Positions 1-64,000 of a stretch of DNA of 64,000 nt are shown here, piece by piece. Below the pieces are notes generated by a model. That model was not told where the DNA came from. It saw nothing but the letters and a program-made list of their open reading frames with translations, and did no database searches. The position numbers and the translations under genes were made by a program. Source of the DNA: Candidatus Bathyarchaeota archaeon. GTDB taxonomy: Archaea; Thermoproteota; Bathyarchaeia; Bathyarchaeales; Bathycorpusculaceae. The stretch spans positions 384,001 to 448,000 of the forward strand of contig OY970176.1 of the NCBI GenBank assembly GCA_963707955.1, read 5' to 3'. Numbering within the stretch: the stretch's first letter is position 1; each line of letters starts with the position of its first letter.

Positions 1-166
1 CAGTGACTGCGTGAGCCCGCGCGCGCGATGTGTGCGCAATAAGGCGCTGTGGGCCATAGTGGTTGGCAGAAAGACATAACTCAACTCTGCTGTAAATTGG
101 AGATTAGCGCGCGCGAAAGTCTTTTAATGAGAACCTGACTCGCTTGATCTTGAGGAGCCATTCAAC

Positions 167-1660
167 TTGCGAAATGACGTCATACTCACTGCTGATAGCA
201 CGCTGATGAGTAATTATCGTCGCAACGAATTCTTGGGCTTCGGCACATGCGCGCCTCCGAACTTCATTCCGGACGAGCTATACAAGTGGCTTTTCTTCCC
301 TCCCATCCAGCAGGTAGATGACGTTCCGGCAGCCGCCCCGTACGGTTTGAGAAAGATCGAAGCTCAACTATTGAGCGAAGGATTCGACGTTCGAACCGTT
401 TCGCCTAATCATCTTAAGAATCATGTGGCCGAAGCGAAGGTGCTAGGCATACACGTCATGGACCCGTTTGGCTTAGGACCCGCCTCAAGCACCTTGGCAT
501 TTATTCTTAACAAAGAGCCATTCCTTGCCAAGTACTTTCGCGTGTTGCTAAGTCAGCCGCCGGTTAGAAAGGCAAAAAAGAACGGCTTGAAAATCATCGT
601 AGGGGGACCTGGAGCCTGGCAGTGCCGATACAGGCCAAAGTTTGTTGACAAATACGGGATCGACTGCATAATCGCAGGAGAAGCCGAGAAGTTTGTTGGA
701 AAAATCTTCAAAGCGGCTATCGAAGGCCAGCCGGTACCGAAATATTACGAGTCCAACATCGAAGAGAGCCCAAAAGTGGAAGAGATTCCTGAAATCGTCA
801 ATCCTTCAGTAAACGGCCTGGTAGAAATTGGCCGAGGATGCTGCAGAGGCTGCAAGTTCTGCAGTGTAACGATGAGGGCTTTGCGTTGGTACCCGATGGA
901 AAAGATCCTCCGTGAAATCGACGTGAACATGAAGGTCGGTGGCATAGAAGGAACAATCCTCCATGCGGAGGATGTCATGCTCTACGGCTCCAAGAACACT
1001 TCGCCAAACGGTGAAAAACTCATCAAACTGCATGAAACGGTCGTCAAAAAATGCAAAGGAGTGACGTGGAGCCACTGTTCGCTGGCGGCTGTTGCAGCGG
1101 AACCGAAGCTTTTCTCAAAGACGGCCGAAATCATAAAACAGAAACAACCATGGTGGGGAGTTGAAATAGGCATTGAAACCGGCTCTCCGAGGCTGATAGG
1201 GAAAATCATGCACTTGAAGGCTCACCCGTTCAAGCCCGAAGAATGGCCCGAGGTTGTCCGAACAGGAATGGGGCTAATGCACGACAACGGACTCGTCCCT
1301 GCTGGCACGTTGATCGTGGGAACTCCTGAAGAAAAAGAAGAGGATCTAATAAAAACCATGGAACTACTAGACGACCTAAAGGGGATGAGAAGCCTCATCG
1401 TGCCACTATTCTTCGTTCCCATGGGAACACTGCAACATGAAGACTGGTTCAAAGGAACACAAATGACAGACCTGCACCGAGAACTGCTGATAAAGTGTTT
1501 TCAGCATGATTATTACTGGCTCTATAACCTAATGGATATGGCATTCGCTGGAAGATGGCAGGGAAAAGTGCTAGAGCCTTTCTTCAAGCTCTTCGCATAC
1601 ATAGTGAAATTCAAAGCAAGACAGTCTGGAATCAACCTTACTGTCGACGAACAGACTTAA
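167..1660 (+). CDS. B12-binding/radical SAM domain protein
   Basis: GRGCCRGCKFC (CxxxCxxC); N-terminal IIVGGPGAW and GEAE cobalamin-binding-like segment; GIETGS motif. Confidence 0.85.
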   Translation: MRNDVILTADSTLMSNYRRNEFLGFGTCAPPNFIPDELYKWLFFPPIQQVDDVPAAAPYGLRKIEAQLLSEGFDVRTVSPNHLKNHVAEAKVLGIHVMDPFGLGPASSTLAFILNKEPFLAKYFRVLLSQPPVRKAKKNGLKIIVGGPGAWQCRYRPKFVDKYGIDCIIAGEAEKFVGKIFKAAIEGQPVPKYYESNIEESPKVEEIPEIVNPSVNGLVEIGRGCCRGCKFCSVTMRALRWYPMEKILREIDVNMKVGGIEGTILHAEDVMLYGSKNTSPNGEKLIKLHETVVKKCKGVTWSHCSLAAVAAEPKLFSKTAEIIKQKQPWWGVEIGIETGSPRLIGKIMHLKAHPFKPEEWPEVVRTGMGLMHDNGLVPAGTLIVGTPEEKEEDLIKTMELLDDLKGMRSLIVPLFFVPMGTLQHEDWFKGTQMTDLHRELLIKCFQHDYYWLYNLMDMAFAGRWQGKVLEPFFKLFAYIVKFKARQSGINLTVDEQT

Positions 1661-1866
1661 GCGCACGCGGAAAATTTAAGATATAGACTTTAGCCGTTTA
1701 AAGACGCGTACGCCCATGATAATTCACCTAGGCATGCATTTAGCCACCTTTAGTGCAATCCAAGGAACAACGTAGAAATGATGACTTTTCCCCGATAACT
1801 TATTTTCAGCGGTCAACTTTGTCTTGGCTATGGCTGCTTTTACAAGGTTGCGCTGAACTTCTTTTG

Positions 1867-2069
1867 CTATCTCAGATATTCAACTTTGCGCTTGTGATAT
1901 AGCTTGCATTCTTTGACGACTTTTTTCAAGTATCGCGGCGGATACATCATACCCATCCCTGCCAGCAACATGAGTTGCGTTGCCTGATCCTGCCTTGTTT
2001 CGCTGTATTCTGGGCATCCTATGCATTGATCGGGGAACTCATTGAAGCACACACGTTGTACTTCCAACA
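1867..2069 (-). CDS. small hypothetical Cys-containing protein (start uncertain; the track ORF runs to 2127 through a GCGC motif)
   Basis: ORF with CIGC and additional Cys residues; GGGGGAATA precedes GTG/TTG at 2069/2066. Confidence 0.35.
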
Positions 2070-2356
2070 CTATTCCCCCAGCGCGCGCGCTCGGGATATC
2101 TTCTTCCTTATATAATAAAGAGGTCAAACGAAGATATTAAGATGTATGGAGCTGTCTTCTATCCTCGCCTGATCTGAAAACTCGGGAACGTTCATGCGCC
2201 CTCGCGCGCGCGGGAAAATTATCCTAAAGTTTTACCCTTAGGGGAATTCTATAGATTATCGCCTCGCTCTTGGGTTGGAGCAGGCGTCTCTTAGAACGCG
2301 CTACGAAATCATAATGATCATCCGCTTATTCATGCACGCACAAGAGGAATCGAAAA

Positions 2357-3997
2357 CTATGCTTCCATACTAGAAAAGAGTTTCTTTACACCTCGCATGC
2401 AATAGTGACGCATCAACACAAGAAACAATGTTCCAATTGCCAATGTCAATATAATTGTCAACAATACTGATCCAGTTGCTCCGCCTCCCAACCCAGTTAA
2501 TAATCCCGTGCCTTCGTACAAAATCAAAGGAGTTAGAATCGCCACCGTAGCCAAGCCTCCCAAAACGAAGGCCACTATGAATCCTGTAAACGTAAGGTAT
2601 CTTGCTCTTGGTCCAACGTTAAAGCTGGGATATCGTGAGCCTGTTCCAAGCCCCACATAACCCTGTATTATCATATTGAAGGCCGCAGCAACCAAAGTAG
2701 CCAAGAACTGCCCCGCCGCAACAGGAGCCAGGAACTGCATGAGCAAAGCGATTGCCACGATGCCTGCCCCTGAAAAAATCCACGGAAGAAAAAGCTTTCC
2801 GAGAACCAATTCGTCAGCCGAGATGGGAAGCATATAGATGTTAGCGATCGAGTTTCCCTCCTGTCCTATACTAATTGAAGAAAGCATCATAGGCAGAATA
2901 AGCGATGTTTCAGCCAGAAGAACCAGACTCACGCCCGACAAAGCTTCCCCTGGATTCGCGCCGCTTGTCAACACTGGGAGCAAGGAGGCCACTACAAGCA
3001 ACACGGGTATGGCCAAGAACCTTGCCATTTCCCTCCGTCTCGCGAGGGATCTCAATTCTTTGGAGGCTACTGCGAACGCGACGGAGTCAAGCCACAAAAA
3101 TGATTTTCCTTGAGGGACATAGACGGTTGATGTGGATAAGGTAATGGTGACAGGTATGGGAGACCAATACTTGGCTCTTAGTCGAGTTGCAGCTTCAAAA
3201 ATCAGGAACGTGAAAAAGAGGGAAAGCAGGGCAAAAATGGTCGCTCTAGCCATATCCGGAGTCAGGAAGGACACGATGGCGACTGAAGGCCAGATTACAG
3301 GCAGGAACCAAGCCAAGCTGACGCCCGCCGCTATGCCTGAAAGGGCCGTGTAAAGAATGTATGGGTTAAACGCTATTTGCACCGCGACCAACAAAACGAC
3401 GACGAGGGCAATGCGTAATATGACGCCGAGTCTTCCGCTCTTCTTGTAAAGCGTGGTGGAGATACGGTTCATCACGGATCTCAACGCCTCCACTATCACT
3501 GCTCCCCAAACATAAGCCATGACAGAAATCAAAATGAAAAAGGGAACAACCGAAGACTCACCGAAGTTCAGAGCGAGCGGTATGGTGACCCCCAGACCAA
3601 TAAACAAAAAGGGCGAATAGGTGAGCTCCAACGAAACGCTTGACGCCACAACATATTCTATAGGAGACACTGGAAGCCAATTCACCGCTTCGCTCGAGGC
3701 AAGACCGCCCGTCTGCCCAAGCTCAAACAGTATCCCCGCCAAAATAACCGCCGAAGTGAGAATGACCGGCAGCACAATGAGGGACTGAACTGCGACCGGT
3801 CGAAACGAATTCATTAAATCAGCAGGAACCAAAGGGAGAGCATACACTAGAAACCCGAACGGAACGGCAAAAAGAACTATGTCAACAGCAACTATTATGA
3901 GGGGATTTGAAAGGCGACTTCTCCGCCCATAACGGCTCGCTCTGAAGTATGATTTGAAGAGAACAGTTGCGAGGCTTTTGACCGTTGACCATTTCAA
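2357..3997 (-). CDS. ABC exporter permease (multi-TM)
   Basis: 546 aa, many hydrophobic segments; overlaps the ABC ATPase stop codon. Confidence 0.75.
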   Translation of the reverse strand: MKWSTVKSLATVLFKSYFRASRYGRRSRLSNPLIIVAVDIVLFAVPFGFLVYALPLVPADLMNSFRPVAVQSLIVLPVILTSAVILAGILFELGQTGGLASSEAVNWLPVSPIEYVVASSVSLELTYSPFLFIGLGVTIPLALNFGESSVVPFFILISVMAYVWGAVIVEALRSVMNRISTTLYKKSGRLGVILRIALVVVLLVAVQIAFNPYILYTALSGIAAGVSLAWFLPVIWPSVAIVSFLTPDMARATIFALLSLFFTFLIFEAATRLRAKYWSPIPVTITLSTSTVYVPQGKSFLWLDSVAFAVASKELRSLARRREMARFLAIPVLLVVASLLPVLTSGANPGEALSGVSLVLLAETSLILPMMLSSISIGQEGNSIANIYMLPISADELVLGKLFLPWIFSGAGIVAIALLMQFLAPVAAGQFLATLVAAAFNMIIQGYVGLGTGSRYPSFNVGPRARYLTFTGFIVAFVLGGLATVAILTPLILYEGTGLLTGLGGGATGSVLLTIILTLAIGTLFLVLMRHYCMRGVKKLFSSMEA

Positions 3998-4758
3998 AGC
4001 TTCAATGCCTCAACAATCTTCTCCGTGTCCTCACTGCCCGTAAGCTTCAGGAAAGTATCCTCCAACGTTGAACCGGGCATCCCAGCCTTTGATCTCAGTT
4101 CCTGCACCGTCCCCTCGGCAATGATGCTTCCCTCATTCATGATAGTAATCCTGCTGCACATGGCCTCTGCAATTTCAAGAATGTGTGTACTAAACAGAAT
4201 TGAAACGCCTTCGCCAGCCAAGCGCTGAAGGACATCCTTAACGATCTTGGCTGACCTAGGATCTAAACCGTTCAACGCTTCGTCCAATACGAGGGCACGT
4301 GGACGATGAAGCAGAGCCGCCGTAATTGCTATTTTTTGCTTCATTCCTTGGGAGAAGCCGCTCATAACCTCATTCACGTGCTCATTCATTTGCAGCGCCT
4401 TAAGCAGCTCATCAACCCTCTCTCGCCGAACCTTCAGGTCGATGCCATACGCCGTGCCTACAAAGTCCAAGTACTCCGAAGCCGTCAGGTACTCATAAAG
4501 ATACGGCAATTCCGGAACATAGCCCACAAGTCTTTTCGCCTCGATAGGCTGCCGCAACACGTCCACGCCGCAAAGGCTGATCTTGCCATAATCAGGCTTA
4601 ACTATACTCATGACCATCTTCATGGTCGTGCTTTTCCCCGACCCATTCGGACCGAGAAGACCATGAACCTCACCCGGCAATACGGAAAGTGTCAGATCTT
4701 TTACAGCCACGTTATCACCGAAGGATTTCGTCACAGATTCTAGCATTATCCCGTCCAT
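3994..4758 (-). CDS. ABC transporter ATP-binding protein
   Basis: GPNGSGKST Walker A, FSQGMKQK signature, LVLDE Walker B, STH switch. Confidence 0.95.
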   Translation of the reverse strand: MDGIMLESVTKSFGDNVAVKDLTLSVLPGEVHGLLGPNGSGKSTTMKMVMSIVKPDYGKISLCGVDVLRQPIEAKRLVGYVPELPYLYEYLTASEYLDFVGTAYGIDLKVRRERVDELLKALQMNEHVNEVMSGFSQGMKQKIAITAALLHRPRALVLDEALNGLDPRSAKIVKDVLQRLAGEGVSILFSTHILEIAEAMCSRITIMNEGSIIAEGTVQELRSKAGMPGSTLEDTFLKLTGSEDTEKIVEALKL

Positions 4759-4921
4759 AAGTTATCCCAAACCTCATTCCCAATGTTTCCAGGCGCACTA
4801 CCACGGCCCACTGAACGAGCATACTTTGTTTTAAACTTTCTTTTTTGGGTATATAGCTTAATCTTTTTCGCCGTAGCGCATGACCTCAAAGCCCAGTTCG
4901 CGCGCTAACATAGAGATAAGG

Positions 4922-5075
4922 CGTATACTCGATTCCGATAATCTCCATATACGTAGCCTATTATGATGATTTCTACTCTCCCCCTCTTTCCATTACCACA
5001 AACACCTAGCATGGCTGAACCGAGTGTACTGCCCTGACAATGGCCAACTTTTCCCACAGCAGGGCATCATCGTCA
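4922..5075 (-). repeat. ~150-bp structured element, inverted copy of 10068-10219
   Basis: shared blocks TGACGA(C/T)GATGCCCTGCTGTGG, CATTGTCAGGGCAGTA(T/C)ACTCGGTTCAG and an exact 19-mer TATCGGAATCGAGTATACG. Confidence 0.85.
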
Positions 5076-5077
5076 CG

Positions 5078-6161
5078 TAGCGCGCATGCGTGTTCCTAAA
5101 TTCGATTTCTAATTGTATCAGGTGAGTCGCGTATCTCTCTCTTGAGGTGAGTCATGAGGAGATACGAGACTCTTGAGACCTTGTTTGGCAAGGTCGACTT
5201 ATCCTTTGCTGAGACAGTGCTTAATGAGACTTACCATGCGAAGGATTCTGTCGGCAGACCACCTAGAAGCCCTCTTGGCGTCTTCAAGGCTCATTTGCTC
5301 AGAAGGCTGAGGCACGTTCCAAGCGACAGGATGCTCGTGAGGCAGATGTGGAAGGACCCGAGGTTGAGGCGAATCTGTGACATAGAAGAAAATGAACCTC
5401 CATACGGCATAGCTGTCCTGTCTCGATTCAGGAGTAGGGTTGGGCCTGAAAGGCTGATGCGAATCGTTGATCACGCCATCGAGACGCTCGTAGAGAAAAG
5501 AAGAATCAAAGGAGAAACCTTGGCTTTGGATTCAACGTTCATCAAAGCGTGTAGCCGTCGAAACCTTGACAATCGTACAGGCTACAGTGACCCTGAATCG
5601 AGGGTTGGAAGAGCAGTCAAAACGAGAGATCTGGGCTACAGGCTTCACTTGGCCGTGGACTGTCGAAGCGAATTGCCCGTTGCTATGACGGGCCCCGGCA
5701 AACGAGAACGAGAAGAAACACTCTCTCAAGCTGCTTGAGAAGGCTTCACGCCACGTGAAACCTGAGAGGTTGGTTGCTGACCCACAGTACAGTTCCCAGA
5801 GCCTGCGAGACGCAGCCCTTGAGCAAGGAACGGTGCCTGTCATTCCTTACCCGCGAAACCAGCAGAAAGGCGTCAAAGGTGTTCTCAGAATCGACAGAAA
5901 ATTCAGGAGCCACGGGCCTCAACAGCTCAGACGAGCCTACAGAAGGCGCGCGGCAGTCGAACGAGTCTTCAGCAGACTCAAGAACCTCGCAGGCTTAACC
6001 CTGCACAACCTGAGAGGACTGGTCAAAATAACGTTGCACGCTCAGCTCTGCCTGCTCATCATGCTCTTCACAGCCCAAGCCGCCATAAACACGCACAGAC
6101 CAAGCAAAGCCCGAAGCATAAGATACTTCGCAAACTAATTTCGGAACACACATGCGCGCTA
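5078..6161 (+). mobile_element. insertion sequence (IS5/IS1182-like DDE) with terminal inverted repeats
   Basis: 5078-5102 TAGCGCGCATGCGTGTTCCTAAATT versus reverse complement of 6137-6161 TAGCGCGCATGTGTGTTCCGAAATT (23/25); the outer GCGCGC may be duplicated target. Confidence 0.9.
5154..6138 (+). CDS. DDE transposase, frameshifted near 5691 (ORFs 5154-5738 and 5755-6138)
   Basis: GRPP, ALDST, GYRLHLAVD, LVADPQY and YRRRAAVERVFSRLK motifs; the alternative frame reads APANENEKKH across the break. Confidence 0.85.
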
Positions 6162-6282
6162 TTTAAGTTAAAGACACGACGCACGCTTTCGACCTGTGGG
6201 GGCCAGTTGCATAAACGATTAATACTTGCTCTGCGACAGTTTATTCTGTGGGTTCCATAGTGAGTGGGAACGGGAAAGGAAA

Positions 6283-7959
6283 ATGAGGCAAACTCTGCCT
6301 TTAATGGTTGCCGGATTCTTGCTTTTCGCCGTGCTCTTTGAACCTGCTTTTTCACTGGTGCAATTTGGACCGCTAGGCAAGACGCAAGGTTTGTCAAGTA
6401 TTTCCCAGACAAGTAGTGTGCCGCATATCGTGGTTGATGGAAACCTCAGTGATTGGGCAGGAGTCTACCCCATCATCAACGGGACGAGCGGAGATAGGAA
6501 CGACCCCTACTTTTACGGAATCATCGAATGCTACATTCTGGTCGAGGAAGGCCAGCTTTATTTCGTCTTCCAGAAGAAGCCCGGTGGAAGCGACAGCTGG
6601 CAAATGTTCTTTGACACTAACCTGCCCAGCGAGACAGGTTATCCAGTAAACAATATGAGGGCTGATTATATGCTTGACATGGAAGGGCCTACGCTGAGCA
6701 AATGGAGTGGAACCGGATTTAGTGAAGTCAGCGCTCCTAACGGCTCAGTAATCGTTGCATGGGGAGCAATTGGCGGAGGATTAGACTCGAAAGAATGGTT
6801 CGAAGGAAAGATCAATCTGAATGCCCTTGGCAACCCAACAGTCCTCGGCCTCGTCTTCGAATTGCCATATGAACATTTGGTCGCGCCTGAGACGGGCTAC
6901 ATCGTAGTTGTACAGAGTCAGAGCCTCAGCTTCGCAGCTTCCTACACGGGGGCACCGACACTTCATTATGGCCAACCTGTCGACATGGTCTTCAACTTGT
7001 TGAATTTCGGACCTTCCGACTTGAGCAACGCTGACCTAGAAATCAATCTGCCCAAGGAACTCGCCGTTACATCAGGCCAAACGGGTTGGCAAGGAACGAT
7101 TCCAGAAGGCGTAAGACTCACGCTGGATTTCGAGGCTGAACCACTCAATTACGGACGAGCCATGAGCTACTCTAACTTCGCTTGGGTTGACTCCTCCTCT
7201 GGCGAAAACCGGACCGTTAACGTTCCATCCACAACGCAGACCGTGCCCAGCGTTTCTCTCGACCTAGAGGCTCCAGCCAACATGACTGTAGGAGTGGAAT
7301 CCTCGATCAACATCACCATCACCAATCTAGATCCTCTAACAGCGCCCTTGACCATCGAGACAGACCCCCGCTACAATCACGGATTCTTGCTCGAAAGCCT
7401 TTCACTCGCGCTCTCGCCCAACTCAACGGTACGGCTTCTCTCTTTGCCGGTCATGCCAACCACTTCAGGTTACGACCCGCTCTATATCACTGCAGTGTTT
7501 CAGGAAGAAAGCGTAGGTGGGGCAAGTTCGGAAGTAATGGTCAATGCACCCCAAATCTACGTGACCTCCCTCAATATGTCAAGCGAGATGCAGGTGGGCA
7601 CAGCTTATTCCATTTCTGCCGTAATCGAAAACGAAGAGAACGTCTCGTACGGAGTCTCTTTCTCGATAGACCCTGGCCCTGGTCTTGTGTGCGTGAACGG
7701 CCAAAGCGTAAACATCACTCTCCCCGCAAACAGCAATACCACGATTACTGTTCTGATGAAAGCGGAGAAAACAGAATACTCATACGCCACTGTGCATTTG
7801 GACGGTGCCTACGGCCAGATAGTATATCCGCAATACTTCAACATCAACTTGGAACCGGCACCGACTAACACACCGATGCTGATTGCGGCGACGGTAATCA
7901 TCGTGCTGATCTTCGCGGCTGTGTTGGCGTTGAAAAGAAAACCATTTCAGAAAAACTAG
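6283..7959 (+). CDS. secreted, membrane-anchored surface protein (sugar-binding-like N-terminus plus Ig-like repeats)
   Basis: signal peptide MRQTLPLMVAGFLLFAVL; VDGNLSDW motif; many N-x-S/T sites; C-terminal TM plus KRK. Confidence 0.7.
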   Translation: MRQTLPLMVAGFLLFAVLFEPAFSLVQFGPLGKTQGLSSISQTSSVPHIVVDGNLSDWAGVYPIINGTSGDRNDPYFYGIIECYILVEEGQLYFVFQKKPGGSDSWQMFFDTNLPSETGYPVNNMRADYMLDMEGPTLSKWSGTGFSEVSAPNGSVIVAWGAIGGGLDSKEWFEGKINLNALGNPTVLGLVFELPYEHLVAPETGYIVVVQSQSLSFAASYTGAPTLHYGQPVDMVFNLLNFGPSDLSNADLEINLPKELAVTSGQTGWQGTIPEGVRLTLDFEAEPLNYGRAMSYSNFAWVDSSSGENRTVNVPSTTQTVPSVSLDLEAPANMTVGVESSINITITNLDPLTAPLTIETDPRYNHGFLLESLSLALSPNSTVRLLSLPVMPTTSGYDPLYITAVFQEESVGGASSEVMVNAPQIYVTSLNMSSEMQVGTAYSISAVIENEENVSYGVSFSIDPGPGLVCVNGQSVNITLPANSNTTITVLMKAEKTEYSYATVHLDGAYGQIVYPQYFNINLEPAPTNTPMLIAATVIIVLIFAAVLALKRKPFQKN

Positions 7960-7995
7960 GAAAGAAAGTGTAACCGCGCGCGGCTTAGCGTGCTG

Positions 7996-9294
7996 TTATG
8001 TAAGCAGTTTCGTTACAAGATATTTTCTTATTTTCCGGTAAGCCTCTATTCTTTGTTTGCCTGTGAATTCTGGGGTTTCAAAAACAGGGTAGGCCCCTTC
8101 AACATCATCTATGGGCCAGTCTAGAAGCTCCTCTTTATCGTAGCCGATCCAGTGGCCGTTCTCGTCTACCCAACTCCAAAACTCTGTTCCAGGAATAGGC
8201 GTAGCTAAGCTCAAATGAACTCCGTCAACCTTCGTTCGCTCAACAAACTTTCTTGTTTTGTCAACAACTTTCGGGGTGTCGCCTGGATTTCCAACCATGA
8301 AAAAAACATTAGCTTTGATCCCAGCTTCACGCGTTTGCCTGATTGCTTTGTCCACTTGATCCAGGGTTATGCCCTTCTTTATTCTAGTCAAGACGTCAGG
8401 GTCTGCTGATTCGACACCGTAGTTAATTGCAGTGCATCCAGCCTTCTTCATTCTTGCTAGTAGTCCTTCAGTTACAGAGTCAACCCTTATGCCGTTCCAG
8501 AAATAAAGGCTAAGCTTCCATTTTCTCGCAATTATTCTTTCAAGAATCTTCTCAGCCCTGTCTAAATCAAACGTGAAATTATCATCTAAGAAACTGACGT
8601 CCCTAACTCCGTAGTGCTCTCTCAAGTGCTGGATTTCTGTCAGCACGTATTCTGGGCTGTGACCGCGCCAACGCTTACCAAAAACTGAACGCGAACAAAA
8701 AACACATTGATAGGGGCACCCTCTGGAAGTGAAAAGGACCCCCGCGTTCTCGCCGTAAAGGTCCATAGGCAACTTTTCTCGGGCAGGAAAAGGCAAACTG
8801 TCTAAAGTCTCTACGGGGTCCCTTGGAGAATTACTCCTAATCTTGCTTCCATCGCGGAAAATCAAACCGTTTACATCACTTAAGCCATCCTTGTTTTGCA
8901 ACCTTTCTAAAAGCTCAACAAAAGTAACCTCGCCTTCACCAACAACAGCCGCGTCGATTTCCCGGTGCCTAACCAACATCGCCTCACCCATTATGCAGGC
9001 ATAAGGACCACCAACAACCACGAAACACTCAGGAAAATGAGCCTTGACCTTGCTGACAACAGCAAGAGCCTGATACGCATTTCCAATAGCACACGAAACC
9101 CCAACAACCTCAGGCCTGTCACGAGACAAGGATTCTTCAAAAGCTGTGAAAGACTCAACATTCAAGTCTGATATTTCAACTTCAAATCCTCTTCTCTTCA
9201 GCAACGCCGCCAAATATCCTAATCCAAGAGGGGGAACTCGGGATAAACCCTTGCCAAGGGGTTGAACCAAGATAACTTTCATAATATTAGACAA
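7996..9294 (-). CDS. B12-binding radical SAM protein (class B methyltransferase-like)
   Basis: PPLGLGYLAA, VVVGGPYA, GEGE, TSRGCPYQCVFC, DDNF, GVES. Confidence 0.9.
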   Translation of the reverse strand: MSNIMKVILVQPLGKGLSRVPPLGLGYLAALLKRRGFEVEISDLNVESFTAFEESLSRDRPEVVGVSCAIGNAYQALAVVSKVKAHFPECFVVVGGPYACIMGEAMLVRHREIDAAVVGEGEVTFVELLERLQNKDGLSDVNGLIFRDGSKIRSNSPRDPVETLDSLPFPAREKLPMDLYGENAGVLFTSRGCPYQCVFCSRSVFGKRWRGHSPEYVLTEIQHLREHYGVRDVSFLDDNFTFDLDRAEKILERIIARKWKLSLYFWNGIRVDSVTEGLLARMKKAGCTAINYGVESADPDVLTRIKKGITLDQVDKAIRQTREAGIKANVFFMVGNPGDTPKVVDKTRKFVERTKVDGVHLSLATPIPGTEFWSWVDENGHWIGYDKEELLDWPIDDVEGAYPVFETPEFTGKQRIEAYRKIRKYLVTKLLT

Positions 9295-9365
9295 CTAACA
9301 GGAAATGCCAAATAAGCCTGCCGTTGACAATTGGCAATGCTTCCAAGCAAAGTCTACGCGCGCGA

Positions 9366-9485
9366 ATGAGAATGGGTAAGCGTCAGGAAATTGAAACACT
9401 AATCAATGAAGAAGCTCTGCAGTTTGCTCAATATTTGAGAAATGAAAAACAAGATTGGATTGCTAGAGTTGTAAATTGGAATTAA
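9366..9485 (+). pseudogene. putative C-terminal remnant of a solo/casposon-type Cas1
   Basis: translates to MRMGKRQEIETLINEEALQFAQYLRNEKQDWIARVVNWN*, which resembles archaeal solo Cas1 C-termini as I recall them; GCGCGC motifs on both sides. Confidence 0.6.
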
Positions 9486-9545
9486 TCTACTTTCTGTGTG
9501 TGTGCGCGCGCTGTCTTCTTGAAAAAAGGTCTAGGTTGAACTAGG

Positions 9546-9788
9546 TTATTGTGTATTGCTAGGCGGTGGTGGTGTCTTCCGTGGTGGATAAAGTAACCCC
9601 AACGCCAAGAATATTATCCCTGCTACGTCAAGAACTATCCCTACGTTTTGATAGGGAGTAACTATTTGGGTTAAGACGCGCGCGGGAGGCTGGCCAACAT
9701 ATAGGGTTACTTGGTAAAATGAGGCGAACAAGCCTATCGCCAAAAGAATTATTCCCAAGATTACTAATCCTTTGTTTCTTCCTTCCAT
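9546..9788 (-). CDS. small two-TM membrane protein with Pro-rich tail
   Basis: two hydrophobic helices; PPRKTPPPP tail. Confidence 0.65.
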   Translation of the reverse strand: MEGRNKGLVILGIILLAIGLFASFYQVTLYVGQPPARVLTQIVTPYQNVGIVLDVAGIIFLALGLLYPPRKTPPPPSNTQ

Positions 9789-10025
9789 ACTTTTTCCTTC
9801 ATGATTCCTATCATTTGTCCTCTGTTGTTGTGCAGATTAGATTTCTGACTCTAAGGTTCTAGCTAGTGATTCTAGTAGTTATGTGATTGTTACGGTTTCA
9901 GTAGCGCCTACGGATGAATTTGTGTTGCCTACTCGAATCTGTACAGCGCGCGCCTAATCAACGCCTTGACCATAGTGTATAGAAAGTCAGGAATAGGTCT
10001 TTTGATTCAGTTCGAGGAATTAACA

Positions 10026-10055
10026 GAAGTTGGGTTTGGGGATAAAGTTTTATCC
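10026..10055. repeat. left half-site of a palindromic recombination-like site
   Basis: GAAGTTGGGTTTGGGGATAAAGTTTTATCC; outer arm is the inverse of 10464-10485; 13-bp core is a direct repeat. Confidence 0.8.
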
Positions 10056-10067
10056 AACCAACCAAAC

Positions 10068-10219
10068 TGACGACGATGCCCTGCTGTGGAAAAAGGCAGT
10101 CATTGTCAGGGCAGTATACTCGGTTCAGAGCATAGTACTTGATCTCTGCAAAAGAGGTATTACGGGAAATCAGATCATAATAGGGTAGAGATATAGGTAG
10201 TATCGGAATCGAGTATACG
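10068..10219 (+). repeat. ~150-bp structured element (candidate ncRNA or folded DNA site)
   Basis: stems TGCCCTG/CAGGGCA and GTATACTCGGTTC/GAATCGAGTATAC; second copy at 4922-5075. Confidence 0.8.
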
Positions 10220-10280
10220 GTCGCGTCAATTCCTTTTCAAGAATCTACCATAGGATGGCTGTATCTTTTTTGAGACGTCT

Positions 10281-10397
10281 TTATTTTTTCTTATTTGCTG
10301 CTTTTTTAGCGCATTGGGCACTGCAATATTTGTTTTTGTTATCTAATGTCGTAAAGACTTTTCCGCAAATTGAACATTTCTTTTGAATGATTCCCAT
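10281..10397 (-). CDS. 38-aa basic zinc-finger microprotein (not in ORF track)
   Basis: MGIIQKKCSICGKVFTTLDNKNKYCSAQCAKKAANKKK*; GAGGT SD and a TTATAT box upstream. Confidence 0.7.
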   Translation of the reverse strand: MGIIQKKCSICGKVFTTLDNKNKYCSAQCAKKAANKKK

Positions 10398-10452
10398 TCA
10401 CTAGACCTCATCACTACAGTTACGATTCAACAAATATAAGATTGCGTTAGGT

Positions 10453-10485
10453 GGGGGTAAAGTTTTATCCCCAAACCCAAACTTC
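10453..10485. repeat. right half-site of the palindromic recombination-like site
   Basis: GGGGGTAAAGTTTTATCCCCAAACCCAAACTTC. Confidence 0.8.
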
Positions 10486-10640
10486 CTCTTATTTCTCTTT
10501 CCTTCCCTTTCCTACCTATACTATACCTCTCTCTGACAGATCCATACAGACACACAGACAGAAGACAAACAAAAGCGCGCGCGCCAAGATTACTCCAACG
10601 TCATAAGAAATAAATTTAGGAAATAGTCGGTCTATCCATT

Positions 10641-11194
10641 ATGAAAACCACTGGATTTTTCTGGACTAGATTAAACCCTCCCCATAAAGGTCACATTAAA
10701 ATTATTAAAAGAATTCTAAAACAAGTAGATAATTTGATTGTAGTCATAGGAGTTTCACAATACAAAAATACAAAAAACAATCCATTTAGCGGGGAAGAGA
10801 GAAAGCAAATGTTGGAAGCATACTTAAAAGAAGAGGGACTAGATAAGAAGGTAAAAATAATTCCCCTTCCAGACAGTGAAGTGTCGATACAAGATGGAGT
10901 AAGATATGGTCTAAACAATACTCCAAAATTTGATGTCGCATTTTCTACACACGAAATAGAAGAACAGTTGACTCCGATAAAAATAGAAGTTGAAAAGACA
11001 CTAGAACAAGAATTGAATATTAGAAAAATTAAAATTGTTAAGTTTAAAAGAATGGGAACACTATCTTCTACGAAGATCAGAGAAGCTATAGCTTATGAAA
11101 AAAATGGGGGCATATGACAGGTAAGTCTGTCGTGAAAATAATTAAAGAACTAAATGGAATAGAAAGAATAAAGAAAGCATATAATAGTAGTTAG
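10641..11194 (+). CDS. nicotinamide-nucleotide adenylyltransferase-like HxGH nucleotidyltransferase; frameshift in the A-run near 11100
   Basis: RLNPPHKGH, NPFSGEER, SSTKIRE; continues KWGHMTGKSVVKIIKELNGIERIK to TAG at 11194; AT-rich. Confidence 0.75.
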
Positions 11195-11347
11195 CGCGCG
11201 CTTACTAAAAAATAGTATTTCATACAGGCCCTTTTTGAAGGGAAACTCGCGCTAGCATCAGTATGCCAAGCCCTTGAGGCGGGTACATTTAAGGAAACAT
11301 TTTTCAACGGGAACAGTCAGTAAACCGCCACAGGGAGTTGCCATCAC

Positions 11348-11854
11348 ATGCAACAACGGATGATTCGAAAGGAAGTAGTCGTCAACGCACCTGTGAAGGC
11401 GGTCTGGGACGCGTGGACCACGCCCGAAGGCGCCATCACCTTCTTCGCGCCGAGGGCTAACATCAGGCTTGCAGTAGGTGGACCGTACGAGCTGTTCTTT
11501 GACCTTGACGCTCCAGAGGGCTCACAGGGAAGCGAGGGTTTGAAGATACTCAGCTTTCTTCCCATGGAAATGCTCTCATTCGAATGGACTGCGCCGCCAC
11601 AGTATCCCACCGTTCGCAAAGGACAGCGCACGTGGGTTGTGGTTCAATTCTTCCCCCGTGGCCAGAATGAAGTTCAAGTCAGACTGACTCATCTCGGCTG
11701 GAAACAAGGCGACGAGTGGGACAAAGTGTTTCAGTACTTCAAACACGCATGGGACATCGTCCTCGGAAGATTAGAACACAGATTTTCTACGGGTCCCATC
11801 GACTGGAACAATCCTTACTCCATTCCCCAGAATGTGACGTATGAGGCCCCTTGA
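11348..11854 (+). CDS. SRPBCC/AHSA1 family protein
   Basis: APVKAVWDAWTTPEG, LSFEW, VRLTHLGW, AWDIVLGRL. Confidence 0.85.
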   Translation: MQQRMIRKEVVVNAPVKAVWDAWTTPEGAITFFAPRANIRLAVGGPYELFFDLDAPEGSQGSEGLKILSFLPMEMLSFEWTAPPQYPTVRKGQRTWVVVQFFPRGQNEVQVRLTHLGWKQGDEWDKVFQYFKHAWDIVLGRLEHRFSTGPIDWNNPYSIPQNVTYEAP

Positions 11855-11963
11855 AAACAGACACGGTGCAATCGTACCATGGGACCCCACATCAAGTAAA
11901 CAGAAGTAAACAGATGGAAAGGCACGCGAGCCATGTTACGGAGATCTATCAATGGAGCGTGCG

Positions 11964-12155
11964 CTACGGATTTGCGTTCTCTGAATGCAACTGTCCACCG
12001 GTTGCCCAGTTGGTCTTCGGCACTTCGTAGATGATGACGGTTACCGCTTCCCTGGGGATGCCCAGTTCCTCAAGCACCCTCGTTATCCCTTCAACGACTT
12101 TCTTCTTGTTCTCTTCACTCATACCAGCCCAAAGAGAGACCTGAACCACGGGCAA
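11964..12155 (-). CDS. 4-oxalocrotonate tautomerase family protein
   Basis: TTG start gives N-terminal Pro (PVVQV); IYEVPKTNWATGG. Confidence 0.85.
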   Translation of the reverse strand: MPVVQVSLWAGMSEENKKKVVEGITRVLEELGIPREAVTVIIYEVPKTNWATGGQLHSENANP

Positions 12156-12332
12156 TTCAGCTACCCCATGTAATGATACCTTTTTCCACATATAAAGGCA
12201 CAGCGCGCGCTGTCCTCATCTAAGCCTGTTTAGCTTCGATTCCAGAGCTTTCAGTTCGCAACACGCTTTTCGACCACATACAAGAAGACTTTAATCTGCG
12301 GCTAATCACACGATGATTGAGGGTAAGGAGCG

Positions 12333-12674
12333 ATGGAAGAAAAAGATTACTTAAAAAGATTCAACCGCTTGCTTGTTTGGCCGACGTTGGTTTTGTTCAT
12401 AATCTTGGCAATCTCAGGGTACGGTATCGTAAACCCTGTTGTGGTTCGCGAATTAACCGGAGGTCTTTTTGCTGATCGCTACCTTTCATTGCGCGTTCAC
12501 ACGGATGTAGTTCTTCCTGCTTTGACGTTACTCATGATTCACGTATTGATTGCAATCAGGTCAACTCTGATTCGCTGGGGTGTAAAAGAGAGCAATCTTT
12601 TGAACGCTTTTCTGATTCTTTTAGGAGCTTTCACGGTCGCGTTGCTCGTTCTAATGCAGGACCTAGCGCCCTGA
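12333..12674 (+). CDS. small three-TM protein (possible heme-b partner)
   Basis: three TM helices, ISGYG motif, two His residues; 13 bp upstream of the Mo enzyme gene. Confidence 0.6.
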   Translation: MEEKDYLKRFNRLLVWPTLVLFIILAISGYGIVNPVVVRELTGGLFADRYLSLRVHTDVVLPALTLLMIHVLIAIRSTLIRWGVKESNLLNAFLILLGAFTVALLVLMQDLAP

Positions 12675-12687
12675 GGAGCTGAAGAAG

Positions 12688-13953
12688 ATGGGAAAGAAGC
12701 TTGGAATAGCACATATGGTCGTAATAATGGTTTTTGCTCTGATTACCGTCCTACCTGTGCAGAGGGGTGCTGGCGCACTCCAAACATCTGGAGTGTTAAG
12801 GATTTACGGTTTAGTGAATAGGCCTCTGAACTTGACCTATGATGAACTGTTTTCTTTTCCGATGGTTTCGGAAGTGGCAGAATTGAAGTGTGTGGATGGT
12901 TTTCCAGACGTGACTGGCAACTGGACAGGAATACCGCTTTTCTACCTCCTGACCTTGGCCCAGATTAACTCAGATGCATACAAGGTTGTCACGTACGGCT
13001 CGGATGGGTTTTCATCAGACCTTCTGGTCGAAGACGCTCTGAGGCCCACAACTATCCTTGCTTTGGAAGACAACGGAACAACGAGCGCGAGCGCGATAGA
13101 ACCATTGCCACGCCTCATCGTTCCCAACAATTGGGGTTACAAATGGGTCGCTGAAGTGGATGCGATTGAAGTGGTGAACTATGATTACAAAGGGACTTGG
13201 GAGAGCAGCGGATATTCCGATAATGGGACCAGACCTGGCAGCACGGCCTTGCCATCGATAACGCCCCCCCTGCAAGAGTTGAACTTTGCCTTTGGCAACC
13301 TGACCTTCAACGTGGAAGCCTTCACAGACGTTTCAATCAGCTCCTACATGCTCGATCATTCGCAGAAGCAATTAAGTCTGAACGTAACTGTGCCTTCTGG
13401 AATAGGAGGCTTTGCTGATTTCATACTGCCGCAAGACTTTCTAAAAAGTCCATACAGTGTTACCTTGGATAACCAGGCAGTTGACGTCATTGAAGCTGAT
13501 CTGAGCAATCAGTCATACCTATACGCCTCTATCCCAGAAGGTTTCAACGCTGTGAAGATTGTTGGTGCTGGAGTTTTCGGATTTGCGCCTGAAATCGAGG
13601 TGAGTGCCAGCCAAATTGTCAACGTTGGAGAGACTGTCATTTTTGATGCAAGCAAATCTGCCGCCTATGGAACAATAGTGTCGTATGAGTGGAACTTCGG
13701 TGACGGCACTAATGGAACCGGAGCGGTTGTGTCACACTCATACAACAAACTGGGGACATACCAAGCAGAGCTCAACGTCACCGACAACAATGGTTTAAGC
13801 AGTTCCGAAACGTTGACAATAACCGTTGAAAACCCGCCAGAGTACATCCCCCTCGCTGTGAAGGTGCTTCTGGCAGCAGTTCTAGGTTTACTCATCTTGA
13901 TGTTTGCAGTTCTGGTGAGAGGCAGAAGAAAAGAGCGTGTACCTAAGCAATAG
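12688..13953 (+). CDS. sulfite-oxidase-family molybdopterin domain plus PKD domain, membrane anchored
   Basis: signal peptide; LKCVDG, WTGIPL, PRLIVPNNWGYKWV; PKD motif YEWNFGDG; C-terminal TM. Confidence 0.8.
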   Translation: MGKKLGIAHMVVIMVFALITVLPVQRGAGALQTSGVLRIYGLVNRPLNLTYDELFSFPMVSEVAELKCVDGFPDVTGNWTGIPLFYLLTLAQINSDAYKVVTYGSDGFSSDLLVEDALRPTTILALEDNGTTSASAIEPLPRLIVPNNWGYKWVAEVDAIEVVNYDYKGTWESSGYSDNGTRPGSTALPSITPPLQELNFAFGNLTFNVEAFTDVSISSYMLDHSQKQLSLNVTVPSGIGGFADFILPQDFLKSPYSVTLDNQAVDVIEADLSNQSYLYASIPEGFNAVKIVGAGVFGFAPEIEVSASQIVNVGETVIFDASKSAAYGTIVSYEWNFGDGTNGTGAVVSHSYNKLGTYQAELNVTDNNGLSSSETLTITVENPPEYIPLAVKVLLAAVLGLLILMFAVLVRGRRKERVPKQ

Positions 13954-14282
13954 GGATTCAGTTATTGACGTTGTGTCAAAAGCAGTTCTCAGTACGTGCA
14001 CTGACGTCATGATTTAAGGCTGAAAGACTTCTCTTGCTTGTTTCCTGCATAACAAATTATGTAACGCGCGCGCTAATCGTAGAAAGTCCAACCTTCACTT
14101 GTCCTTGGATATTGGTTCTCCTTCTCAGAAGATTGACAAAGGGATTGTCCAAATCTCGCATCTCTTCGTTTATTCCCTCAAAAAAGAGGTGCGGGGCTCT
14201 ACTCATTACGCTTCAGCGAATTTAGGAACAGGCATACGCGCTGAAATATGATAACGTTTAAACTTTACCAAACCCCAGATCA

Positions 14283-14630
14283 ATGGGCAAGATGAAGGAC
14301 ACGGTCATGGGCAACCTGGAGATGCGCTTCTACAATCAGATATTCTGCCTTGCAAAAGCTTTGGATGAACATGGGATAATACTCAACTATGATGATGCGC
14401 AGATGGGTCGAGTAAGCCCAAAGCTTGTTGGCGAAGGGTTTGGAATTCCTCTCTCAAAGGTCTATCCCATAAAGGTGCCGGAGGATGTGAAAGAACAGAT
14501 GGCAGCCCTTGACATCAAAGACTTCTGGGATTTCTATTTCTACAGAGAAACGAAGGCTCTAAGAGAAGTTGCACTTGAGAAGAAAAAAGAAGAGGAAAAT
14601 CCTAAAAAGAAACACTGGCCCTTCGGATAA
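14283..14630 (+). CDS. hypothetical protein
   Basis: 115-aa ORF with ATG start and upstream TTTAAA box. Confidence 0.55.
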   Translation: MGKMKDTVMGNLEMRFYNQIFCLAKALDEHGIILNYDDAQMGRVSPKLVGEGFGIPLSKVYPIKVPEDVKEQMAALDIKDFWDFYFYRETKALREVALEKKKEEENPKKKHWPFG

Positions 14631-14859
14631 AGTTTAGACACGAAAGATGCGCGCTCAAAGAACCGTTTGTTCTCGCGATTTCTCGACGAGGCATCCGAAA
14701 AGTTCGGAATCGATAACCGTCCAAACTCGCGCGATTTGTAATTCAAAAAGGTTATTTCCCAGTCTGTTGACGACATCTCCCGCACAATCCTCTCTTTTCT
14801 CTTCCTGCAGATAGACCTTTTGAATCCGCGTTTGTAATACTTTCTTCACGATCACTTCT

Positions 14860-15480
14860 TCATTTGGCAGGCTTAAGATTCGGTCCCATTTTCTTCAAAT
14901 AGTTGTCCACTCCGTCTCCGAGAACCCTCGTCAGCAGGTCCATCCGCACGCGCATGTACTCTTCTTGAAGTATGTCAAAATGGAAGGATCCCCATTTCTT
15001 GCCTGCCACGTAAACCGTGTTCCGTACAACTCCGCCTTTCTTGAAGCCGCAAGATTCAAGCGCCCTGTGAGCCCGCGTGTTGTATTCTACGCTCCACGCT
15101 TGGCAGTGCTCAAGGCCAAGGTGCATAAAAGACATTTCGAGCAGAGCGACAGTTATTTTCTTTCCTAAACCCTTCTCCCACAGTTCCTTCTTTCCGATGT
15201 AGGTGCCGACGTCCGCTCCTGGAACGTTACCCCAAACCTCCCTGCGAATGCTGGCGAAGCCTACAGGCTCGTTTAAGTCAATGTCCTCCACGATGAAAAA
15301 GAGGTTCTTCTCATTCTTCATCCATTCAGCAAACCTTTCCTCCAGCTGAGCCATCGAAGCCATATTCAACGGTTGACTTCTGCTGTACATCATCAACTCA
15401 GAATCGTTCTCCCAAACGTGCAACAACTTCAGATCTTCCTTCTCCAAAGGCCTGAACCTCAGACCAGCAAACTCAAACAC
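14860..15480 (-). CDS. GNAT N-acetyltransferase (RimJ/RimL/SpeG-like)
   Basis: LRFRPLEKEDL, WEKGLGK, NTRAHRALESCGFKKGG; GTG start after GGGGTGA. Confidence 0.85.
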   Translation of the reverse strand: MFEFAGLRFRPLEKEDLKLLHVWENDSELMMYSRSQPLNMASMAQLEERFAEWMKNEKNLFFIVEDIDLNEPVGFASIRREVWGNVPGADVGTYIGKKELWEKGLGKKITVALLEMSFMHLGLEHCQAWSVEYNTRAHRALESCGFKKGGVVRNTVYVAGKKWGSFHFDILQEEYMRVRMDLLTRVLGDGVDNYLKKMGPNLKPAK

Positions 15481-15699
15481 CCAGATCACCCCTTTCGAAC
15501 TACTACGAAGGCAAAAATTAACCTTACCCTTAGCGCGCGCTAGCCGCTTAGATTGTCCTATGGAAAACAGGTCCCATATTCTAACGCGAGGCAGCACCCA
15601 TTACGATAGCCAGTAGCGCGCGTCTGTTTCTTCACGGCTGGTTACACCCCAACATTGCTATCGGCATTACTTGTAAGAAACAGTTTTCGCCCGCGCGCG

Positions 15700-16596
15700 C
15701 TACAGATGAGTTGCGCATTGCCTGCATTTAGAAGAGTGCGGCTTCCTCGAGTTTTTCATGTCTTCCGTGTCGAGGCTCCACCCTACGGAGCCGGTGTTCT
15801 CGACTACGCGTTCAGGTCTGGAAGCTCTCGGGATCGGAAAGATTGTTATGCTCTTGGTCATCAGCCAGTTGAGTGCGATCTGCACTCGCGTTTTGCCTCC
15901 GTGTTTGCGTGAAACTTCATCCATGGCGGCGGCGAGTTTCGTGTCGGGGTTGACCAGCTTGCCGTGGGCTATCGGCCTATAGGGCACAATGACTATGTGT
16001 TTCTGTTCGCAGTAGGGAAGCAGGTCCTTCTCTATTTTCCTCCTCATCAGATTATATTCAACCTGGTTGGAAGCAAGCTGTGTTGTCGAGAGCGCTTGCT
16101 CGGCGCTCTTGGTTTGCTCCAGGGAAAAGTTGCTGACACCCACATACTTGACTTTCCCGTCGGTCACAAGCTTTTCCATGGCTTTCATTGTTTGCTCAAT
16201 GGGAACTCTTTTGTTGGGCATGTGAATCTGGTAGAGGTCGATATAGGTGCAGTTCAGTCTTCGCAGGTTTCGGTCGGCAGCCTTCAGAACGCCGTTGTAT
16301 TTCAAATGGTTCCACAAGACCTTTGTGGCAATGAACAAGTTGTCCCTTTTGTAGCCTTTGATAGCCTCTCGAACCAGTTCCTCTGTCATGTAGATTTCGG
16401 CAGTGTCGATGAGGTTTATGCCGAGCTCCAGACCCTTCTTCAAGGCAGCTATCTTCTCGTCCTTACCTGCCCGATGGTGAAGAAGCAAGGCTGTGGCGAT
16501 GTACGCTGGGTCAAAGTATGTTCCCATACCTATGTTTGAGACTTTGAACCTCGTCCAACCAAACTCATGATATTCCATAACAATCAAACTCCGCAT
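15700..16596 (-). CDS. aldo/keto reductase (the last ~20 codons are probably frameshifted)
   Basis: IGMGT, IDTAEIY, IATKV, IDLYQIH, GVSNF, NQVEYN, IPRAS. Confidence 0.9.
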   Translation of the reverse strand: MRSLIVMEYHEFGWTRFKVSNIGMGTYFDPAYIATALLLHHRAGKDEKIAALKKGLELGINLIDTAEIYMTEELVREAIKGYKRDNLFIATKVLWNHLKYNGVLKAADRNLRRLNCTYIDLYQIHMPNKRVPIEQTMKAMEKLVTDGKVKYVGVSNFSLEQTKSAEQALSTTQLASNQVEYNLMRRKIEKDLLPYCEQKHIVIVPYRPIAHGKLVNPDTKLAAAMDEVSRKHGGKTRVQIALNWLMTKSITIFPIPRASRPERVVENTGSVGWSLDTEDMKNSRKPHSSKCRQCATHL

Positions 16597-16702
16597 TATC
16601 AGTTATTATAGTTCCTTATCAGCCGGCGCCCATCTGACAGTCCTACAGACGAAAGACCACAGAAAAAACGGATAATCAGGAAATCGGGCAATATCGCGCG
16701 CG

Positions 16703-16882
16703 TGCAAAAACTGGAAAGTCTCAAATCTTATATAGAAACTTAAAGATCTGCCAAAGGAAAACGAGTATTTCTTGAGGAACAGGCTTAGGCAGTCTGTAGG
16801 CAGAAACTTTGAGGTTCAACGGAGACGTATAGCAACGAAACTCGGAAATCATAGGCTTCAAAGAATCACCTTCCGAACCCTA
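16703..16882 (+). pseudogene. internal fragment of a tyrosine recombinase/integrase
   Basis: LPKENEYF..RNFEVQRRRIATKLGNHRLQRITFRTL, cut just before the expected catalytic R; bounded by GCGCGC motifs. Confidence 0.65.
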
Positions 16883-16998
16883 GCGCGCGCAGAAACAGAC
16901 TTCGGAAAAAGTACTTCAATATACGCCGAAAGCAATTCAAAAAGGTTATATTCGGCCGAAACTACTCTGCTGTGTTTGCGGGTGCAATGTGATGCAAG

Positions 16999-19900
16999 GT
17001 GACCGCCAAATTCAAGACTGATTCTGAAAAAGGCCTCACCGTAGAGTATCGCCCGCTCGAACTTGAAGAAGAAATACGTCGATTCTGGGAAGAAAATCAC
17101 ACTCAACAGAGGCTGATGGAAGCCAAGGAGAAAAACAACAAGGGCCTCCTAGGCTACGTTGAAGGACCCCCAACACTCAACGGCGTGCCACACGTTGGCC
17201 ATGCAAGAGGCCGAGTGATGAAAGATCTGCGCTACCGATGGAAGACGATGCAAGGTTACTATGTACCGTTCTGGGGAGGATGGGACTGTCAAGGGTTGCC
17301 TGTCGAGTTGGAAGTTGAGAGACAGCTCGGCGTTAAGAACAAGCGGGAGTTTCTTGACAGAGTCGGTGAGGAACATTTCATACAAGAGTGTAAAAAAGCC
17401 ATAATGAAGTATCAGAAAGCATGGGTGGAAGCTGACCGAAAACTTGGCATCTTCATGGACCACAGCAGAGCATACTGGACGTACTTGGACAGCTACATCG
17501 AAAGGGAATGGCAATACCTCAAACATGCCTGGGACCAAGGCTTACTCGAAGAAGGACATTACGTCGTGGCCTACTGCCCCGGATGCCAAACAAGTCTAAG
17601 CAACGCAGAAGTGGGCTACGAGGACACGTACCAGCTGGTAGAAGACCCAAGCCTCTACTTCAAGTTCAAAATCGCTGACAAGCCGAACGAGTACTTTCTT
17701 GTCTGGACCACGATGCCATTCACGCTTATCACGGACACCATGCTTGCCGTTCGACCAGAAGCTGAGTACGCAAGAGTGCAAGTTGGTGATGAAGTGTGGA
17801 TTCTCGTGAAACAACGCGTTGAACCAGTCATGAAGGAACTAGGCATAGAAAAGTGCACAATAAGCGCAACTGTTACCGGCAAGAGCCTCGAAAACACGAA
17901 ATACGAATACCCCTTTAGGGAAATCGTCCCGAAACAAGTGGAGCTTGAAAAGAGTCACCCATCAGTGCACAGAGTTGTGTGCGAGGACTTTGTGGACGTA
18001 GACACAGCAACGGGCGTAGTTCATCTCTCTCCTGGAAACGGTGAGGAAGACTTCTTCGCTGCACAGAAGCGCGGAGTGCCGATATTCGCACCTTTCGACG
18101 ACGAAGTCAAATTCACAGGTGAAGGGGGAAAATTCTGCGGCGTGTTCGCAAGAGACACCGACTACATGGTTATCGAAGAACTTCGAACAAGAGGATTGCT
18201 CGTCGAAGTAAAACCCGTGAAACACGAATATCCGACATGCTGGCGATCCCACCACAAGCTGGTCTGGCTTGCAAGAAAAGAATACTTCCTCAGGACAGAC
18301 AAGATAAATGGCAAGGTGTTAGAAGCCGCGGAAAAAGTGGCCTACTTCTACGATGAAACCAAGAACAGGTTCATCAGCTTCCTGAAAGAAGGCAAACCCT
18401 GGTGCATATCCCGAGAGCGCGTCTGGGGAGTTCCTCTACCAGTTTGGAAATGCAGAGAATGCGGGACAAAGACCATAGTGGCAAGCAAGAAAGAGCTTCT
18501 TGAAAGGGCAATTGAAAAACCGCGAGGAGAATTTGAGCTGCACAAGCCGTGGGTCGACCGAATAACCTTCAAGTGCCAGAAGTGCGGAGGCACCATGCAT
18601 AGAGAAGACTTCGTGCTCGACACGTGGCACAACAGTGGAGCTTCACCCTACGCAAGGTTTACTGACGAAGAATTCTCGAAGTACGTACCAGCTGACTTCC
18701 TCACGGAAGGAGTCGACCAAACCCGCGGATGGGCAAATTCGCTCTTACTGGAATATGTCATACTTACTGGAAAGGCTGAAGCGCCCTACAAGGCGTTCCT
18801 TTTCCAGGGACTAGCGCAGGACGCAAATGGCAGGAAGATGAGTAAAAGCCTCGGAAACGTCATCGAAGCCAACAAGCTGCTGGAGAAGTATTCAGCAGAC
18901 ATATGCCGGTTCTACAGCTTACGCAAGTGTTCGCCGATTGACTTCATCAGCTTTGACCCGAACGAGCTAGGCCGCAGAACTTATCAAATACTCTCCACGC
19001 TGTACCATCTCAACAGGTTCTTCTTGCAGAACGCGGAGTTCGACAACTTCAACCCTCAGAGACAAACTCTGCAATGGGCAAGAAAAGGAAAACAGCTGAG
19101 GAACCCGGACTTCTGGCTACTTTCAAAGCTTCAGGAAACGATAGACACGTACACGGCCAAGCTGGAAACGTGTGAATTCAACCTCGCAGTTGCTGTCTTG
19201 GAAGACTTCGTCATAGAAAGCCTGAGCAGGCTTTACGTGCCCATGGTCCGCAAAGAACTGTGGACCGACGACTCAGAAACTCTTGACCGAAGGCTAGCAG
19301 TGTATGCAACTCTATGGCACGCTTTGAGGACCATGACAGTCTTATTCAACCCAGTGACGCCTTATCTCAGTGAAGCCTTGCACCAGAAAGTCTACAGAAA
19401 ACTGGATCCTGAGCTGCCAGAATCGGTGAACTTTGAAAGCTGGCCAGAGTCAGACAAGAAACTGCGAAATAAGACGCTGGAGGAAGACTTTCAGACGCTG
19501 TTCAAATGCGTTTCACTTGTCTATTCTGCAAGACAAAACGCTGGACTGAAAAGAAGATGGCCCTTAGACAAGCTGGTCGTGGTCGCCCCAGAGAAAGTGT
19601 GTGCAGCCTTGAAGAGCGTTGAAGAACTGTTCCTCGAGCTTGCAAATGTTAAGGCCGCAGATTACGCAACTGGAAAAGCTCCACAGCACGCAACTTCAGA
19701 AGGATGGATGTTCGCGTCTGAGGGCGACGTTCAGATCTTCTTGGATGTTCATCGTGACGAACGGCTGCTCGGCGCGGGTCTGATGCGTGACCTCGCTCGA
19801 AGGGTTCAAGCCCTTAGAAAGGAGCTAGGTTACGTGCCAACGGACATTCTGGAGGCGGTTTACATATCTGAACTCGACGAGGAAAGCATCAGGCTATTAG

Positions 19901-20058
19901 AGCCGCATCTACTTCAGATGAAAGAACTTGTCCGCGCAAAAACCGTGCATCTACAAGGAAGCCGCGCAGAAAAAGAGATGCAATGGCACGAGTCTCAACT
20001 GGACGAAAAGAAAGTCTCGATTGCAATCTCTCCAGGAACAGCGAAGCAACCATCGTAG
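16999..20058 (+). CDS. ileS: isoleucine--tRNA ligase
   Basis: GPP..HVGH, GWDCQGLPVE, WTTMPFTL, WCISRER, EGVDQTRGW, KMSKS. Confidence 0.97.
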   Translation: MTAKFKTDSEKGLTVEYRPLELEEEIRRFWEENHTQQRLMEAKEKNNKGLLGYVEGPPTLNGVPHVGHARGRVMKDLRYRWKTMQGYYVPFWGGWDCQGLPVELEVERQLGVKNKREFLDRVGEEHFIQECKKAIMKYQKAWVEADRKLGIFMDHSRAYWTYLDSYIEREWQYLKHAWDQGLLEEGHYVVAYCPGCQTSLSNAEVGYEDTYQLVEDPSLYFKFKIADKPNEYFLVWTTMPFTLITDTMLAVRPEAEYARVQVGDEVWILVKQRVEPVMKELGIEKCTISATVTGKSLENTKYEYPFREIVPKQVELEKSHPSVHRVVCEDFVDVDTATGVVHLSPGNGEEDFFAAQKRGVPIFAPFDDEVKFTGEGGKFCGVFARDTDYMVIEELRTRGLLVEVKPVKHEYPTCWRSHHKLVWLARKEYFLRTDKINGKVLEAAEKVAYFYDETKNRFISFLKEGKPWCISRERVWGVPLPVWKCRECGTKTIVASKKELLERAIEKPRGEFELHKPWVDRITFKCQKCGGTMHREDFVLDTWHNSGASPYARFTDEEFSKYVPADFLTEGVDQTRGWANSLLLEYVILTGKAEAPYKAFLFQGLAQDANGRKMSKSLGNVIEANKLLEKYSADICRFYSLRKCSPIDFISFDPNELGRRTYQILSTLYHLNRFFLQNAEFDNFNPQRQTLQWARKGKQLRNPDFWLLSKLQETIDTYTAKLETCEFNLAVAVLEDFVIESLSRLYVPMVRKELWTDDSETLDRRLAVYATLWHALRTMTVLFNPVTPYLSEALHQKVYRKLDPELPESVNFESWPESDKKLRNKTLEEDFQTLFKCVSLVYSARQNAGLKRRWPLDKLVVVAPEKVCAALKSVEELFLELANVKAADYATGKAPQHATSEGWMFASEGDVQIFLDVHRDERLLGAGLMRDLARRVQALRKELGYVPTDILEAVYISELDEESIRLLEPHLLQMKELVRAKTVHLQGSRAEKEMQWHESQLDEKKVSIAISPGTAKQPS

Positions 20059-20326
20059 CGCGCGCCGAAGTTGAAGGTCTGATAAAAAAAGGTTCTACCG
20101 AACAAGACAAGATGAATGGCCATTTCAGAGAGAAGAACCGGATTGAACATATCTTGGGACGTTTGAGGCATCGCACATGAGCCGCTAGTTTGTTTCAAAA
20201 TCAAATTAGTGTTCTAGCGTAAGTCGTACCGTTCATCCTACAAGTGATTTCTGATCTTCGAGCGCCAGAAAAATGAGACCGAAAGCTATATCTTTTCTTA
20301 ATCGACGTTCCTTCCGAAAGAAGGTA

Positions 20327-20401
20327 GGGCCGGTAGTTCAGCCTGGTATGAACGCCGCATTCGCAATGCGGAAGTCGTGGGTTCAAATCCCGCCCGGTCC
20401 A
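20327..20401 (+). tRNA. tRNA-Ala(CGC)
   Basis: GGGCCGG/CCGGTCC acceptor stem with G3:U70; CCGCA-TTCGCAA-TGCGG anticodon arm; TTCAAAT T-loop. Confidence 0.95.
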
Positions 20402-20456
20402 CTGAACTCTCTTTTCTGAAAAGAGGTTTCATCGAGAAAATGGGCTTAGCGCGTGC

Positions 20457-20575
20457 GGTGACACCGGAGGCGGTTCTGACTCGGCTGCGATAGTTAAAGC
20501 AACATTGACAACTGACATGCTTGGCCCGCACGTATAAAAGAGATTGGAAATTCGTGAAATCTTCGATGCCCCCCT
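20457..20575 (+). pseudogene. C-terminal remnant of an archaeal pyruvate-kinase alpha/beta-domain-like protein
   Basis: GDTGGGSDSAAIVKAT..*KRLEIREIFDAP with an internal stop; begins at TTAGCGCGTGC (20446). Confidence 0.45.
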
Positions 20576-20626
20576 GGAAGAAATGGTGAAGATGAACACG
20601 TCAGTAGAGGTCAACTCCGAAAAGGT

Positions 20627-21421
20627 TTAGAACCATGATAGGGTTCCATTCTTTCTAGCAGTTCTTAGGCACCATGAGTAGATGAGATAGCCTAATGGCA
20701 GAATTATGGCGCACATGAGGGTTAACGTGAGGAGTTCCGGCAGAATCGTTTGTATGGACCGACCGATCATCATAAGCCTGATGCATGTGAAAAAATAGTA
20801 TTGCGGTACAAAGTAGGCGATTACCCGAAGCGGGTAAGGCATCACCTGAGGCGGGAAAAGAACGTTGCCAAAAACGCTTGTCAATATGCCCATCAGCCAC
20901 GTCACAGGGTCCCCTTGCTTTACCACTATCAGTATGCCTGCGCCTATCATACTGAAGCCTACGAGCGTGCTTATGCCTAACCCCAATACGAGCACTGTCC
21001 CGACGATGTTGACACTGAGCACGACCCCAAAGGCCAAGGAACCTACAGCCAAGTATATGACGACAACAACCGTGCTCCATATGAACCCCCAAGCGGAACT
21101 CCCGATAATGAAAGTGCCCAAGCCTGTCGGAGAAACCAAGACTTCCTCCAACTGCCATGGGGTAGCGGTAGCCTGAACGAGCGTAAGGGCCTGGCCTATG
21201 TACGTGCTGAAGGCGACGCCTATCACCAAGTAGTCTTTGAAGGAAATGTGGTACATTTCAAGGACACTCTGCATGCTTGCGTTGCTGCCCAAGTATGCGT
21301 ATGACAGCGCTCCGAAGAGGGCGCCTAATACCATGAGAGCCATGTTTGTTTTATAGGTAGAGAAGGATGTCATGTCTCTCTTTATGAAGTAGTAGATTTT
21401 TTCGAATTCTTGTAACTTCAT
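20627..21421 (-). CDS. ABC-2 type permease
   Basis: multi-TM; LEEVLVSP and FPPQVMP motifs. Confidence 0.85.
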   Translation of the reverse strand: MKLQEFEKIYYFIKRDMTSFSTYKTNMALMVLGALFGALSYAYLGSNASMQSVLEMYHISFKDYLVIGVAFSTYIGQALTLVQATATPWQLEEVLVSPTGLGTFIIGSSAWGFIWSTVVVVIYLAVGSLAFGVVLSVNIVGTVLVLGLGISTLVGFSMIGAGILIVVKQGDPVTWLMGILTSVFGNVLFPPQVMPYPLRVIAYFVPQYYFFTCIRLMMIGRSIQTILPELLTLTLMCAIILPLGYLIYSWCLRTARKNGTLSWF

Positions 21422-22452
21422 TTTTCCAAGCCTGTTCCGGTTAACTCTATGAAGGCGTCCTCCAACGTTGGTTCTTCCACCCTCAAATCAATCAACTGGA
21501 TTTTCTCTTTGAAGAAAAAGTCGAGAACCATCGGCAGTGAGCCTATGCTCTCAAGGTGGAGGCGCAAAAGCCGTTGGCCGAGCACGGAGTCTTCCACCTC
21601 ACTTACCATGTCGACCACGCCATCCATAGTTTTTATTGCTTCTATTTGGGCATCCGTGATGGACTTTAATCTTATTTCTACAACTTCACCCTTCTTTGTT
21701 ACACGCTTAATGGCGTCAGGGGTATCACAAGCGATGAGTTTTCCCTTGTTCAGTATGCCTATTCTGTCGCAGATTTGAGACGCCTCTTCAACATAATGCG
21801 TCGTGTACAGAACTGTTTTGCCGGCTTTTCTGCTAAGGTCGTTTCTTATGAACTCCCTCAAAGTCCTGGAAGATAACACGTCCAAGCCTACGGTCGGCTC
21901 GTCAAGAAGCAAAATGGGCGTATCTGGAAGTAACACCCTTGCCAAGGCCAGTTTTCTCTTCATCCCACCTGAATACCTCTGGTAGCGTTCAAAGGCCTTA
22001 TCCTTCAAACCCACCAAGTCTAAAACCTCCATAATTCTCTCATGCCTTTTGCTCTTCGGAACGTTGTAGATGGCGGAGAAGAACTCAAGGTTCTTGTAAC
22101 CGTTAAGCCTCCAGAACGCACCCCTTTCACCTACGCTGAAAAGGGCGCCTATCGACCTCTTAACATCCATTTGTTCGTGGACAACATCGAAACCGTTCAC
22201 GAAGGCGTTCCCCTCATCCGGAGGCAGCAAAGTGCACAGAACCTTCACCAACGTTGTTTTTCCAGCCCCATTAGGCCCGAGCAAACCAAACAATTCGCCT
22301 CTTCTGATTTCCAGGTTGAGATGGTCGACCGCCGTCACCATCTTAGGTTCTTTCCGATTGAAAAGGGAGCTTCGAGCCTCTGAATTCCCGTCCCTCGACT
22401 TGAATAACTTAGTCAGATCATGCGTTTCTATGGCTACGCCCGAATTCATCAA
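21418..22452 (-). CDS. ABC ATPase (DrrA-like)
   Basis: GPNGAGKTT, YSGGMKRK, LLLDEPT, TTHY, EPTLEDAF. Confidence 0.95.
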   Translation of the reverse strand: MMNSGVAIETHDLTKLFKSRDGNSEARSSLFNRKEPKMVTAVDHLNLEIRRGELFGLLGPNGAGKTTLVKVLCTLLPPDEGNAFVNGFDVVHEQMDVKRSIGALFSVGERGAFWRLNGYKNLEFFSAIYNVPKSKRHERIMEVLDLVGLKDKAFERYQRYSGGMKRKLALARVLLPDTPILLLDEPTVGLDVLSSRTLREFIRNDLSRKAGKTVLYTTHYVEEASQICDRIGILNKGKLIACDTPDAIKRVTKKGEVVEIRLKSITDAQIEAIKTMDGVVDMVSEVEDSVLGQRLLRLHLESIGSLPMVLDFFFKEKIQLIDLRVEEPTLEDAFIELTGTGLEK

Positions 22453-23313
22453 GCCTCAAGTCTCTGACCGCAATCCCCTTTCCATCAGAAATCATGAGCC
22501 ATCACCCTTAAAGCTTGCCCCATACAAGCCGACAATGCACACCTGCCTCCCCCTAAAGCGCGCGCTTCCTCTGCGAGACCATAATGAGTTATCATACCCC
22601 TAGTTCTTCCAGGTCTTACGGGATTGTCAGAGAGCAACGCGCGGCTAGTGAAATCATCACATGCAACGGAGCAAAGAGCCTTTTGAATTCGAGAATATGC
22701 CACGTGGCATAAGGAAACGACGCGCGCTAATGCTTAGCTGAAACTTGGAAAAGTCTAGTTATTTTGCTATCGGTTAACCGAAGTGAAAAAATTAAAGAAA
22801 GGAAAATTGTTGAGGCAAAGCAGGATTAATGAGACAAACCATGTGTTATATGAGCATTGGTTCCAGCAGTAGCTGCCGCCCTTAGAAACACAGTTCTCGC
22901 ATTCGAGTCTATCAAAAAACTTGATTATTTCAACCCCCCTATTATTCTAACCGTTGAACTTCCATTTTTACTTTATGGTATTTCGCTCAATATTCAGAGG
23001 CAGCAGTGTGCAAGAGCCAAGACAACGCCAATAGTGGTGACTAGTTAGTTACTTTGCACAGCAGTTCTTTTTCAAGCGTGTCTTCTTCTATCTTCAAGGT
23101 TCTAAGCTCGTCCTTTTTCAGTATGGCCTTCAGTTCGCAGCGCGCGCCTGGCAACGGTCCAACGCGCGTTTCTTATCTCGAAGATTTCGCCTAGGCGAAC
23201 AGTTCTGAGCGCGCTTCATGTTTGCAGATTATTAGGGATCTGCAGGTAAGATTTTTAAGACTGGGGCAGAATGAGTTGCCTTCATCAGAACCGAAAATTA
23301 GGAGTGATTAGAC

Positions 23314-24342
23314 GTGTCCGCAACGGAAGCTGGAACCACGATGTCTTCTATCATTGTGAAGGTTGAGAATCTCTCGAAGATTTTTGGCAAGTTGAAGGCC
23401 GTCGACAACGTAAGTTTTGAAATCAAAGAAGGGGAGATCTTCGGTTTCGTCGGCCCCAACGGGGCTGGCAAGACCACAACTATCAACATGCTCACGACCC
23501 TGCTTAAACCTACATCGGGGAACGCGGTGGTCTGCGGCTACGACATATTCAAGCAGCCGAACGAGGTGCGAAGAAATGTTGGCGTTGTGCCTCAGGAGTA
23601 TACGGCTGACGAGGACATGACTGGAATTAACAACGTCCTTCTCTGCGCTGATCTTTACGGCATACCGAGAAGTGATTCCAAGCCACACGCAGAAGAGCTA
23701 CTCAAGCTGGTAGAGCTTCAAGACGCTGCAAAAAGGAAGGTGAGCACCTACTCCGGAGGAATGCGCAGAAGACTGGAGCTCGCCTGCGGCTTGATCAATT
23801 ATCCAAAACTGCTGTTTCTGGATGAACCAACCCTCGGGCTCGACGTTCAAACACGCACCGTGGTCTGGAAGTATATCAAAATGCTAAAAACCGAATACCA
23901 CATGACTCTTTTTATGACAACCCACTACCTTGAAGAGGCTGACACACTCTGCGAGAGAATTGCCATAATCGATCACGGCAAAATCATAAAAATTGGCTCA
24001 CCCGAAGAGCTGAAGGAAAGCATTGGCGGAGACGTCATTGTGGTCACCCTCAAGGAAACAGAGCCGGACATTTCATCCGAGATTGCTGACATCAAACTGG
24101 TAAACGACGTTCAGAAGAACGACAAGAATTATCGCATCAAGGTGCAGCTCGGAGAGGAAGCTTCTCCGCAAATTACGGATCTGATTCGATCCAAAGGGCT
24201 TCACGTGACGAAAATCTCGTTGACAAAGCCAACCTTGGACGAGGCATACTTGGAATTCACTGGTCGCAACCTAAGAGAAGAAGAAGCTGACAGGATGCAG
24301 CTGTTTAGACAACGCGCAACGGTGAGAAGAGCAAGATCGTAG
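23314..24342 (+). CDS. ABC ATPase (DrrA-like)
   Basis: GPNGAGKTT, YSGGMRRR, LFLDEPT, TTHY; start may be the ATG at 23341. Confidence 0.95.
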   Translation: MSATEAGTTMSSIIVKVENLSKIFGKLKAVDNVSFEIKEGEIFGFVGPNGAGKTTTINMLTTLLKPTSGNAVVCGYDIFKQPNEVRRNVGVVPQEYTADEDMTGINNVLLCADLYGIPRSDSKPHAEELLKLVELQDAAKRKVSTYSGGMRRRLELACGLINYPKLLFLDEPTLGLDVQTRTVVWKYIKMLKTEYHMTLFMTTHYLEEADTLCERIAIIDHGKIIKIGSPEELKESIGGDVIVVTLKETEPDISSEIADIKLVNDVQKNDKNYRIKVQLGEEASPQITDLIRSKGLHVTKISLTKPTLDEAYLEFTGRNLREEEADRMQLFRQRATVRRARS

Positions 24343-24354
24343 CGGTGACAGAGT

Positions 24355-25281
24355 ATGGAAAAAATCAAACCGACAAAAAGCAAAGAGGCAGTACGAGAAG
24401 AACAGCCCAGAGTGGTTTCTGCAGAAAAGCAGAGGAATGGCAGAGCTTCTCCTAAACTGAGCAGGAGCCCCGTGCATGGATTATGGGCGTTGACGAACAG
24501 AGATTTGAGAAAGTGGTACACGAACCCAGTCCAGCTATTCACATCGTTAATCCAGCCGGTGGTCTGGCTTGCACTGTTCGGTAAAGCCTTAAACTTTGGA
24601 ACATTTATTTCTGGATCAGGAGCTTCGGTGGCCGAGCAAAACGCAATTCTGTTGAACTATTTTGGTACAACTAGCTACTTTTCATTCTTAGGTTGTGGAA
24701 TGCTTGCTTTCGTTGTCCTGTTCACTTCCGCGTTCAGCGGAATGTCAGTCGTGTTTGACCGCAGGTTCGGTTTCCTGAACAAGGCCCTTAGCACGCCTGT
24801 GGCGCGCGGAGCGATTGTGATGGGAAAAGTCCTCCAAAGTGTGGGCAGGTCACTGATTCAATCGGCCATAGTTCTGGTGATCGCAGTAATACTCGGGATG
24901 GAGACGGCTCATTTCACCGTCCTCGGCATTGCAGGCGCATTCGTCATCATCTTCCTCATGGCCACGGGATTGTCTGCATTATTCACGATGCTCGCGTTGA
25001 GATCAAGTGATTGGCAGACGCAAGTGGCCATCATCAACCTGATAAACCTGCCACTGCTGTTCGCTAGCAACGCACTGTTCCCAGTAAAGATCATGCCGAC
25101 TTGGCTTCAAGACATCGTGAAAGTCAACCCGGTCAGTTACGCTAATGATGCAGTGAGACAACTGCTGATAGGCGCGACGGGCATGAGCAGTCTTTGGCTG
25201 GACTTTGCGGTCTTGATTGGATTCGCCTTTGTGTTATCTGCAATTGGAATCGTCCTCTCTTGGAGACTCCTCTCCAAGTAG
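24355..25281 (+). CDS. ABC-2 type permease (DrrB-like)
   Basis: QPVVWL, DRRFGFL, NPVSYA; about six TM helices. Confidence 0.9.
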   Translation: MEKIKPTKSKEAVREEQPRVVSAEKQRNGRASPKLSRSPVHGLWALTNRDLRKWYTNPVQLFTSLIQPVVWLALFGKALNFGTFISGSGASVAEQNAILLNYFGTTSYFSFLGCGMLAFVVLFTSAFSGMSVVFDRRFGFLNKALSTPVARGAIVMGKVLQSVGRSLIQSAIVLVIAVILGMETAHFTVLGIAGAFVIIFLMATGLSALFTMLALRSSDWQTQVAIINLINLPLLFASNALFPVKIMPTWLQDIVKVNPVSYANDAVRQLLIGATGMSSLWLDFAVLIGFAFVLSAIGIVLSWRLLSK

Positions 25282-25498
25282 CCCCGACGCAGGAGCGCTC
25301 TCAAACAGGAGCTGCAACAGCAGGCCTAATCGGAGGAGTATCAGCAGTCGGAACGGGAGGTTTCCTTGTGCGCGCGCTCATAAGATACTAAGCAAACCGA
25401 TTAAGGAATAGGCATGCCCGCGTTCCTGAACATTTCAGTTCAACAAATGAGGATGCTACCGCGAAAAAAGAGAAAAAAGGGGTGTTGGCTCGCTAAAC

Positions 25499-26341
25499 TC
25501 ATGGACCTGCGCTTGCCCACGTAACGGAGAAGCTTGATCCATCAGTGGACAATAGTGATGGCACAGCTTTGGGGACGATAGTGTAGCCGTGTGTGCGGAA
25601 GTTATATGCAAGGGTAGCCATCGTTATCGTTTGAACGTTTAAGCCAAAGGATCCGATGTACCCCGTAACTCCGCCTATGGTGGCATAACAGGTTCCTGCA
25701 ACGTTTGTGTAATCTTGGCCAAAGTTTACCGTACCGAAGTTTGCAAGCGGCAAAACTCCTCTGTAGGATGATGGGGCCTCTGCGATCCATTCAGCTGAGG
25801 ATTCCGTGGCACCTGAAACTGTAGTCGGTTTACTGGTCCAAGAAGTTGATTTACTTGTAGTAGGATTAGTATCTGTTATAGAAACCACAAATTTGCTGCT
25901 CTGGTATGTCACGGTTGCAGAGATTACATCGCCCGGAGATATTGACAGTGCGGTTATTTGATACATTGGGTTCGGATAGAACTCATACCAAGCGTAGTAC
26001 AATGCTCTTCCATTCTGGATGTCGGAATCGGTTCCTATTTGCTCTACAGTATTTGAGCTGAAACCGTCAATGCCTACCCAGAAGGACGAATATGCAGTTG
26101 TTCTCCTATTGCCGGTGACTGTGGGGACTGTCCATGATCCTTGAACCGAAGTCACTGAGCCTGTTGAACCTGTTACGGCGTATCCGCTCCAATTGGTGCT
26201 GTACCAGCTGCTGCCATTGATGCTTTCTGTACTCATTCCCTGAGCCGTTATTAGGCTTGAGAGAGCTAATGCAGGGCAAAACAAGGCTAATAGTACGAGC
26301 GAGCCTACGAAAAATGTAGTTAGTGCAGTTGAGGTTTTCAT
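25499..26341 (-). CDS. secreted glutamic peptidase (family G1/eqolisin)
   Basis: signal peptide; STNWSGYA, WVGIDG, EQIGT, YAWYE, SAEWIAEAP. Confidence 0.9.
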   Translation of the reverse strand: MKTSTALTTFFVGSLVLLALFCPALALSSLITAQGMSTESINGSSWYSTNWSGYAVTGSTGSVTSVQGSWTVPTVTGNRRTTAYSSFWVGIDGFSSNTVEQIGTDSDIQNGRALYYAWYEFYPNPMYQITALSISPGDVISATVTYQSSKFVVSITDTNPTTSKSTSWTSKPTTVSGATESSAEWIAEAPSSYRGVLPLANFGTVNFGQDYTNVAGTCYATIGGVTGYIGSFGLNVQTITMATLAYNFRTHGYTIVPKAVPSLLSTDGSSFSVTWASAGP

Positions 26342-26496
26342 AAAACTTCATCCTTTTCTTGTCTATAATTACACTGCAAGGACAGCCGCGTGGCTGGATA
26401 TAAATTTTTTTCAGAATTCGGCTGGGTCGCGCGTTGCCTTGTCCCCAAAATGGTTAAAAATGGTTACAAGTCCGTTTTTGCCTATTTAAACCTATA

Positions 26497-26735
26497 ATGG
26501 AATTCTTTGAGCAACGCATTTCGGCTACCCTCAAAGACGGCAAACCGAGTTCACCGTGCTTCTGGGCGAAGTGGGTTTTACCCATAACACTTTGCAACAA
26601 CATCTTCACGGTTAGCAACTTGAGGCCTTGTTGTTAAGGAGAAAATGGCTTCAAACAATCTAGGAAGACGCCAATTCACCTACCACGTTCAATCTGCAGC
26701 AGCAAAGCAGGTGACGGCTGCACTTCAAAACCAGC
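26497..26735 (+). pseudogene. degraded winged-HTH protein gene, truncated at a GCGC motif
   Basis: MEFFEQRISATLKDGKP / LLGEVGFTHNTLQQHL / GLVVKEKMASNNLGRRQFTYHV..VTAALQN across two frameshifts. Confidence 0.6.
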
Positions 26736-27076
26736 GCGCGCTACGCGTTTTTTATTACAGTAGCATCGCCAGTCTGCTGCTTTGGTTCCTCGGTGCCTAA
26801 TGGAAGGAGTCAAACACGCGTGCGGACTGTGAGGGTGGCGACGTGAAACATGATTGTTTCTCCCATCTCCCCCTTAGCGAGGTGAGCATGGTGCCGCCAA
26901 CGAGATGAAGAATCCGCACGCGCCAAGTAAACTCTCGATAACATCAGACATATGCGTTCTGGAACGCAACTATAGAAAATTCATCTAGAACCTAGATCTA
27001 TTGCGCCAACCACTTCTTGGGACAAATCAGCGCAGGCGTGGCAGGGAGCATTCGTGAACTGAGGAAGAAAGAAAAG

Positions 27077-27517
27077 TCATTCGCCCGGCAAGGGCACGAT
27101 AGGCAGCCTATTTTCTTTCGGTGAGTATGTCGGAATATACGCGTAGGGTTCCTCTCCGCCTGGATAAACCCGTCCATCAGGAGGAAGCACGTTCACACTT
27201 GTCGGATCGTTTCCTGAAGTCTGGGACATGTTCTGACCATTTGGTGTTCCGACGGGAACGCCGTTAGGAACAGTCTCATTGGTGCTCTTCGAGTTTCCTT
27301 CAGGCAAATTTCCGCCTCCTCTTTGTCCCCCACTAGAATTAGTGTCCACATTTTCCTTGCTAGGCGAAGCGTTGCCGATTACAGTCTCGTTCGGCTGACT
27401 ACTGGTCTCTATGAGTTTTTCCTCGGACGTTTGTTTGATCTTTGCAGTTAGGCACGTTGAACTCGCAGCAAGTAGAACTGTCACAAGCATTAGGACAAGA
27501 ACCACTAATATTTTCAT
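27077..27517 (-). CDS. secreted low-complexity protein
   Basis: hydrophobic N-terminus; N/S/G/P-rich body. Confidence 0.55.
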   Translation of the reverse strand: MKILVVLVLMLVTVLLAASSTCLTAKIKQTSEEKLIETSSQPNETVIGNASPSKENVDTNSSGGQRGGGNLPEGNSKSTNETVPNGVPVGTPNGQNMSQTSGNDPTSVNVLPPDGRVYPGGEEPYAYIPTYSPKENRLPIVPLPGE

Positions 27518-27597
27518 CCTGTTCTTCTCATGTATAAATAGAGCGTTCTCTCTAGAAAAAGATTGCCCTTGTTTTGATGTTACGCGTCAGCTACGCA

Positions 27598-28209
27598 TCA
27601 GCTGCGCTTTCTAGGTCTTTGCTGAGGGTAAAAGAATGCAGAGACTATTGCTCCAAAAACAGCTGTTCCTAAACCTACGTACGCGAAATTTGAGTTTATC
27701 AGGGCTGCTTGGTATGGGACTCCGTATGTCTGGATTTCGGTCCAGGCTTTGGTCACGTTTGCTATGATCTGAATGGGGGAATCAGAGGATGCATTTCGAG
27801 CGAGAAATATGAGGTAGTAGCTTCCAGGTTGTGCTAATCTGACTGTTGGGCTCCAGGTTGTGTTGACAGAATTAGTATCTTCCAGAGATAGGTAGGTTAC
27901 GTCTGGTTGATCTGGCTGGATCGCGTGAGTTGGGTCTGTGAAGTTGGCTATTGAGAAGTTGAAATTTCCGTTGCCTGCTGCAAGAATGTTCAGTTTCTGA
28001 CCAATACTAATTTGAAATTGCACCATTTTGTCTTGTGATTGGTGTATTTCGAAGGAATAGTCCATGATGATTTGGGACTTTGGAACTTCCTGGATCTCGT
28101 CTCGCGCAAAGGTGAAAACAGGTCTCGAACAAATAGCCAAGGCAGCTCCCACCAAAATCAAGATAAGTCCAGCCAGAAATGCTCGCGAGCGCATTTTCTT
28201 ACGGACCAT
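27598..28209 (-). CDS. membrane protein with extracellular beta domain
   Basis: N- and C-terminal TM helices; PGSYYLIF. Confidence 0.65.
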   Translation of the reverse strand: MVRKKMRSRAFLAGLILILVGAALAICSRPVFTFARDEIQEVPKSQIIMDYSFEIHQSQDKMVQFQISIGQKLNILAAGNGNFNFSIANFTDPTHAIQPDQPDVTYLSLEDTNSVNTTWSPTVRLAQPGSYYLIFLARNASSDSPIQIIANVTKAWTEIQTYGVPYQAALINSNFAYVGLGTAVFGAIVSAFFYPQQRPRKRS

Positions 28210-28418
28210 ACTACAAAACCACTTTGAGTCGTCTTCAATGAATTAATAAAATATGGAATCCTCGAAAATAAACGTGTTTGTTTCACAGTAGGCGACTTTC
28301 CTTTCTAGCTAGTAGAAGCTAAATATGCCTACAAATCGCATAGAAGAAGGTTCCACAAAATTCAAATGCAAAGAACGCTCTATGTTTCTATGCCTAAATA
28401 AAATAGGAGAAGGGAAAA

Positions 28419-30476
28419 ATGAAAAAGATAATATCAATAGCACTGATACTAGTCTTCGTTGCATCAACGATCTTTGTTGTAACACCATTCAACATAAAAG
28501 CAGCAAACGCTGCAGCATCAGACAACTACGTTGCCCTCAATGACGCGCAAGTTGCTCCGAAAGGCAACGTTGTATTGCAAGATCCTCTTGTACCTGATTC
28601 CGACCCTGTGCCATACTATTCTATTGGCAGTATCGTGACATGGGTAACCGCGAACACCTATACGGGCGGTTACTATACCCAGCGCTTCATACTAGTGGCC
28701 ATTGGCACCTATGGTGAGATTTGGGTAGCTTGCGATTCGGCTGGGATTTACCAACTAAATTGGCCCAGCGGGGACTCTAGACCCACTCCACAGATATTGA
28801 GCAATGAAATAGCATTCTACATGAACGAGTTCGACACTCTTATCTATCCCACGGACATCAAAGACTTCGGTGTTCCAGCAGTCCGCGACGGCAATGCCGC
28901 CCACTATGGACCTGCAGGACGATACAATGGAACCACGCGCGTAGCGATTCTGATTGAGAATATCATAGACGAAAACTATTATGACCCGACCTATCCATAC
29001 TACGTTGCTGGTTTCTTCGATCCTGGAGTAGATTACTATGTTGGCAGAAACGTTGTGACCATTGATTCCTACGCGTGGGAGCATCGACTGGGACCCCTCG
29101 GAACCGTGTGGACTGACAGCATAGCTGTTAATCGCCCGTACGTTTACGACAGCACTCTGGCACATGAGTTCCAACACCTAATACATGCAGACTGGAACCC
29201 AAGCGACCCTTCGTTCATGAATGAAGGCTGCAGCATGTATGCAGAATATCTCTGCGGCTTTGGAATCGACTCGAACTACGTCAACAGCTACCTCTACACG
29301 CCCGACAACTCTCTCACAGAATGGAGTGACCAAGGTGACATAAACATACTCGCCGACTACGGCGCCGCACTAATGTGGGTGTTGTACCTGAACGACCATT
29401 ATGGTGGAGTAGCTACCATAACCTATTTCGTCCAGAACGGAATACCAGGAATCGACGGAGTAAACGCTGCATTGGCTCATTTCGGCTACAAACATACCAC
29501 ATTCGATGATGTCTACCACGATTGGAGGATCGCAAACCTCATACACACAGACTTTCCTGGTTGCACAAAATACAACTACAAGAGCCTGAACTTGAACGAT
29601 CCAATATACATTTCTGCATTCACACACACGATCAGCGGCCTGCCAGTTCCACAAACTAAAGGCACAGACTTCGGGAACACATTCACGGATCTAGGCTACG
29701 ACACAGGCGTATCTGAGGTTGGACCTTATGGCTCAGACTACATAAACTTCACAAACTGGAAAACGCCAGGCTTCATTTACTTCCAAGGCGACCAATACGC
29801 AACATTTGGCTGGACACAATCTGGCGGTGTATGGTGGTCAGGCTACGGAAACATGATGGACGCACAGCTCATCAGCCAAGCGGTTTCAGTGACCAGTTCA
29901 AACTCGATGCTTACGCTTGTAACAAAATACGGCATGGAAACCACCTATGACTTCGGATTCGTCCAAGTCTCAACGGACAACGGAAAAACATGGACATCAC
30001 TGTCGAACAGCTACACAACTTCTGACTATCAGACAGACGTTCAGGCAATTATAAACAACATGCCAGGACTCAACGACTACAACCCAGACTGGCCAAGCTA
30101 CACAACGATGACATTTGACCTCTCAACTTATATAGGAAAGACAGTGCTCATAAACTTCCGCTACATGACCGACGAGTACACCAACTATGAAGGCTGGTTC
30201 ATACAAAGCGCAAGCGTGGGCACCACAGCGCTGACGCTAACTCCGACCTATCCGAAAGCAACGTACCAAGTCACAGTGATCCAAGCATTTGTAACTCGCG
30301 GAAAGACACAGTACTTGCCATACGACATGTGCTTAACGAAAGACAACAAAGGAATGGGCATCGGTGCCGCGATCAAGCCTGACTACGTCCTCCTGGTAGT
30401 TAGCCCAACGATGCATCAAGGGTTCGCTGACTACAAGTTCCAAGCGACGAAAGTTCCGCTGTTCAAATTCTGCTGA
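28419..30476 (+). CDS. secreted zinc metalloprotease (M6/M30-like) with C-terminal beta-sandwich
   Basis: signal peptide; TLAHEFQHLIH, FMNEGCS, YDFGFVQVSTDNGKTW, FRYMTD..EGW. Confidence 0.85.
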   Translation: MKKIISIALILVFVASTIFVVTPFNIKAANAAASDNYVALNDAQVAPKGNVVLQDPLVPDSDPVPYYSIGSIVTWVTANTYTGGYYTQRFILVAIGTYGEIWVACDSAGIYQLNWPSGDSRPTPQILSNEIAFYMNEFDTLIYPTDIKDFGVPAVRDGNAAHYGPAGRYNGTTRVAILIENIIDENYYDPTYPYYVAGFFDPGVDYYVGRNVVTIDSYAWEHRLGPLGTVWTDSIAVNRPYVYDSTLAHEFQHLIHADWNPSDPSFMNEGCSMYAEYLCGFGIDSNYVNSYLYTPDNSLTEWSDQGDINILADYGAALMWVLYLNDHYGGVATITYFVQNGIPGIDGVNAALAHFGYKHTTFDDVYHDWRIANLIHTDFPGCTKYNYKSLNLNDPIYISAFTHTISGLPVPQTKGTDFGNTFTDLGYDTGVSEVGPYGSDYINFTNWKTPGFIYFQGDQYATFGWTQSGGVWWSGYGNMMDAQLISQAVSVTSSNSMLTLVTKYGMETTYDFGFVQVSTDNGKTWTSLSNSYTTSDYQTDVQAIINNMPGLNDYNPDWPSYTTMTFDLSTYIGKTVLINFRYMTDEYTNYEGWFIQSASVGTTALTLTPTYPKATYQVTVIQAFVTRGKTQYLPYDMCLTKDNKGMGIGAAIKPDYVLLVVSPTMHQGFADYKFQATKVPLFKFC

Positions 30477-30502
30477 GAACGCGCGATAAGCTGACCCCGC
30501 AG

Positions 30503-30529
30503 CCAAAAAGACCCCCCCCCCTTTTTTGG
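30503..30529 (+). terminator. probable terminator (hairpin with C10 tract and T-run)
   Basis: CCAAAAAG-ACCCCCCCCC-CTTTTTTGG about 27 bp after the protease stop codon. Confidence 0.5.
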
Positions 30530-30968
30530 TTCAAAGGACGCGGGCTCATTTAGAAACTTGATTAGATGCTCGGAAGAGCGAAGAAAGAAGCCAGATTGTA
30601 GGCTTCGTTCGTCTCATTCCTGCTCATTAAAGTTGATCTCATAGCAAGCATTTGGAGACCAAGCTTCAACTTAGAATTATGCAGCTAATACAGAACACAG
30701 GATTTCACGCTGTTTCGGATGAACAGGAACGAGTCCGTTTCGACAAGGTCTGATAGTCCAAAGAGAGCGCAAAACAGCGTGCACCCGCTAAATACGAAAA
30801 CAGACCAAAGCCTAGCATTTCGATTGCACGGAAGTCACTTCCCAAATCATGTTAAGGAAAACGTAGAAATACCTCGCTCATGAACATATTATCGGAGAGG
30901 AGGAAGAAAGGATCCACAGAAGAAGTCCTGGCTTAGTCCTTGCCCTACTACTTGTTAGCACAGTAGCG

Positions 30969-32234
30969 TTGCTTTCTGGTCTTCAAACAGCAAAGGCGAT
31001 TTCAACGATATACATCCAAGCGGACGGAACCGTTTATCCGATAAGTGCGCCAATCCAGAGAAACGGAAACGTGTACACTCTCACTGGCAACATCAACAGT
31101 GAAACAGATGGCATCGTAATCGAAACGAACAACACGATACTAGAAGGAGCAGGACACTCGATTCAAGGGACAAACACTCCATCATCCAATGGAATATACT
31201 TATCAGGAAATTACAACGTAACGATCAGAAACATTGACATTAAAGGATTCGAATCTGGCATTCTGTTCGACGCATACTCAACCTACAACAACATAATAGG
31301 AAACACCGTTGAAAGCAACGTTTATGGAGTCAATTGTTGGGCATATGCAGACAACAACAACATCATTGGAAACAACATAACGGGAAACAGTCTCGCAGGG
31401 GCCTGGCTCGCCGGATCATCAAACGACACAGTGACTGAAAACAACATAGCTGCAAACGGTCTAGGAATCAACCTTCAAAGCTCTTCAAATGACAGTATCT
31501 ATCACAACAATTTTGTTGACAACCCAACTCAAACCAGCATCTATGACTCGCCTGGCACGTGGGACAACGGTTACCCTTCCGGAGGCAACTACTGGAGCGA
31601 CTACATCGGAACAGATTTGTATCGGGGCCCACACCAGAACCAGACTGGAAGCGATGGAATAGGTGACACGCCATACGTCATAGACGCGAACAATACAGAC
31701 AATTACCCCCTTATGGTTCCCTTCGGCTCAGGTCACGACGTAGCTGTCCCTGATGTTCAAACATCAAAAACCGTTGTGGGACTAGGATACAATATGTCAA
31801 TCACAGTCATCGTGGCAGACTACGGAGCATTCAACGAAACCTTCACCACAACGGTATATGCCAACACAACTGCCATTTACGCTCAATCCATGAACTTGGC
31901 AAGCGGCACGACAAAGACAATTACTTGCGCTTGGAACACGACGAACCTTGTTTATGGCAACTGCACCATAAGCGCTTACGCTCTGCCTGTTCAGGGCGAA
32001 ACCGACACGGCCAACAACAATTTCACAGGCGGCGTGGTGACAGTTACTATTCCAGGCGATGTTGACGGCAACGGCAGAGTCAACATGGGCGACGTAGTCA
32101 GCCTCTGCACGGCTTTTGGTTCAACAGTCGGACAATCAAGGTACGTTCCAAACTGCGACATAGACAATAACGGCAGAGTCGACATGAGCGACCTAATCAT
32201 CGCCTTACGCCACTTCGGACAACACTACCCGTAG
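30969..32234 (+). CDS. NosD/pectin-lyase-like beta-helix plus CARDB plus dockerin surface protein (true start probably upstream)
   Basis: GIxL..NNxI repeats; GGNYWSDY..DGIGDTPY; HDVAV; paired GDVDGNGRVN/DIDNNGRVD. Confidence 0.85.
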   Translation: MLSGLQTAKAISTIYIQADGTVYPISAPIQRNGNVYTLTGNINSETDGIVIETNNTILEGAGHSIQGTNTPSSNGIYLSGNYNVTIRNIDIKGFESGILFDAYSTYNNIIGNTVESNVYGVNCWAYADNNNIIGNNITGNSLAGAWLAGSSNDTVTENNIAANGLGINLQSSSNDSIYHNNFVDNPTQTSIYDSPGTWDNGYPSGGNYWSDYIGTDLYRGPHQNQTGSDGIGDTPYVIDANNTDNYPLMVPFGSGHDVAVPDVQTSKTVVGLGYNMSITVIVADYGAFNETFTTTVYANTTAIYAQSMNLASGTTKTITCAWNTTNLVYGNCTISAYALPVQGETDTANNNFTGGVVTVTIPGDVDGNGRVNMGDVVSLCTAFGSTVGQSRYVPNCDIDNNGRVDMSDLIIALRHFGQHYP

Positions 32235-32723
32235 CGCGTTGTTAAGCGCCCAAAGTGAGCACAAAACTTCAAAATAGAGGAAAGCTTAGACCGTGACAGT
32301 GAAACTGTCTTCGCAGAGTCCATTCTGCTTCGGCTGCGGACTGAAAATGGGCTTTTCTTTGTTTGTTGAAAAAATTCGGCATACATAGAACTTGGGCTGA
32401 TGATCGGCGTTGACTGATATTAAGTAAGGCAAAAACTCCATGACTTCCCGAGCGAGGTCATACTTGTTGTGCAGTCAGAGTTCTCTGTTTTCCGTGAGTA
32501 TATAAGAATTATAGTGAAACGTATCTCTAGAAGGTTGTACCCATTTATATGGGTCTTTTAGGAGTTAAGCGAATACAGACAGAGTCCAAGAGCTATATCC
32601 AGCACAACCCCCTTCTTTCTTGTTGACTTCATGGGATTGCACCACGTGTGTTAAGTTTCATCGTCTAAATAAGCTTCTATGAGATATCTGTGTGAACAAT
32701 CTGCAATCCAGGGCAATCAAACA

Positions 32724-32802
32724 TGGCGGGCCCGGAGGGATTTGAACCCCCGTTCTCCGGCTCCGAAGGCCGACGCCTTAATCCAGACTGGGCTACGGGC
32801 CC
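32724..32802 (-). tRNA. tRNA-Arg(TCG), CCA encoded
   Basis: GGGCCCG/CGGGCCC acceptor stem; TCGGC-CTTCGGA-GCCGG anticodon arm; TTCAAAT; ends GCCA. Confidence 0.95.
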
Positions 32803-32895
32803 ACACAAGAATACGCGCAGAAGCAATTAAAAGTGTTACGTGGACATGTGGAGTAGATCTTATGAGAGAGGATTTTAGAACGAGTTTGCAGGCCG

Positions 32896-33669
32896 ATGAT
32901 CCTTGAGAAAGATAGAACTGTCAAGCTGGGAGAGCGTTCCGCAGAAGACGGACAGTCTGAGAGAAACCTCGAAATCATATACGGCGTGAAGCTCGAAACC
33001 GATTCTTCGGACATTCAACTCGACCGACTCTATCCAACCGAGGATTTCTTTGAGAACGACAAAATAGCCCTCGTGTTTATGAAAATCGTGAACGAAGGTT
33101 ATGACGTGCCAATAATAGCGGTCGAGCGTGGGGAAGACTACTTCGTTCTTGACGGCCACCACCGTTCCTTCATTTCAAAGAAACTCAAGAAGAAAACTAT
33201 CATGGCAAAAGTTCTAAAGTTTCCCAATGGCACAGGCTATCGAGACGTCCCAAAGTCTTCGCTCGAGGACCTTCCAATCAAGGAAGTAGCCGCTATTGAC
33301 GATCTGATCGTGAAAGCGTGGGGACGCATACTTAACATCTTGAAACAGTATGAAGTCTTGTACCGTATGCATTTCTGCATGGAGAAAAAACAGGTCTGCT
33401 TGAGAGACGTGTCTCCGACGCAGCCCGAAGTACTGAAGGAGCAGATTGACAGGATAAACAGGCTATTGGTTCCAGTGGCCTGCATACAGTACGACGAAAG
33501 ATACTATGTCCTGGATGGCCACGCAAGATGCTTACGAGCCAAACAGCTCGGCCTGAAATCAGTTGAAGCAATAGTGTTGTCGCCGCAAATGCATGTGGAT
33601 TTCGGAATAGTCAAAACCGCCAAAGAGATGAAACTCGAAAGCCTCGAAGACATCACCATAACGAAATGA
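32896..33669 (+). CDS. tandem ParB/sulfiredoxin-like domain protein
   Basis: two copies of PT(E/Q)...VP(I/V)...Y(F/Y)VLDGH(H/A)R. Confidence 0.75.
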   Translation: MILEKDRTVKLGERSAEDGQSERNLEIIYGVKLETDSSDIQLDRLYPTEDFFENDKIALVFMKIVNEGYDVPIIAVERGEDYFVLDGHHRSFISKKLKKKTIMAKVLKFPNGTGYRDVPKSSLEDLPIKEVAAIDDLIVKAWGRILNILKQYEVLYRMHFCMEKKQVCLRDVSPTQPEVLKEQIDRINRLLVPVACIQYDERYYVLDGHARCLRAKQLGLKSVEAIVLSPQMHVDFGIVKTAKEMKLESLEDITITK

Positions 33670-33768
33670 ACCCGTACTGATGCTTATTAATAAGGGCGCC
33701 TTCGCATCTGTGGCAACCCGAAAACCCTTAAAAATAATCTGCAATCTATACTAGATGTCTCAACATGA

Positions 33769-33844
33769 GGGCCGGTAGCTCAGCACGGTCTGGAGCGTTC
33801 GGCTGATAACCGAAAGGTCGCCGGTTCGAATCCGGCTCGGCCCA
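33769..33844 (+). tRNA. tRNA-Ile(GAT)
   Basis: GGGCCGG/TCGGCCC acceptor stem; TTCGG-CTGATAA-CCGAA anticodon arm; TTCGAAT. Confidence 0.95.
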
Positions 33845-33883
33845 CTAAAGCCAAAAATCTTATTAGCATATTGAAAAGAAATC

Positions 33884-34279
33884 ATGCAAGGTGATGTTTT
33901 GGCTAAAGACGACGAAATGCTAGACGAACTTAAGAAGATCAGAACACTGTTGGAACCGAAGCCTGCTGCACCGGCGCCGAAAGGCATGTGGGCTGAATTC
34001 ATGGACTTCGTATCCAAATACAAGGTCATGGGGCTTGCTGTTGCTTTCATTATCGGCGTTTACCTAGGGGCTGTAGTGCTGGCACTAGTCAAAGACTTGA
34101 TAATGCCAATAATAGGTCTTGCAATGCCTGGTCTTGGGGACCTTGCGAGCTACATTGTCACGTATTCTAATCAGAAGTTCGGCATAGGAGACTTTCTAGT
34201 GGCCGTGATAACCTTCATCATCGTGGCCTTGGTGATCTTCCTGCTTGTTAAGGTCAGCAAGAGATGGGGCCTAGAGTAG
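33884..34279 (+). CDS. mscL: large-conductance mechanosensitive channel
   Basis: EFMDF..VMGLAVAFIIG..LVKDLIMPII..GDFL..ITFIIVA. Confidence 0.85.
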   Translation: MQGDVLAKDDEMLDELKKIRTLLEPKPAAPAPKGMWAEFMDFVSKYKVMGLAVAFIIGVYLGAVVLALVKDLIMPIIGLAMPGLGDLASYIVTYSNQKFGIGDFLVAVITFIIVALVIFLLVKVSKRWGLE

Positions 34280-34415
34280 CAGAAGAAAAGAATCAACGAA
34301 CACCTCAAGGTTCCATGGAAGCCGCCAACGAAAAACATCCCCAATTTTTCTGTGTTAACAGAAGACGAAAAGCTGAAATCCTAACAGACCACATAACTTG
34401 TGCTCGGTGGATTAG

Positions 34416-34706
34416 ATGCCACAGTACATTCTGCTCTCAAACTTGACGGACGAAGGATGGAAAACCGTCAAAGAAAAACCTGCCAGAATCAAAGAAGTCA
34501 ACAAGGAACTTGAAGCCTTCGGCGTTCGAGTCATCAGTCAGTACGCAGTTCTCGGACCTTACGATTTCGCAACCATCGTCGAAGCTCCAGACAACAAGAC
34601 TATCGGCAAAGTTTCTATCGAACTCGGGTCGAGAGGGACAGTCAAAATCATGAGCATGGCTGCCGTTCCCATAGAAGAATTCATAGCTTCGATGAAAAAA
34701 CGATGA
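34416..34706 (+). CDS. GYD domain protein
   Basis: YAVLGPYDFATIVEAPD motif. Confidence 0.85.
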   Translation: MPQYILLSNLTDEGWKTVKEKPARIKEVNKELEAFGVRVISQYAVLGPYDFATIVEAPDNKTIGKVSIELGSRGTVKIMSMAAVPIEEFIASMKKR

Positions 34707-34919
34707 AAGCTTCAATCTCCCCCCTTTTTCCTTTTCAGTTTGATTCCCAATTCTCGTTACTTTCTGACTGTTGTTAAATTATTGAAGGGCTGATTCTTCA
34801 CTTCAAAAAAGAAGCCTATGATTACATCGTAAATCATTAGGCAACGACAGAAATGCCCAGGACAGCCAACGAACAGTATAAACGAATCCTTTGCATCTGG
34901 AAAAGCAGAGGATTTCAAA

Positions 34920-35714
34920 ATGAAAGTCAGACTCAAGGGCAATAATCAGATAAGACTTTTCAGACAAGTAGGTAAAAGGCTCGTTTCCAAGATAACTGTT
35001 AGCAAGAACGTTGCAGGAGTCATTTTCCTCGGCGGCCTAGCCAGAGGTTTCGCCGACAAGTACTCGGATGTAGACATAATTGTCCTGCTCAACAAGGAGG
35101 ATCAACCCTTGCGAAGACAGATTCACAACATGGGCTTGGAAGAACGAAAAAACTCAGGCCTCGACATCGACCTCGAAATTCACTATCTGAACGCCTTTCA
35201 AAGATGGAAATGGGATGAAACTAACAGATGGGATTTTTCCCATGCCGAAATCGTCCATGACCCTGAAGGACAAATCACAAGACTGTTCGACGCGAGACTC
35301 AAAGTTTCAGAGAAATTCTGGGTCAAGCGCATCGTAACGTGCACTGAGTATATGAAATGGTACTGCTGTCCACCTACGGACGACGTCGGCACCATCGCCG
35401 AGGCTTGGGTTGACAGAGGAGACCTGCTTTCTGCAAACTACTGCTTGAACTACGCTATCGACTTGCTCCTTAAGACAGTCTTCGCCCTCAACAAGGAATT
35501 CTTGCCTCCACCAAAATGGAGGTTATTCTACTTTCGAAATTTGAATTGGCTTCCCAGTAACTATGGATTCTTGAAGGCCGCAATCGAGGTGAAAGGGCTA
35601 ACGGTAGAATGTCTAAATCGGCGATTGAAGAGCCTTAGAGAAATATGGCAGGTGATTCTTGTTAAGGTGCAAGAAGAAACTGGGCTCAGATCAGATAACC
35701 AGGCACTACGTTGA
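34920..35714 (+). CDS. minimal nucleotidyltransferase with helical (DUF4037-like) domain
   Basis: GGLARGFADKYSDVD; FALNKEFLPPPKW; C-terminus possibly frameshifted. Confidence 0.75.
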   Translation: MKVRLKGNNQIRLFRQVGKRLVSKITVSKNVAGVIFLGGLARGFADKYSDVDIIVLLNKEDQPLRRQIHNMGLEERKNSGLDIDLEIHYLNAFQRWKWDETNRWDFSHAEIVHDPEGQITRLFDARLKVSEKFWVKRIVTCTEYMKWYCCPPTDDVGTIAEAWVDRGDLLSANYCLNYAIDLLLKTVFALNKEFLPPPKWRLFYFRNLNWLPSNYGFLKAAIEVKGLTVECLNRRLKSLREIWQVILVKVQEETGLRSDNQALR

Positions 35715-35946
35715 AAGGGTACTGCACCAAACGCCGGCTCATTAAGGCCTATCCATAGCAATTTGGCCAACTCAAAGATCAAAGGTATTGAGCACATCGA
35801 ATGAACTCTTGCAAAAATCAGCATCGTTTGATGCAAATTAAACCGAGACAAGAGCACTCTAAGGGTTAAATTTAAGAACAGATGAAACTTTCATATACAC
35901 AAGCCAAAGCAGTTTGCTACGAGCGTCCTCTCGAGGAATCTGACAG

Positions 35947-36288
35947 TTGACAGGCAAAGACTTCCACAAACTCTTTCTTCAAGCAGTAGACGATGCCTTC
36001 TCATCGCTTGGTGATTCAGCGAGACAATCAATCTACTTCCACCTTGAAACAAGATTTGGGATGCCACGAGACGAAATTCCAAACCGCCTTGAGGATTTCG
36101 AGAATGGACTTGAGAAAATCTTCGGAGCAGGAACCAAGTTCCTGGAAATCTTGATAATGAAAAGACTCTACGAAATGATGGAACCCAAGAGAAGAATCAT
36201 GAAATGGAATGACGACAACGAGTTCAAATTCATAGACTACGTTAAGGCAACGGAACAGAGCTTTTACAAAAAGAAAAGGAAACCCTAG
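35947..36288 (+). CDS. small archaeal helical signalling-associated domain (DUF3227/NitrOD5-like)
   Basis: AVDDAFSSLG..IYFHLE..IP..F..LEKIFG; paralog of the next gene. Confidence 0.65.
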   Translation: MTGKDFHKLFLQAVDDAFSSLGDSARQSIYFHLETRFGMPRDEIPNRLEDFENGLEKIFGAGTKFLEILIMKRLYEMMEPKRRIMKWNDDNEFKFIDYVKATEQSFYKKKRKP

Positions 36289-36420
36289 AATCCACTCTTA
36301 GACTGAACTTGCTAGTATTGCAAGGTCAGAGCGTCAATTCATATTCTCAGTTCACAAACGATTTATCAAGGCTCCATCGTGTCTTATTCTGAACTTACGT
36401 CAAGTGAGCGAGGGTGACGT

Positions 36421-36756
36421 TTGCCTCAGGGAAAATTCAACAAAGTTCTGTTAGACGCAATTGAGGGAGGCCTGTCCTCGCTCGGAGATTCACCGAGAGA
36501 AGCGATCTTCTACCATCTCGAGACATCTTTCCAGCTGAAGAAAGAGAACATTCCGCTAAACTTGTCGGAATTCAAGCAGGCTTTGGAAAGAATATTCGGA
36601 CCAGGAGCTCCATACCTCGAAAAGATCATCATAAGATGCCTCTACGAAAGGCTGGGGCTAAGTTTTGAAGAGCCGAGACACGTAGACTTCGTGGTCTGCG
36701 TCAACGATGCGAAGAGGCAAGTCACGCGTGAAGAGGAGGTGAAACAGTATGAATAA
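36421..36756 (+). CDS. small archaeal helical signalling-associated domain (DUF3227/NitrOD5-like)
   Basis: AIEGGLSSLG..IFYHLE..IP..F..LERIFG. Confidence 0.65.
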   Translation: MPQGKFNKVLLDAIEGGLSSLGDSPREAIFYHLETSFQLKKENIPLNLSEFKQALERIFGPGAPYLEKIIIRCLYERLGLSFEEPRHVDFVVCVNDAKRQVTREEEVKQYE

Positions 36757-37222
36757 AACCATCAGAATCCTCATTGTTGACGACGACGAAAACATCAGAA
36801 AAGTGCTATTAGCTATACTCGAGGACAAGGGATACACCGTTGAATCTGTCGGAACAGCTAGGGAGGCAGTAGAGAAAAGCAAGAGAAAATTCTACAACTT
36901 GGCTTTAATCGACATTCGACTTCCAGACATGGAAGGGATAGAGCTTCTCACAAAGATGAGAGACACGACGCCAAAAATGCGAAAGATAATAATCACAGGC
37001 TACCCGACGCTGCAAAACGCTGTAGACGCTGTAAACAAAGGTGCAGACGCTTACATTGTAAAGCCGTTCGACGTTGAAAACGTCCTGAACGCGATTGATC
37101 AGCAACTCAGGAAACAGCAAGAAGAGAAGAAATACAGCCAGGACAAAGTCGCAGAATTCATAGAGGCAAGAGTCAAAGAAATGGGCATGGAAACTGAGGT
37201 CGCAGAAAAACAAAGACGATAA
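36749..37222 (+). CDS. response regulator (receiver domain)
   Basis: ILIVDDD, DIRLPDMEG, ITG, YIVKPF. Confidence 0.92.
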   Translation: MNKTIRILIVDDDENIRKVLLAILEDKGYTVESVGTAREAVEKSKRKFYNLALIDIRLPDMEGIELLTKMRDTTPKMRKIIITGYPTLQNAVDAVNKGADAYIVKPFDVENVLNAIDQQLRKQQEEKKYSQDKVAEFIEARVKEMGMETEVAEKQRR

Positions 37223-37299
37223 GAGTCGATCCTAAACACGTTCAACCCTTTCTTCAACTTCATACCCTGAAGTTCCCCACAGATCATGAAAAGTTTTTG

Positions 37300-38196
37300 T
37301 CAGCTTTTTCTCATGAAATTCTTGCGTAGGAACTTGACATGGTGGCCAACTTCGAACCCTATGTTCCGCAACAAAGTGACAGACGGAACGTTGAACTCTG
37401 ACGTATGTAAGACCGCTGTGTCCATTCCCTTTTCAAAGAGGAAGTTCATTGCCCGCACTGTGAGAGCAGACGCGAGTTTTTTCGAACGAAACTCGGGAAC
37501 CGTTGCTGCTGGACCGAGATAGCCTCGCCTTTCACCGAAGAGCTTATTGTATTTCACGACGGGCCATGCAACGACAACTGACAGCATTCTGTCCTGAAGC
37601 GCTGCCAAGTGAACCCATTCTTCGTCGAAGGGAGGAGACTCAACCTTGCCCTTCTCAATAAAGCCTTGTTTTAGTCTTTCCCATCCAAACACCGAGTTCA
37701 CAGTTTCGACAACCTTTTTTTCCTCCTCAGGTCTCGAGCTGCGGATGGTCACGCCCTCTGGAACGGCCGGAAGCGGCCGAACATGCTCGAGCTTTGCTAT
37801 CATCTGGTACAGACCGCCCTCAGGCTTGTATCCCCTCTCTATCCAATCATTGGTCCTTGGACTTCCAGCGTCGACTGAGGTGAAAACCGTTTCCCCGCGG
37901 ACACACTTCTCAGCCTGCGATACCAGCATGTTTTCCTTGAGTTTTCGGTCAGGCCTTTCTTGAACAACAAGCCACCTGATCTCCTCGCCCCAGAAACCGT
38001 CGTTGTACGTGACAGAACCCACAGCTTCACCGTTTTCCTCGGCAATCAGAGTTCGAAACTTCCCTTCCTGAATTCTAACGCGCACATCGTCTTCTGTGAG
38101 GGGAATGTATTCATATGATCCTTCGTTCGTCTCATTGAGAAGTTTGACAAGCGCTGACAGATCCTTCTCTGTAAAGTCTCGAACTTGAACAGTCAT
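37300..38196 (-). CDS. tandem GNAT acetyltransferase
   Basis: two GNAT halves; VPEFRSKKLA and NVPSVTLLRNIGF. Confidence 0.8.
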   Translation of the reverse strand: MTVQVRDFTEKDLSALVKLLNETNEGSYEYIPLTEDDVRVRIQEGKFRTLIAEENGEAVGSVTYNDGFWGEEIRWLVVQERPDRKLKENMLVSQAEKCVRGETVFTSVDAGSPRTNDWIERGYKPEGGLYQMIAKLEHVRPLPAVPEGVTIRSSRPEEEKKVVETVNSVFGWERLKQGFIEKGKVESPPFDEEWVHLAALQDRMLSVVVAWPVVKYNKLFGERRGYLGPAATVPEFRSKKLASALTVRAMNFLFEKGMDTAVLHTSEFNVPSVTLLRNIGFEVGHHVKFLRKNFMRKS

Positions 38197-38415
38197 GGTT
38201 TGTCTTGATCAGAGGCGTTTGAAAGCGTAATAAACGTTTAGATACCTTTCAATTTTCCAGCAACCCAAAGGTACTCAGTTCCAGAAAGTTTAAAGCCTAA
38301 GTTCGCGCGCGAGGCAACGCATTGTGTCCTGCAATGTAAGATGAGCCTGCCATAGCTCTTCGAAAAGAGCCACATTGGCAAGATTTAAATTCTCCTCCCT
38401 GTCTCTGTGCCCTGA

Positions 38416-38745
38416 GTGATGCTTATGGCGTTTTGCTCGAAGTGTGGCGAAAAAGTACCTGAAGAAGCGTATTTCTGCCCAAAATGTGGTTTCAGAACCA
38501 GAAAAGGCGTTGAAGCCGGCGTTGCTGCCCCTGTAGAAGATGTAAGGGAAGCCTTCGCTAAGATGGAAAAGGAACTTGAAAAAGCATTCACGACCGCCGC
38601 AAAAGAGATGCAGAAGGCGTTCAAAACCGTAACAGACAACGTCAAAGAAAAAGGTTTTGCAAGACAAGTTGTTTGCACAAGTTGCGGAGAAAAGAATCCA
38701 AATGGTGCCAGCTTCTGTTACAAATGCGGCAAAAAGATCGATTGA
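38416..38745 (+). CDS. double zinc-ribbon protein
   Basis: FCSKCG..FCPKCG and CTSCG..FCYKCG around a coiled linker. Confidence 0.8.
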   Translation: MMLMAFCSKCGEKVPEEAYFCPKCGFRTRKGVEAGVAAPVEDVREAFAKMEKELEKAFTTAAKEMQKAFKTVTDNVKEKGFARQVVCTSCGEKNPNGASFCYKCGKKID

Positions 38746-38800
38746 TGATGCTCGAATAGATGATGTCATTAGCACAAAATTGACTCGATAGGTGAAAAGT

Positions 38801-38968
38801 TTAAAATGGGTGACTCGCGAGCACGTACACCGTGGACAGAACAACTTGCCCTTGGCTCATAAAAAATTTCGTTGATCCAAAAGCAGAGTTCATTTTTGTT
38901 CCTATCAAAAAAGTCGAAGAAGTCGCCAAAAAGAGAAGGCAACCCCTCATGATGCACCGGACGCGCGC
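38801..38968 (+). pseudogene. N-terminal remnant of a ChrB-like chromate-resistance protein
   Basis: KWVTREHVH / VDRTTCPWLIKNFVDPKAEFIFVP / KATPHDAPD with frameshifts; ends at a CGCGCGC motif. Confidence 0.65.
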
Positions 38969-39022
38969 TGCAGACTCTGAATCTAAAGCGTGTCAAACAG
39001 GCAATGAGACGAGGATACTGCC

Positions 39023-39529
39023 GTGACCATCATCAGTCAGCGTCTCAAAATCGTTCCTGCCAGAAGACTTGAACACTTGACATTCAACCTGTGCAACTTC
39101 AATTTCTTCAGAAAAAGCGAACGTGGGAAGGCCATGCTCTTCTTTGGGAACTCAGGACAGCTAGCATTGCTAATTGCTGTGCCCTACATCCTGGGATGCG
39201 AGCTTGCCTTTTTCAGAGAGGAGAGATACTTCGTCAAGTTGAAGAAGCAACTGGTTGGCGTTTTCGTCCTCCGCGAGAAATCTGACGCTTTATACGTGGG
39301 AAGCTTGGGTGTAGCACCCGAATACAGAAAACATGGCATAGCCACTTTCATTCTAAGCAATTGCACGCAAGTCGCAAAGAGGCTCGGCAAGAAATGGCTA
39401 GAACTTACCGTGTTAAAGACGAACATTCCTGCGAGGCAGCTCTACGAGAGATTTGGCTTCTTGGATAAAGAGGAAAGGAAATGGTCTTTTGTGATGACAA
39501 AAAGAATTAACAGCCATGAACGCAGTTAG
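39023..39529 (+). CDS. GNAT acetyltransferase
   Basis: LGVAPEYRKHGIA, NIPARQLYERFGF. Confidence 0.85.
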   Translation: MTIISQRLKIVPARRLEHLTFNLCNFNFFRKSERGKAMLFFGNSGQLALLIAVPYILGCELAFFREERYFVKLKKQLVGVFVLREKSDALYVGSLGVAPEYRKHGIATFILSNCTQVAKRLGKKWLELTVLKTNIPARQLYERFGFLDKEERKWSFVMTKRINSHERS

Positions 39530-39780
39530 AAAGTAGTTCGATGCGAAAATCTTAAACAGCTTCACTGTTGGGCAGAAATGAAGCCCTTTTGCCTAGATAC
39601 ACCCCCTTTGCCAACCTCGTTTTTTGGTGATTATGTTCACATCAAACATGACCTATCTGCATGTTCCTCAGGTAAATTCAACATTAGTGTAGAAAGAACT
39701 TAAATAAGTAAACGCTAGATACAGCGTTCGCCTAAGTTGTGAAACACTAACAACTTCCTGAGCGCATACATGGTGATCCT

Positions 39781-40227
39781 TTGAAGTGTCCTTACTGCGG
39801 GTCTGAAAACCTGAAAACCCTCGAAACGAGGGACTCGCCTGACAACGCTGTCAGAAGACGCAAAGAGTGCGAAGACTGCGAGAGACGGTTCACAACGTAC
39901 GAGTATGTTGAAACGGTTGAGTTGATAGTGAAGAAGAGGGACGGCAGGCCGGAGCGCTTTGACCTCAACAAGATCATCAGAGGTCTGCAGAAAGCCTGCG
40001 AGAAAAGACCCGTGACGATGGAGCAGATCCACGAGCTGGCAGAGCATGTCAGACAAGACCTGATGGCGCCTGGAAAAGAGGAAGTCAGTTCTCAAGACAT
40101 CGGGGATTTGGTAATGAAATATCTGAAGAAACTTGACCGAGTAGCTTACATCAGGTTCGCTTCGGTCTACAGGAAGTTCGAGGAACCTGAAGATTTCCAG
40201 AGATTGCTCAAAGAGGTAAAAGCATGA
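39781..40227 (+). CDS. nrdR: transcriptional repressor NrdR
   Basis: MKCPYCG..RRRKEC..RFTTYE; ATP cone; VAYIRFASVY. Confidence 0.95.
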   Translation: MKCPYCGSENLKTLETRDSPDNAVRRRKECEDCERRFTTYEYVETVELIVKKRDGRPERFDLNKIIRGLQKACEKRPVTMEQIHELAEHVRQDLMAPGKEEVSSQDIGDLVMKYLKKLDRVAYIRFASVYRKFEEPEDFQRLLKEVKA

Positions 40228-42356
40228 AGTCTGTTAGAAAACGTGATGGAAAGTTAGAATCGTTTGACCAAGAACGTATAACAAGCGCCGTTTGGAAGGC
40301 GGCCAAAGCTGTCGGGGGAAAAGACCGCGAACTGGCGAGAGGACTTAGCGATCAGGTAATGGCCCAGCTGAGCCTACATTTTGGCGAAGACGGCGTTCCC
40401 ACGGTGGAAGAGATTCAGGATCTGGTTGAAAAAACACTCATAGAGAACGGCCATGCAAGAACGGCGAAGGCCTATATCCTGTACCGAAAACAGCATCAGG
40501 ACCAAAGAGAGCTCGCTGCACTCTTGAGCGATGCGGACCTCGTGGACCAGTACTTGGACATAGAGGACTGGCGTGTCCGAGAAAACTCCAACATGAGCTA
40601 TTCACTGCAGGGTCTGAACAACTATCTCTCATCAACTGTCATCGCGAAATACTGGATCAGCAGAATCTACCCCATCAACATCGCAGACGCTCACTTTTCC
40701 GGCGACATGCACATCCACGACCTCGGAGTGCTAGGCGCGTACTGCGTCGGCTGGGACCTAAGGGAACTGCTAACATCGGGGTTCGGAGGAGTTTCAGGAA
40801 AGATCGAGAGCAAGCCAGCCAAGCATTTTAGGACAGCACTAGGGCAGATTGTCAACTTCTTCTACACTCTTCAAGGCGAAGCCGCGGGAGCCCAGGCGTT
40901 CAGCACGTTCGACACGTATCTCGCGCCGTTCATTCGTCACGACGGCCTGAGTCAGAAAGAAGTTGAACAGGGATTGCAGGAATTCTTCTTCAACATGAAC
41001 GTGCCCACGCGTGTGGGTTTCCAGACGCCCTTCACAAACGTTACTTTGGACCTGACCGTTCCAGATTACATAAAGAATGAGTCTGTAATAATCGGCGGAG
41101 AACAGACTGATGCCACCTATGGAGACATGCAGACAGAAATGGACATGTTCAACGCTGCTTTTGCAGACATGATGAGCAAGGGCGACTCTAAGGCAAGAGT
41201 GTTCACTTTTCCGATACCAACGTACTGTGTCACAAAGGATTTCGACTGGGAATCCTCCATAGCTCAGAAAATCTTCGAGGTCACGGCTAAGTATGGAGTG
41301 CCTTACTTCTCCAATTTTATCAACACCGACATGAAGCCTGAGGACGTCCGAAGCATGTGTTGCCGACTCAGAATCGATAATCGCGAGCTGCGCAATCGGG
41401 GCGGCGGTTTCTTCGGTGCAAACCCGTTGACGGGGTCAATAGGCGTTGTAACTCTGAACCTGCCGAGGATCGGGTACTTGGCGAGGGACGAGGACGAATT
41501 CTCTGAACGGCTAGAAGCTCTAATGGAAGTTGCCAAAGACAGCTTGGAAATAAAGAGGAAAGTTCTGGAGACGTTCACCGAAAACGGACTTTACCCGTAT
41601 TCGAAGCGTTATCTTCAGAGCGTCAAAGCGGAACACGGCCACTACTGGCGAAACCACTTCTCAACCATCGGCATACTAGGCATGAACGAGGCGATTCTAA
41701 ACCTGTTCGGCGTGAGCATCGTTTCAGGCGATGGAACAGACTTTGCGATTAGGACGCTTAAATTCATGCGCAAGAGGCTTCTGGAATTTCAAGACGAAAC
41801 AGACAACATGTACAATCTTGAGGCCACTCCGGCTGAGGGAACCAGCTACAGGCTTGCAAGGATTGACAGAAAGAGGTACCCTGACATCATTGCTGCTAAT
41901 CAGAAAAACGTTGTGACGGGCGCAGAACCCTTCTACACCAATTCTTCGCAGTTGCCAGTTGATTTCGAGGGCGACCTGTTTGAAGCGTTGGAGCACCAAG
42001 ACAGACTGCAGACGCTTTACACTGGCGGCACAGTCTTCCACATCTTTCTGGGCGAACGGCTTCCTTCATGGAAGGCCTCGGCAGAACTCATCAAGAAAGC
42101 CGCTTGGAGTTCACATCTGCCTTATTTCACTCTGACACCGACGTTCAGCATATGTCCAAGCCACGGCTACGTAAAGGGTGAACACAAGCAATGCCCAAGT
42201 TGTGGAGCAAAGTGCGAAGTGTACTCAAGGGTTGTTGGGTACCTGAGGCCAGTGGACCAGTGGAACGATGGCAAACAAGCAGAATTTGCCATAAGAAAAA
42301 CCTTTGACAAGTCGGCAGTCACGGCAGCGGCCCCCGCCCAAGTGATAAGCCAATGA
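40224..42356 (+). CDS. nrdD: anaerobic (class III) ribonucleoside-triphosphate reductase
   Basis: ATP cone; HIHDL, TFPIPT, SMCCRL, EATPAE, glycyl-radical YSRVVGYLRP. Confidence 0.95.
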   Translation: MKSVRKRDGKLESFDQERITSAVWKAAKAVGGKDRELARGLSDQVMAQLSLHFGEDGVPTVEEIQDLVEKTLIENGHARTAKAYILYRKQHQDQRELAALLSDADLVDQYLDIEDWRVRENSNMSYSLQGLNNYLSSTVIAKYWISRIYPINIADAHFSGDMHIHDLGVLGAYCVGWDLRELLTSGFGGVSGKIESKPAKHFRTALGQIVNFFYTLQGEAAGAQAFSTFDTYLAPFIRHDGLSQKEVEQGLQEFFFNMNVPTRVGFQTPFTNVTLDLTVPDYIKNESVIIGGEQTDATYGDMQTEMDMFNAAFADMMSKGDSKARVFTFPIPTYCVTKDFDWESSIAQKIFEVTAKYGVPYFSNFINTDMKPEDVRSMCCRLRIDNRELRNRGGGFFGANPLTGSIGVVTLNLPRIGYLARDEDEFSERLEALMEVAKDSLEIKRKVLETFTENGLYPYSKRYLQSVKAEHGHYWRNHFSTIGILGMNEAILNLFGVSIVSGDGTDFAIRTLKFMRKRLLEFQDETDNMYNLEATPAEGTSYRLARIDRKRYPDIIAANQKNVVTGAEPFYTNSSQLPVDFEGDLFEALEHQDRLQTLYTGGTVFHIFLGERLPSWKASAELIKKAAWSSHLPYFTLTPTFSICPSHGYVKGEHKQCPSCGAKCEVYSRVVGYLRPVDQWNDGKQAEFAIRKTFDKSAVTAAAPAQVISQ

Positions 42357-43029
42357 AGTTCAGCGGGATTCAAAAAACAAGTCTAACGGATTTTCCGGGC
42401 AGAATATGCTCTGTGCTTTTCACACCTGGCTGCAACCTGCGTTGTCCCTTCTGCCACAACTGGCGCATAGTGATCAACCCCCAACCGCCCTTTCTCAACG
42501 AGGAAACGGTTCTGAAAATTCTTGAAGAACGCAAAAAATACGTTGACGCAGTCGTGGTCACCGGCGGAGAACCGACGATCCACAAAGAACTACCCAGGTT
42601 CTTGAAGAAGCTGAAAGACAGAGGGTTTGCAGTGAAATTGGACACCAACGGATTGGACTCTCACATGCTGGAAGAGTGCTTGCAGAGCGTGGACTACGTA
42701 GCGTTGGATGTGAAAACGAGCTTGGAGAAATACGAGTTGCTGGGAGCCCGAGACACGGCTGAACTTGTGCGCACAGTGGACATCTTGAAGATGGGCAAAG
42801 TCGAGTACGAGTTCAGAACAACGGTCGTGCCGGGTTCTTTGAACCTGCAGACGTGTGCGCTATGAGTAGCCTTGTCAACGGCGCAAGAGCATGGGCATTA
42901 CAGCAATTTGTGCCAGGAGACACGCTTGACAAGAGCCTCAACGCACTGAAACCGTACACTCCAGAAACAATGTCTAAGTATGCTGAAACCATCAGAAACT
43001 GTGCTGAGGAAATAATTCTTCGGACCTAG
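42353..43029 (+). CDS. nrdG: NrdD-activating radical SAM enzyme; frameshift near 42836
   Basis: GCNLRCPFCHN, TGGEP, KLDTNG, YEFRTT; alternative frame continues ..ALQQFVPG.. to TAG at 43029. Confidence 0.88.
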
Positions 43030-43150
43030 TTATCGAAGGCTTGCCAGGTTTCACTATTAGACATAAACAACATTTCATTGGTATCAAGCGTAAGGTTTAA
43101 GGGTTAACGGGTTGTTTAGGTTTCGAATGTTCTGTAACGAGGCTTAAGTT

Positions 43151-43702
43151 TTGAGCAAGAAAGTCGTGACTCTTGAAGAGCGCAAGGCCGAGGTCTTGAT
43201 CAAGCTCAGAGGATACAAACTCCTCAAGAAACAGAAACGCGAAGATGCTGTTGAATACTTGGTTGAGATTCCAAGGGACAAGCAGAAGGCCGTCGTTTGG
43301 TGCGTCCCAGGTGAGACCACCGTAGGCATAAACAGCATAAACCGTCTTGCGAAAGCCATGAAAGACGCTGACATGGAAAGTGGAATAATAGTCACTGACG
43401 GAAGATACACGCACGCCGTTAAGCAGGGTGCTAGGAAAAAGAAAATTGAGCTCCTGCCCAAGACATTCCCCGCCTTCGACCTTTTTCAACACAGGCTTGT
43501 TCCGAAGCATGAAATTCTGACTGAGGAAGAGAAAACGGAGCTCCTGTTGAAGTACAGGGTGCACCCGTACCAGCTACCTCAGATAAGCTCGCTGGACCCA
43601 ACCGTCAAGGCGATAGGAGCCAAGCCGGGAGACATACTGCGGATAATAAGAAAAAGCCCGACAGCCGGCGAGCACCTAGCGTTCAGATACGTTGTAGAAT
43701 AG
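43151..43702 (+). CDS. rpoH: RNA polymerase subunit Rpo5/RpoH with ~110-aa N-terminal extra domain
   Basis: C-terminal HRLVPKHEIL..QLPQI..DP..GAKPGDILRIIRKSPTAG..FRYVV. Confidence 0.85.
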   Translation: MSKKVVTLEERKAEVLIKLRGYKLLKKQKREDAVEYLVEIPRDKQKAVVWCVPGETTVGINSINRLAKAMKDADMESGIIVTDGRYTHAVKQGARKKKIELLPKTFPAFDLFQHRLVPKHEILTEEEKTELLLKYRVHPYQLPQISSLDPTVKAIGAKPGDILRIIRKSPTAGEHLAFRYVVE

Positions 43703-43703
43703 C

Positions 43704-43780
43704 CTATTTAGGCATCATGACCTCTGTTGCCTTCACAACGGCCTCAACTTGGTCCCCAGCGTTTATATGCAAGTCTTCTT
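43704..43780 (-). pseudogene. TOBE/Mop-domain remnant
   Basis: EDLHINAGDQVEAVVKATEVMMPK*. Confidence 0.5.
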
Positions 43781-44155
43781 GGCGCTCAAGGCCTAAAGCG
43801 TCCACGTAGTCTCGAGATCCAGACAGATTGCCTCAACTAACGAGGATATCTTGAGGTTAGCCACCTTCTAAGGTGCAACGGCTCGCAGAATAATTGTGGG
43901 CGCGCTGGTCGGGTTCACGTAAGGAACCAGTCCTCTTTCAATCTCGAAGAACAGTTGGGGGCTCTCTTTCATCGCCTTCACCAACTCCGGATTCCCGTTC
44001 AGAAGCAGGTTCATGAGCAAGTCGTCGCCCATCACTTGCACCTTTTTGAAAACACTTCTTAGTGCGCGCTAGAGCCGACATATTGAGGGGCATATCTGCT
44101 CTTGTCCTTGATACTGACTTTACGTTACTCCACCTACAGAGGGATCGGCCCTGAG

Positions 44156-44380
44156 CTAGGGCTGGGCTTTCCTTTCGCTCGCCAGTTCGCACAGAATCAC
44201 TAAGGCCTCGCCGAACGATATGTTCAGTCTCGCAGCCAGTTCTGCGGGGAATATCTCGGGTTTTTCGGGAAGAACACTGTCCCTTATGAAGGCCTTATGG
44301 TGCGGGTACATGACTAAGGCGTGGACCGTTTCAACCAATACAGGCCAGAGTTTCTCTCTCGTGTATTCTTCGAAGTTCAT
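44156..44380 (-). CDS. small hypothetical protein (possible HTH)
   Basis: 74-aa ORF; PAELAARLNISFGEAL. Confidence 0.6.
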   Translation of the reverse strand: MNFEEYTREKLWPVLVETVHALVMYPHHKAFIRDSVLPEKPEIFPAELAARLNISFGEALVILCELASERKAQP

Positions 44381-44422
44381 GCTGGATCAATGTCTTACAG
44401 TGTTGAAGGTTAAATATTGAAT

Positions 44423-44980
44423 TTACCTTCGGTCACCTCGAGCACGCACACGTTCTTGTTCCAGGATAGCGTACAGCAAAGAGTCTCGCCATTTTCCTTT
44501 TGCCCACATGTGCTCTCGGATGCGACCCTCGCGTTTCATGCCAATCTTCTCCAGAACGTGTGCAGACGCGGTGTTTGCTGGGTCGCAGGTGGCGAATATT
44601 CTGTGCAAGCTCAGCTTATCAAACCCGAAATCAACGAGTGCGTTTGCCGTCTCGGTGGCGTATCCTTTTCCCCAGAAATAGCATTTGAGGCAATAACCGA
44701 TCCATCCTTCCCGGTTGTCGACGTTTGAAACACAGATCGAGCAGCCCCCGATGAGCTCGTTTTCGTTTCTTACGACTATTGCGACCGTGTAGTTTCTGCG
44801 GGGTTTCTCGTTTTGGCCTGCGAGCGCTCGCTGGATAAAGCCTTTCGTTTCTTCCTCTGTGTTGGGCCCCCAATTCATGTATCGAACGACCTCTGGGTCG
44901 GAAGCGTAGCAATGAACAGATTGCCAATCGGCTTCCATCAGATCTCGCAACAACAGTCGCTCAGTTCTAGTGACTTCCAC
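44423..44980 (-). CDS. GNAT N-acetyltransferase (RimJ/RimL)
   Basis: TERLLLR, WGKGYATE, NTASAHVLEKIGMKREG. Confidence 0.92.
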   Translation of the reverse strand: MEVTRTERLLLRDLMEADWQSVHCYASDPEVVRYMNWGPNTEEETKGFIQRALAGQNEKPRRNYTVAIVVRNENELIGGCSICVSNVDNREGWIGYCLKCYFWGKGYATETANALVDFGFDKLSLHRIFATCDPANTASAHVLEKIGMKREGRIREHMWAKGKWRDSLLYAILEQERVRARGDRR

Positions 44981-45292
44981 AGTTTTGCCCCGCGAGGACT
45001 CATCTTTATGCGATTTGGGTCCAACTTAAAAGGTTTGTATCAAGGACCTGACTGCGATGCGTACGCTGCTTGACGACTTCATGAACGGCATGCAAAGGAG
45101 AACCTTCCCGCGTCATCTGCCCAACATGAAACCCATGTTTCTCTAAAAGAAGTTCGCTCTCTTTGGCTCATGTCGAGCCTAGAGACCCAAGCTTTCGCTT
45201 TTAGAGCTTGTTGTTCTGGTCTTACCGCAAAGTATATCTCTGCTCAAGCGTGATTAGAGCCTTCAAAATCCATCATGAAGGGTTGAGAGCTG

Positions 45293-46021
45293 ATGGCTGT
45301 CAAAGCTGTGGTCTTCGATTTGGACGGCACGATTGCAAGCTTCAACTTGGACTACGTGACTGTGAGGGCAGACGTCAGGAGTTATCTCATCAGAGTCGGG
45401 CTACCGGGCTCGATACTGTCGACTAACCAAAGCATATTTGACATGCTGAAGATGGCCGAGATTTTTTTGAAGAACACCGGCAAATCCGATAGGGCTGTGG
45501 GAAAAGTCAGGAACGAAGCCTTGGCCATAGCTGAAAAATATGAGCTGGAAGCCGCGAAGACCACTGGCCTGCTTTCAGGCGCTGTTGAGACGCTGGAAGC
45601 ATTGAAGAAGATGGGCTTGAAAATCGGCCTGTGCACTATTAACAGCGAGAAATCGACAAACCACATCTTGAAACGGTTTGGTATATCTGCGTTGTTCGAT
45701 GCTGTCACGCCTAGAAACAAGGTCAAGTACGTTAAACCCAGCCCCGAGCATTTGAAAGCTACTTTGAAAGCTTTGCACGTAAACCCAAAAGAAGCGATCC
45801 TGATTGGAGACGGAACCCGTGACATGCAGTGTGCAAGGGAATTGAACGTCATCGCCGTAGGCTTGCCGACCGGCGTGTCGTCTGAAAAAGAGCTGATCGC
45901 TTCCGGAGCGAGCTACTTCATCGCTTCAATCAGGGATCTACCGAGGCTAGTGGAGACGATAAACAAATCATCAAGGTCCAGAAGAAAGGTTACAAACAAG
46001 AATTCTGGGAGTGCGGCTTAG
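45293..46021 (+). CDS. HAD-superfamily phosphatase
   Basis: FDLDGT, KPSP, IGDGTRD. Confidence 0.92.
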   Translation: MAVKAVVFDLDGTIASFNLDYVTVRADVRSYLIRVGLPGSILSTNQSIFDMLKMAEIFLKNTGKSDRAVGKVRNEALAIAEKYELEAAKTTGLLSGAVETLEALKKMGLKIGLCTINSEKSTNHILKRFGISALFDAVTPRNKVKYVKPSPEHLKATLKALHVNPKEAILIGDGTRDMQCARELNVIAVGLPTGVSSEKELIASGASYFIASIRDLPRLVETINKSSRSRRKVTNKNSGSAA

Positions 46022-46022
46022 A

Positions 46023-46142
46023 TTAGAAGCTCGCGACTCCTTTTCTCTCGCTAAAATCGTACCATTTCCAAATTTCATCAACTGTCCTTTCGGAGTATCC
46101 GTTCCGCTTCAGCAACGATCTCAAAGATGAGGGAGACTTCAT
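46023..46142 (-). CDS. 39-aa microprotein (not in ORF track)
   Basis: MKSPSSLRSLLKRNGYSERTVDEIWKWYDFSERKGVASF*; convergent with the HAD gene. Confidence 0.5.
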   Translation of the reverse strand: MKSPSSLRSLLKRNGYSERTVDEIWKWYDFSERKGVASF

Positions 46143-46821
46143 TCGTTGGGGCCACCAAAACAAGTTTGAAATGCGTGTTCAAAGGAAATTAAACATTCTG
46201 TATTCTAGATTCTGTTCCTGTAGACATGTACAGCAGATCTACAGGAGCACTTGGAACTGCCTGACCGTTGCCAATCCCGTCTGTTTCCTCTGTTATTAAC
46301 ATTTTTCGGCTGCATCTGCCAACCTGGATGTTTGATCTTTGTCTCGCGTCTTGCCTAGATGAGTAAAACATTGCTCGTTTCGTTTTTCCTCGTTTAACAA
46401 ACCCTACGCCTTCCCTAATCAGTTTTCAGCACACATGACTATCCTGGAGTACTTTCGCAGAGGCCTATGCGGAACTTGGCATGTCCTGGCCAGTAACGCA
46501 AGACTTTCCTCAAGATAGATGCCATCCGGGCCGATGCGTGGGCGCGCTTTTGCTTTTCTGATTCTGTTTTCTTTTTGAGGTTCGAACGACTTATCTAGGC
46601 TTTTCAGCGCGCTAGCGCGTTTCTAAATTCTTTCGGAAAGCAGCTTGCGCTACTCATTCTGCTCTCTTCAATCATATTTGGATCATATAGGATACCCGGG
46701 GAGGAGGGTGTGAGCACGAAAGCATCCAGCCGAACCGTGACAGTAACCATCGAAAAACGTCATGCCTTCCCCTTGAATGAACCTAGAAATTCAGGAACAA
46801 ACATGCGCGCAATATCCAGCG

Positions 46822-47382
46822 CTAGGTGGAGTGGAATTCTTCCTTGTACAGTTGATAGGCCGAAAGTATTAGTTTTTCCGCAGCCTTAGCGTCGCCCCAT
46901 TCTTTGATCTTGACCCACTTCTTCGGTTCAAGCCTCTTGTAGTTCACGAAGAAATCTGCGATTTCTGCCTTCAAGTGTTTTGCAACGTCGTCTATGTCCT
47001 GGATCTCCTCGAACCTCGGGTCGTTCACCGGCACTCCGAGGATCTTGTCATCCTGTCCGTTTTCATCTTCTGTGGTCAGGACACCTATGGGGCGCGCGGT
47101 GATCACGCAGCCCGTGAACGTGGGCTTTGTAGTCAACACCAGAATGTCCAGGGGTTCCCCGTCTAATGACCATGACCGCGGGATTATGCCGTAATCACCT
47201 AGGTAGTAAAGGGCGGAATACAGCACTCGGTCAAGCTTAAAGAACCCAACCTCGCAGTCAAACTTGTACTTGTTCGTACTTCCACTGGGTACTTCAACAA
47301 TCGCGTAGACCTTATGCGGAGGATCTGGACCGCACGGAATGTCTCGCCATAAATTGACCATTTCAACACCCTTCAGTTTCAC
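46822..47382 (-). CDS. ppa: family I inorganic pyrophosphatase
   Basis: EVPSGSTNKY, LDRVLY, DYG, DGEPLD, DDKIL, FFVNYKRLE; start likely the ATG at 47361. Confidence 0.92.
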   Translation of the reverse strand: MKLKGVEMVNLWRDIPCGPDPPHKVYAIVEVPSGSTNKYKFDCEVGFFKLDRVLYSALYYLGDYGIIPRSWSLDGEPLDILVLTTKPTFTGCVITARPIGVLTTEDENGQDDKILGVPVNDPRFEEIQDIDDVAKHLKAEIADFFVNYKRLEPKKWVKIKEWGDAKAAEKLILSAYQLYKEEFHST

Positions 47383-47654
47383 TTAGCTATTTTCGGTTCA
47401 CACATTTAAACGTAACATCAGCCGGAACCCAACAGGTTCTGATGAATACGACCCTTTCGATCGGCACATATCGGTTTTCGACATATTACCATTTTCGCAA
47501 TTGCCTACATGCATCGGTATAGCTCTGAATGGTTGCTACGATGCGGTACAATAAGCGACAAGCATCCGAGAAAGAAGTTGTTACAACTGCTTGACGCATC
47601 ATGCTAAGCGCGCGCTAAGAGAGGGCCAAGAATCAGGTACGAGAACCCCGACAG

Positions 47655-47987
47655 TTGGGCTTGTCAGAAGTTACTTTGGAGCTGCCTGGCCTTTCTTCTT
47701 CTGTTCAAAAAACCCTTCTGGCGAGGATATTTTTATTTAGGACCGTGCATTTTAGGACGGCACGCAATGGCTTTAAAGAGTGGGTGGACGAAATATCCGT
47801 AAGAATGTCTAATAGCTTGAGTGCAGTTGCTCTCGTACTCATGGTCTTAGGCACGTACGTGCTTGTGTTCTCAAGCATTTCGTTGCTGTATAAGGTAGTC
47901 ATTATTGTCTACATTTTTGTTTTGCTTTTCCTGTTCTCATTAGCGTTGCTGAGCTTAGAGACGATGGAAAAACCCAGTGCTGAGTAG
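47655..47987 (+). CDS. possible small two-TM protein (start uncertain, probably downstream)
   Basis: two hydrophobic helices in the C-terminal half. Confidence 0.35.
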   Translation: MGLSEVTLELPGLSSSVQKTLLARIFLFRTVHFRTARNGFKEWVDEISVRMSNSLSAVALVLMVLGTYVLVFSSISLLYKVVIIVYIFVLLFLFSLALLSLETMEKPSAE

Positions 47988-48122
47988 AGAACTTAATCAC
48001 GAAAGCCTTCACTGGGCGTGGAACTTTGTCTAGCGCATCATGCAGTCGCTTGAAACGTATTCCGTAACTCAAGCGATCTCAGGCCTATATGCAATCATAA
48101 AGGCAGCCTGCTGCTCAGGAAG

Positions 48123-48524
48123 TCACGCAGGTTTGAAGTAGTATCTAGGCCATTGAGGCCAAGGCTGCACAGCCGCGCAGGTTCCGAAGTCTACCGCCAA
48201 GTCCATTCCTACTTTTACTTGTTCCAGCGGTACTCCTCGGATCATCCCGGGAAGTTTCAGACCGTTTTCGAGTTTGACAATGCCTATGGCGTACGGGGCC
48301 ATTGATTGGAACTGCGCTGAGGTGATGTGGATGACCGTGTAGGTTAGCAGTTTTCCTTTCGTCGGAATCTCGGTCCAGTCAAACTCTTTTGAGTAGCAAT
48401 TGTCGCAGATCGGCCTGGGCGGGAGGTGCACCTTTGCACATTTTCTGCATTTTCCGCCTAGCAGCTTTCCCTGGTTGATGTTCCTGTAGAACTGTTCTAT
48501 CGTAAAAGGTGCTTGTTCAACCAT
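48123..48524 (-). CDS. DUF35 Zn-ribbon/OB-fold protein
   Basis: KCRKC..PPRPICDNC, LLTYTVIH, APYAIGIV; follows a thiolase gene. Confidence 0.9.
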   Translation of the reverse strand: MVEQAPFTIEQFYRNINQGKLLGGKCRKCAKVHLPPRPICDNCYSKEFDWTEIPTKGKLLTYTVIHITSAQFQSMAPYAIGIVKLENGLKLPGMIRGVPLEQVKVGMDLAVDFGTCAAVQPWPQWPRYYFKPA

Positions 48525-48526
48525 TT

Positions 48527-49700
48527 CTATGTCCCCCTGTAAATGTGAACCGTGGCAGTCGCGCCTGAGCCGCCTACGTTGTGCGTGAGTCCTATCTCTG
48601 CATCCTTGACTTGGCGTTTTTCGGCGCGGCCTGTCAGTTGCAGATAGATTTCGTAGGCTTGGCCTGTTCCGGTTGCGCCAACGGGATGCCCTTTGGCCTT
48701 TAGACCTCCGCTGGTGTTGATGGGAATTCTTCCTCCGAGCCTTGTCTCGCCGCTCTCAACCAGTTTTCCGCCTTCCCCTGCCTTGCAAAACCCCAAGTCC
48801 TCGTAGGCTATTATTTCTGCTATGGTGAAACAGTCGTGGACTTCTGCAACGTCAACGTCTTCCGGTTTCACCGCGGCCATTTCACATGCTTTCTTGGCGG
48901 CGACCTTTGCGGCTTCAAGTGAAGTCAGACTAGTCCTCTCGTATAGGCCAATGGTGTCACTGGCTTGACCGCTTCCAACGATCTGCACAGGGGTGTCCGT
49001 GAATTTCTTAGCCAGTTCAGGTTTGGTAAGAATCAGGCAGCTCGCACCGTCAGTGATGAGCGAACAATCATACAGTTTGAGGGGCCATGCGACCATGCGT
49101 GAAGCGAGAGCGGTTTCAAGCGTTATTTCCTTCTGCATGTGCGCCTTCGGGTTTAGACTTCCGTGATAGTGATTTTTGACTCCGACCATGGCTAACTGTC
49201 GCTCTGTCGTTCCATAAGCATTCATGTGAGCGGTGGCCATCAACGCGTACAGCCCTGGAAAAGTTATGCCATGCCACTGCTCGAAGGGATAATCAGAAGC
49301 CATGGCAAGATACTCAGTCACTTCCGCCGTCGTCCTATGTGTCATTTTCTCGACGCCGCCGACCATAACAACATCGCTCAAGCCTGAGCGCACTGCGCAG
49401 ATCGCAGCCCTGAGAGCAACACCGGAAGAGGCACAGGCAGCCTCAGTTCTTGTGGCAGCAACGTGTCCAAGACCAATCCAGTCAGCGATTGTTGGAGCCG
49501 TGTGACCCTGATGCTCGAAAGATTCTCCCATGTGACCAACAAACAGGGCCTGAATGTCCTTCTTAGGGTCCAGACCTTGGACAGTTGTCAAAGGCTTCCT
49601 TCGCTGCGTCCGCAAAGATCTCCCTGGCGTACAAACCTTCGAGTTTTCCAAACTTCGACAAACCAGCAGAGACTATTGAGACAAGAGGTTCCCCGTTCAA
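48527..49700 (-). CDS. acetyl-CoA acetyltransferase (thiolase); frameshift near 49575
   Basis: EAACASS, GVEKM, DGA, EVHDCF, NTSGGLKAKGHPVGATG; N-terminus is in the adjacent frame (TTG at 49700). Confidence 0.9.
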
Positions 49701-49854
49701 ATGAGTTTCTCCCTCCGAAATGCCACTGCGCGGAGAAAATGAGTTACTGAATGAACGACTATTTAAGTTTCGTTGGCTGGTTCTGCAGTTCACACGAAAG
49801 AAAAATGGCGGAAATTCTTGAAAAGGGGTTAAGTTAAGCTTGGATCGGCTCTCA

Positions 49855-50541
49855 TTACCTTGGTCCGAATCTCTTCTTGACCCAAGCTCTTGTTTTTTCC
49901 ATGTCTTCTCTGAATCGCTTCAGCTCCTCCGGACTTCTCTTCGGAGCGACTGGCTCTTCAGCTGGCGTTGCGTAAACGTCCAGCAGGTCGCCTTTGGGCT
50001 GCTTTGCGATGTTTATGTTGACCTTCAAGCCTATGTTGACTTTTTCTGGGTCGATGTCTCGCATGGTCATCGGGAGGCACGTGTTTGTTCCGTCGATTCT
50101 CACCATTGCTCCAACTAGGGGTTGCAGGTGTGCCATGGAGGGCCATGCAATGGCCATTATTGTGTGAGCGTGGATTTCCCCTTTCTTCGGAAACTCAACC
50201 CATCTTGTTTCTTCCAGCCTGCATTTGGGGTTGAAGCAGTGTGCACGTGGAGGACAATAGACAAGGCCGCACTTAGGACACTTTGTTCCGTAGAGTTTTC
50301 CTTCGAGCAAGCCCATGAAGAATTTTGACACTTTGCCGTAGCTATGGTGGAACATGCTCCCGTGCGGTCTGTGGACGATCAAGAACTTCTCAGGTTTCAA
50401 ATCGTTGAGCGTGGGACCGTCGTTCATTTCCACAATTTTCCAGCCTTCAGGCCTCCAGCCGCCCTTGCGTTCCCACTCTTGCCACCATTTCTCGTCGTAC
50501 GCTGATTGCTTCATTATCTTTTCTGGTCCAGGTTGCTTCAT
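49855..50541 (-). CDS. extended DUF35 Zn-ribbon/OB-fold protein
   Basis: GTKCPKCG..YCPPRAHC; OB-fold C-terminus. Confidence 0.85.
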   Translation of the reverse strand: MKQPGPEKIMKQSAYDEKWWQEWERKGGWRPEGWKIVEMNDGPTLNDLKPEKFLIVHRPHGSMFHHSYGKVSKFFMGLLEGKLYGTKCPKCGLVYCPPRAHCFNPKCRLEETRWVEFPKKGEIHAHTIMAIAWPSMAHLQPLVGAMVRIDGTNTCLPMTMRDIDPEKVNIGLKVNINIAKQPKGDLLDVYATPAEEPVAPKRSPEELKRFREDMEKTRAWVKKRFGPR

Positions 50542-50545
50542 CCTT

Positions 50546-51838
50546 CTACACCTCCAAGACTACAACTCCTGCTTGACATCCTGTGCCTCCGTGTCCGTGG
50601 ATGAACGCTTTCTTCGGCTTGCTGAGCTGCCTATTAGGCGCTCCCCACTTCTTACCGATCTGGTTGCTCAGCTGCCAGCAACTGTCTACGACTTGGGCAA
50701 TTGATGTTGAACCAACAGGGTGGCCCTGAGCTGTTAGGGCACCGCTAAGTTGACATGGAAGCTCCCCTTGGGCCTGAATTACGCCGTCTCTCACTAGCTT
50801 TTTTCCTTCGCCCCGCTTGCAGAAGTCGAAGTCTTCAAGCCCCGCTAGAATCACGCCTGCGTACGGGTCGAAGATTTCAACGAAGCTGATTTCTTTTCGC
50901 GGGTTCTTGATTCCAGCGTCCTTGTAGGCCATTCTGGCGGACACTCTTAATGAGCCGAAGTTCAACAGATCAGGGTATGGTGACATCGGCTTAGGAATTC
51001 CCTTAGGCCATACCTTTTCATCCTGTGGGTACAGGCCTTTCCAAGCCGGGTTGTCTGGACGGTCTCCAGCCCTCATCGTGTCGGAGCCGAAGCCTACACC
51101 ACTTATCCAGACAGGGTTGTCGGTTAGCTTCTTTGTCATCGCTTCATTTGCTAGAAGCAAAGCTGAGGCTCCTTCACTTGTCATCGCACATTCATAGGCC
51201 CTATAAGGCCAACAGATCAGTCGAGACTTGTACACGTCTTCCACGGTTATCCTGCTGAAGCCATGCTGAGCTGGCCACTGAGCGTACGGATTTTCAAGCG
51301 AGTTGTTGTGGCACATTGCTGAAACTTCAGCCAAGTCTTCCTCGGTGTCTCCGTACACGTGCATTCGACGGGCCTCCATCGTTGCGTAGAAAGCGTTGTA
51401 GGTGAAACCTGAAACAAAGTCCCAGTCGGTGTCTCCAGCAATGGCTATGGCTTCGTTGACCTTCTGGATGGGCAACTCGTTCATTTTTTCCCATCCAACC
51501 ACGAGGACGGCTGGGAACATGCCTGAACGTATCCACAGAGCTGCGTTGACTACTGCGTCGATTGGCGTTGCACCGCCTGATTCAACACGGTAAGAGGGCA
51601 CGCCTGACAAGCCCAAGTAGTCGTTTATTATCCAGTGCATGCACTGCTGCTGCTCCAAGATGTCGCTGAAGTAGGAGTAGCAACAAGCGTAACCCTTCTT
51701 GAGAAAGTCTCCAAGCTCAAGTTCTGGAACGTCATCAAGTATCATCTTGACAGCTTCAGCGCACATTTCCTCCTGCAAGGTGTGTCTGGGGTTATCAAAC
51801 CTTGAAATGCTTCCAGCGACTATTCCGACTTTCTTCAA
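50546..51838 (-). CDS. thiolase-fold protein lacking the catalytic Cys
   Basis: VESGGAT, VGWEKM, SEGASA, EIFDPY, QGHPVGST. Confidence 0.85.
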   Translation of the reverse strand: MKKVGIVAGSISRFDNPRHTLQEEMCAEAVKMILDDVPELELGDFLKKGYACCYSYFSDILEQQQCMHWIINDYLGLSGVPSYRVESGGATPIDAVVNAALWIRSGMFPAVLVVGWEKMNELPIQKVNEAIAIAGDTDWDFVSGFTYNAFYATMEARRMHVYGDTEEDLAEVSAMCHNNSLENPYAQWPAQHGFSRITVEDVYKSRLICWPYRAYECAMTSEGASALLLANEAMTKKLTDNPVWISGVGFGSDTMRAGDRPDNPAWKGLYPQDEKVWPKGIPKPMSPYPDLLNFGSLRVSARMAYKDAGIKNPRKEISFVEIFDPYAGVILAGLEDFDFCKRGEGKKLVRDGVIQAQGELPCQLSGALTAQGHPVGSTSIAQVVDSCWQLSNQIGKKWGAPNRQLSKPKKAFIHGHGGTGCQAGVVVLEV

Positions 51839-51984
51839 CCTTCCACCTCAAGTTTAAAAGAGATAGTAAGTGGATTTCATCAACTATAAGATTTTTGCGG
51901 AGACCGCAGGCAACAACTGATGTCAGTCGCGGATTGAAAGCCTTTGGAGAATCTTTTTATAATTTTCACGTCACCCTTACTGAC

Positions 51985-53097
51985 ATGCGCGTATTACAGC
52001 TGTCCTCAGCATTGCCAGAAGACGAGTACGCAACCGAAGAACTGATAGATACTTTTCCATGCAAGCTCCCTGAAGGCGTCAGGCAGAATATTCTCAACTT
52101 GGGAGTTTCAAGACGATCGTTCATTGAAGGAGCATCTACAGGTTCAAAATCGGAAAAAGTCCTCAGCGAAGCGGGTCTCGTTGACCTATGCGTTGATGCG
52201 TGTAGGAGCGTAATCAATAAGACTGGCATTCCTATCAAAAACGTGGGCTACTTTGTTGCAGCTTATGATGTGAACCCAATCCTAAGCCCGGGTCTCAGCC
52301 AACTCTTGGTCAGGAAAATTGGTTTCGACCCGTATGTCAAGCATGTTAACGCTCAGGGATTCGCCAGCACAGCCTTTCCTAAAGCCTTGCAATTGGCAGA
52401 AGACCACTTGGCAACACGTCCCAAGGATAACGTTTTGGTCTGCGTTTCCGGGGTCAGCTCATACTGGTTTCAGAATCAGGTACGGGGCATGAAGACCGTC
52501 ACAGAAATAGGCCGAATCAATGAGTTCAATAACGAGCGGAAACGCCAGATGGAACTGAGGAAGTGGATTGCAACGATGGAGTATTTTCTTTTCGGAGATG
52601 GAGCAGCTGCTGCTATCGTAGCAAATGAAGGGGAAGGGTTGGCCGTTAAGAAGACAGTTGAGGTGACAAACGTAGGAGAGGAGGACTATCTGGCAGGTTA
52701 CGCTAGACTCGCAAGCTTGCCGGAACCTTTCAAGTTCGGATTCCACTCACACTTGGACAAGGATATTCCAAGACTGGGAGTCAAGTACACGGGTGTGGCT
52801 CTGAAGAAACTGCTTGGGAAGGACGCTGAAAACACTATTAGGACCTCTAAGAAGTGGGCAGTTCACACAGGCAGCCAAAAGATACTTGACGCTTTGGCCA
52901 AGCACCACGGACTTCGACGTGAGAAGCTGGAGGAATCGCATGAAGTGCTCAGAACGCACGGCAACCTATCTGGAGCAAGCTTGCCGTTCATCCTTGAAAG
53001 AATAGTCTCCACGCGTAAGCTCTCAAAAGGCGACATCGTTCTGATGCTGGGCTACGGATGGGGATTCTCAGCCGCTGCCACTCTGTTAGAAGCTTAA
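51985..53097 (+). CDS. type III PKS/FabH-like condensing enzyme (Ser at the Cys position)
   Basis: FLFGDGAAA, WAVHTGS, HGNLSGASLPF, GYGWGFS; AQGFAST. Confidence 0.8.
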   Translation: MRVLQLSSALPEDEYATEELIDTFPCKLPEGVRQNILNLGVSRRSFIEGASTGSKSEKVLSEAGLVDLCVDACRSVINKTGIPIKNVGYFVAAYDVNPILSPGLSQLLVRKIGFDPYVKHVNAQGFASTAFPKALQLAEDHLATRPKDNVLVCVSGVSSYWFQNQVRGMKTVTEIGRINEFNNERKRQMELRKWIATMEYFLFGDGAAAAIVANEGEGLAVKKTVEVTNVGEEDYLAGYARLASLPEPFKFGFHSHLDKDIPRLGVKYTGVALKKLLGKDAENTIRTSKKWAVHTGSQKILDALAKHHGLRREKLEESHEVLRTHGNLSGASLPFILERIVSTRKLSKGDIVLMLGYGWGFSAAATLLEA

Positions 53098-53154
53098 GAA
53101 ACTGCTGATTCAGTGTGTGCCGAAAGGAACTTCAGCGAACACTGCCCCCTTTGA

Positions 53155-53712
53155 TCATTTCTTTTCGCCATGATCCTTCTCTTTCAAGTGATTGCTACCA
53201 CTGGCCTTGGCTACGATAGATTCAATAAACAACGTCTTAGCCTCTGTGTAGGCTTCACGATTAAACCTGTACTTTGCAGCCAACTCCTTCTTCAGCCTAT
53301 AATACTCTCCGGCCGCGTGCGGATGCGCTCGCAAGTAGTCTCTGAAGAGCAAGTGTCGCCTCCAAAAATCGCTGCCGCACTCAACCATATGTAAATGATA
53401 ATGCTTGTTAGGCACGTTTGAAGGGCCCTTACGGAAATAACGTCTTTCTGGAATTGAGTTCTCATACTCTGGAACATATTCGTAACCTATCGTCTCAAGC
53501 GGCCCAATACAACTCTGAGCATCGGAAAGATGGCGTATGCCAACCATAATGTCAATGATCGGCTTAGCTCCCAAACCTGGAACAGCCGTGCTTCCAACAT
53601 GCTCAATGGCAACAACCTTCTTTGCGATCACGCTCAGAATCTTTGCCTTCTCCCCTTCAAATAAGAGCGGCCAATTTGGGTCGTAATCCACCACTTTGAC
53701 AGGAGCTTCCAT
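53155..53712 (-). CDS. GrpB/UPF0157 nucleotidyltransferase-fold protein
   Basis: EHVGSTAVPGLGAKPIIDI, LLFRDYLR, YTEAK. Confidence 0.92.
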   Translation of the reverse strand: MEAPVKVVDYDPNWPLLFEGEKAKILSVIAKKVVAIEHVGSTAVPGLGAKPIIDIMVGIRHLSDAQSCIGPLETIGYEYVPEYENSIPERRYFRKGPSNVPNKHYHLHMVECGSDFWRRHLLFRDYLRAHPHAAGEYYRLKKELAAKYRFNREAYTEAKTLFIESIVAKASGSNHLKEKDHGEKK

Positions 53713-53940
53713 GCTGATTCTCCCTTAGCCTTCTGCGTCATGCTCTCGCGCACGATCTCTGCGTCGTTATCAGATAAAGACCTATTTAGCCACTTAGCCT
53801 CGATTCACACTTCAAGGCTACGCAGCGAGAACATCGGAAGTAGTGAATTTCTCATTTTTAAACCGATAAGAAAATATCTTTTTAGGCTTAATGCTGATAT
53901 GTTACCTTCAAGCAAAACATCGTTTCAGCGAGGGCATGAG

Positions 53941-55629
53941 ATGACAACGTTTGATGAGAAAACCATTAACGAAATAAGAAAAGAACGGCAACGTTGGGAG
54001 CAAACAACACTGCCAAACTGGACAAAGCAATGCAAGGAAAGAAAAAGCGAGTTTCGGAACACCTCTAATATGCTGATAAAAGGCTTGTACACGCCAGAAG
54101 ACATCAAGTCAATGGATTACATGCGCGATCTAGGCTTTCCTGGCGAGTACCCGTTCCTTCGAGGGGTGCACGCAACCATGTACCGCGGTCGATTGTGGAC
54201 GATGCGGCAGTTTGCAGGATTCGGCACAGCAGCACAGACGAACCGGCGCTTCAAGTATCTTCTTAAAGAAGGCGAAACCGGTTTGAGCATCGCTTTTGAT
54301 TATCCAACGATAATGGGCTACGACTCAGACCATCCGATGGGGCAGGGCGAGGTCGGGATATGCGGAGTGGCTATCACATCGTTGAAAGACATGGAAGTGC
54401 TGCTCGACGGAATTCCTCTTGACAAAGTCACAACGTCGATGACGATAAACGGGCCTGCAGCCACGCTGCTAGCCATGTACGTCGCAGTAGGCGACCAGCA
54501 GGGTGTGCCCAGAGAAAGGCTCGGTGGGACCACGCAGAACGATAACTTGAAGGAGTATTTCGCCCAGAAACTCTGCATCTATCCGCCGAAGCCTGCACTG
54601 AAACTGACAACGGACATAATAGAGTACTGCGCGAGACACTTGCCGAAGTGGAACCCCGTAAGCATAAGCGGCTACCACATCAGAGAAACCGGCGCAAACG
54701 CTGTGCAAGAGTTAGCCTTTACGATTTACGATGGAATAACCTATGTTGAATCCACGATGGAAAGAGGTCTCAAGGTCGACAATTTTGCCCATAGACTTTC
54801 ATTCTTTTTCGCGTCCCACAACGATTTCTTCGAAGAAGTAGCCAAATTCAGGGCTGCCAGAAGAATATGGGCAAAGCTGATGAAAGAACGGTTCCACACC
54901 AAGAACCCAAGGTCCATGTGGATGCGAATGCATGTCCAAACCTCGGGTTGCACACTCACAGCACAGCAACCGTTTAACAACATCACCCGCACCACGATTC
55001 AAGCATTGGCAGCCGTTTTGGGCGGAACGCAGTCGTTGCACACGAACTCTTTTGATGAAGCCTTGGCGCTGCCGAGCGAAAAAGCCGTGAGAGTTGCACT
55101 GAGAACACAGCAGATAATTGCCCACGAGAGCGGTGCGCCCTGCACCATAGATCCTTTGGCAGGTTCATACTACATAGAAGCCTTAACAAACGAAATGGAA
55201 GAAAAGGCGATGGAGTACATAGCGAAGGTGGACGAAATGGGAGGAGCCATCGTAGCCATAGAGAAAGGGTTCTTCCAGAAAGAAATTGCCGACAGCGCTT
55301 ACAAGTACCAGAGAGAGATAGACGAAATGAAACGCATAATTGTCGGCATAAACGACTTCACCGTCGAAAAGGAAGAAATACCCATAGAGCTCTTGAGGGT
55401 AGATCCTAAGGTCGAGAGGGAACAAGTTGTCAGTCTCCAAAAGCTAAGGCGGAAGAGAGATAAGAGAAAAGTTGAAGAAACCCTCGGAAAACTCCGTCGA
55501 TGCACAGAAAAAGATGAGAACCTCATGCCCGTAATAATAGAGGCAGTAAAATCCTATGCGACGATGGGCGAGATTTGCGAAGTGTTACGTCAGGTTTACG
55601 GAGAATACAAAGAGTTGATCATAATCTAA
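53941..55629 (+). CDS. B12-dependent acyl-CoA mutase, large subunit (isobutyryl-CoA-mutase-type residues)
   Basis: FPGEYPFLRG, WTMRQFAGF, GTTQNDNLKEYFAQK, SISGYH, SLHTNSFDEA. Confidence 0.93.
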   Translation: MTTFDEKTINEIRKERQRWEQTTLPNWTKQCKERKSEFRNTSNMLIKGLYTPEDIKSMDYMRDLGFPGEYPFLRGVHATMYRGRLWTMRQFAGFGTAAQTNRRFKYLLKEGETGLSIAFDYPTIMGYDSDHPMGQGEVGICGVAITSLKDMEVLLDGIPLDKVTTSMTINGPAATLLAMYVAVGDQQGVPRERLGGTTQNDNLKEYFAQKLCIYPPKPALKLTTDIIEYCARHLPKWNPVSISGYHIRETGANAVQELAFTIYDGITYVESTMERGLKVDNFAHRLSFFFASHNDFFEEVAKFRAARRIWAKLMKERFHTKNPRSMWMRMHVQTSGCTLTAQQPFNNITRTTIQALAAVLGGTQSLHTNSFDEALALPSEKAVRVALRTQQIIAHESGAPCTIDPLAGSYYIEALTNEMEEKAMEYIAKVDEMGGAIVAIEKGFFQKEIADSAYKYQREIDEMKRIIVGINDFTVEKEEIPIELLRVDPKVEREQVVSLQKLRRKRDKRKVEETLGKLRRCTEKDENLMPVIIEAVKSYATMGEICEVLRQVYGEYKELIII

Positions 55630-55641
55630 AGAGGAAACAAC

Positions 55642-56049
55642 ATGCGAAAAGACAGAAAAATTAGAGTGTTAATTGCAAAGCCGGGTCTAGACAGCCACGA
55701 TAGAGGGGCAAAGGTCGTTGCTAGGGCCCTAAGAGACGCTGGAATGGAAGTCATCTACACGGGCCTAAGACAGACCCCTGAACAGATAGTCGAAGCCGCC
55801 CTTCAGGAGGACGTTGACGTCATAGGCTTAAGTATCCTTTCAGGAGCCCACAAGACCCTTTTCCCGAGAATAATGCGGCTTCTCAGAGAACAAGACCTTA
55901 CAGACGTGATGGTTTTCGCTGGGGGCATAATCCCTGAGGAAGACGTAGTTAAAATGAAAAAGTTGGGAATAAAAGAAATCTTCGGACCTGGAACCACGAC
56001 AGAAACGATAATACGCTACGTTTTGGACAACCTTCCAAGAAGAAGCTAA
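55642..56049 (+). CDS. acyl-CoA mutase cobalamin-binding subunit
   Basis: [31 protein letters not shown]. Confidence 0.95.
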
Positions 56050-56070
56050 GAGTCAAGATGTGCGAGTGCA

Positions 56071-57036
56071 TTGACGAAAACGGAAGAATTGGCCAAAGGC
56101 GTTCTTGCTGGGAACCGCAGGAGCGTAGCGAGGGCTATAACCACTATCGAAAACAACGACCCTGAAGTTCAGGAACTGGTTGCCAGAATCTACGCCCACA
56201 CGGGAAAAGCTCACATAATAGGTTTAACGGGCGCTGGCGGCGCTGGAAAGAGCACTCTTATTGAAAAGATCGTCAAGGAATACAGGCGACGGGGCAGGAC
56301 GGTGGGTGTGGTCGCCGTGGACCCCACAAGCCCGTTCACAGGCGGGGCATTCTTGGGTGACAGGATTCGCATGCAAGAACTCTGCACTGACGAGGGCGTT
56401 TTCATACGTAGCATGGCAACCCGGAACTATGCAGGAGGAATAGCAAGGGCAACGAAAGACGCTGTGAAAGTCCTTGACGCCGCTGGAAAAGACGTGGTCA
56501 TAGTCGAAACTGTCGGTGCAGGTCAATCTGAAGTCGAGATCATCAAGGTTGCACAGACAATAGTCGTCGTCCACGCCCCAGGACTAGGAGATGAGATACA
56601 GGCGATAAAAGCCGGTGTGATGGAGATAGCCGACATTTTCGTCGTAAACAAAGCTGACCGCGAGAACGCGAATAAAGCTGTGATTGACATTCAGTCAAAC
56701 TTGCAGATGAACAGCAAGGAAATTCCGTGGAAACCGCCTGTTCTGAAAACGATAGCCTTGACTGGCGAGGGTATTCTGGAGCTGGTTGACAAGATTGAAG
56801 AACACAGATGTTTCCTTGAGGGCGACTTTGAGTGCAGAAGGGTCTCATTAAGGTCGAAAGCAGAGGCGGAACTCATTGACGCCATCAGAGAAAGAGTGAC
56901 AGGTTCTCTGATAGAAGAGTTGAAGAAGGAAGGAAAGTTTGACGCGCTCGTCCACAAAATCATGGAAAAGAAGACAGACCCGACGTCTGCCGCTGAAAAA
57001 CTTTTGAAGAAGGTTGTGCACGGTGCCGAAGCTTGA
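56071..57036 (+). CDS. meaB: mutase-associated GTPase MeaB/ArgK
   Basis: GAGGAGKST, VDPTSPFTGGAFLGDRIRM, ETVGAGQSE, VNKAD. Confidence 0.95.
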   Translation: MTKTEELAKGVLAGNRRSVARAITTIENNDPEVQELVARIYAHTGKAHIIGLTGAGGAGKSTLIEKIVKEYRRRGRTVGVVAVDPTSPFTGGAFLGDRIRMQELCTDEGVFIRSMATRNYAGGIARATKDAVKVLDAAGKDVVIVETVGAGQSEVEIIKVAQTIVVVHAPGLGDEIQAIKAGVMEIADIFVVNKADRENANKAVIDIQSNLQMNSKEIPWKPPVLKTIALTGEGILELVDKIEEHRCFLEGDFECRRVSLRSKAEAELIDAIRERVTGSLIEELKKEGKFDALVHKIMEKKTDPTSAAEKLLKKVVHGAEA

Positions 57037-57552
57037 AAAAGGATTGGTTCAAGTTTATACGGGGAACGGAAAAGGAAAGACTACGGCAGCTTTTGGACTT
57101 GCGCTCAGAGCGATAGGGAGAGGACTGAGAGTCTGCATAATCCAGTTTATCAAAGGCGGCTTCGACTACGGAGAACTGTACGTAATAGACAGGCTTCCGG
57201 GCCTCAAGCTGAAAGCGTACGGCAGAGGCAAATTCGTAGACGGAAGAAACCTGACAAGACGGACGTGGATCTAGCAGAGGAAGCTCTAACGACGGCTGAA
57301 AAAGCCCTCAGGGACGGCGAATGCGACATAGTTATACTGGACGAAGTCAACGTGGCTCTAAGCCTTAAGCTGATAAAGACCGAGAGTGTCCTAAACCTGA
57401 TCAAGAAGAAACCTGCACAAGTCGAGCTGGTGTTAACTGGACGGAACGCACCAAGCGAAATCGTTGAAGCAGCCGATTTAGTCACAGAAATGGTAGAGGT
57501 CAAACACCCGTACAGCAAGGGTTTTCATGCTCGAAAGGGAATCGAGTACTAG
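57023..57552 (+). CDS. cobO: cob(I)alamin adenosyltransferase; frameshift near 57240
   Basis: VYTGNGKGKTTAAFG, QFIKG / ILDEVN, LTGR, ADLVTEM..KHPY..GIEY. Confidence 0.9.
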
Positions 57553-57586
57553 GCTCCCAAGAAAGCAGTGTATAAGTTGACCGGCC

Positions 57587-58282
57587 CTACTTCTCTTCTT
57601 TCAACGCGAGAGGGTATATTTCCTTAGCTACGTACTCCAAGTATGGCTCCTTCTCTGTCAAATTGAATATAGTCACGGATGCGTCTCGAGTTATGCCCAC
57701 AACATAGCCATGCTCCTTTGATCTTGCAACTACGTACCACAGGTCACCATGCTTGCCATAGTCCTCGAAAAGGGAAGTGTTTGTGAGGTCCGGCCCGTAC
57801 AGAGACAGTTTGTCGATGTTTGGAATATCCACGTTGTCAAAGAATGTTATTTTGGTGTCCTCAGGGTTCTTTAAGTGAAACTCTTTCAACGTTTCAGGAG
57901 AGATTCTAGCCTCTAGTACCCCCCCTGCTTTTTCAAACAGTACTTCACTAAGCTTGTTTGCTATGAAATTGGCAACACGCTTCTTCTCAACTATCGTCAA
58001 AAACGTCGTACCTTCACGTTCAACGAAGCTAAACATTGCTTCAACTGTTCGAGGGGTAGGCAAGATCTTGCCCCTGTGGAAAACCTGAGTGACATAGTCG
58101 TGAGAATAGATGCCTTTCAACATGTTCCCCTTAGGAAGGAGACCAGTGACCTCGGTGATAAGCGTAAGTTTGTAGTCTCCCTCTTCATAAGCTTCTTCGG
58201 TGCGGTAGCCCTCAAGTCTTGAAGCGATGTCCGCCACAGCAAGAGGCGCAGTCAGTTTGAAAACCTTACCAGCAACAACCAT
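57587..58282 (-). CDS. conserved hypothetical protein, divergent from the SMC operon
   Basis: clean 231-aa ORF; GAGGT upstream; no motif recognised. Confidence 0.7.
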   Translation of the reverse strand: MVVAGKVFKLTAPLAVADIASRLEGYRTEEAYEEGDYKLTLITEVTGLLPKGNMLKGIYSHDYVTQVFHRGKILPTPRTVEAMFSFVEREGTTFLTIVEKKRVANFIANKLSEVLFEKAGGVLEARISPETLKEFHLKNPEDTKITFFDNVDIPNIDKLSLYGPDLTNTSLFEDYGKHGDLWYVVARSKEHGYVVGITRDASVTIFNLTEKEPYLEYVAKEIYPLALKEEK

Positions 58283-58677
58283 TCTCGAACCTCAAACACT
58301 TAGTCTAGAAGGTTCTGCTTATGAAACTTTACGCTTCCAAACCTAAGAATGCAGATTGCGATCCTTGACTCCACCGGAGTCTCACTGAGCATTTGTCACA
58401 GTGCCAATGGAGCTCTGTTCGTTCTTAACGTAGGGTATCGGCGAACGCCATGAACAACCATGCTCCCCACGTCCATTGCACACGCGCCACGCAAACACCT
58501 AATCAAGTATGAAAAGTGATCTCGGATGGATGTGAAAGTGTTTTGGACATCGATGGTATCGAAATCCTCAGGAAAGCAGAATGCGTGAACTAGTCCATTT
58601 GTTGCAAAACTGTACTAATTGTTTTAATAAGGGAATTTTCACCTTTATTATCTACCACACGCCGGGAAAAATCATCA

Positions 58678-60642
58678 ATGCTGATTCAAGAGGTAATCCT
58701 CGAGAACTTCATGAGTTACGAGTACGGTAGGGTGCCCTTTAAACCAGGCGTGAATGTCGTCTGTGGACCAAACGGTTCGGGAAAGTCGTCTCTTCTTCTG
58801 GCCATATCCGTGGCTCTAGGGCAGTCCTACACTGAACGCTCTAGGAAACTGAGCGACCTCATACGTTGGGGCAAAGACCAAGCACGGGTGACCTTGGTTC
58901 TAGATAACACTAGGAGAGGAAAGAACAGGCCAGTGCCAAGATTCAACAAAGACCAGATTTTTCTCACACGCGTCCTGAGGCGTGACGGAACGTACTGGTT
59001 CTCTCTTGAAAACCATGCCGTCAATAAGAACGACGTTGAAAGACTCTTGGGAAGGTTGGGCGTTGACCCGGACAACATACTCATCATAATGCATCAGAAC
59101 ATGGTTGAACAGTTCACCGTGCTTTCTACCCAGGAGAAACTGCGAATAGTAGAAGCAGCAGTCGGACTTGAGCCCTACCGTGAAAATGTTTTGCAAGCAC
59201 AGAAAAAGCTGACTCGAATACTAAGCCAGGAAGAGTCAATGAGCAAACTCTTTGAGTCAGCTGAGCAGACATTGAATTACTGGAGAGGACAATACGATAG
59301 GTACCAAGAGAAAAAGCAGTTACAGTCGAAAAGAAGGTTCCTAGAAAGAGAGCTAGCGTGGGCCGAAGTTGCAAGAAGGGAAGAAACGGTAAGACAATTG
59401 GAGGCTGAGAGAAAAAAGCAACAAGGCATTCTTGACCAGATCGAAGAACATACAAGGTCGGCAAAGGGTCAGGTGCAGACTCAGGAACATGAGCGTGTGA
59501 AGCTGAAGGACTACTGGAAACAACTTTTTGACGAACGCCTGAGCTTCGAACGTCAGAAGGCGGGAAACTCATCGACAGTTCCGCTGTATGAACAACTCTT
59601 GAAAGAAACAGCGGCGCTAGAGATGCTCAGTCAAAGCCCTTACAAGGATACAACTCTTGAAACTGGGCAAGTTTCGAGGAGAACAGTGCAGATCAAACTC
59701 CTTAGGAGTGAAGAACTCAAAGAGTTGATACAAAATTCGAAAGAGCATGCCTCAAAATTGGACGCTGAAATAGAAAGAAATGAGATGAAGACGAGGAACT
59801 GGGAAGAAGCAACCGAAAAGGTGAATACTCAAATCTTGAGCCTTCGCATTGAATTGGCGCTTCTGCAATACCGAACGGAGAACGCGACAGCCAACGTCAA
59901 AGAACTCGAAAGATCCCTGAGTGAAGCGAGAACTCGTCTTGATGACACAGTAAAGAAGGTTGAGCAGGTCGGAGCCAGAATTGCAGTAATAGAGGAAGTT
60001 GGTAAAATCCTCGACGAAATACGCGTCACAGAAGGACACTTGGCTGCCCTTTCAGATGTCTCAGAAGACATTGAACGCATGTACGAATCCTATTCAAAAC
60101 TCTATCTTGAATTGAAAGAGAAAGCCCAGCTTGTTGCCGAAAACCGTGAAAAAACACTGGAAGAAGTGAAGACGAGAATGCAGTCTTGGCGAACTGTCAT
60201 CGGAAACCTTCTGGACCACGTCAACTTGGAGTACCAGAAAACCTTAACGCAAGCTCAAGCCGTAGGAGAGGTTAGACTCGCTAACGGCCATGACATAGAG
60301 ACAGCCGGACTCGAAATTCTCGTGGGGTTCAAAGGCGGAAAACCAGTCCCTCTTGACGCTTACACGCAGAGCGGTGGAGAAAGAACAACCGCAACGATGA
60401 GCTTTCTACTGGCCTTACAGCAACACGTTCGTTCCCCGTTTCGCGCCGTCGACGAATACGACATCCACATGGACCCGAAAAACCGTGAACTCGTCGCTCA
60501 GATGCTCGTCTCAAGAGTTAACGATTCAAACGCACAGTACATCGTAATAACTCCAAGCCAAGTGACGTTCACAAAAGAAGGAACAAACATAATCACAGTT
60601 CAAAACATCGAAGGCAAATCGATAATCAGAGAGGTGGCATAA
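58678..60642 (+). CDS. short SMC-family ATPase (SMC5/6-like head)
   Basis: LENFMSY, GPNGSGKSS, Q-loop MHQN, coiled coil, QSGGE, SPFRAVDEYDIHMD. Confidence 0.9.
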   Translation: MLIQEVILENFMSYEYGRVPFKPGVNVVCGPNGSGKSSLLLAISVALGQSYTERSRKLSDLIRWGKDQARVTLVLDNTRRGKNRPVPRFNKDQIFLTRVLRRDGTYWFSLENHAVNKNDVERLLGRLGVDPDNILIIMHQNMVEQFTVLSTQEKLRIVEAAVGLEPYRENVLQAQKKLTRILSQEESMSKLFESAEQTLNYWRGQYDRYQEKKQLQSKRRFLERELAWAEVARREETVRQLEAERKKQQGILDQIEEHTRSAKGQVQTQEHERVKLKDYWKQLFDERLSFERQKAGNSSTVPLYEQLLKETAALEMLSQSPYKDTTLETGQVSRRTVQIKLLRSEELKELIQNSKEHASKLDAEIERNEMKTRNWEEATEKVNTQILSLRIELALLQYRTENATANVKELERSLSEARTRLDDTVKKVEQVGARIAVIEEVGKILDEIRVTEGHLAALSDVSEDIERMYESYSKLYLELKEKAQLVAENREKTLEEVKTRMQSWRTVIGNLLDHVNLEYQKTLTQAQAVGEVRLANGHDIETAGLEILVGFKGGKPVPLDAYTQSGGERTTATMSFLLALQQHVRSPFRAVDEYDIHMDPKNRELVAQMLVSRVNDSNAQYIVITPSQVTFTKEGTNIITVQNIEGKSIIREVA

Positions 60643-61469
60643 TGCAGTCTAGAAAAGCACATGAGAAACTCGGCAGAGAGAAGCTTCAACGCATCATTGA
60701 AACGTGCAGGTCCGTCGAAGAACGGTCGCTTGACCCGTTCTTGATAGACCTTAAGGAGAACATCAGTACGGTCAGAGAATACTTTCCAGAATGGAAGATT
60801 CCAGAAGACCTTTGCTTGGACGCTGAAACCATACATCACCTGGCCTCCGTGGTGAAACTTCAAAGCGAGTGGGTAAAACATCGGTCAACCTCACTCTACA
60901 CAGACCCCTTTGTCCTCGAAGAAAAACTCAGACGATTAGACAAGGAGGAAATCGTTAGAACCTTTATCAAAGCCTGGCATCCCATAGTTGAGTGGGAGCA
61001 GATCTCACTTCACAGCTTGGCCGAAGCCGTCAGGTACTGGAACAGTCTGGTGCCACTCAGAGAAAGGTGGAAGGAAGCCCCTCCGGCCGAAGTTGGCTCA
61101 GGCTCCGCAACGCGCGAAGAGCTGGTTCGCGAAAGGATTCTGCGGGACAAAGCCTTCTCTGAGGAACTCGAGAACTTCTGGCTTCAATTGAAGAACCTCG
61201 TCGCCCAGAAGGGTCAGAACGGAAAGATACGATACTGGGACTTCATCGGCGCAGAATCGTACGAGGAAACCGTGAACAAAGCTTTCATGACAAGCTTCCT
61301 CGTCACATATGGCTATGCCACCTTGGAAATTCACCCGTTGGAAGAAGAAATGTATATTGTACCCTACGAAAAAGCGTTGGTCAAGACGGGAAAAGAGCAG
61401 CTGGTGTCAATACCCATCTCAGTTTCAGCAACTGACTGGCAGAGGTGGAGGCGAGGAGAGCTGAAGTGA
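60642..61469 (+). CDS. putative kleisin (ScpA-like)
   Basis: translationally coupled to SMC; LDPFLIDL N-terminus and winged-helix-like C-terminus. Confidence 0.55.
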   Translation: MQSRKAHEKLGREKLQRIIETCRSVEERSLDPFLIDLKENISTVREYFPEWKIPEDLCLDAETIHHLASVVKLQSEWVKHRSTSLYTDPFVLEEKLRRLDKEEIVRTFIKAWHPIVEWEQISLHSLAEAVRYWNSLVPLRERWKEAPPAEVGSGSATREELVRERILRDKAFSEELENFWLQLKNLVAQKGQNGKIRYWDFIGAESYEETVNKAFMTSFLVTYGYATLEIHPLEEEMYIVPYEKALVKTGKEQLVSIPISVSATDWQRWRRGELK

Positions 61470-62032
61470 GCAAGAGAAAAGCAACGTACGCCAGCAAACT
61501 GAAAAGAGCAACTCACATGCTCTTCTTCAAACGACACGCAAAACCTGGTGTTAAAGGCTGGGAACTCCGTAAGGCTTTGGGCGCTGATTATCCAAAAGTG
61601 TTGAAGATTATGGATGACTACCTGAAGGGCCTTGACCTCGAAGTCAAAACCGTGTTCGAAGAAGGAAAGCAAGTTGAAAAACCGAGTGTCGAACAGCTTG
61701 ACAAGGCCAGATTCTACGTAGCGCTGCGAGGGGAATTGGTGCCTAAAGAAGCAAAGATGATAGGGTGGCGGATAGACGACTTTGCAGGACTGGCAGTCGC
61801 CATTTCCTACGTCTTATCCAAGAAGGGAAAGGCTCCGAGAGAAGAGGTTGAGCAACTGTTGCGAGAAAAGATCCCAGGATGGAAAGTGGGCCTTAACGTT
61901 GACAGGTACATCAGGTATGGTTACCTGACTGAAGACGAAAACGGACAGCTTTACTTGGATTGGAGAACTCGCGCAGAAGTCGACCAAAAAGCTTTGATTG
62001 ACCTTCTTCTGGGAGTGGAGACAAAAACCTAG
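61466..62032 (+). CDS. putative kite/ScpB-like tandem winged-helix protein
   Basis: overlaps the upstream stop (GTGA); size and two wHTH-like halves. Confidence 0.5.
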   Translation: MSKRKATYASKLKRATHMLFFKRHAKPGVKGWELRKALGADYPKVLKIMDDYLKGLDLEVKTVFEEGKQVEKPSVEQLDKARFYVALRGELVPKEAKMIGWRIDDFAGLAVAISYVLSKKGKAPREEVEQLLREKIPGWKVGLNVDRYIRYGYLTEDENGQLYLDWRTRAEVDQKALIDLLLGVETKT

Positions 62033-62050
62033 GAGCTTTATGCACTTGGT

Positions 62051-62230
62051 CTATTTTCTCATCTTGTGGTAGATGAAGGCTATTGCATCGATTACGACCA
62101 GAGCTGCCAGCGCTAACAGCGGACTGCCCAAGAACTGGGATGCGAACGACTCATCTGCGGCTCTGACTGTGCCGATGAGAGCAGAAAGAAGTATTAATGC
62201 GCAAGCGCATGCTTTTACTAGTCGCGCCAT
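62051..62230 (-). CDS. 59-aa membrane microprotein downstream of nusA (not in ORF track)
   Basis: MARLVKACACALILLSALIGTVRAADESFASQFLGSPLLALAALVVIDAIAFIYHKMRK*; GGAG SD. Confidence 0.55.
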   Translation of the reverse strand: MARLVKACACALILLSALIGTVRAADESFASQFLGSPLLALAALVVIDAIAFIYHKMRK

Positions 62231-62249
62231 ACTCTCCGCTTCTCTTAGG

Positions 62250-62683
62250 CTAAGTTATGCTGACGTTCTGTATGTCGAAGTACCGTTTTGCCAAGAACCG
62301 TAACCTTTCAGCGTTTCTGCCGTTCTTTCCTATGGCGACGCCTTTGTCCTTCGGGTTGACAGCGACAACGGCTATCGTCTTGCCGTCTGGTCTTTCGGTT
62401 ATGCGGATCTCTGTGACGGCTGCTGGTTTCAAAGCGTTCTTGATGAATTGGGCGGGTTCTTCTGCGTACTCGATTATCTCGTGTTTCTTCCCAGTCATTC
62501 TTTCTAAAGTGTGGATGTTTCTTCCGCCTCTGCCTATCGCGACGCCCACCTGGCCCTCGTTGACGACGTAGAGCACGCGGGCTTGCTCTTCGTCGATTAT
62601 GCAGTCTTTGACGCTGGCATTGGTTATGCTTTCAAACAGTGCGATGTACCGCATCTCGTTGCTCGTGAACTTTATCCCTGTTG

Positions 62684-62687
<4 letters not shown>
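62250..62687 (-). CDS. nusA: archaeal NusA
   Basis: two KH domains (AIGRGGRNI, AIGKNGRN); canonical operon position. Confidence 0.95.

Positions 62688-64000
<1,313 letters not shown>

Follow-up and report, generated by a model that had tools for sequence, protein, structure and literature searches.

Why does a mobile element of Candidatus Bathyarchaeota sit between two copies of the hexamer GCGCGC, and do these hexamers belong to the element or to the DNA that received it? The window analyzed here, the whole 64,000-nucleotide stretch of contig OY970176.1 (GenBank assembly GCA_963707955.1), contains a 1,068-bp insertion sequence (IS) at positions 5086-6153, whose inverted ends of 17 bp match at 15 of 17 positions and which is flanked by TAGCGCGC and GCGCGCTA (see the table below). 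The original prediction had placed an IS inside a GCGC palindrome, and reading of the sequence confirmed ends of the form TA-GCGCGC ... GCGCGC-TA. Its further claim, that removing the element with one 4-bp GCGC restores the motif, also held: this operation yields TAGCGCGCGCTA, of which an exact copy is present at 15531-15542. We consider it probable that 5086-6153 is an inactivated DDE IS of 1.07 kb whose clade, together with its MITEs, targets alternating-GC runs as a safe harbor and duplicates GCGC upon insertion. A typical target would be GCGCGCGC, an intergenic 8-mer that frequently has A/TA next to it.

Features of the window element, its flanks, and related elements and sites elsewhere in the window
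Feature	Position	Strand	Basis or remark
Putative left target half: TA (5078-5079) and GCGCGC (5080-5085)	5078-5085	no strand	read in sequence
IRL, 17 nt, ATGCGTGTTCCTAAATT	5086-5102	+	sequence reading; in register with the Halococcus terminal repeat, 10/17
Transposase, N-terminal part, 194 codons, DUF772 and start of DDE domain	5154-5738	+	premature end from frameshift
2-bp deletion site splitting the transposase gene	5691-5692	+	alignment against four related IS copies
Transposase, C-terminal part, +1 frame, rest of DDE domain	5692-6138	+	DDE_Tnp_1, 56.2 bits
IRR, 17 nt, reverse strand ATGTGTGTTCCGAAATT	6137-6153	-	15/17 identical to IRL
Putative right target half: GCGCGC (6154-6159) and TA (6160-6161)	6154-6161	no strand	read in sequence
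Solo left end of a related IS subtype, about 88 nt	14154-14241	-	homologous to the left ends of L005, L020, and L006
Example of an unoccupied full motif, TAGCGCGCGCTA	15531-15542	no strand	no IS-end-like sequence adjoining
End of a second, related MITE family, repeat TGCCTTGTCCCCAAAATGG...	26429-26470	+	variant hexamer GCGCGT precedes
192-bp MITE of the same family	46613-46804	no strand	GCGCGC at 46607-46612 and 46805-46810

The transposase gene of the window element is broken. ORF 5154-5738 matches DUF772 (PF05598) over residues 34-102 (42.3 bits; cut-off, 23.1), and the frame spanning 5689-6138 matches DDE_Tnp_1 (PF01609) at profile positions 56-199 of 200 (cut-off, 23). The former ORF also aligns to DDE_Tnp_1 positions 5-64, where its 18.3 bits remain under the cut-off because the gene is split. 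Downstream, the C-terminal part is represented by ORF 5755-6138, with the frame open from 5689 and a stop codon that overlaps IRR. Alignment with four related DNA copies demonstrated that the window is without 2 nt after ATGACGG at 5691/5692, a region in which the intact protein reads ...AMTVAPANENEKKH.... Because this 2-bp deletion breaks the transposase gene, the window copy is a pseudogene. A programmed frameshift was considered and ruled out, as the deletion relative to the four copies lies in the catalytic domain and the relatives are encoded by single ORFs. A protein search with ORF1 identified 612 relatives; among the 120 listed, identities range from 82 to 94%, and most are intact proteins of 328 aa. 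Intact relatives carry the PF01609 DDE_Tnp_1 plus DUF772 architecture, and the IS relatives of the window element measure 1,032-1,081 bp with single 328-aa ORFs. The window element itself has the short terminal repeats and the one-gene layout of about 1 to 1.5 kb of the IS5 group.

In the translations, Y, R, E, and K within ...AYRRRAAVERVFSRLK... are spaced as Y-x2-R-x3-E-x6-K, the signature around the catalytic E of the IS5/IS1182 superfamily. Against the curated IS models of NCBIfam, the intact 328-aa relatives (P0001 and P0010) scored under every cut-off, with 142 and 140.5 bits, respectively, for the IS1182 model (cut-off, 270), 99.6 and 99 bits for the IS5_4 model (cut-off, 140), and lower scores for the remaining models. 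The best NCBIfam models for both window fragments were IS1182 and IS5, likewise below the cut-offs. That even intact transposases fall short of all these models counts against our preferred reading. Judging from these translated sequences, we file the window element as a putative divergent Bathyarchaeia clade within the IS5/IS1182 superfamily; the placement is made at the superfamily level, and to no single curated family, because even intact relatives are under all the cut-offs.

A scan of genome contigs recovered 22 related loci, 21 of them titled Bathyarchaeota or Bathyarchaeia and one titled Nitrososphaeria, with amino acid identities of 46-90%; a DNA-level match to the IS was present in 21 of the 22, at 70-90% identity. 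From the window and the related loci, we assembled a set of 20 complete elements (16 IS and 4 MITEs) for comparing flanks. Among their 40 flanking hexamers, 34 are perfect GCGCGC, five have one mismatch, and one has two mismatches, such that 39 of the 40 differ from GCGCGC by one base at most. Both hexamers are perfect in 14 elements; the left hexamer is perfect in 19 of 20 (the remaining one reads ACGCGC) and the right hexamer in 15 of 20. The boundary always falls directly before the RTG or TGC of the terminal repeat, and the association of elements with the hexamer is far above chance. Beyond the hexamers, the DNA is unrelated between element copies, and the copies therefore represent independent insertions.

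The same hexamers accompany the shorter members of the family within the window. The MITE at 46613-46804 has the parental terminal repeats and putative target flanks and lacks a transposase gene; scored with the terminal-repeat matrix, its ends reach 5.5 and 14.9, compared to a window 99.9th percentile of -4.0. Next to the solo end at 14154-14241, reading towards the end, is the variant hexamer GCGCGT. The second MITE family, whose window end begins at 26435, is represented by a complete copy at positions 9429-9720 of L005, with GCGCGC on either side.

The original prediction had also raised the scenario that other copies carry unrelated target duplications outside of these ends, in which case the hexamer would only be part of the terminal inverted repeat. 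In the 19 elements for which both outer flanks were available, direct repeats beyond the hexamers do not exceed 2 bp; 2-bp repeats are present in 4 of the 19 (TA in three of these), and the others have 0-1 bp. An obligatory TA duplication was ruled out, as only 3 of 19 elements have TA on either side. The lack of outer duplications allows for two readings: either the hexamers are target DNA that includes the duplication or the element duplicates nothing. TA is found outside the left hexamer in 12 of 20 elements versus 5 of 19 for the right hexamer (Fisher P = 0.054; 10 of 16 versus 5 of 15 when considering IS only, P = 0.16). This left-right bias is marginal and is not predicted by a strictly symmetric target, and it counts against our preferred reading. 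The same is true of L005 and L009, each of which contains two hexamer-flanked elements, one IS and one MITE, in the space of 1 kb, since such pairs need clustered targets in otherwise motif-poor DNA.

GCGCGCGC occurs 21 times in the window versus 0.65 expected from 100 dinucleotide-preserving shuffles, a 32-fold enrichment. The TAGCGCGCGCTA 12-mer is represented by one exact copy and five one-mismatch sites (6 matches versus 0.09 expected), and the alternative generated by a 6-bp duplication, TAGCGCGCTA, has zero occurrences in the window. Maximal alternating-GC runs of 6, 7, 8, 9, and 10 nt number 17, 7, 17, 3, and 4 in the window, respectively, and repeats of other dinucleotides are hardly ever as long as 8 nt. 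Across 349 kb, unoccupied runs with lengths of 4 through 10 nt number 1,126, 217, 70, 25, 37, 8, and 8, respectively; 53 of them are 8-10 nt long, and none of the unoccupied runs reaches 11 nt or more. The motif is an uninterrupted, loop-less palindrome of 8-12 nt and, in position counts, has no consensus past approximately 2 flanking bases.

The runs are neither evenly spread nor placed indifferently to genes. Approximately 18 of the 24 window runs of at least 8 nt are intergenic, lying between ORFs picked by the analyst, and several of the remaining ones fall close to the ends of ORFs or in ORFs that are short or questionable. The first 27 kb hold 22 of the 24, with equal amounts of intergenic DNA (6.3 versus 6.5 kb), and the runs form sub-kilobase clusters. 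Motif frequency differs between related genomes, and several loci contain the IS and no unoccupied run of at least 8 nt in up to 20 kb, which also counts against our preferred reading. A self-comparison of the window with blastn-short for repeats between clustered runs detected only one pair, "REP-X," so at that sensitivity the runs are not the ends of a recognizable repeat family; a search for known RNA families returned three tRNAs only. Synteny between the window and L012 is lost at points no more than about 130 bp from GC runs. Together with the clustering and the loci that have the IS and no long unoccupied run, these breaks speak for some causal link between element and motif. The 32-fold enrichment, the peak at exactly 8 nt, the clustering, and these synteny breaks are not accounted for by the tests performed here.

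To separate occupied from empty runs, we searched for IS-end-like sequence using a matrix built from ends outside the window and the window 99.9th percentile as the threshold. None of the 24 window runs of at least 8 nt has such a sequence beside it above that percentile; IS-end-like sequence adjoins only runs of exactly 6 nt, two of them being variant hexamers. From the positions of ends by run length, occupied sites are therefore 6+6, and the empty sites peak at 8. When the elements were removed in silico, the restored sites of 15 of 19 elements were crossed by no open frame of at least 100 codons in a scripted check. Because the motif is largely intergenic, insertion into it would seldom break a gene, and the motif would thereby serve as a safe harbor. 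Of the two roles that the original prediction had offered for the motif, safe harbor or footprint, this is the one that agrees with the mainly intergenic position of both motif and insertions and suits a gene-sparing target.

Whether the hexamers are target DNA depends on where the element ends. The most serious competing explanation is that GCGCGC, or its inner 2-4 bases, constitutes the element's own tips, with no or a very short duplication and a likeness to (GC)4 that is secondary. A palindromic hexamer would lengthen the inverted repeat to 23-25 nt, and the hexamer, perfect in 34 of 40 cases, stands beside repeat positions 1-5 that vary (ATG, GTG, TGC, and the next two bases), an arrangement reminiscent of the common pattern in which a variable linker separates a conserved tip from a binding block. 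Loci that have the IS yet no unoccupied 8-mers would also be easily accounted for. Conservation of the hexamer above that of repeat positions 1-5 counts against our preferred reading, as an essential catalytic tip would look alike.

Distant relatives offer a calibration. A tblastn search of plasmids with an intact relative yielded only two records at 26-28% identity. The match on a Sphingopyxis plasmid has no clear terminal repeat; the Halococcus element (L024; 26% amino acid identity, E value of 7e-12) has a perfect 17-nt terminal repeat. This element and a Natronococcus copy (L025) have unrelated flanks and share a common terminal repeat that starts exactly where their homology starts; because the flanks of the Natronococcus copy are unrelated, the haloarchaeal termini are defined without any assumption. 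Anchored at the hexamer boundary, the haloarchaeal 17-mer aligns ungapped with both window ends at 10 of 17 positions, a score reached by only 0.26% of window positions, and the TGTTC and AATT blocks lie at equal distances from the tip in the haloarchaeal and window repeats. In the same register, the second MITE family matches at 11 of 17 positions (8 of 17 for its second end), as does the relative at L022 (11 of 17), which is 46% identical and has no GC hexamer in front. The in-register alignment of terminal repeats would place the terminus directly after the hexamer, with cleavage predicted between the hexamer and RTG and the hexamers lying in the target. The calibration of this predicted terminus hangs on a 10/17 match to relatives of 26% identity, which counts against our preferred reading.

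Had the hexamer been the tip, the haloarchaeal and L022 relatives would not be expected to align in a register that ends after it while having no GC hexamer themselves. Features of the flanks point in the same direction. An A/T base directly outside the GC run is about as common at occupied ends (25 of 39) as at unoccupied ends (42 of 64), and this equal preference fits hexamers lying in the target better. Hexamer variants are one-sided and mostly affect the outermost base (4 of 8 variant positions), as expected of a nonduplicated target flank, and flank runs of 5, 7, and 8 nt also fit a target better than a fixed tip. An IS5-type DDE element lacking a target duplication would, moreover, be unusual. 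We regard the hexamers as element tips as an unlikely explanation, albeit the most probable of those that compete with our preferred reading.

Assuming that the hexamers are target DNA, how much of them is duplicated? Since the target sequence is palindromic and repeats perfectly, junctions are identical for duplications of 2, 4, and 6 bp, and the length must be approached from the distribution of runs. For 19 elements, the left and right flank runs add up to 12 nt in nine cases, 11 in four, 13 in three, and 14, 9, and 6 in one each. If 4 bp are duplicated, sums of 12, 11, 13, and 14 correspond to original runs of 8, 7, 9, and 10 nt, in keeping with the unoccupied classes (37 runs of 8 nt, 25 of 7 nt, 8 of 9 nt, and 8 of 10 nt). 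In a hand calculation from the run counts, the 4-bp length obtained the highest log-likelihood (approximately -20), ahead of the 2-bp (approximately -24) and 6-bp (approximately -26.5) lengths. Occupied sites thus suggest, as the best fit, a 4-bp GCGC duplication inside (GC)4.

The same site-specific IS could instead duplicate 6 bp at GCGCGC targets or 2 bp at (GC)5 targets, an explanation that we judge nearly as serious as element-borne tips and likewise improbable. It draws on the identity of the junctions under all three lengths, on the 70 unoccupied 6-mers and 8 unoccupied 10-mers that are available in 349 kb, and on relatives that show no fixed duplication length; in the haloarchaeal elements, the length is inconsistent, with a 13-bp direct repeat at L024 and none at L025. 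With 6 bp, however, the one-sided variants would postdate insertion, which sits poorly with their concentration at the outermost base, and many insertions into the commoner 8-mers (giving a sum of 14) would be predicted, whereas 1 of 19 was observed. With 2 bp, 4 of 17 elements would require targets of 11-12 nt, none of which is present unoccupied.

Empty sites were sought by an all-against-all blastn comparison of the window and the 22 loci, which returned one orthologous block (window 2342-4793 with L012 5075-7529). This block stops short of the IS and is followed by intergenic DNA that shows no alignment; a block shared by L008 and L009 is too diverged at the IS flank for an empty-site comparison. 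Neither comparison contained an empty site, and target and duplication length are deduced from occupied sites, a point against our preferred reading. A literature search found no usable table of duplication lengths for IS5/IS1182 elements. Of the duplication originally claimed, site-specific insertion with a short GC duplication stands as the best reading, and a length of 4 bp is favored over 2 or 6 bp, all three of which would leave the same junctions.

Under the preferred reading, a target-directed insertion with a GCGC duplication, the transposase would bind the 17-nt terminal repeats and cut at the boundary between the hexamer and RTG. The ends would then be joined to a run with a 4-bp stagger spanning its central GCGC, and repair would duplicate this tetranucleotide to leave GCGCGC on each side. 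Positions 5078-5085 would accordingly correspond to the left portion of a TAGCGCGCGCTA site, whose inner GCGC would be one of the two duplicated copies.

Two further proposals concern the origin of the motif itself. Motif and transposase family could form a self-maintaining system in Bathyarchaeia, in which cycles of transposition or a relative of the transposase seed and spread (GC)4 runs, or in which the transposase recognizes a Z-DNA-prone, non-B structure in place of a sequence; we hold this to be quite improbable. In the version with seeded runs, these would be both gene-sparing harbors and breakpoints of rearrangement.

Still less probable, and in our view very doubtful, is that the (GC)4 motifs are not preexisting targets and arose through the activity of the IS/MITE family, either as footprints of excision or as scars left by deletions next to the element, the second role offered by the original prediction. 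Such an origin would account for the abundance of the motif (21 versus 0.65) and its intergenic position, for its concentration in one region (the first 27 kb, with 22 of the 24 long runs), and for the different frequencies in related genomes, and some truncated ends do abut GC runs (window 14065-14241; L015 16970). It is set aside because a pair of flanks left behind would form (GC)6 if the element ends at the hexamer boundary, and no run of 11 nt or longer exists in 349 kb, because no remnants of IS ends adjoin the window runs of at least 8 nt, because motif density shows no clear decay with distance from the IS (1.17, 1.85, 1.61, and 0.80 per 10 kb at 0-1, 1-2.5, 2.5-5, and 5-10 kb), because unoccupied motifs outnumber elements in the window by about 8 to 1, and because five 8-mers in the window are in CG phase, which the phase of the IS does not predict.

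The element is thus of an ordinary kind and site specific, with an unusual and very strict target. A target composed of alternating G and C only is itself unusual. If the preferred reading of GC runs as insertion targets is correct, site-specific homing to abundant intergenic palindromes, known in bacteria, would extend to an IS5/IS1182-like clade of Bathyarchaeia. It would account for contig breaks and hexamer-flanked repeats in Bathyarchaeia MAGs, give an annotation rule for delimiting IS and MITEs, and put a natural, very short integration site on offer. Because a mobile element is tied to an enriched, TAGCGCGCGCTA-like palindrome, the question of how the motif originated becomes testable. 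A literature search found no description of the window IS, a GCGCGC(GC) target, the archaeal motif, or a relevant Bathyarchaeia IS.

Known systems related to the element include the haloarchaeal plasmid elements of Halococcus dombrowskii (NZ_CP095007.1) and Natronococcus sp. (NZ_CP132295.1), which have about 1.1 kb and a transposase of similar length (339 aa there) that is 26% identical; GC hexamers flank the window element and neither of these relatives. Like IS5 of Escherichia coli, the window clade combines a single DDE transposase of about 330 aa, a size of about 1.1-1.2 kb, and short terminal inverted repeats. It also probably shares with IS5 a short, sequence-specific duplicated target, the duplication being 4 bp in IS5 according to PMC11677980 and deduced from run lengths here. 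Unlike the A+T-containing tetranucleotide of IS5, the probable target here contains only G and C, alternating over about 8 nt, and the intact transposases of the window clade are under all IS5 and IS1182 cut-offs of NCBIfam.

That IS families target REP-like palindromes, another claim of the original prediction, is backed by PMC1525189, in which IS from five families, including IS5, target palindromic REPs: ISRm22 (IS4), ISPsy8 and IS1397 (IS3), ISPpu9, ISPpu10, and ISPa11 (IS110), and ISNm1106 (IS5). For ISRm22, the insertion point described there is the palindrome axis, and the direct repeat is 6 bp long (PMC1525189). As in those systems, all or most copies here are at a fixed point in an abundant intergenic palindrome, and numerous copies of the repeat are unoccupied in the same genome (PMC1525189). 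The probable target differs from REPs in being 8-12 nt long and having no stem-loop, and the host here is archaeal (Bathyarchaeia). A eukaryotic counterpart is found in PIF/Harbinger elements and Tourist-like MITEs, in which DDE transposases related to IS5 use a short, duplicated target of a palindromic type, 3 bp of A+T, and many MITEs accompany them. The window clade resembles these elements in its IS5-related DDE transposase, its probable palindromic-type target, and its MITE derivatives.

Alternating-GC runs are distributed unevenly across the window, with 22 of the 24 runs of at least 8 nt within positions 1-27000 and the remainder within 27001-64000. The two parts contain nearly equal amounts of intergenic DNA (6.3 versus 6.5 kb), and genes of an ordinary chromosomal kind are present in positions 1-27000, including those for ABC transporters, radical SAM enzymes, and a class I tRNA synthetase. 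A repeat, REP-X, occurs twice, and its first copy directly adjoins the left target half of the insertion sequence (IS). REP-X contains the internal inverted repeat TGCCCTG...CAGGGCA, and no Rfam match was found for it. Located elsewhere in the window is a gene for a fusion protein with Pfam E values of 3e-28, 4e-9, and 3e-8.

Repeat copies and the fusion gene in the window
Feature	Position	Strand	Description	Source
REP-X copy 1	4906-5077	-	~165-bp repeat	
REP-X copy 2	10066-10222	+	~165-bp repeat	
Rpb5/RpoH fusion gene	43151-43702	+	Fusion of an N-terminal restriction-endonuclease-like domain (Mrr_cat / NA-iREase1) with the C-terminal domain of RNA polymerase subunit Rpb5/RpoH	Pfam

A two-gene block at window positions 2342-4793 is shared at 86% identity with a related locus (L012 5075-7529), beyond which the gene order of the two differs. 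In the window, this block is bounded within ~130 bp on each side by GC runs (2203-2212 and 4899-4905), and both genomes carry an IS copy, 0.3 and 2.4 kb beyond the block.

Among 20 complete elements (16 IS and 4 MITEs, the short elements sharing IS-type ends) from the window and related loci L001 to L018, TA lies directly outside the flanking GCGCGC hexamer in 12 of 20 cases on the transposase-upstream side versus 5 of 19 on the other side, a difference that is statistically marginal. TA is also rarer at unoccupied 8-mers (17 of 64) than on the transposase-upstream side of the elements, and its excess on that side may reflect an orientation preference.

Some copies of these elements are interrupted, truncated, or possibly decayed. 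In L017 (2263-6769), an insert of ~3.6 kb splits an IS copy between IS positions 593 and 749, and GCGCGC still flanks its outer ends. A tRNA-like sequence on the minus strand of L022 (4560-4700), within which lies GC-run-containing sequence, adjoins a truncated IS fragment. Window positions 18-254 are possibly a decayed MITE: (CG)5 runs directly into ATGTGTG, ...TTCGGCACAT precedes GCGCGC ~220 bp further on, and a GC 9-mer lies inside at 107-115. This candidate scores weakly against the terminal-repeat matrix built from element ends outside the window. The second, related but distinct MITE family has a terminal repeat in L015 (16961-16995) that stops after 14 nt, with a (GC)4 run following immediately; on the outer side this repeat is flanked by GCATGC, not GCGCGC.

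The distant haloarchaeal plasmid relatives point to no single duplication length for this wider clade: the Halococcus copy (L024 538-1675) lies between perfect direct repeats of 13 bp, and the Natronococcus copy (L025) has no flanking repeat.

Follow-up and report, generated by a model that had tools for sequence, protein, structure and literature searches.

The locus and its comparison genome

The window, by which we mean the whole 64,000-nt stretch of Candidatus Bathyarchaeota DNA that was analyzed, contains a 1.35-kb stretch without long ORFs that is home to two paired palindromic sites, designated L and R, a structured RNA element, and a gene for a zinc-finger microprotein, and is bordered by a B12/radical-SAM gene on one side and an NMNAT-like gene on the other (Table 1). 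To the left of L, the next ORF is 238 nt away, past a GCGCGCGC motif, and to the right of R, the NMNAT-like gene carries its own conserved upstream block.

Table 1. Features of the paired-site locus and of related elements elsewhere in the window (positions counted from the first nucleotide of the window)
Feature	Position	Strand	Remarks
Structured RNA copy B	4905-5078	-	Paralog of copy A, without palindromic sites
IS5-family insertion sequence	5078-6161		35-nt inverted ends (83%), starting (TA)GCGCGCATG
B12/radical-SAM gene	7996-9294	-	Left border of the 1.35-kb stretch
GCGCGCGC motif	9946-9953	.	Left bound of the paired-site segment
Left site L	10026-10070	.	G/T-rich outer arm, AT-rich core, C/A-rich inner arm
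Core repeat, copy 1 (TAAAGTTTTATCC)	10043-10055	+	Exact match
Structured RNA gene, copy A	10066-10236	+	Fold and paralog; conserved part 10066-10219
C4 zinc-finger microprotein gene (38 aa)	10281-10397	-	ORF with close homologs; basic tail
Conserved upstream region of the zinc-finger gene	10398-10451	-	P0120 alignment; GAGGT and TTATATTT box
Right site R	10440-10485	.	Inner G-rich arm, identical core, outer C/A-rich arm
Core repeat, copy 2 (TAAAGTTTTATCC)	10458-10470	+	Exact match
Low-complexity tract	10486-10574	+	CT-rich at first, CA-rich further on; reaches from R to the following GCGCGCGC motif
GCGCGCGCGC motif	10575-10584	.	Right bound of the segment; L001 homology starts here
NMNAT-like gene	10641-11117	+	Right border of the 1.35-kb stretch

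The neighboring nucleotidyltransferase has relatives that are 86-91% identical, one of which is assigned to Candidatus Bathyarchaeia. Among the 80 loci found with the NMNAT-like protein, a single one, in a Bathyarchaeia MAG (L001), was close, with 88% identity for this protein as compared with 46% for the next best locus. A blastn comparison of the window with L001 returned two shared blocks near the locus, 10571-11193 and 14841-15530, the second of which is inverted and adjoins the first in L001, as well as two more short matches at 46.6 kb. The gene upstream of the NMNAT-like gene is a different one in L001, and the paired-site locus is not syntenic there. What L001 does contain is a half-site related to L and R, TTTGGTTTTGGGGGTAAAGTCTTATC at 9354-9378(-), which lies in an unrelated context, resembles an outer arm, and has neither the RNA nor the zinc-finger gene beside it; the 17-nt center common to L and R, GGGG[AG]TAAAGT[CT]TTATC, is also kept in L001. 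A weak second L001 match, at 5761-5776, was dropped after inspection of the sequence. L001 also shows a CT tract and then a CA-rich tract after a G-rich-arm/TAAAGTYTTATC site (9255-9353(-)), in the manner of the tract that follows R; this likeness of the right flanks is one of composition and is not significant, since 73 of 1000 block shuffles scored as high, and orthology of the right flank with L001 was rejected on this ground.

Several further observations concern the surroundings of the locus. The NMNAT-like block (10571-11201) has a GC content of ~30% as against ~48% for the window, is 89% identical to L001 at the DNA level in a neighborhood that is different there, is ~30 nt shorter than its counterpart in L001, and ends directly at a GCGCGCGC motif; the 3' end of the gene itself is frameshifted, its tail being encoded by ORF 11114-11194. 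The GCGCGCGC motif occurs 21 times in the window against 0.65 expected, a number reached in 0 of 100 shuffles (further examples lie at 11194-11201 and 15533-15540). All matches fall between ORFs, 20 of the 21 within the first 27 kb, and of the four ends that delimit the two main L001-homologous blocks, three are at or beside such motifs; the 20 kb of L001 contain 11 GCGCGCG loci. Their distribution gives the impression that they punctuate small gene modules or mark the breakpoints of these, and among the papers listed in a literature search for GCGCGCGC in archaea, none was relevant by title or abstract. The transposase of the IS5-family insertion sequence is split into two ORFs, one with DUF772 and one with DDE_Tnp_1, and the GCGCGC present at both ends of the element could be a duplicated target. 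A solo sequence resembling an end of this element lies at ~14217-14244, upstream of ORF 14283. Elsewhere in the window, 43151-43702(+) encodes a protein in which an Mrr/restriction-endonuclease-like domain at the N terminus is joined to the C-terminal domain of Rpb5/RpoH, a long, eukaryote-like form of this RNA polymerase subunit.

The structured RNA and the zinc-finger microgene

The RNA element of the locus (copy A) folds at -62.3 kcal/mol (z -2.9), with -54.8 kcal/mol (z -2.8) for the opposite strand, and a G-U pair in its long stem favors the + strand. Its paralog, copy B, is 71.6% identical over 155 nt (E 2.5e-19), and both copies have a hairpin at the 5' end and contain a 13-bp long-range stem together with a conserved AUCAUAAUAGG stretch that surrounds a variable center; covariation is thin, amounting to 2 compensatory pairs of 30 from only 2 DNA copies. 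The 5' end of copy B abuts the IS5-family insertion sequence, and copy B and the paired-site segment are each bounded by GCGCGCGC motifs. A search of the whole window against Rfam at gathering thresholds identified 3 tRNAs only and left the RNA element unmatched, and a search of 9800-10700 at E <=10 gave two chance-level matches and no family for the RNA. A covariance model built from the two copies (R1) found nothing beyond them above 12.6 bits in the window, and nothing in the 51 archaeal loci of the 80 fetched (best E 0.62). A partial R1 match at 28945-29052(-) (12.6 bits, E 0.059), inside a long ORF, was taken as chance.

Relatives of the element were found when the open frame running across L and the RNA (10030-10188) was translated and used as a query against the protein collection. 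Both candidates obtained, P0163 and P0164, match and derive from metagenomic contigs; they read K-F-[YN]-P, corresponding to AAGTTT[T/A]ATCC, followed by a C/A-rich linker of 3-6 codons and then by the conserved DDDALLWKKAVIVRAV, which is the 5' module of the RNA. The two entries are spurious ORFs over homologs of the RNA in two other contigs. The antisense 92-codon frame, 9961-10236(-), gave no candidate as a protein query. The element belongs to a structured RNA family that is absent from Rfam, measures ~155 nt, and is conserved at its ends and variable in its center; the window has two copies of it, and at least two metagenomic relatives are known through translated frames only.

The zinc-finger microgene is preceded directly by two stop codons 5' of its ATG. 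The initial annotation had credited it with a TATA element and a Shine-Dalgarno sequence of its own, and both are seen, with GAGGT upstream of the ATG and a TTATATTT box ~35-40 nt upstream. The product reads MGIIQKKCSICGK...CSAQC... before its basic tail. When it was scanned against a collection of 1.84 billion proteins and the best 150 matches were examined, three close co-linear relatives at 78-92% identity were found among these 150, namely P0065 (89%), P0115 (78%), and P0120 (86%, as calculated from a four-way alignment), the other matches in this set being multi-finger proteins with repeated matches. Of the 38 columns of the four-way alignment, 27 are invariant, all 4 Cys included, and this conservation argues for a real, conserved gene. 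Pfam gave only sub-threshold C2H2-like matches to the microprotein, and comparison with solved structures gave only C2H2-like matches to its first half (best E 5e-5), which are uninformative for function.

The flanks of the relatives bear on how the microgene is joined to its neighbors. The N-terminal read-through of P0120 aligns at 87.5% with the window, beginning at 10451 and running down to 10284, and then diverges, so that the conservation stops at ~10451, inside the inner arm of R. The P0120 residues IQRAPN are the window translation across GCGCGCGC-CTAA at 9941-9958, and in the P0120 contig the zinc-finger gene probably abuts a GCGCGC motif in place of the R core. Because P0120 keeps the upstream region of the zinc-finger gene without the R core, R would not be needed as a promoter, and it is no obligatory part of the zinc-finger unit. 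On the other side of the gene, the C-terminal read-through of P0065 shows no match to the window downstream of the stop codon, which indicates that the RNA is not beside the zinc-finger gene there.

Paired palindromes as possible promoters or possible products of a crossover

The core TAAAGTTTTATCC is present in exactly two copies with a start-to-start spacing of 415, as had been claimed for a 13-bp direct repeat, and the repeat extends to 32 nt at 81% (10037-10068 vs 10452-10483). The description of the outer halves as a near-perfect palindrome and of the inner halves as a weaker one was equally borne out: the former match in 21 of 22 aligned columns, the remaining column being a 1-nt gap (score 37), and the latter in 8/10 (score 10). 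When each site was compared with its own reverse complement, the score was 32 for L and 30 for R, and the corresponding DNA hairpins have -8.0 kcal/mol for L, a value equaled or bettered by 5 of 200 shuffles, and -7.5 kcal/mol for R (14 of 200 shuffles); taken singly, L or R is only a modest palindrome. The outer-arm 15-mer GGGTTTGGGGATAAA is found exactly at 10032-10046(+) and 10464-10478(-), with ~1e-4 exact inverted 15-mers expected in 64 kb by calculation, and has no further copy in the 64-kb window at <=3 mismatches. The 16-mer core at <=3 mismatches gave five matches against 0.43 expected, a number that 0 of 100 shuffles reached, four of the five being L and R read on both strands. A third core-like site at 2225-2237 (1 mismatch) was attributed to chance, there being 4 matches at <=2 mismatches against 1.6 expected. 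An ungapped arm test (>=15 of 20) was failed by L, R, and every other locus of the window, this type of scan being unable to reveal a class of similar palindromes. The inverted repeat at the ends comprises 26 nt at 88% and is extendable to 43 nt at 79% (E 0.027). There is no target-site duplication: the flanks, ...TTAACA on the left and CTCTTA... on the right, have no common direct repeat, nor is there one at the alternative boundaries 10013/10498. The near identity of the outer arms implies that L and R share recent ancestry; these arms may stem from a duplicated inward-facing promoter module, from a single reciprocal crossover in the core, or from the terminal repeats of a mobile element.

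We tentatively favor a reading in which L and R are two related TATA-centered palindromes, with L as the promoter of a new small RNA and a convergent pair of RNA and microprotein genes between them. The stretch of copy A that is homologous to copy B starts at 10066-10068, 13-14 nt past the end of the core and ~20-25 nt from its center, which places the AT-rich center ~20-25 nt upstream of the likely 5' end of the RNA. The core-type box encoded by K-F-[YN]-P precedes the RNA module in both metagenomic homologs, a count that is taken from translated frames and leaves out copy B, with its insertion sequence at the 5' end. It follows that the RNA is accompanied by the core and the inner right arm, and their position just upstream of it in both relatives argues that L is a promoter, most likely the TATA-type promoter of the RNA gene. 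The core contains a TTTTAT/TTTATC box, of a type enriched upstream of ORFs in the window: TTTA-type boxes lie 12-50 nt upstream of 10 of 47 ORF starts, as compared with 1.5 +/- 1.2 at random positions (200 trials, maximum 5). The spacing from the core to the RNA module, on the other hand, varies between 10, 13, and 19 nt in the three sequences, which counts against a promoter.

In mechanistic terms, L and R would both represent one promoter-type palindrome specific to the lineage, in which an AT-rich core (ATAAAGTTTTAT) separates a G/T-rich arm from a C/A-rich one, the ~45 bp of this palindrome being the span expected between both start sites of a symmetric archaeal promoter. L would drive a structured noncoding RNA of ~155-170 nt rightwards from a start at ~10068-10075, whereas R would face the leftward zinc-finger gene, which has a TATA-like box of its own too. 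For the minus strand on this side, a start is predicted at ~10441 or ~10408, and if L and R fire both ways, further starts would lie at ~10022-10026(-) and ~10484-10490(+). If both sites are promoter-type elements, what looked like a 415-bp cassette is a convergent pair of independent small genes. The shared arms may have arisen through duplication of a promoter module of ~25-40 nt onto both inward-facing units or through one crossover in the core, an event that would be historical and carries no implication of being repeatable. That the sites act as promoters, where transcription starts, and how the arms originated are all inferred here from the sequence. Read as a promoter, L accounts for the core and the inner right arm; this alone does not explain the 21/22 match of the outer arms, and there is no obvious gene for the outward-facing halves of L and R to drive.

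The initial annotation had proposed an excisable single-gene cassette of an archaeal cassette system. The attL/attR-like geometry that it described is indeed there, in that the arms are hybrid, the 13-bp core is identical, and the target is not duplicated, and the RNA element and the zinc-finger gene do make up the cargo. They do not make up one unit, however: because copy B has no sites, and because P0120 and P0065 differ from the window beyond ~10451 and past the stop codon, respectively, the pieces do not form one mobile unit. A cargo of two separable modules, in which the left core and inner arm go with the RNA in both contigs, also speaks against an excisable single-gene cassette. A Pfam scan of 61 ORFs of the window detected no serine or tyrosine recombinase and no Cas1, only the split IS5-family DDE transposase, so that the co-occurring recombinase expected of such a system was not found among these ORFs, and the arms have no other copy in the 64-kb window. 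These results lend no support to an active archaeal cassette system or to movement of the 415-bp unit.

A past crossover between two such palindromes nonetheless explains the hybrid arms best. A single reciprocal exchange between related palindromes would account most simply for outer arms that pair with each other (21/22 complementary, against 8/10 for the inner ones) and not with their own partners, and it agrees with the identical 13-bp core and the lack of a target-site duplication. In its full form, this would be a Campbell-type insertion, in which the RNA gene and the zinc-finger gene arrived on a small circle that also had an inner-arm palindrome, and this circle underwent exchange within the core with a near-perfect chromosomal palindrome formed by the two outer arms, leaving L and R as hybrids; the agent could be a trans-acting site-specific recombinase, and hence an active cassette system, or a one-off exchange between similar promoters. 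Two comparisons are in line with this scenario. Residues 14-22 of P0163, when back-translated, show at least 3/27 mismatches to the inner left arm of R and a worse fit, with at least 10/27 mismatches, to the outer left arm of L, which is compatible with an intact inner-arm palindrome beside the RNA in another genome, and the L001 half-site resembles an outer arm without the RNA or the zinc-finger gene as a neighbor. However, the part of P0163 that distinguishes the arms is small, its five distal codons alone not being significant, and residues 1-14 show no relation to the region upstream of the zinc-finger gene, an equal or better score being obtained with 157 of 500 shuffles, so that P0163 does not represent the predicted junction of a 415-bp circle. 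The lack of a recombinase among the 61 ORFs scanned (the split transposase aside) and of other arm copies, the occurrence of the RNA and zinc-finger modules apart from each other elsewhere, the insignificant likeness of the L001 flank, and the need to assume a pre-existing perfect 46-bp palindrome also weigh against the insertion, which we regard as possible but rather unlikely.

An extension of the same idea would be a Bathyarchaeia recombination system that moves small self-expressed modules through TATA-centered promoter palindromes, with exchange inside the 13-bp core, L as attL, R as attR, a recombinase encoded elsewhere, and the same genomes shuffling gene blocks at GCGCGCGC marks; we consider such a system improbable. 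A role of L and R as operators is a distinctly improbable alternative. Here, one dimeric or tetrameric regulator would bind both sites, overlapping both TATA boxes, and the RNA and the microprotein would be co-repressed, possibly through looping of the 415 bp, with the outer half-sites near consensus and the inner halves degraded because they also encode transcript 5' ends. The two similar dyad-symmetric sites in direct register, the 17-nt center kept in L001, and the coincidence of the inner arms with conserved transcript-proximal sequence would all fit regulator binding, but no regulator gene is evident beside L or R, the 21/22 identity over 22 nt exceeds what half-site selection usually maintains, only 3 sites occur in 84 kb of Bathyarchaeia sequence, and the sequence alone does not separate operators from promoters. 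The weakest candidate, a non-autonomous MITE or foldback element spanning ~10014-10497, in whose terminal inverted repeats a self-complementary AT-rich stretch happens to lie, can draw on the inverted ends described above, a length of ~470 bp, an AT-rich interior (GC 0.36-0.42 vs ~0.48 for the window), an intergenic position, and an insertion sequence nearby, but is very improbable given that no plausible boundary shows a target-site duplication, that the 64 kb have a single copy and the 20 kb of L001 just one half-site and no copy, that the only insertion sequence of the window has unrelated ends, that the interior consists of two conserved, functional-looking genes found separately elsewhere, and that the left arm beside the RNA homolog P0163 misfits a terminal repeat (at least 10/27 mismatches).

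If L and R are promoters of the type we favor, the locus would add to what is annotated for Bathyarchaeia a new structured RNA family and a zinc-finger protein of 38 residues that is conserved, and it would give a first view of a strong promoter in this uncultured class. If the crossover took place, promoters would themselves be the recombination sites by which small expressed modules move from one locus to another, which would constitute a new gene-shuffling route in archaea.

Comparison with known recombination systems and promoters

The attL/attR pairs left by large serine recombinases and by tyrosine recombinases of the lox/FRT/dif type are hybrid sites with an identical core and no target duplication, and their dyad arms of ~20 bp surround a short asymmetric center. 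L and R are like them in being hybrid sites with an identical core, dyad arms of ~20 bp, and no target duplication, and unlike them in that no recombinase gene lies in or near the element, the 415-bp cargo is devoid of integration functions, and one "att" half of L/R would double as a conserved promoter. The Xer-dependent dif modules of Acinetobacter plasmids are small gene modules between dyad sites with swapped half-sites, which have the 11-6-11 geometry of dif and are moved by a host recombinase encoded elsewhere. The present locus similarly has small genes bracketed by dyad sites with swapped half-sites, whereas the arms of L and R measure ~21 nt around a 2-nt center (alternatively 9-8-9) and no Xer-type site or gene was identified here. 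The subterminal hairpins of IS200/IS605 elements are roughly 20-25 nt long; L and R can be viewed as two imperfect hairpins in direct orientation, but of ~45 nt, and neither a Y1 transposase nor TnpB was found among the 61 window ORFs. An IS110-type bridge RNA was rejected because the RNA and L or R have no 7-mer or 8-mer that is shared or complementary, and a single 6-mer where ~9 would be expected by chance (calculated); no DEDD transposase was found among the 61 ORFs scanned, and blastn of 10000-10520 against plasmid and phage collections gave no match.

Integron gene cassettes, including archaeal ones (bioRxiv 10.1101/2022.02.06.479319), offer a likeness in the small promoter-proximal unit, the imperfect palindromes, and the MAG-type archaeal genome; in that study, an integron is recognized by an integrase or by at least 2 attC sites within 4 kb. 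We searched 9900-10650 on both strands with a regular expression for attC, defined as R'' (RYYYAAC) on the 5' side and R' (GTTRRRY) on the 3' side, 55-140 nt apart and foldable, and obtained no match, the existing RYYYAAC/GTTRRRY boxes in this interval being in reversed order or only 21-23 nt apart. The locus differs from integron cassettes in having no R''...R' arrangement, no IntI among the 61 ORFs, sites of 45 bp that would recombine, if at all, at their center, and a cargo with its own predicted promoters; an integron cassette finds no support, with no attC in 9900-10650 and no tyrosine recombinase among these ORFs.

The bidirectional promoters of archaea, finally, are the known elements to which the favored interpretation of L and R can be compared. 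In Pyrococcus furiosus, a single symmetric TATA box with a BRE on each side fires both ways, with start sites 49-50 bp apart (PMC6640164). L and R differ from the BRE-TATA-BRE arrangement given there in having long G/T-rich and C/A-rich arms in place of the purine-rich BRE, in forming a pair with swapped arms, and in that their starts are predicted from sequence. They resemble it in their AT-rich, nearly symmetric center and in a span of ~45-50 bp as compared with 49-50 bp, and one side of L lies at promoter distance from the conserved 5' end of the RNA.
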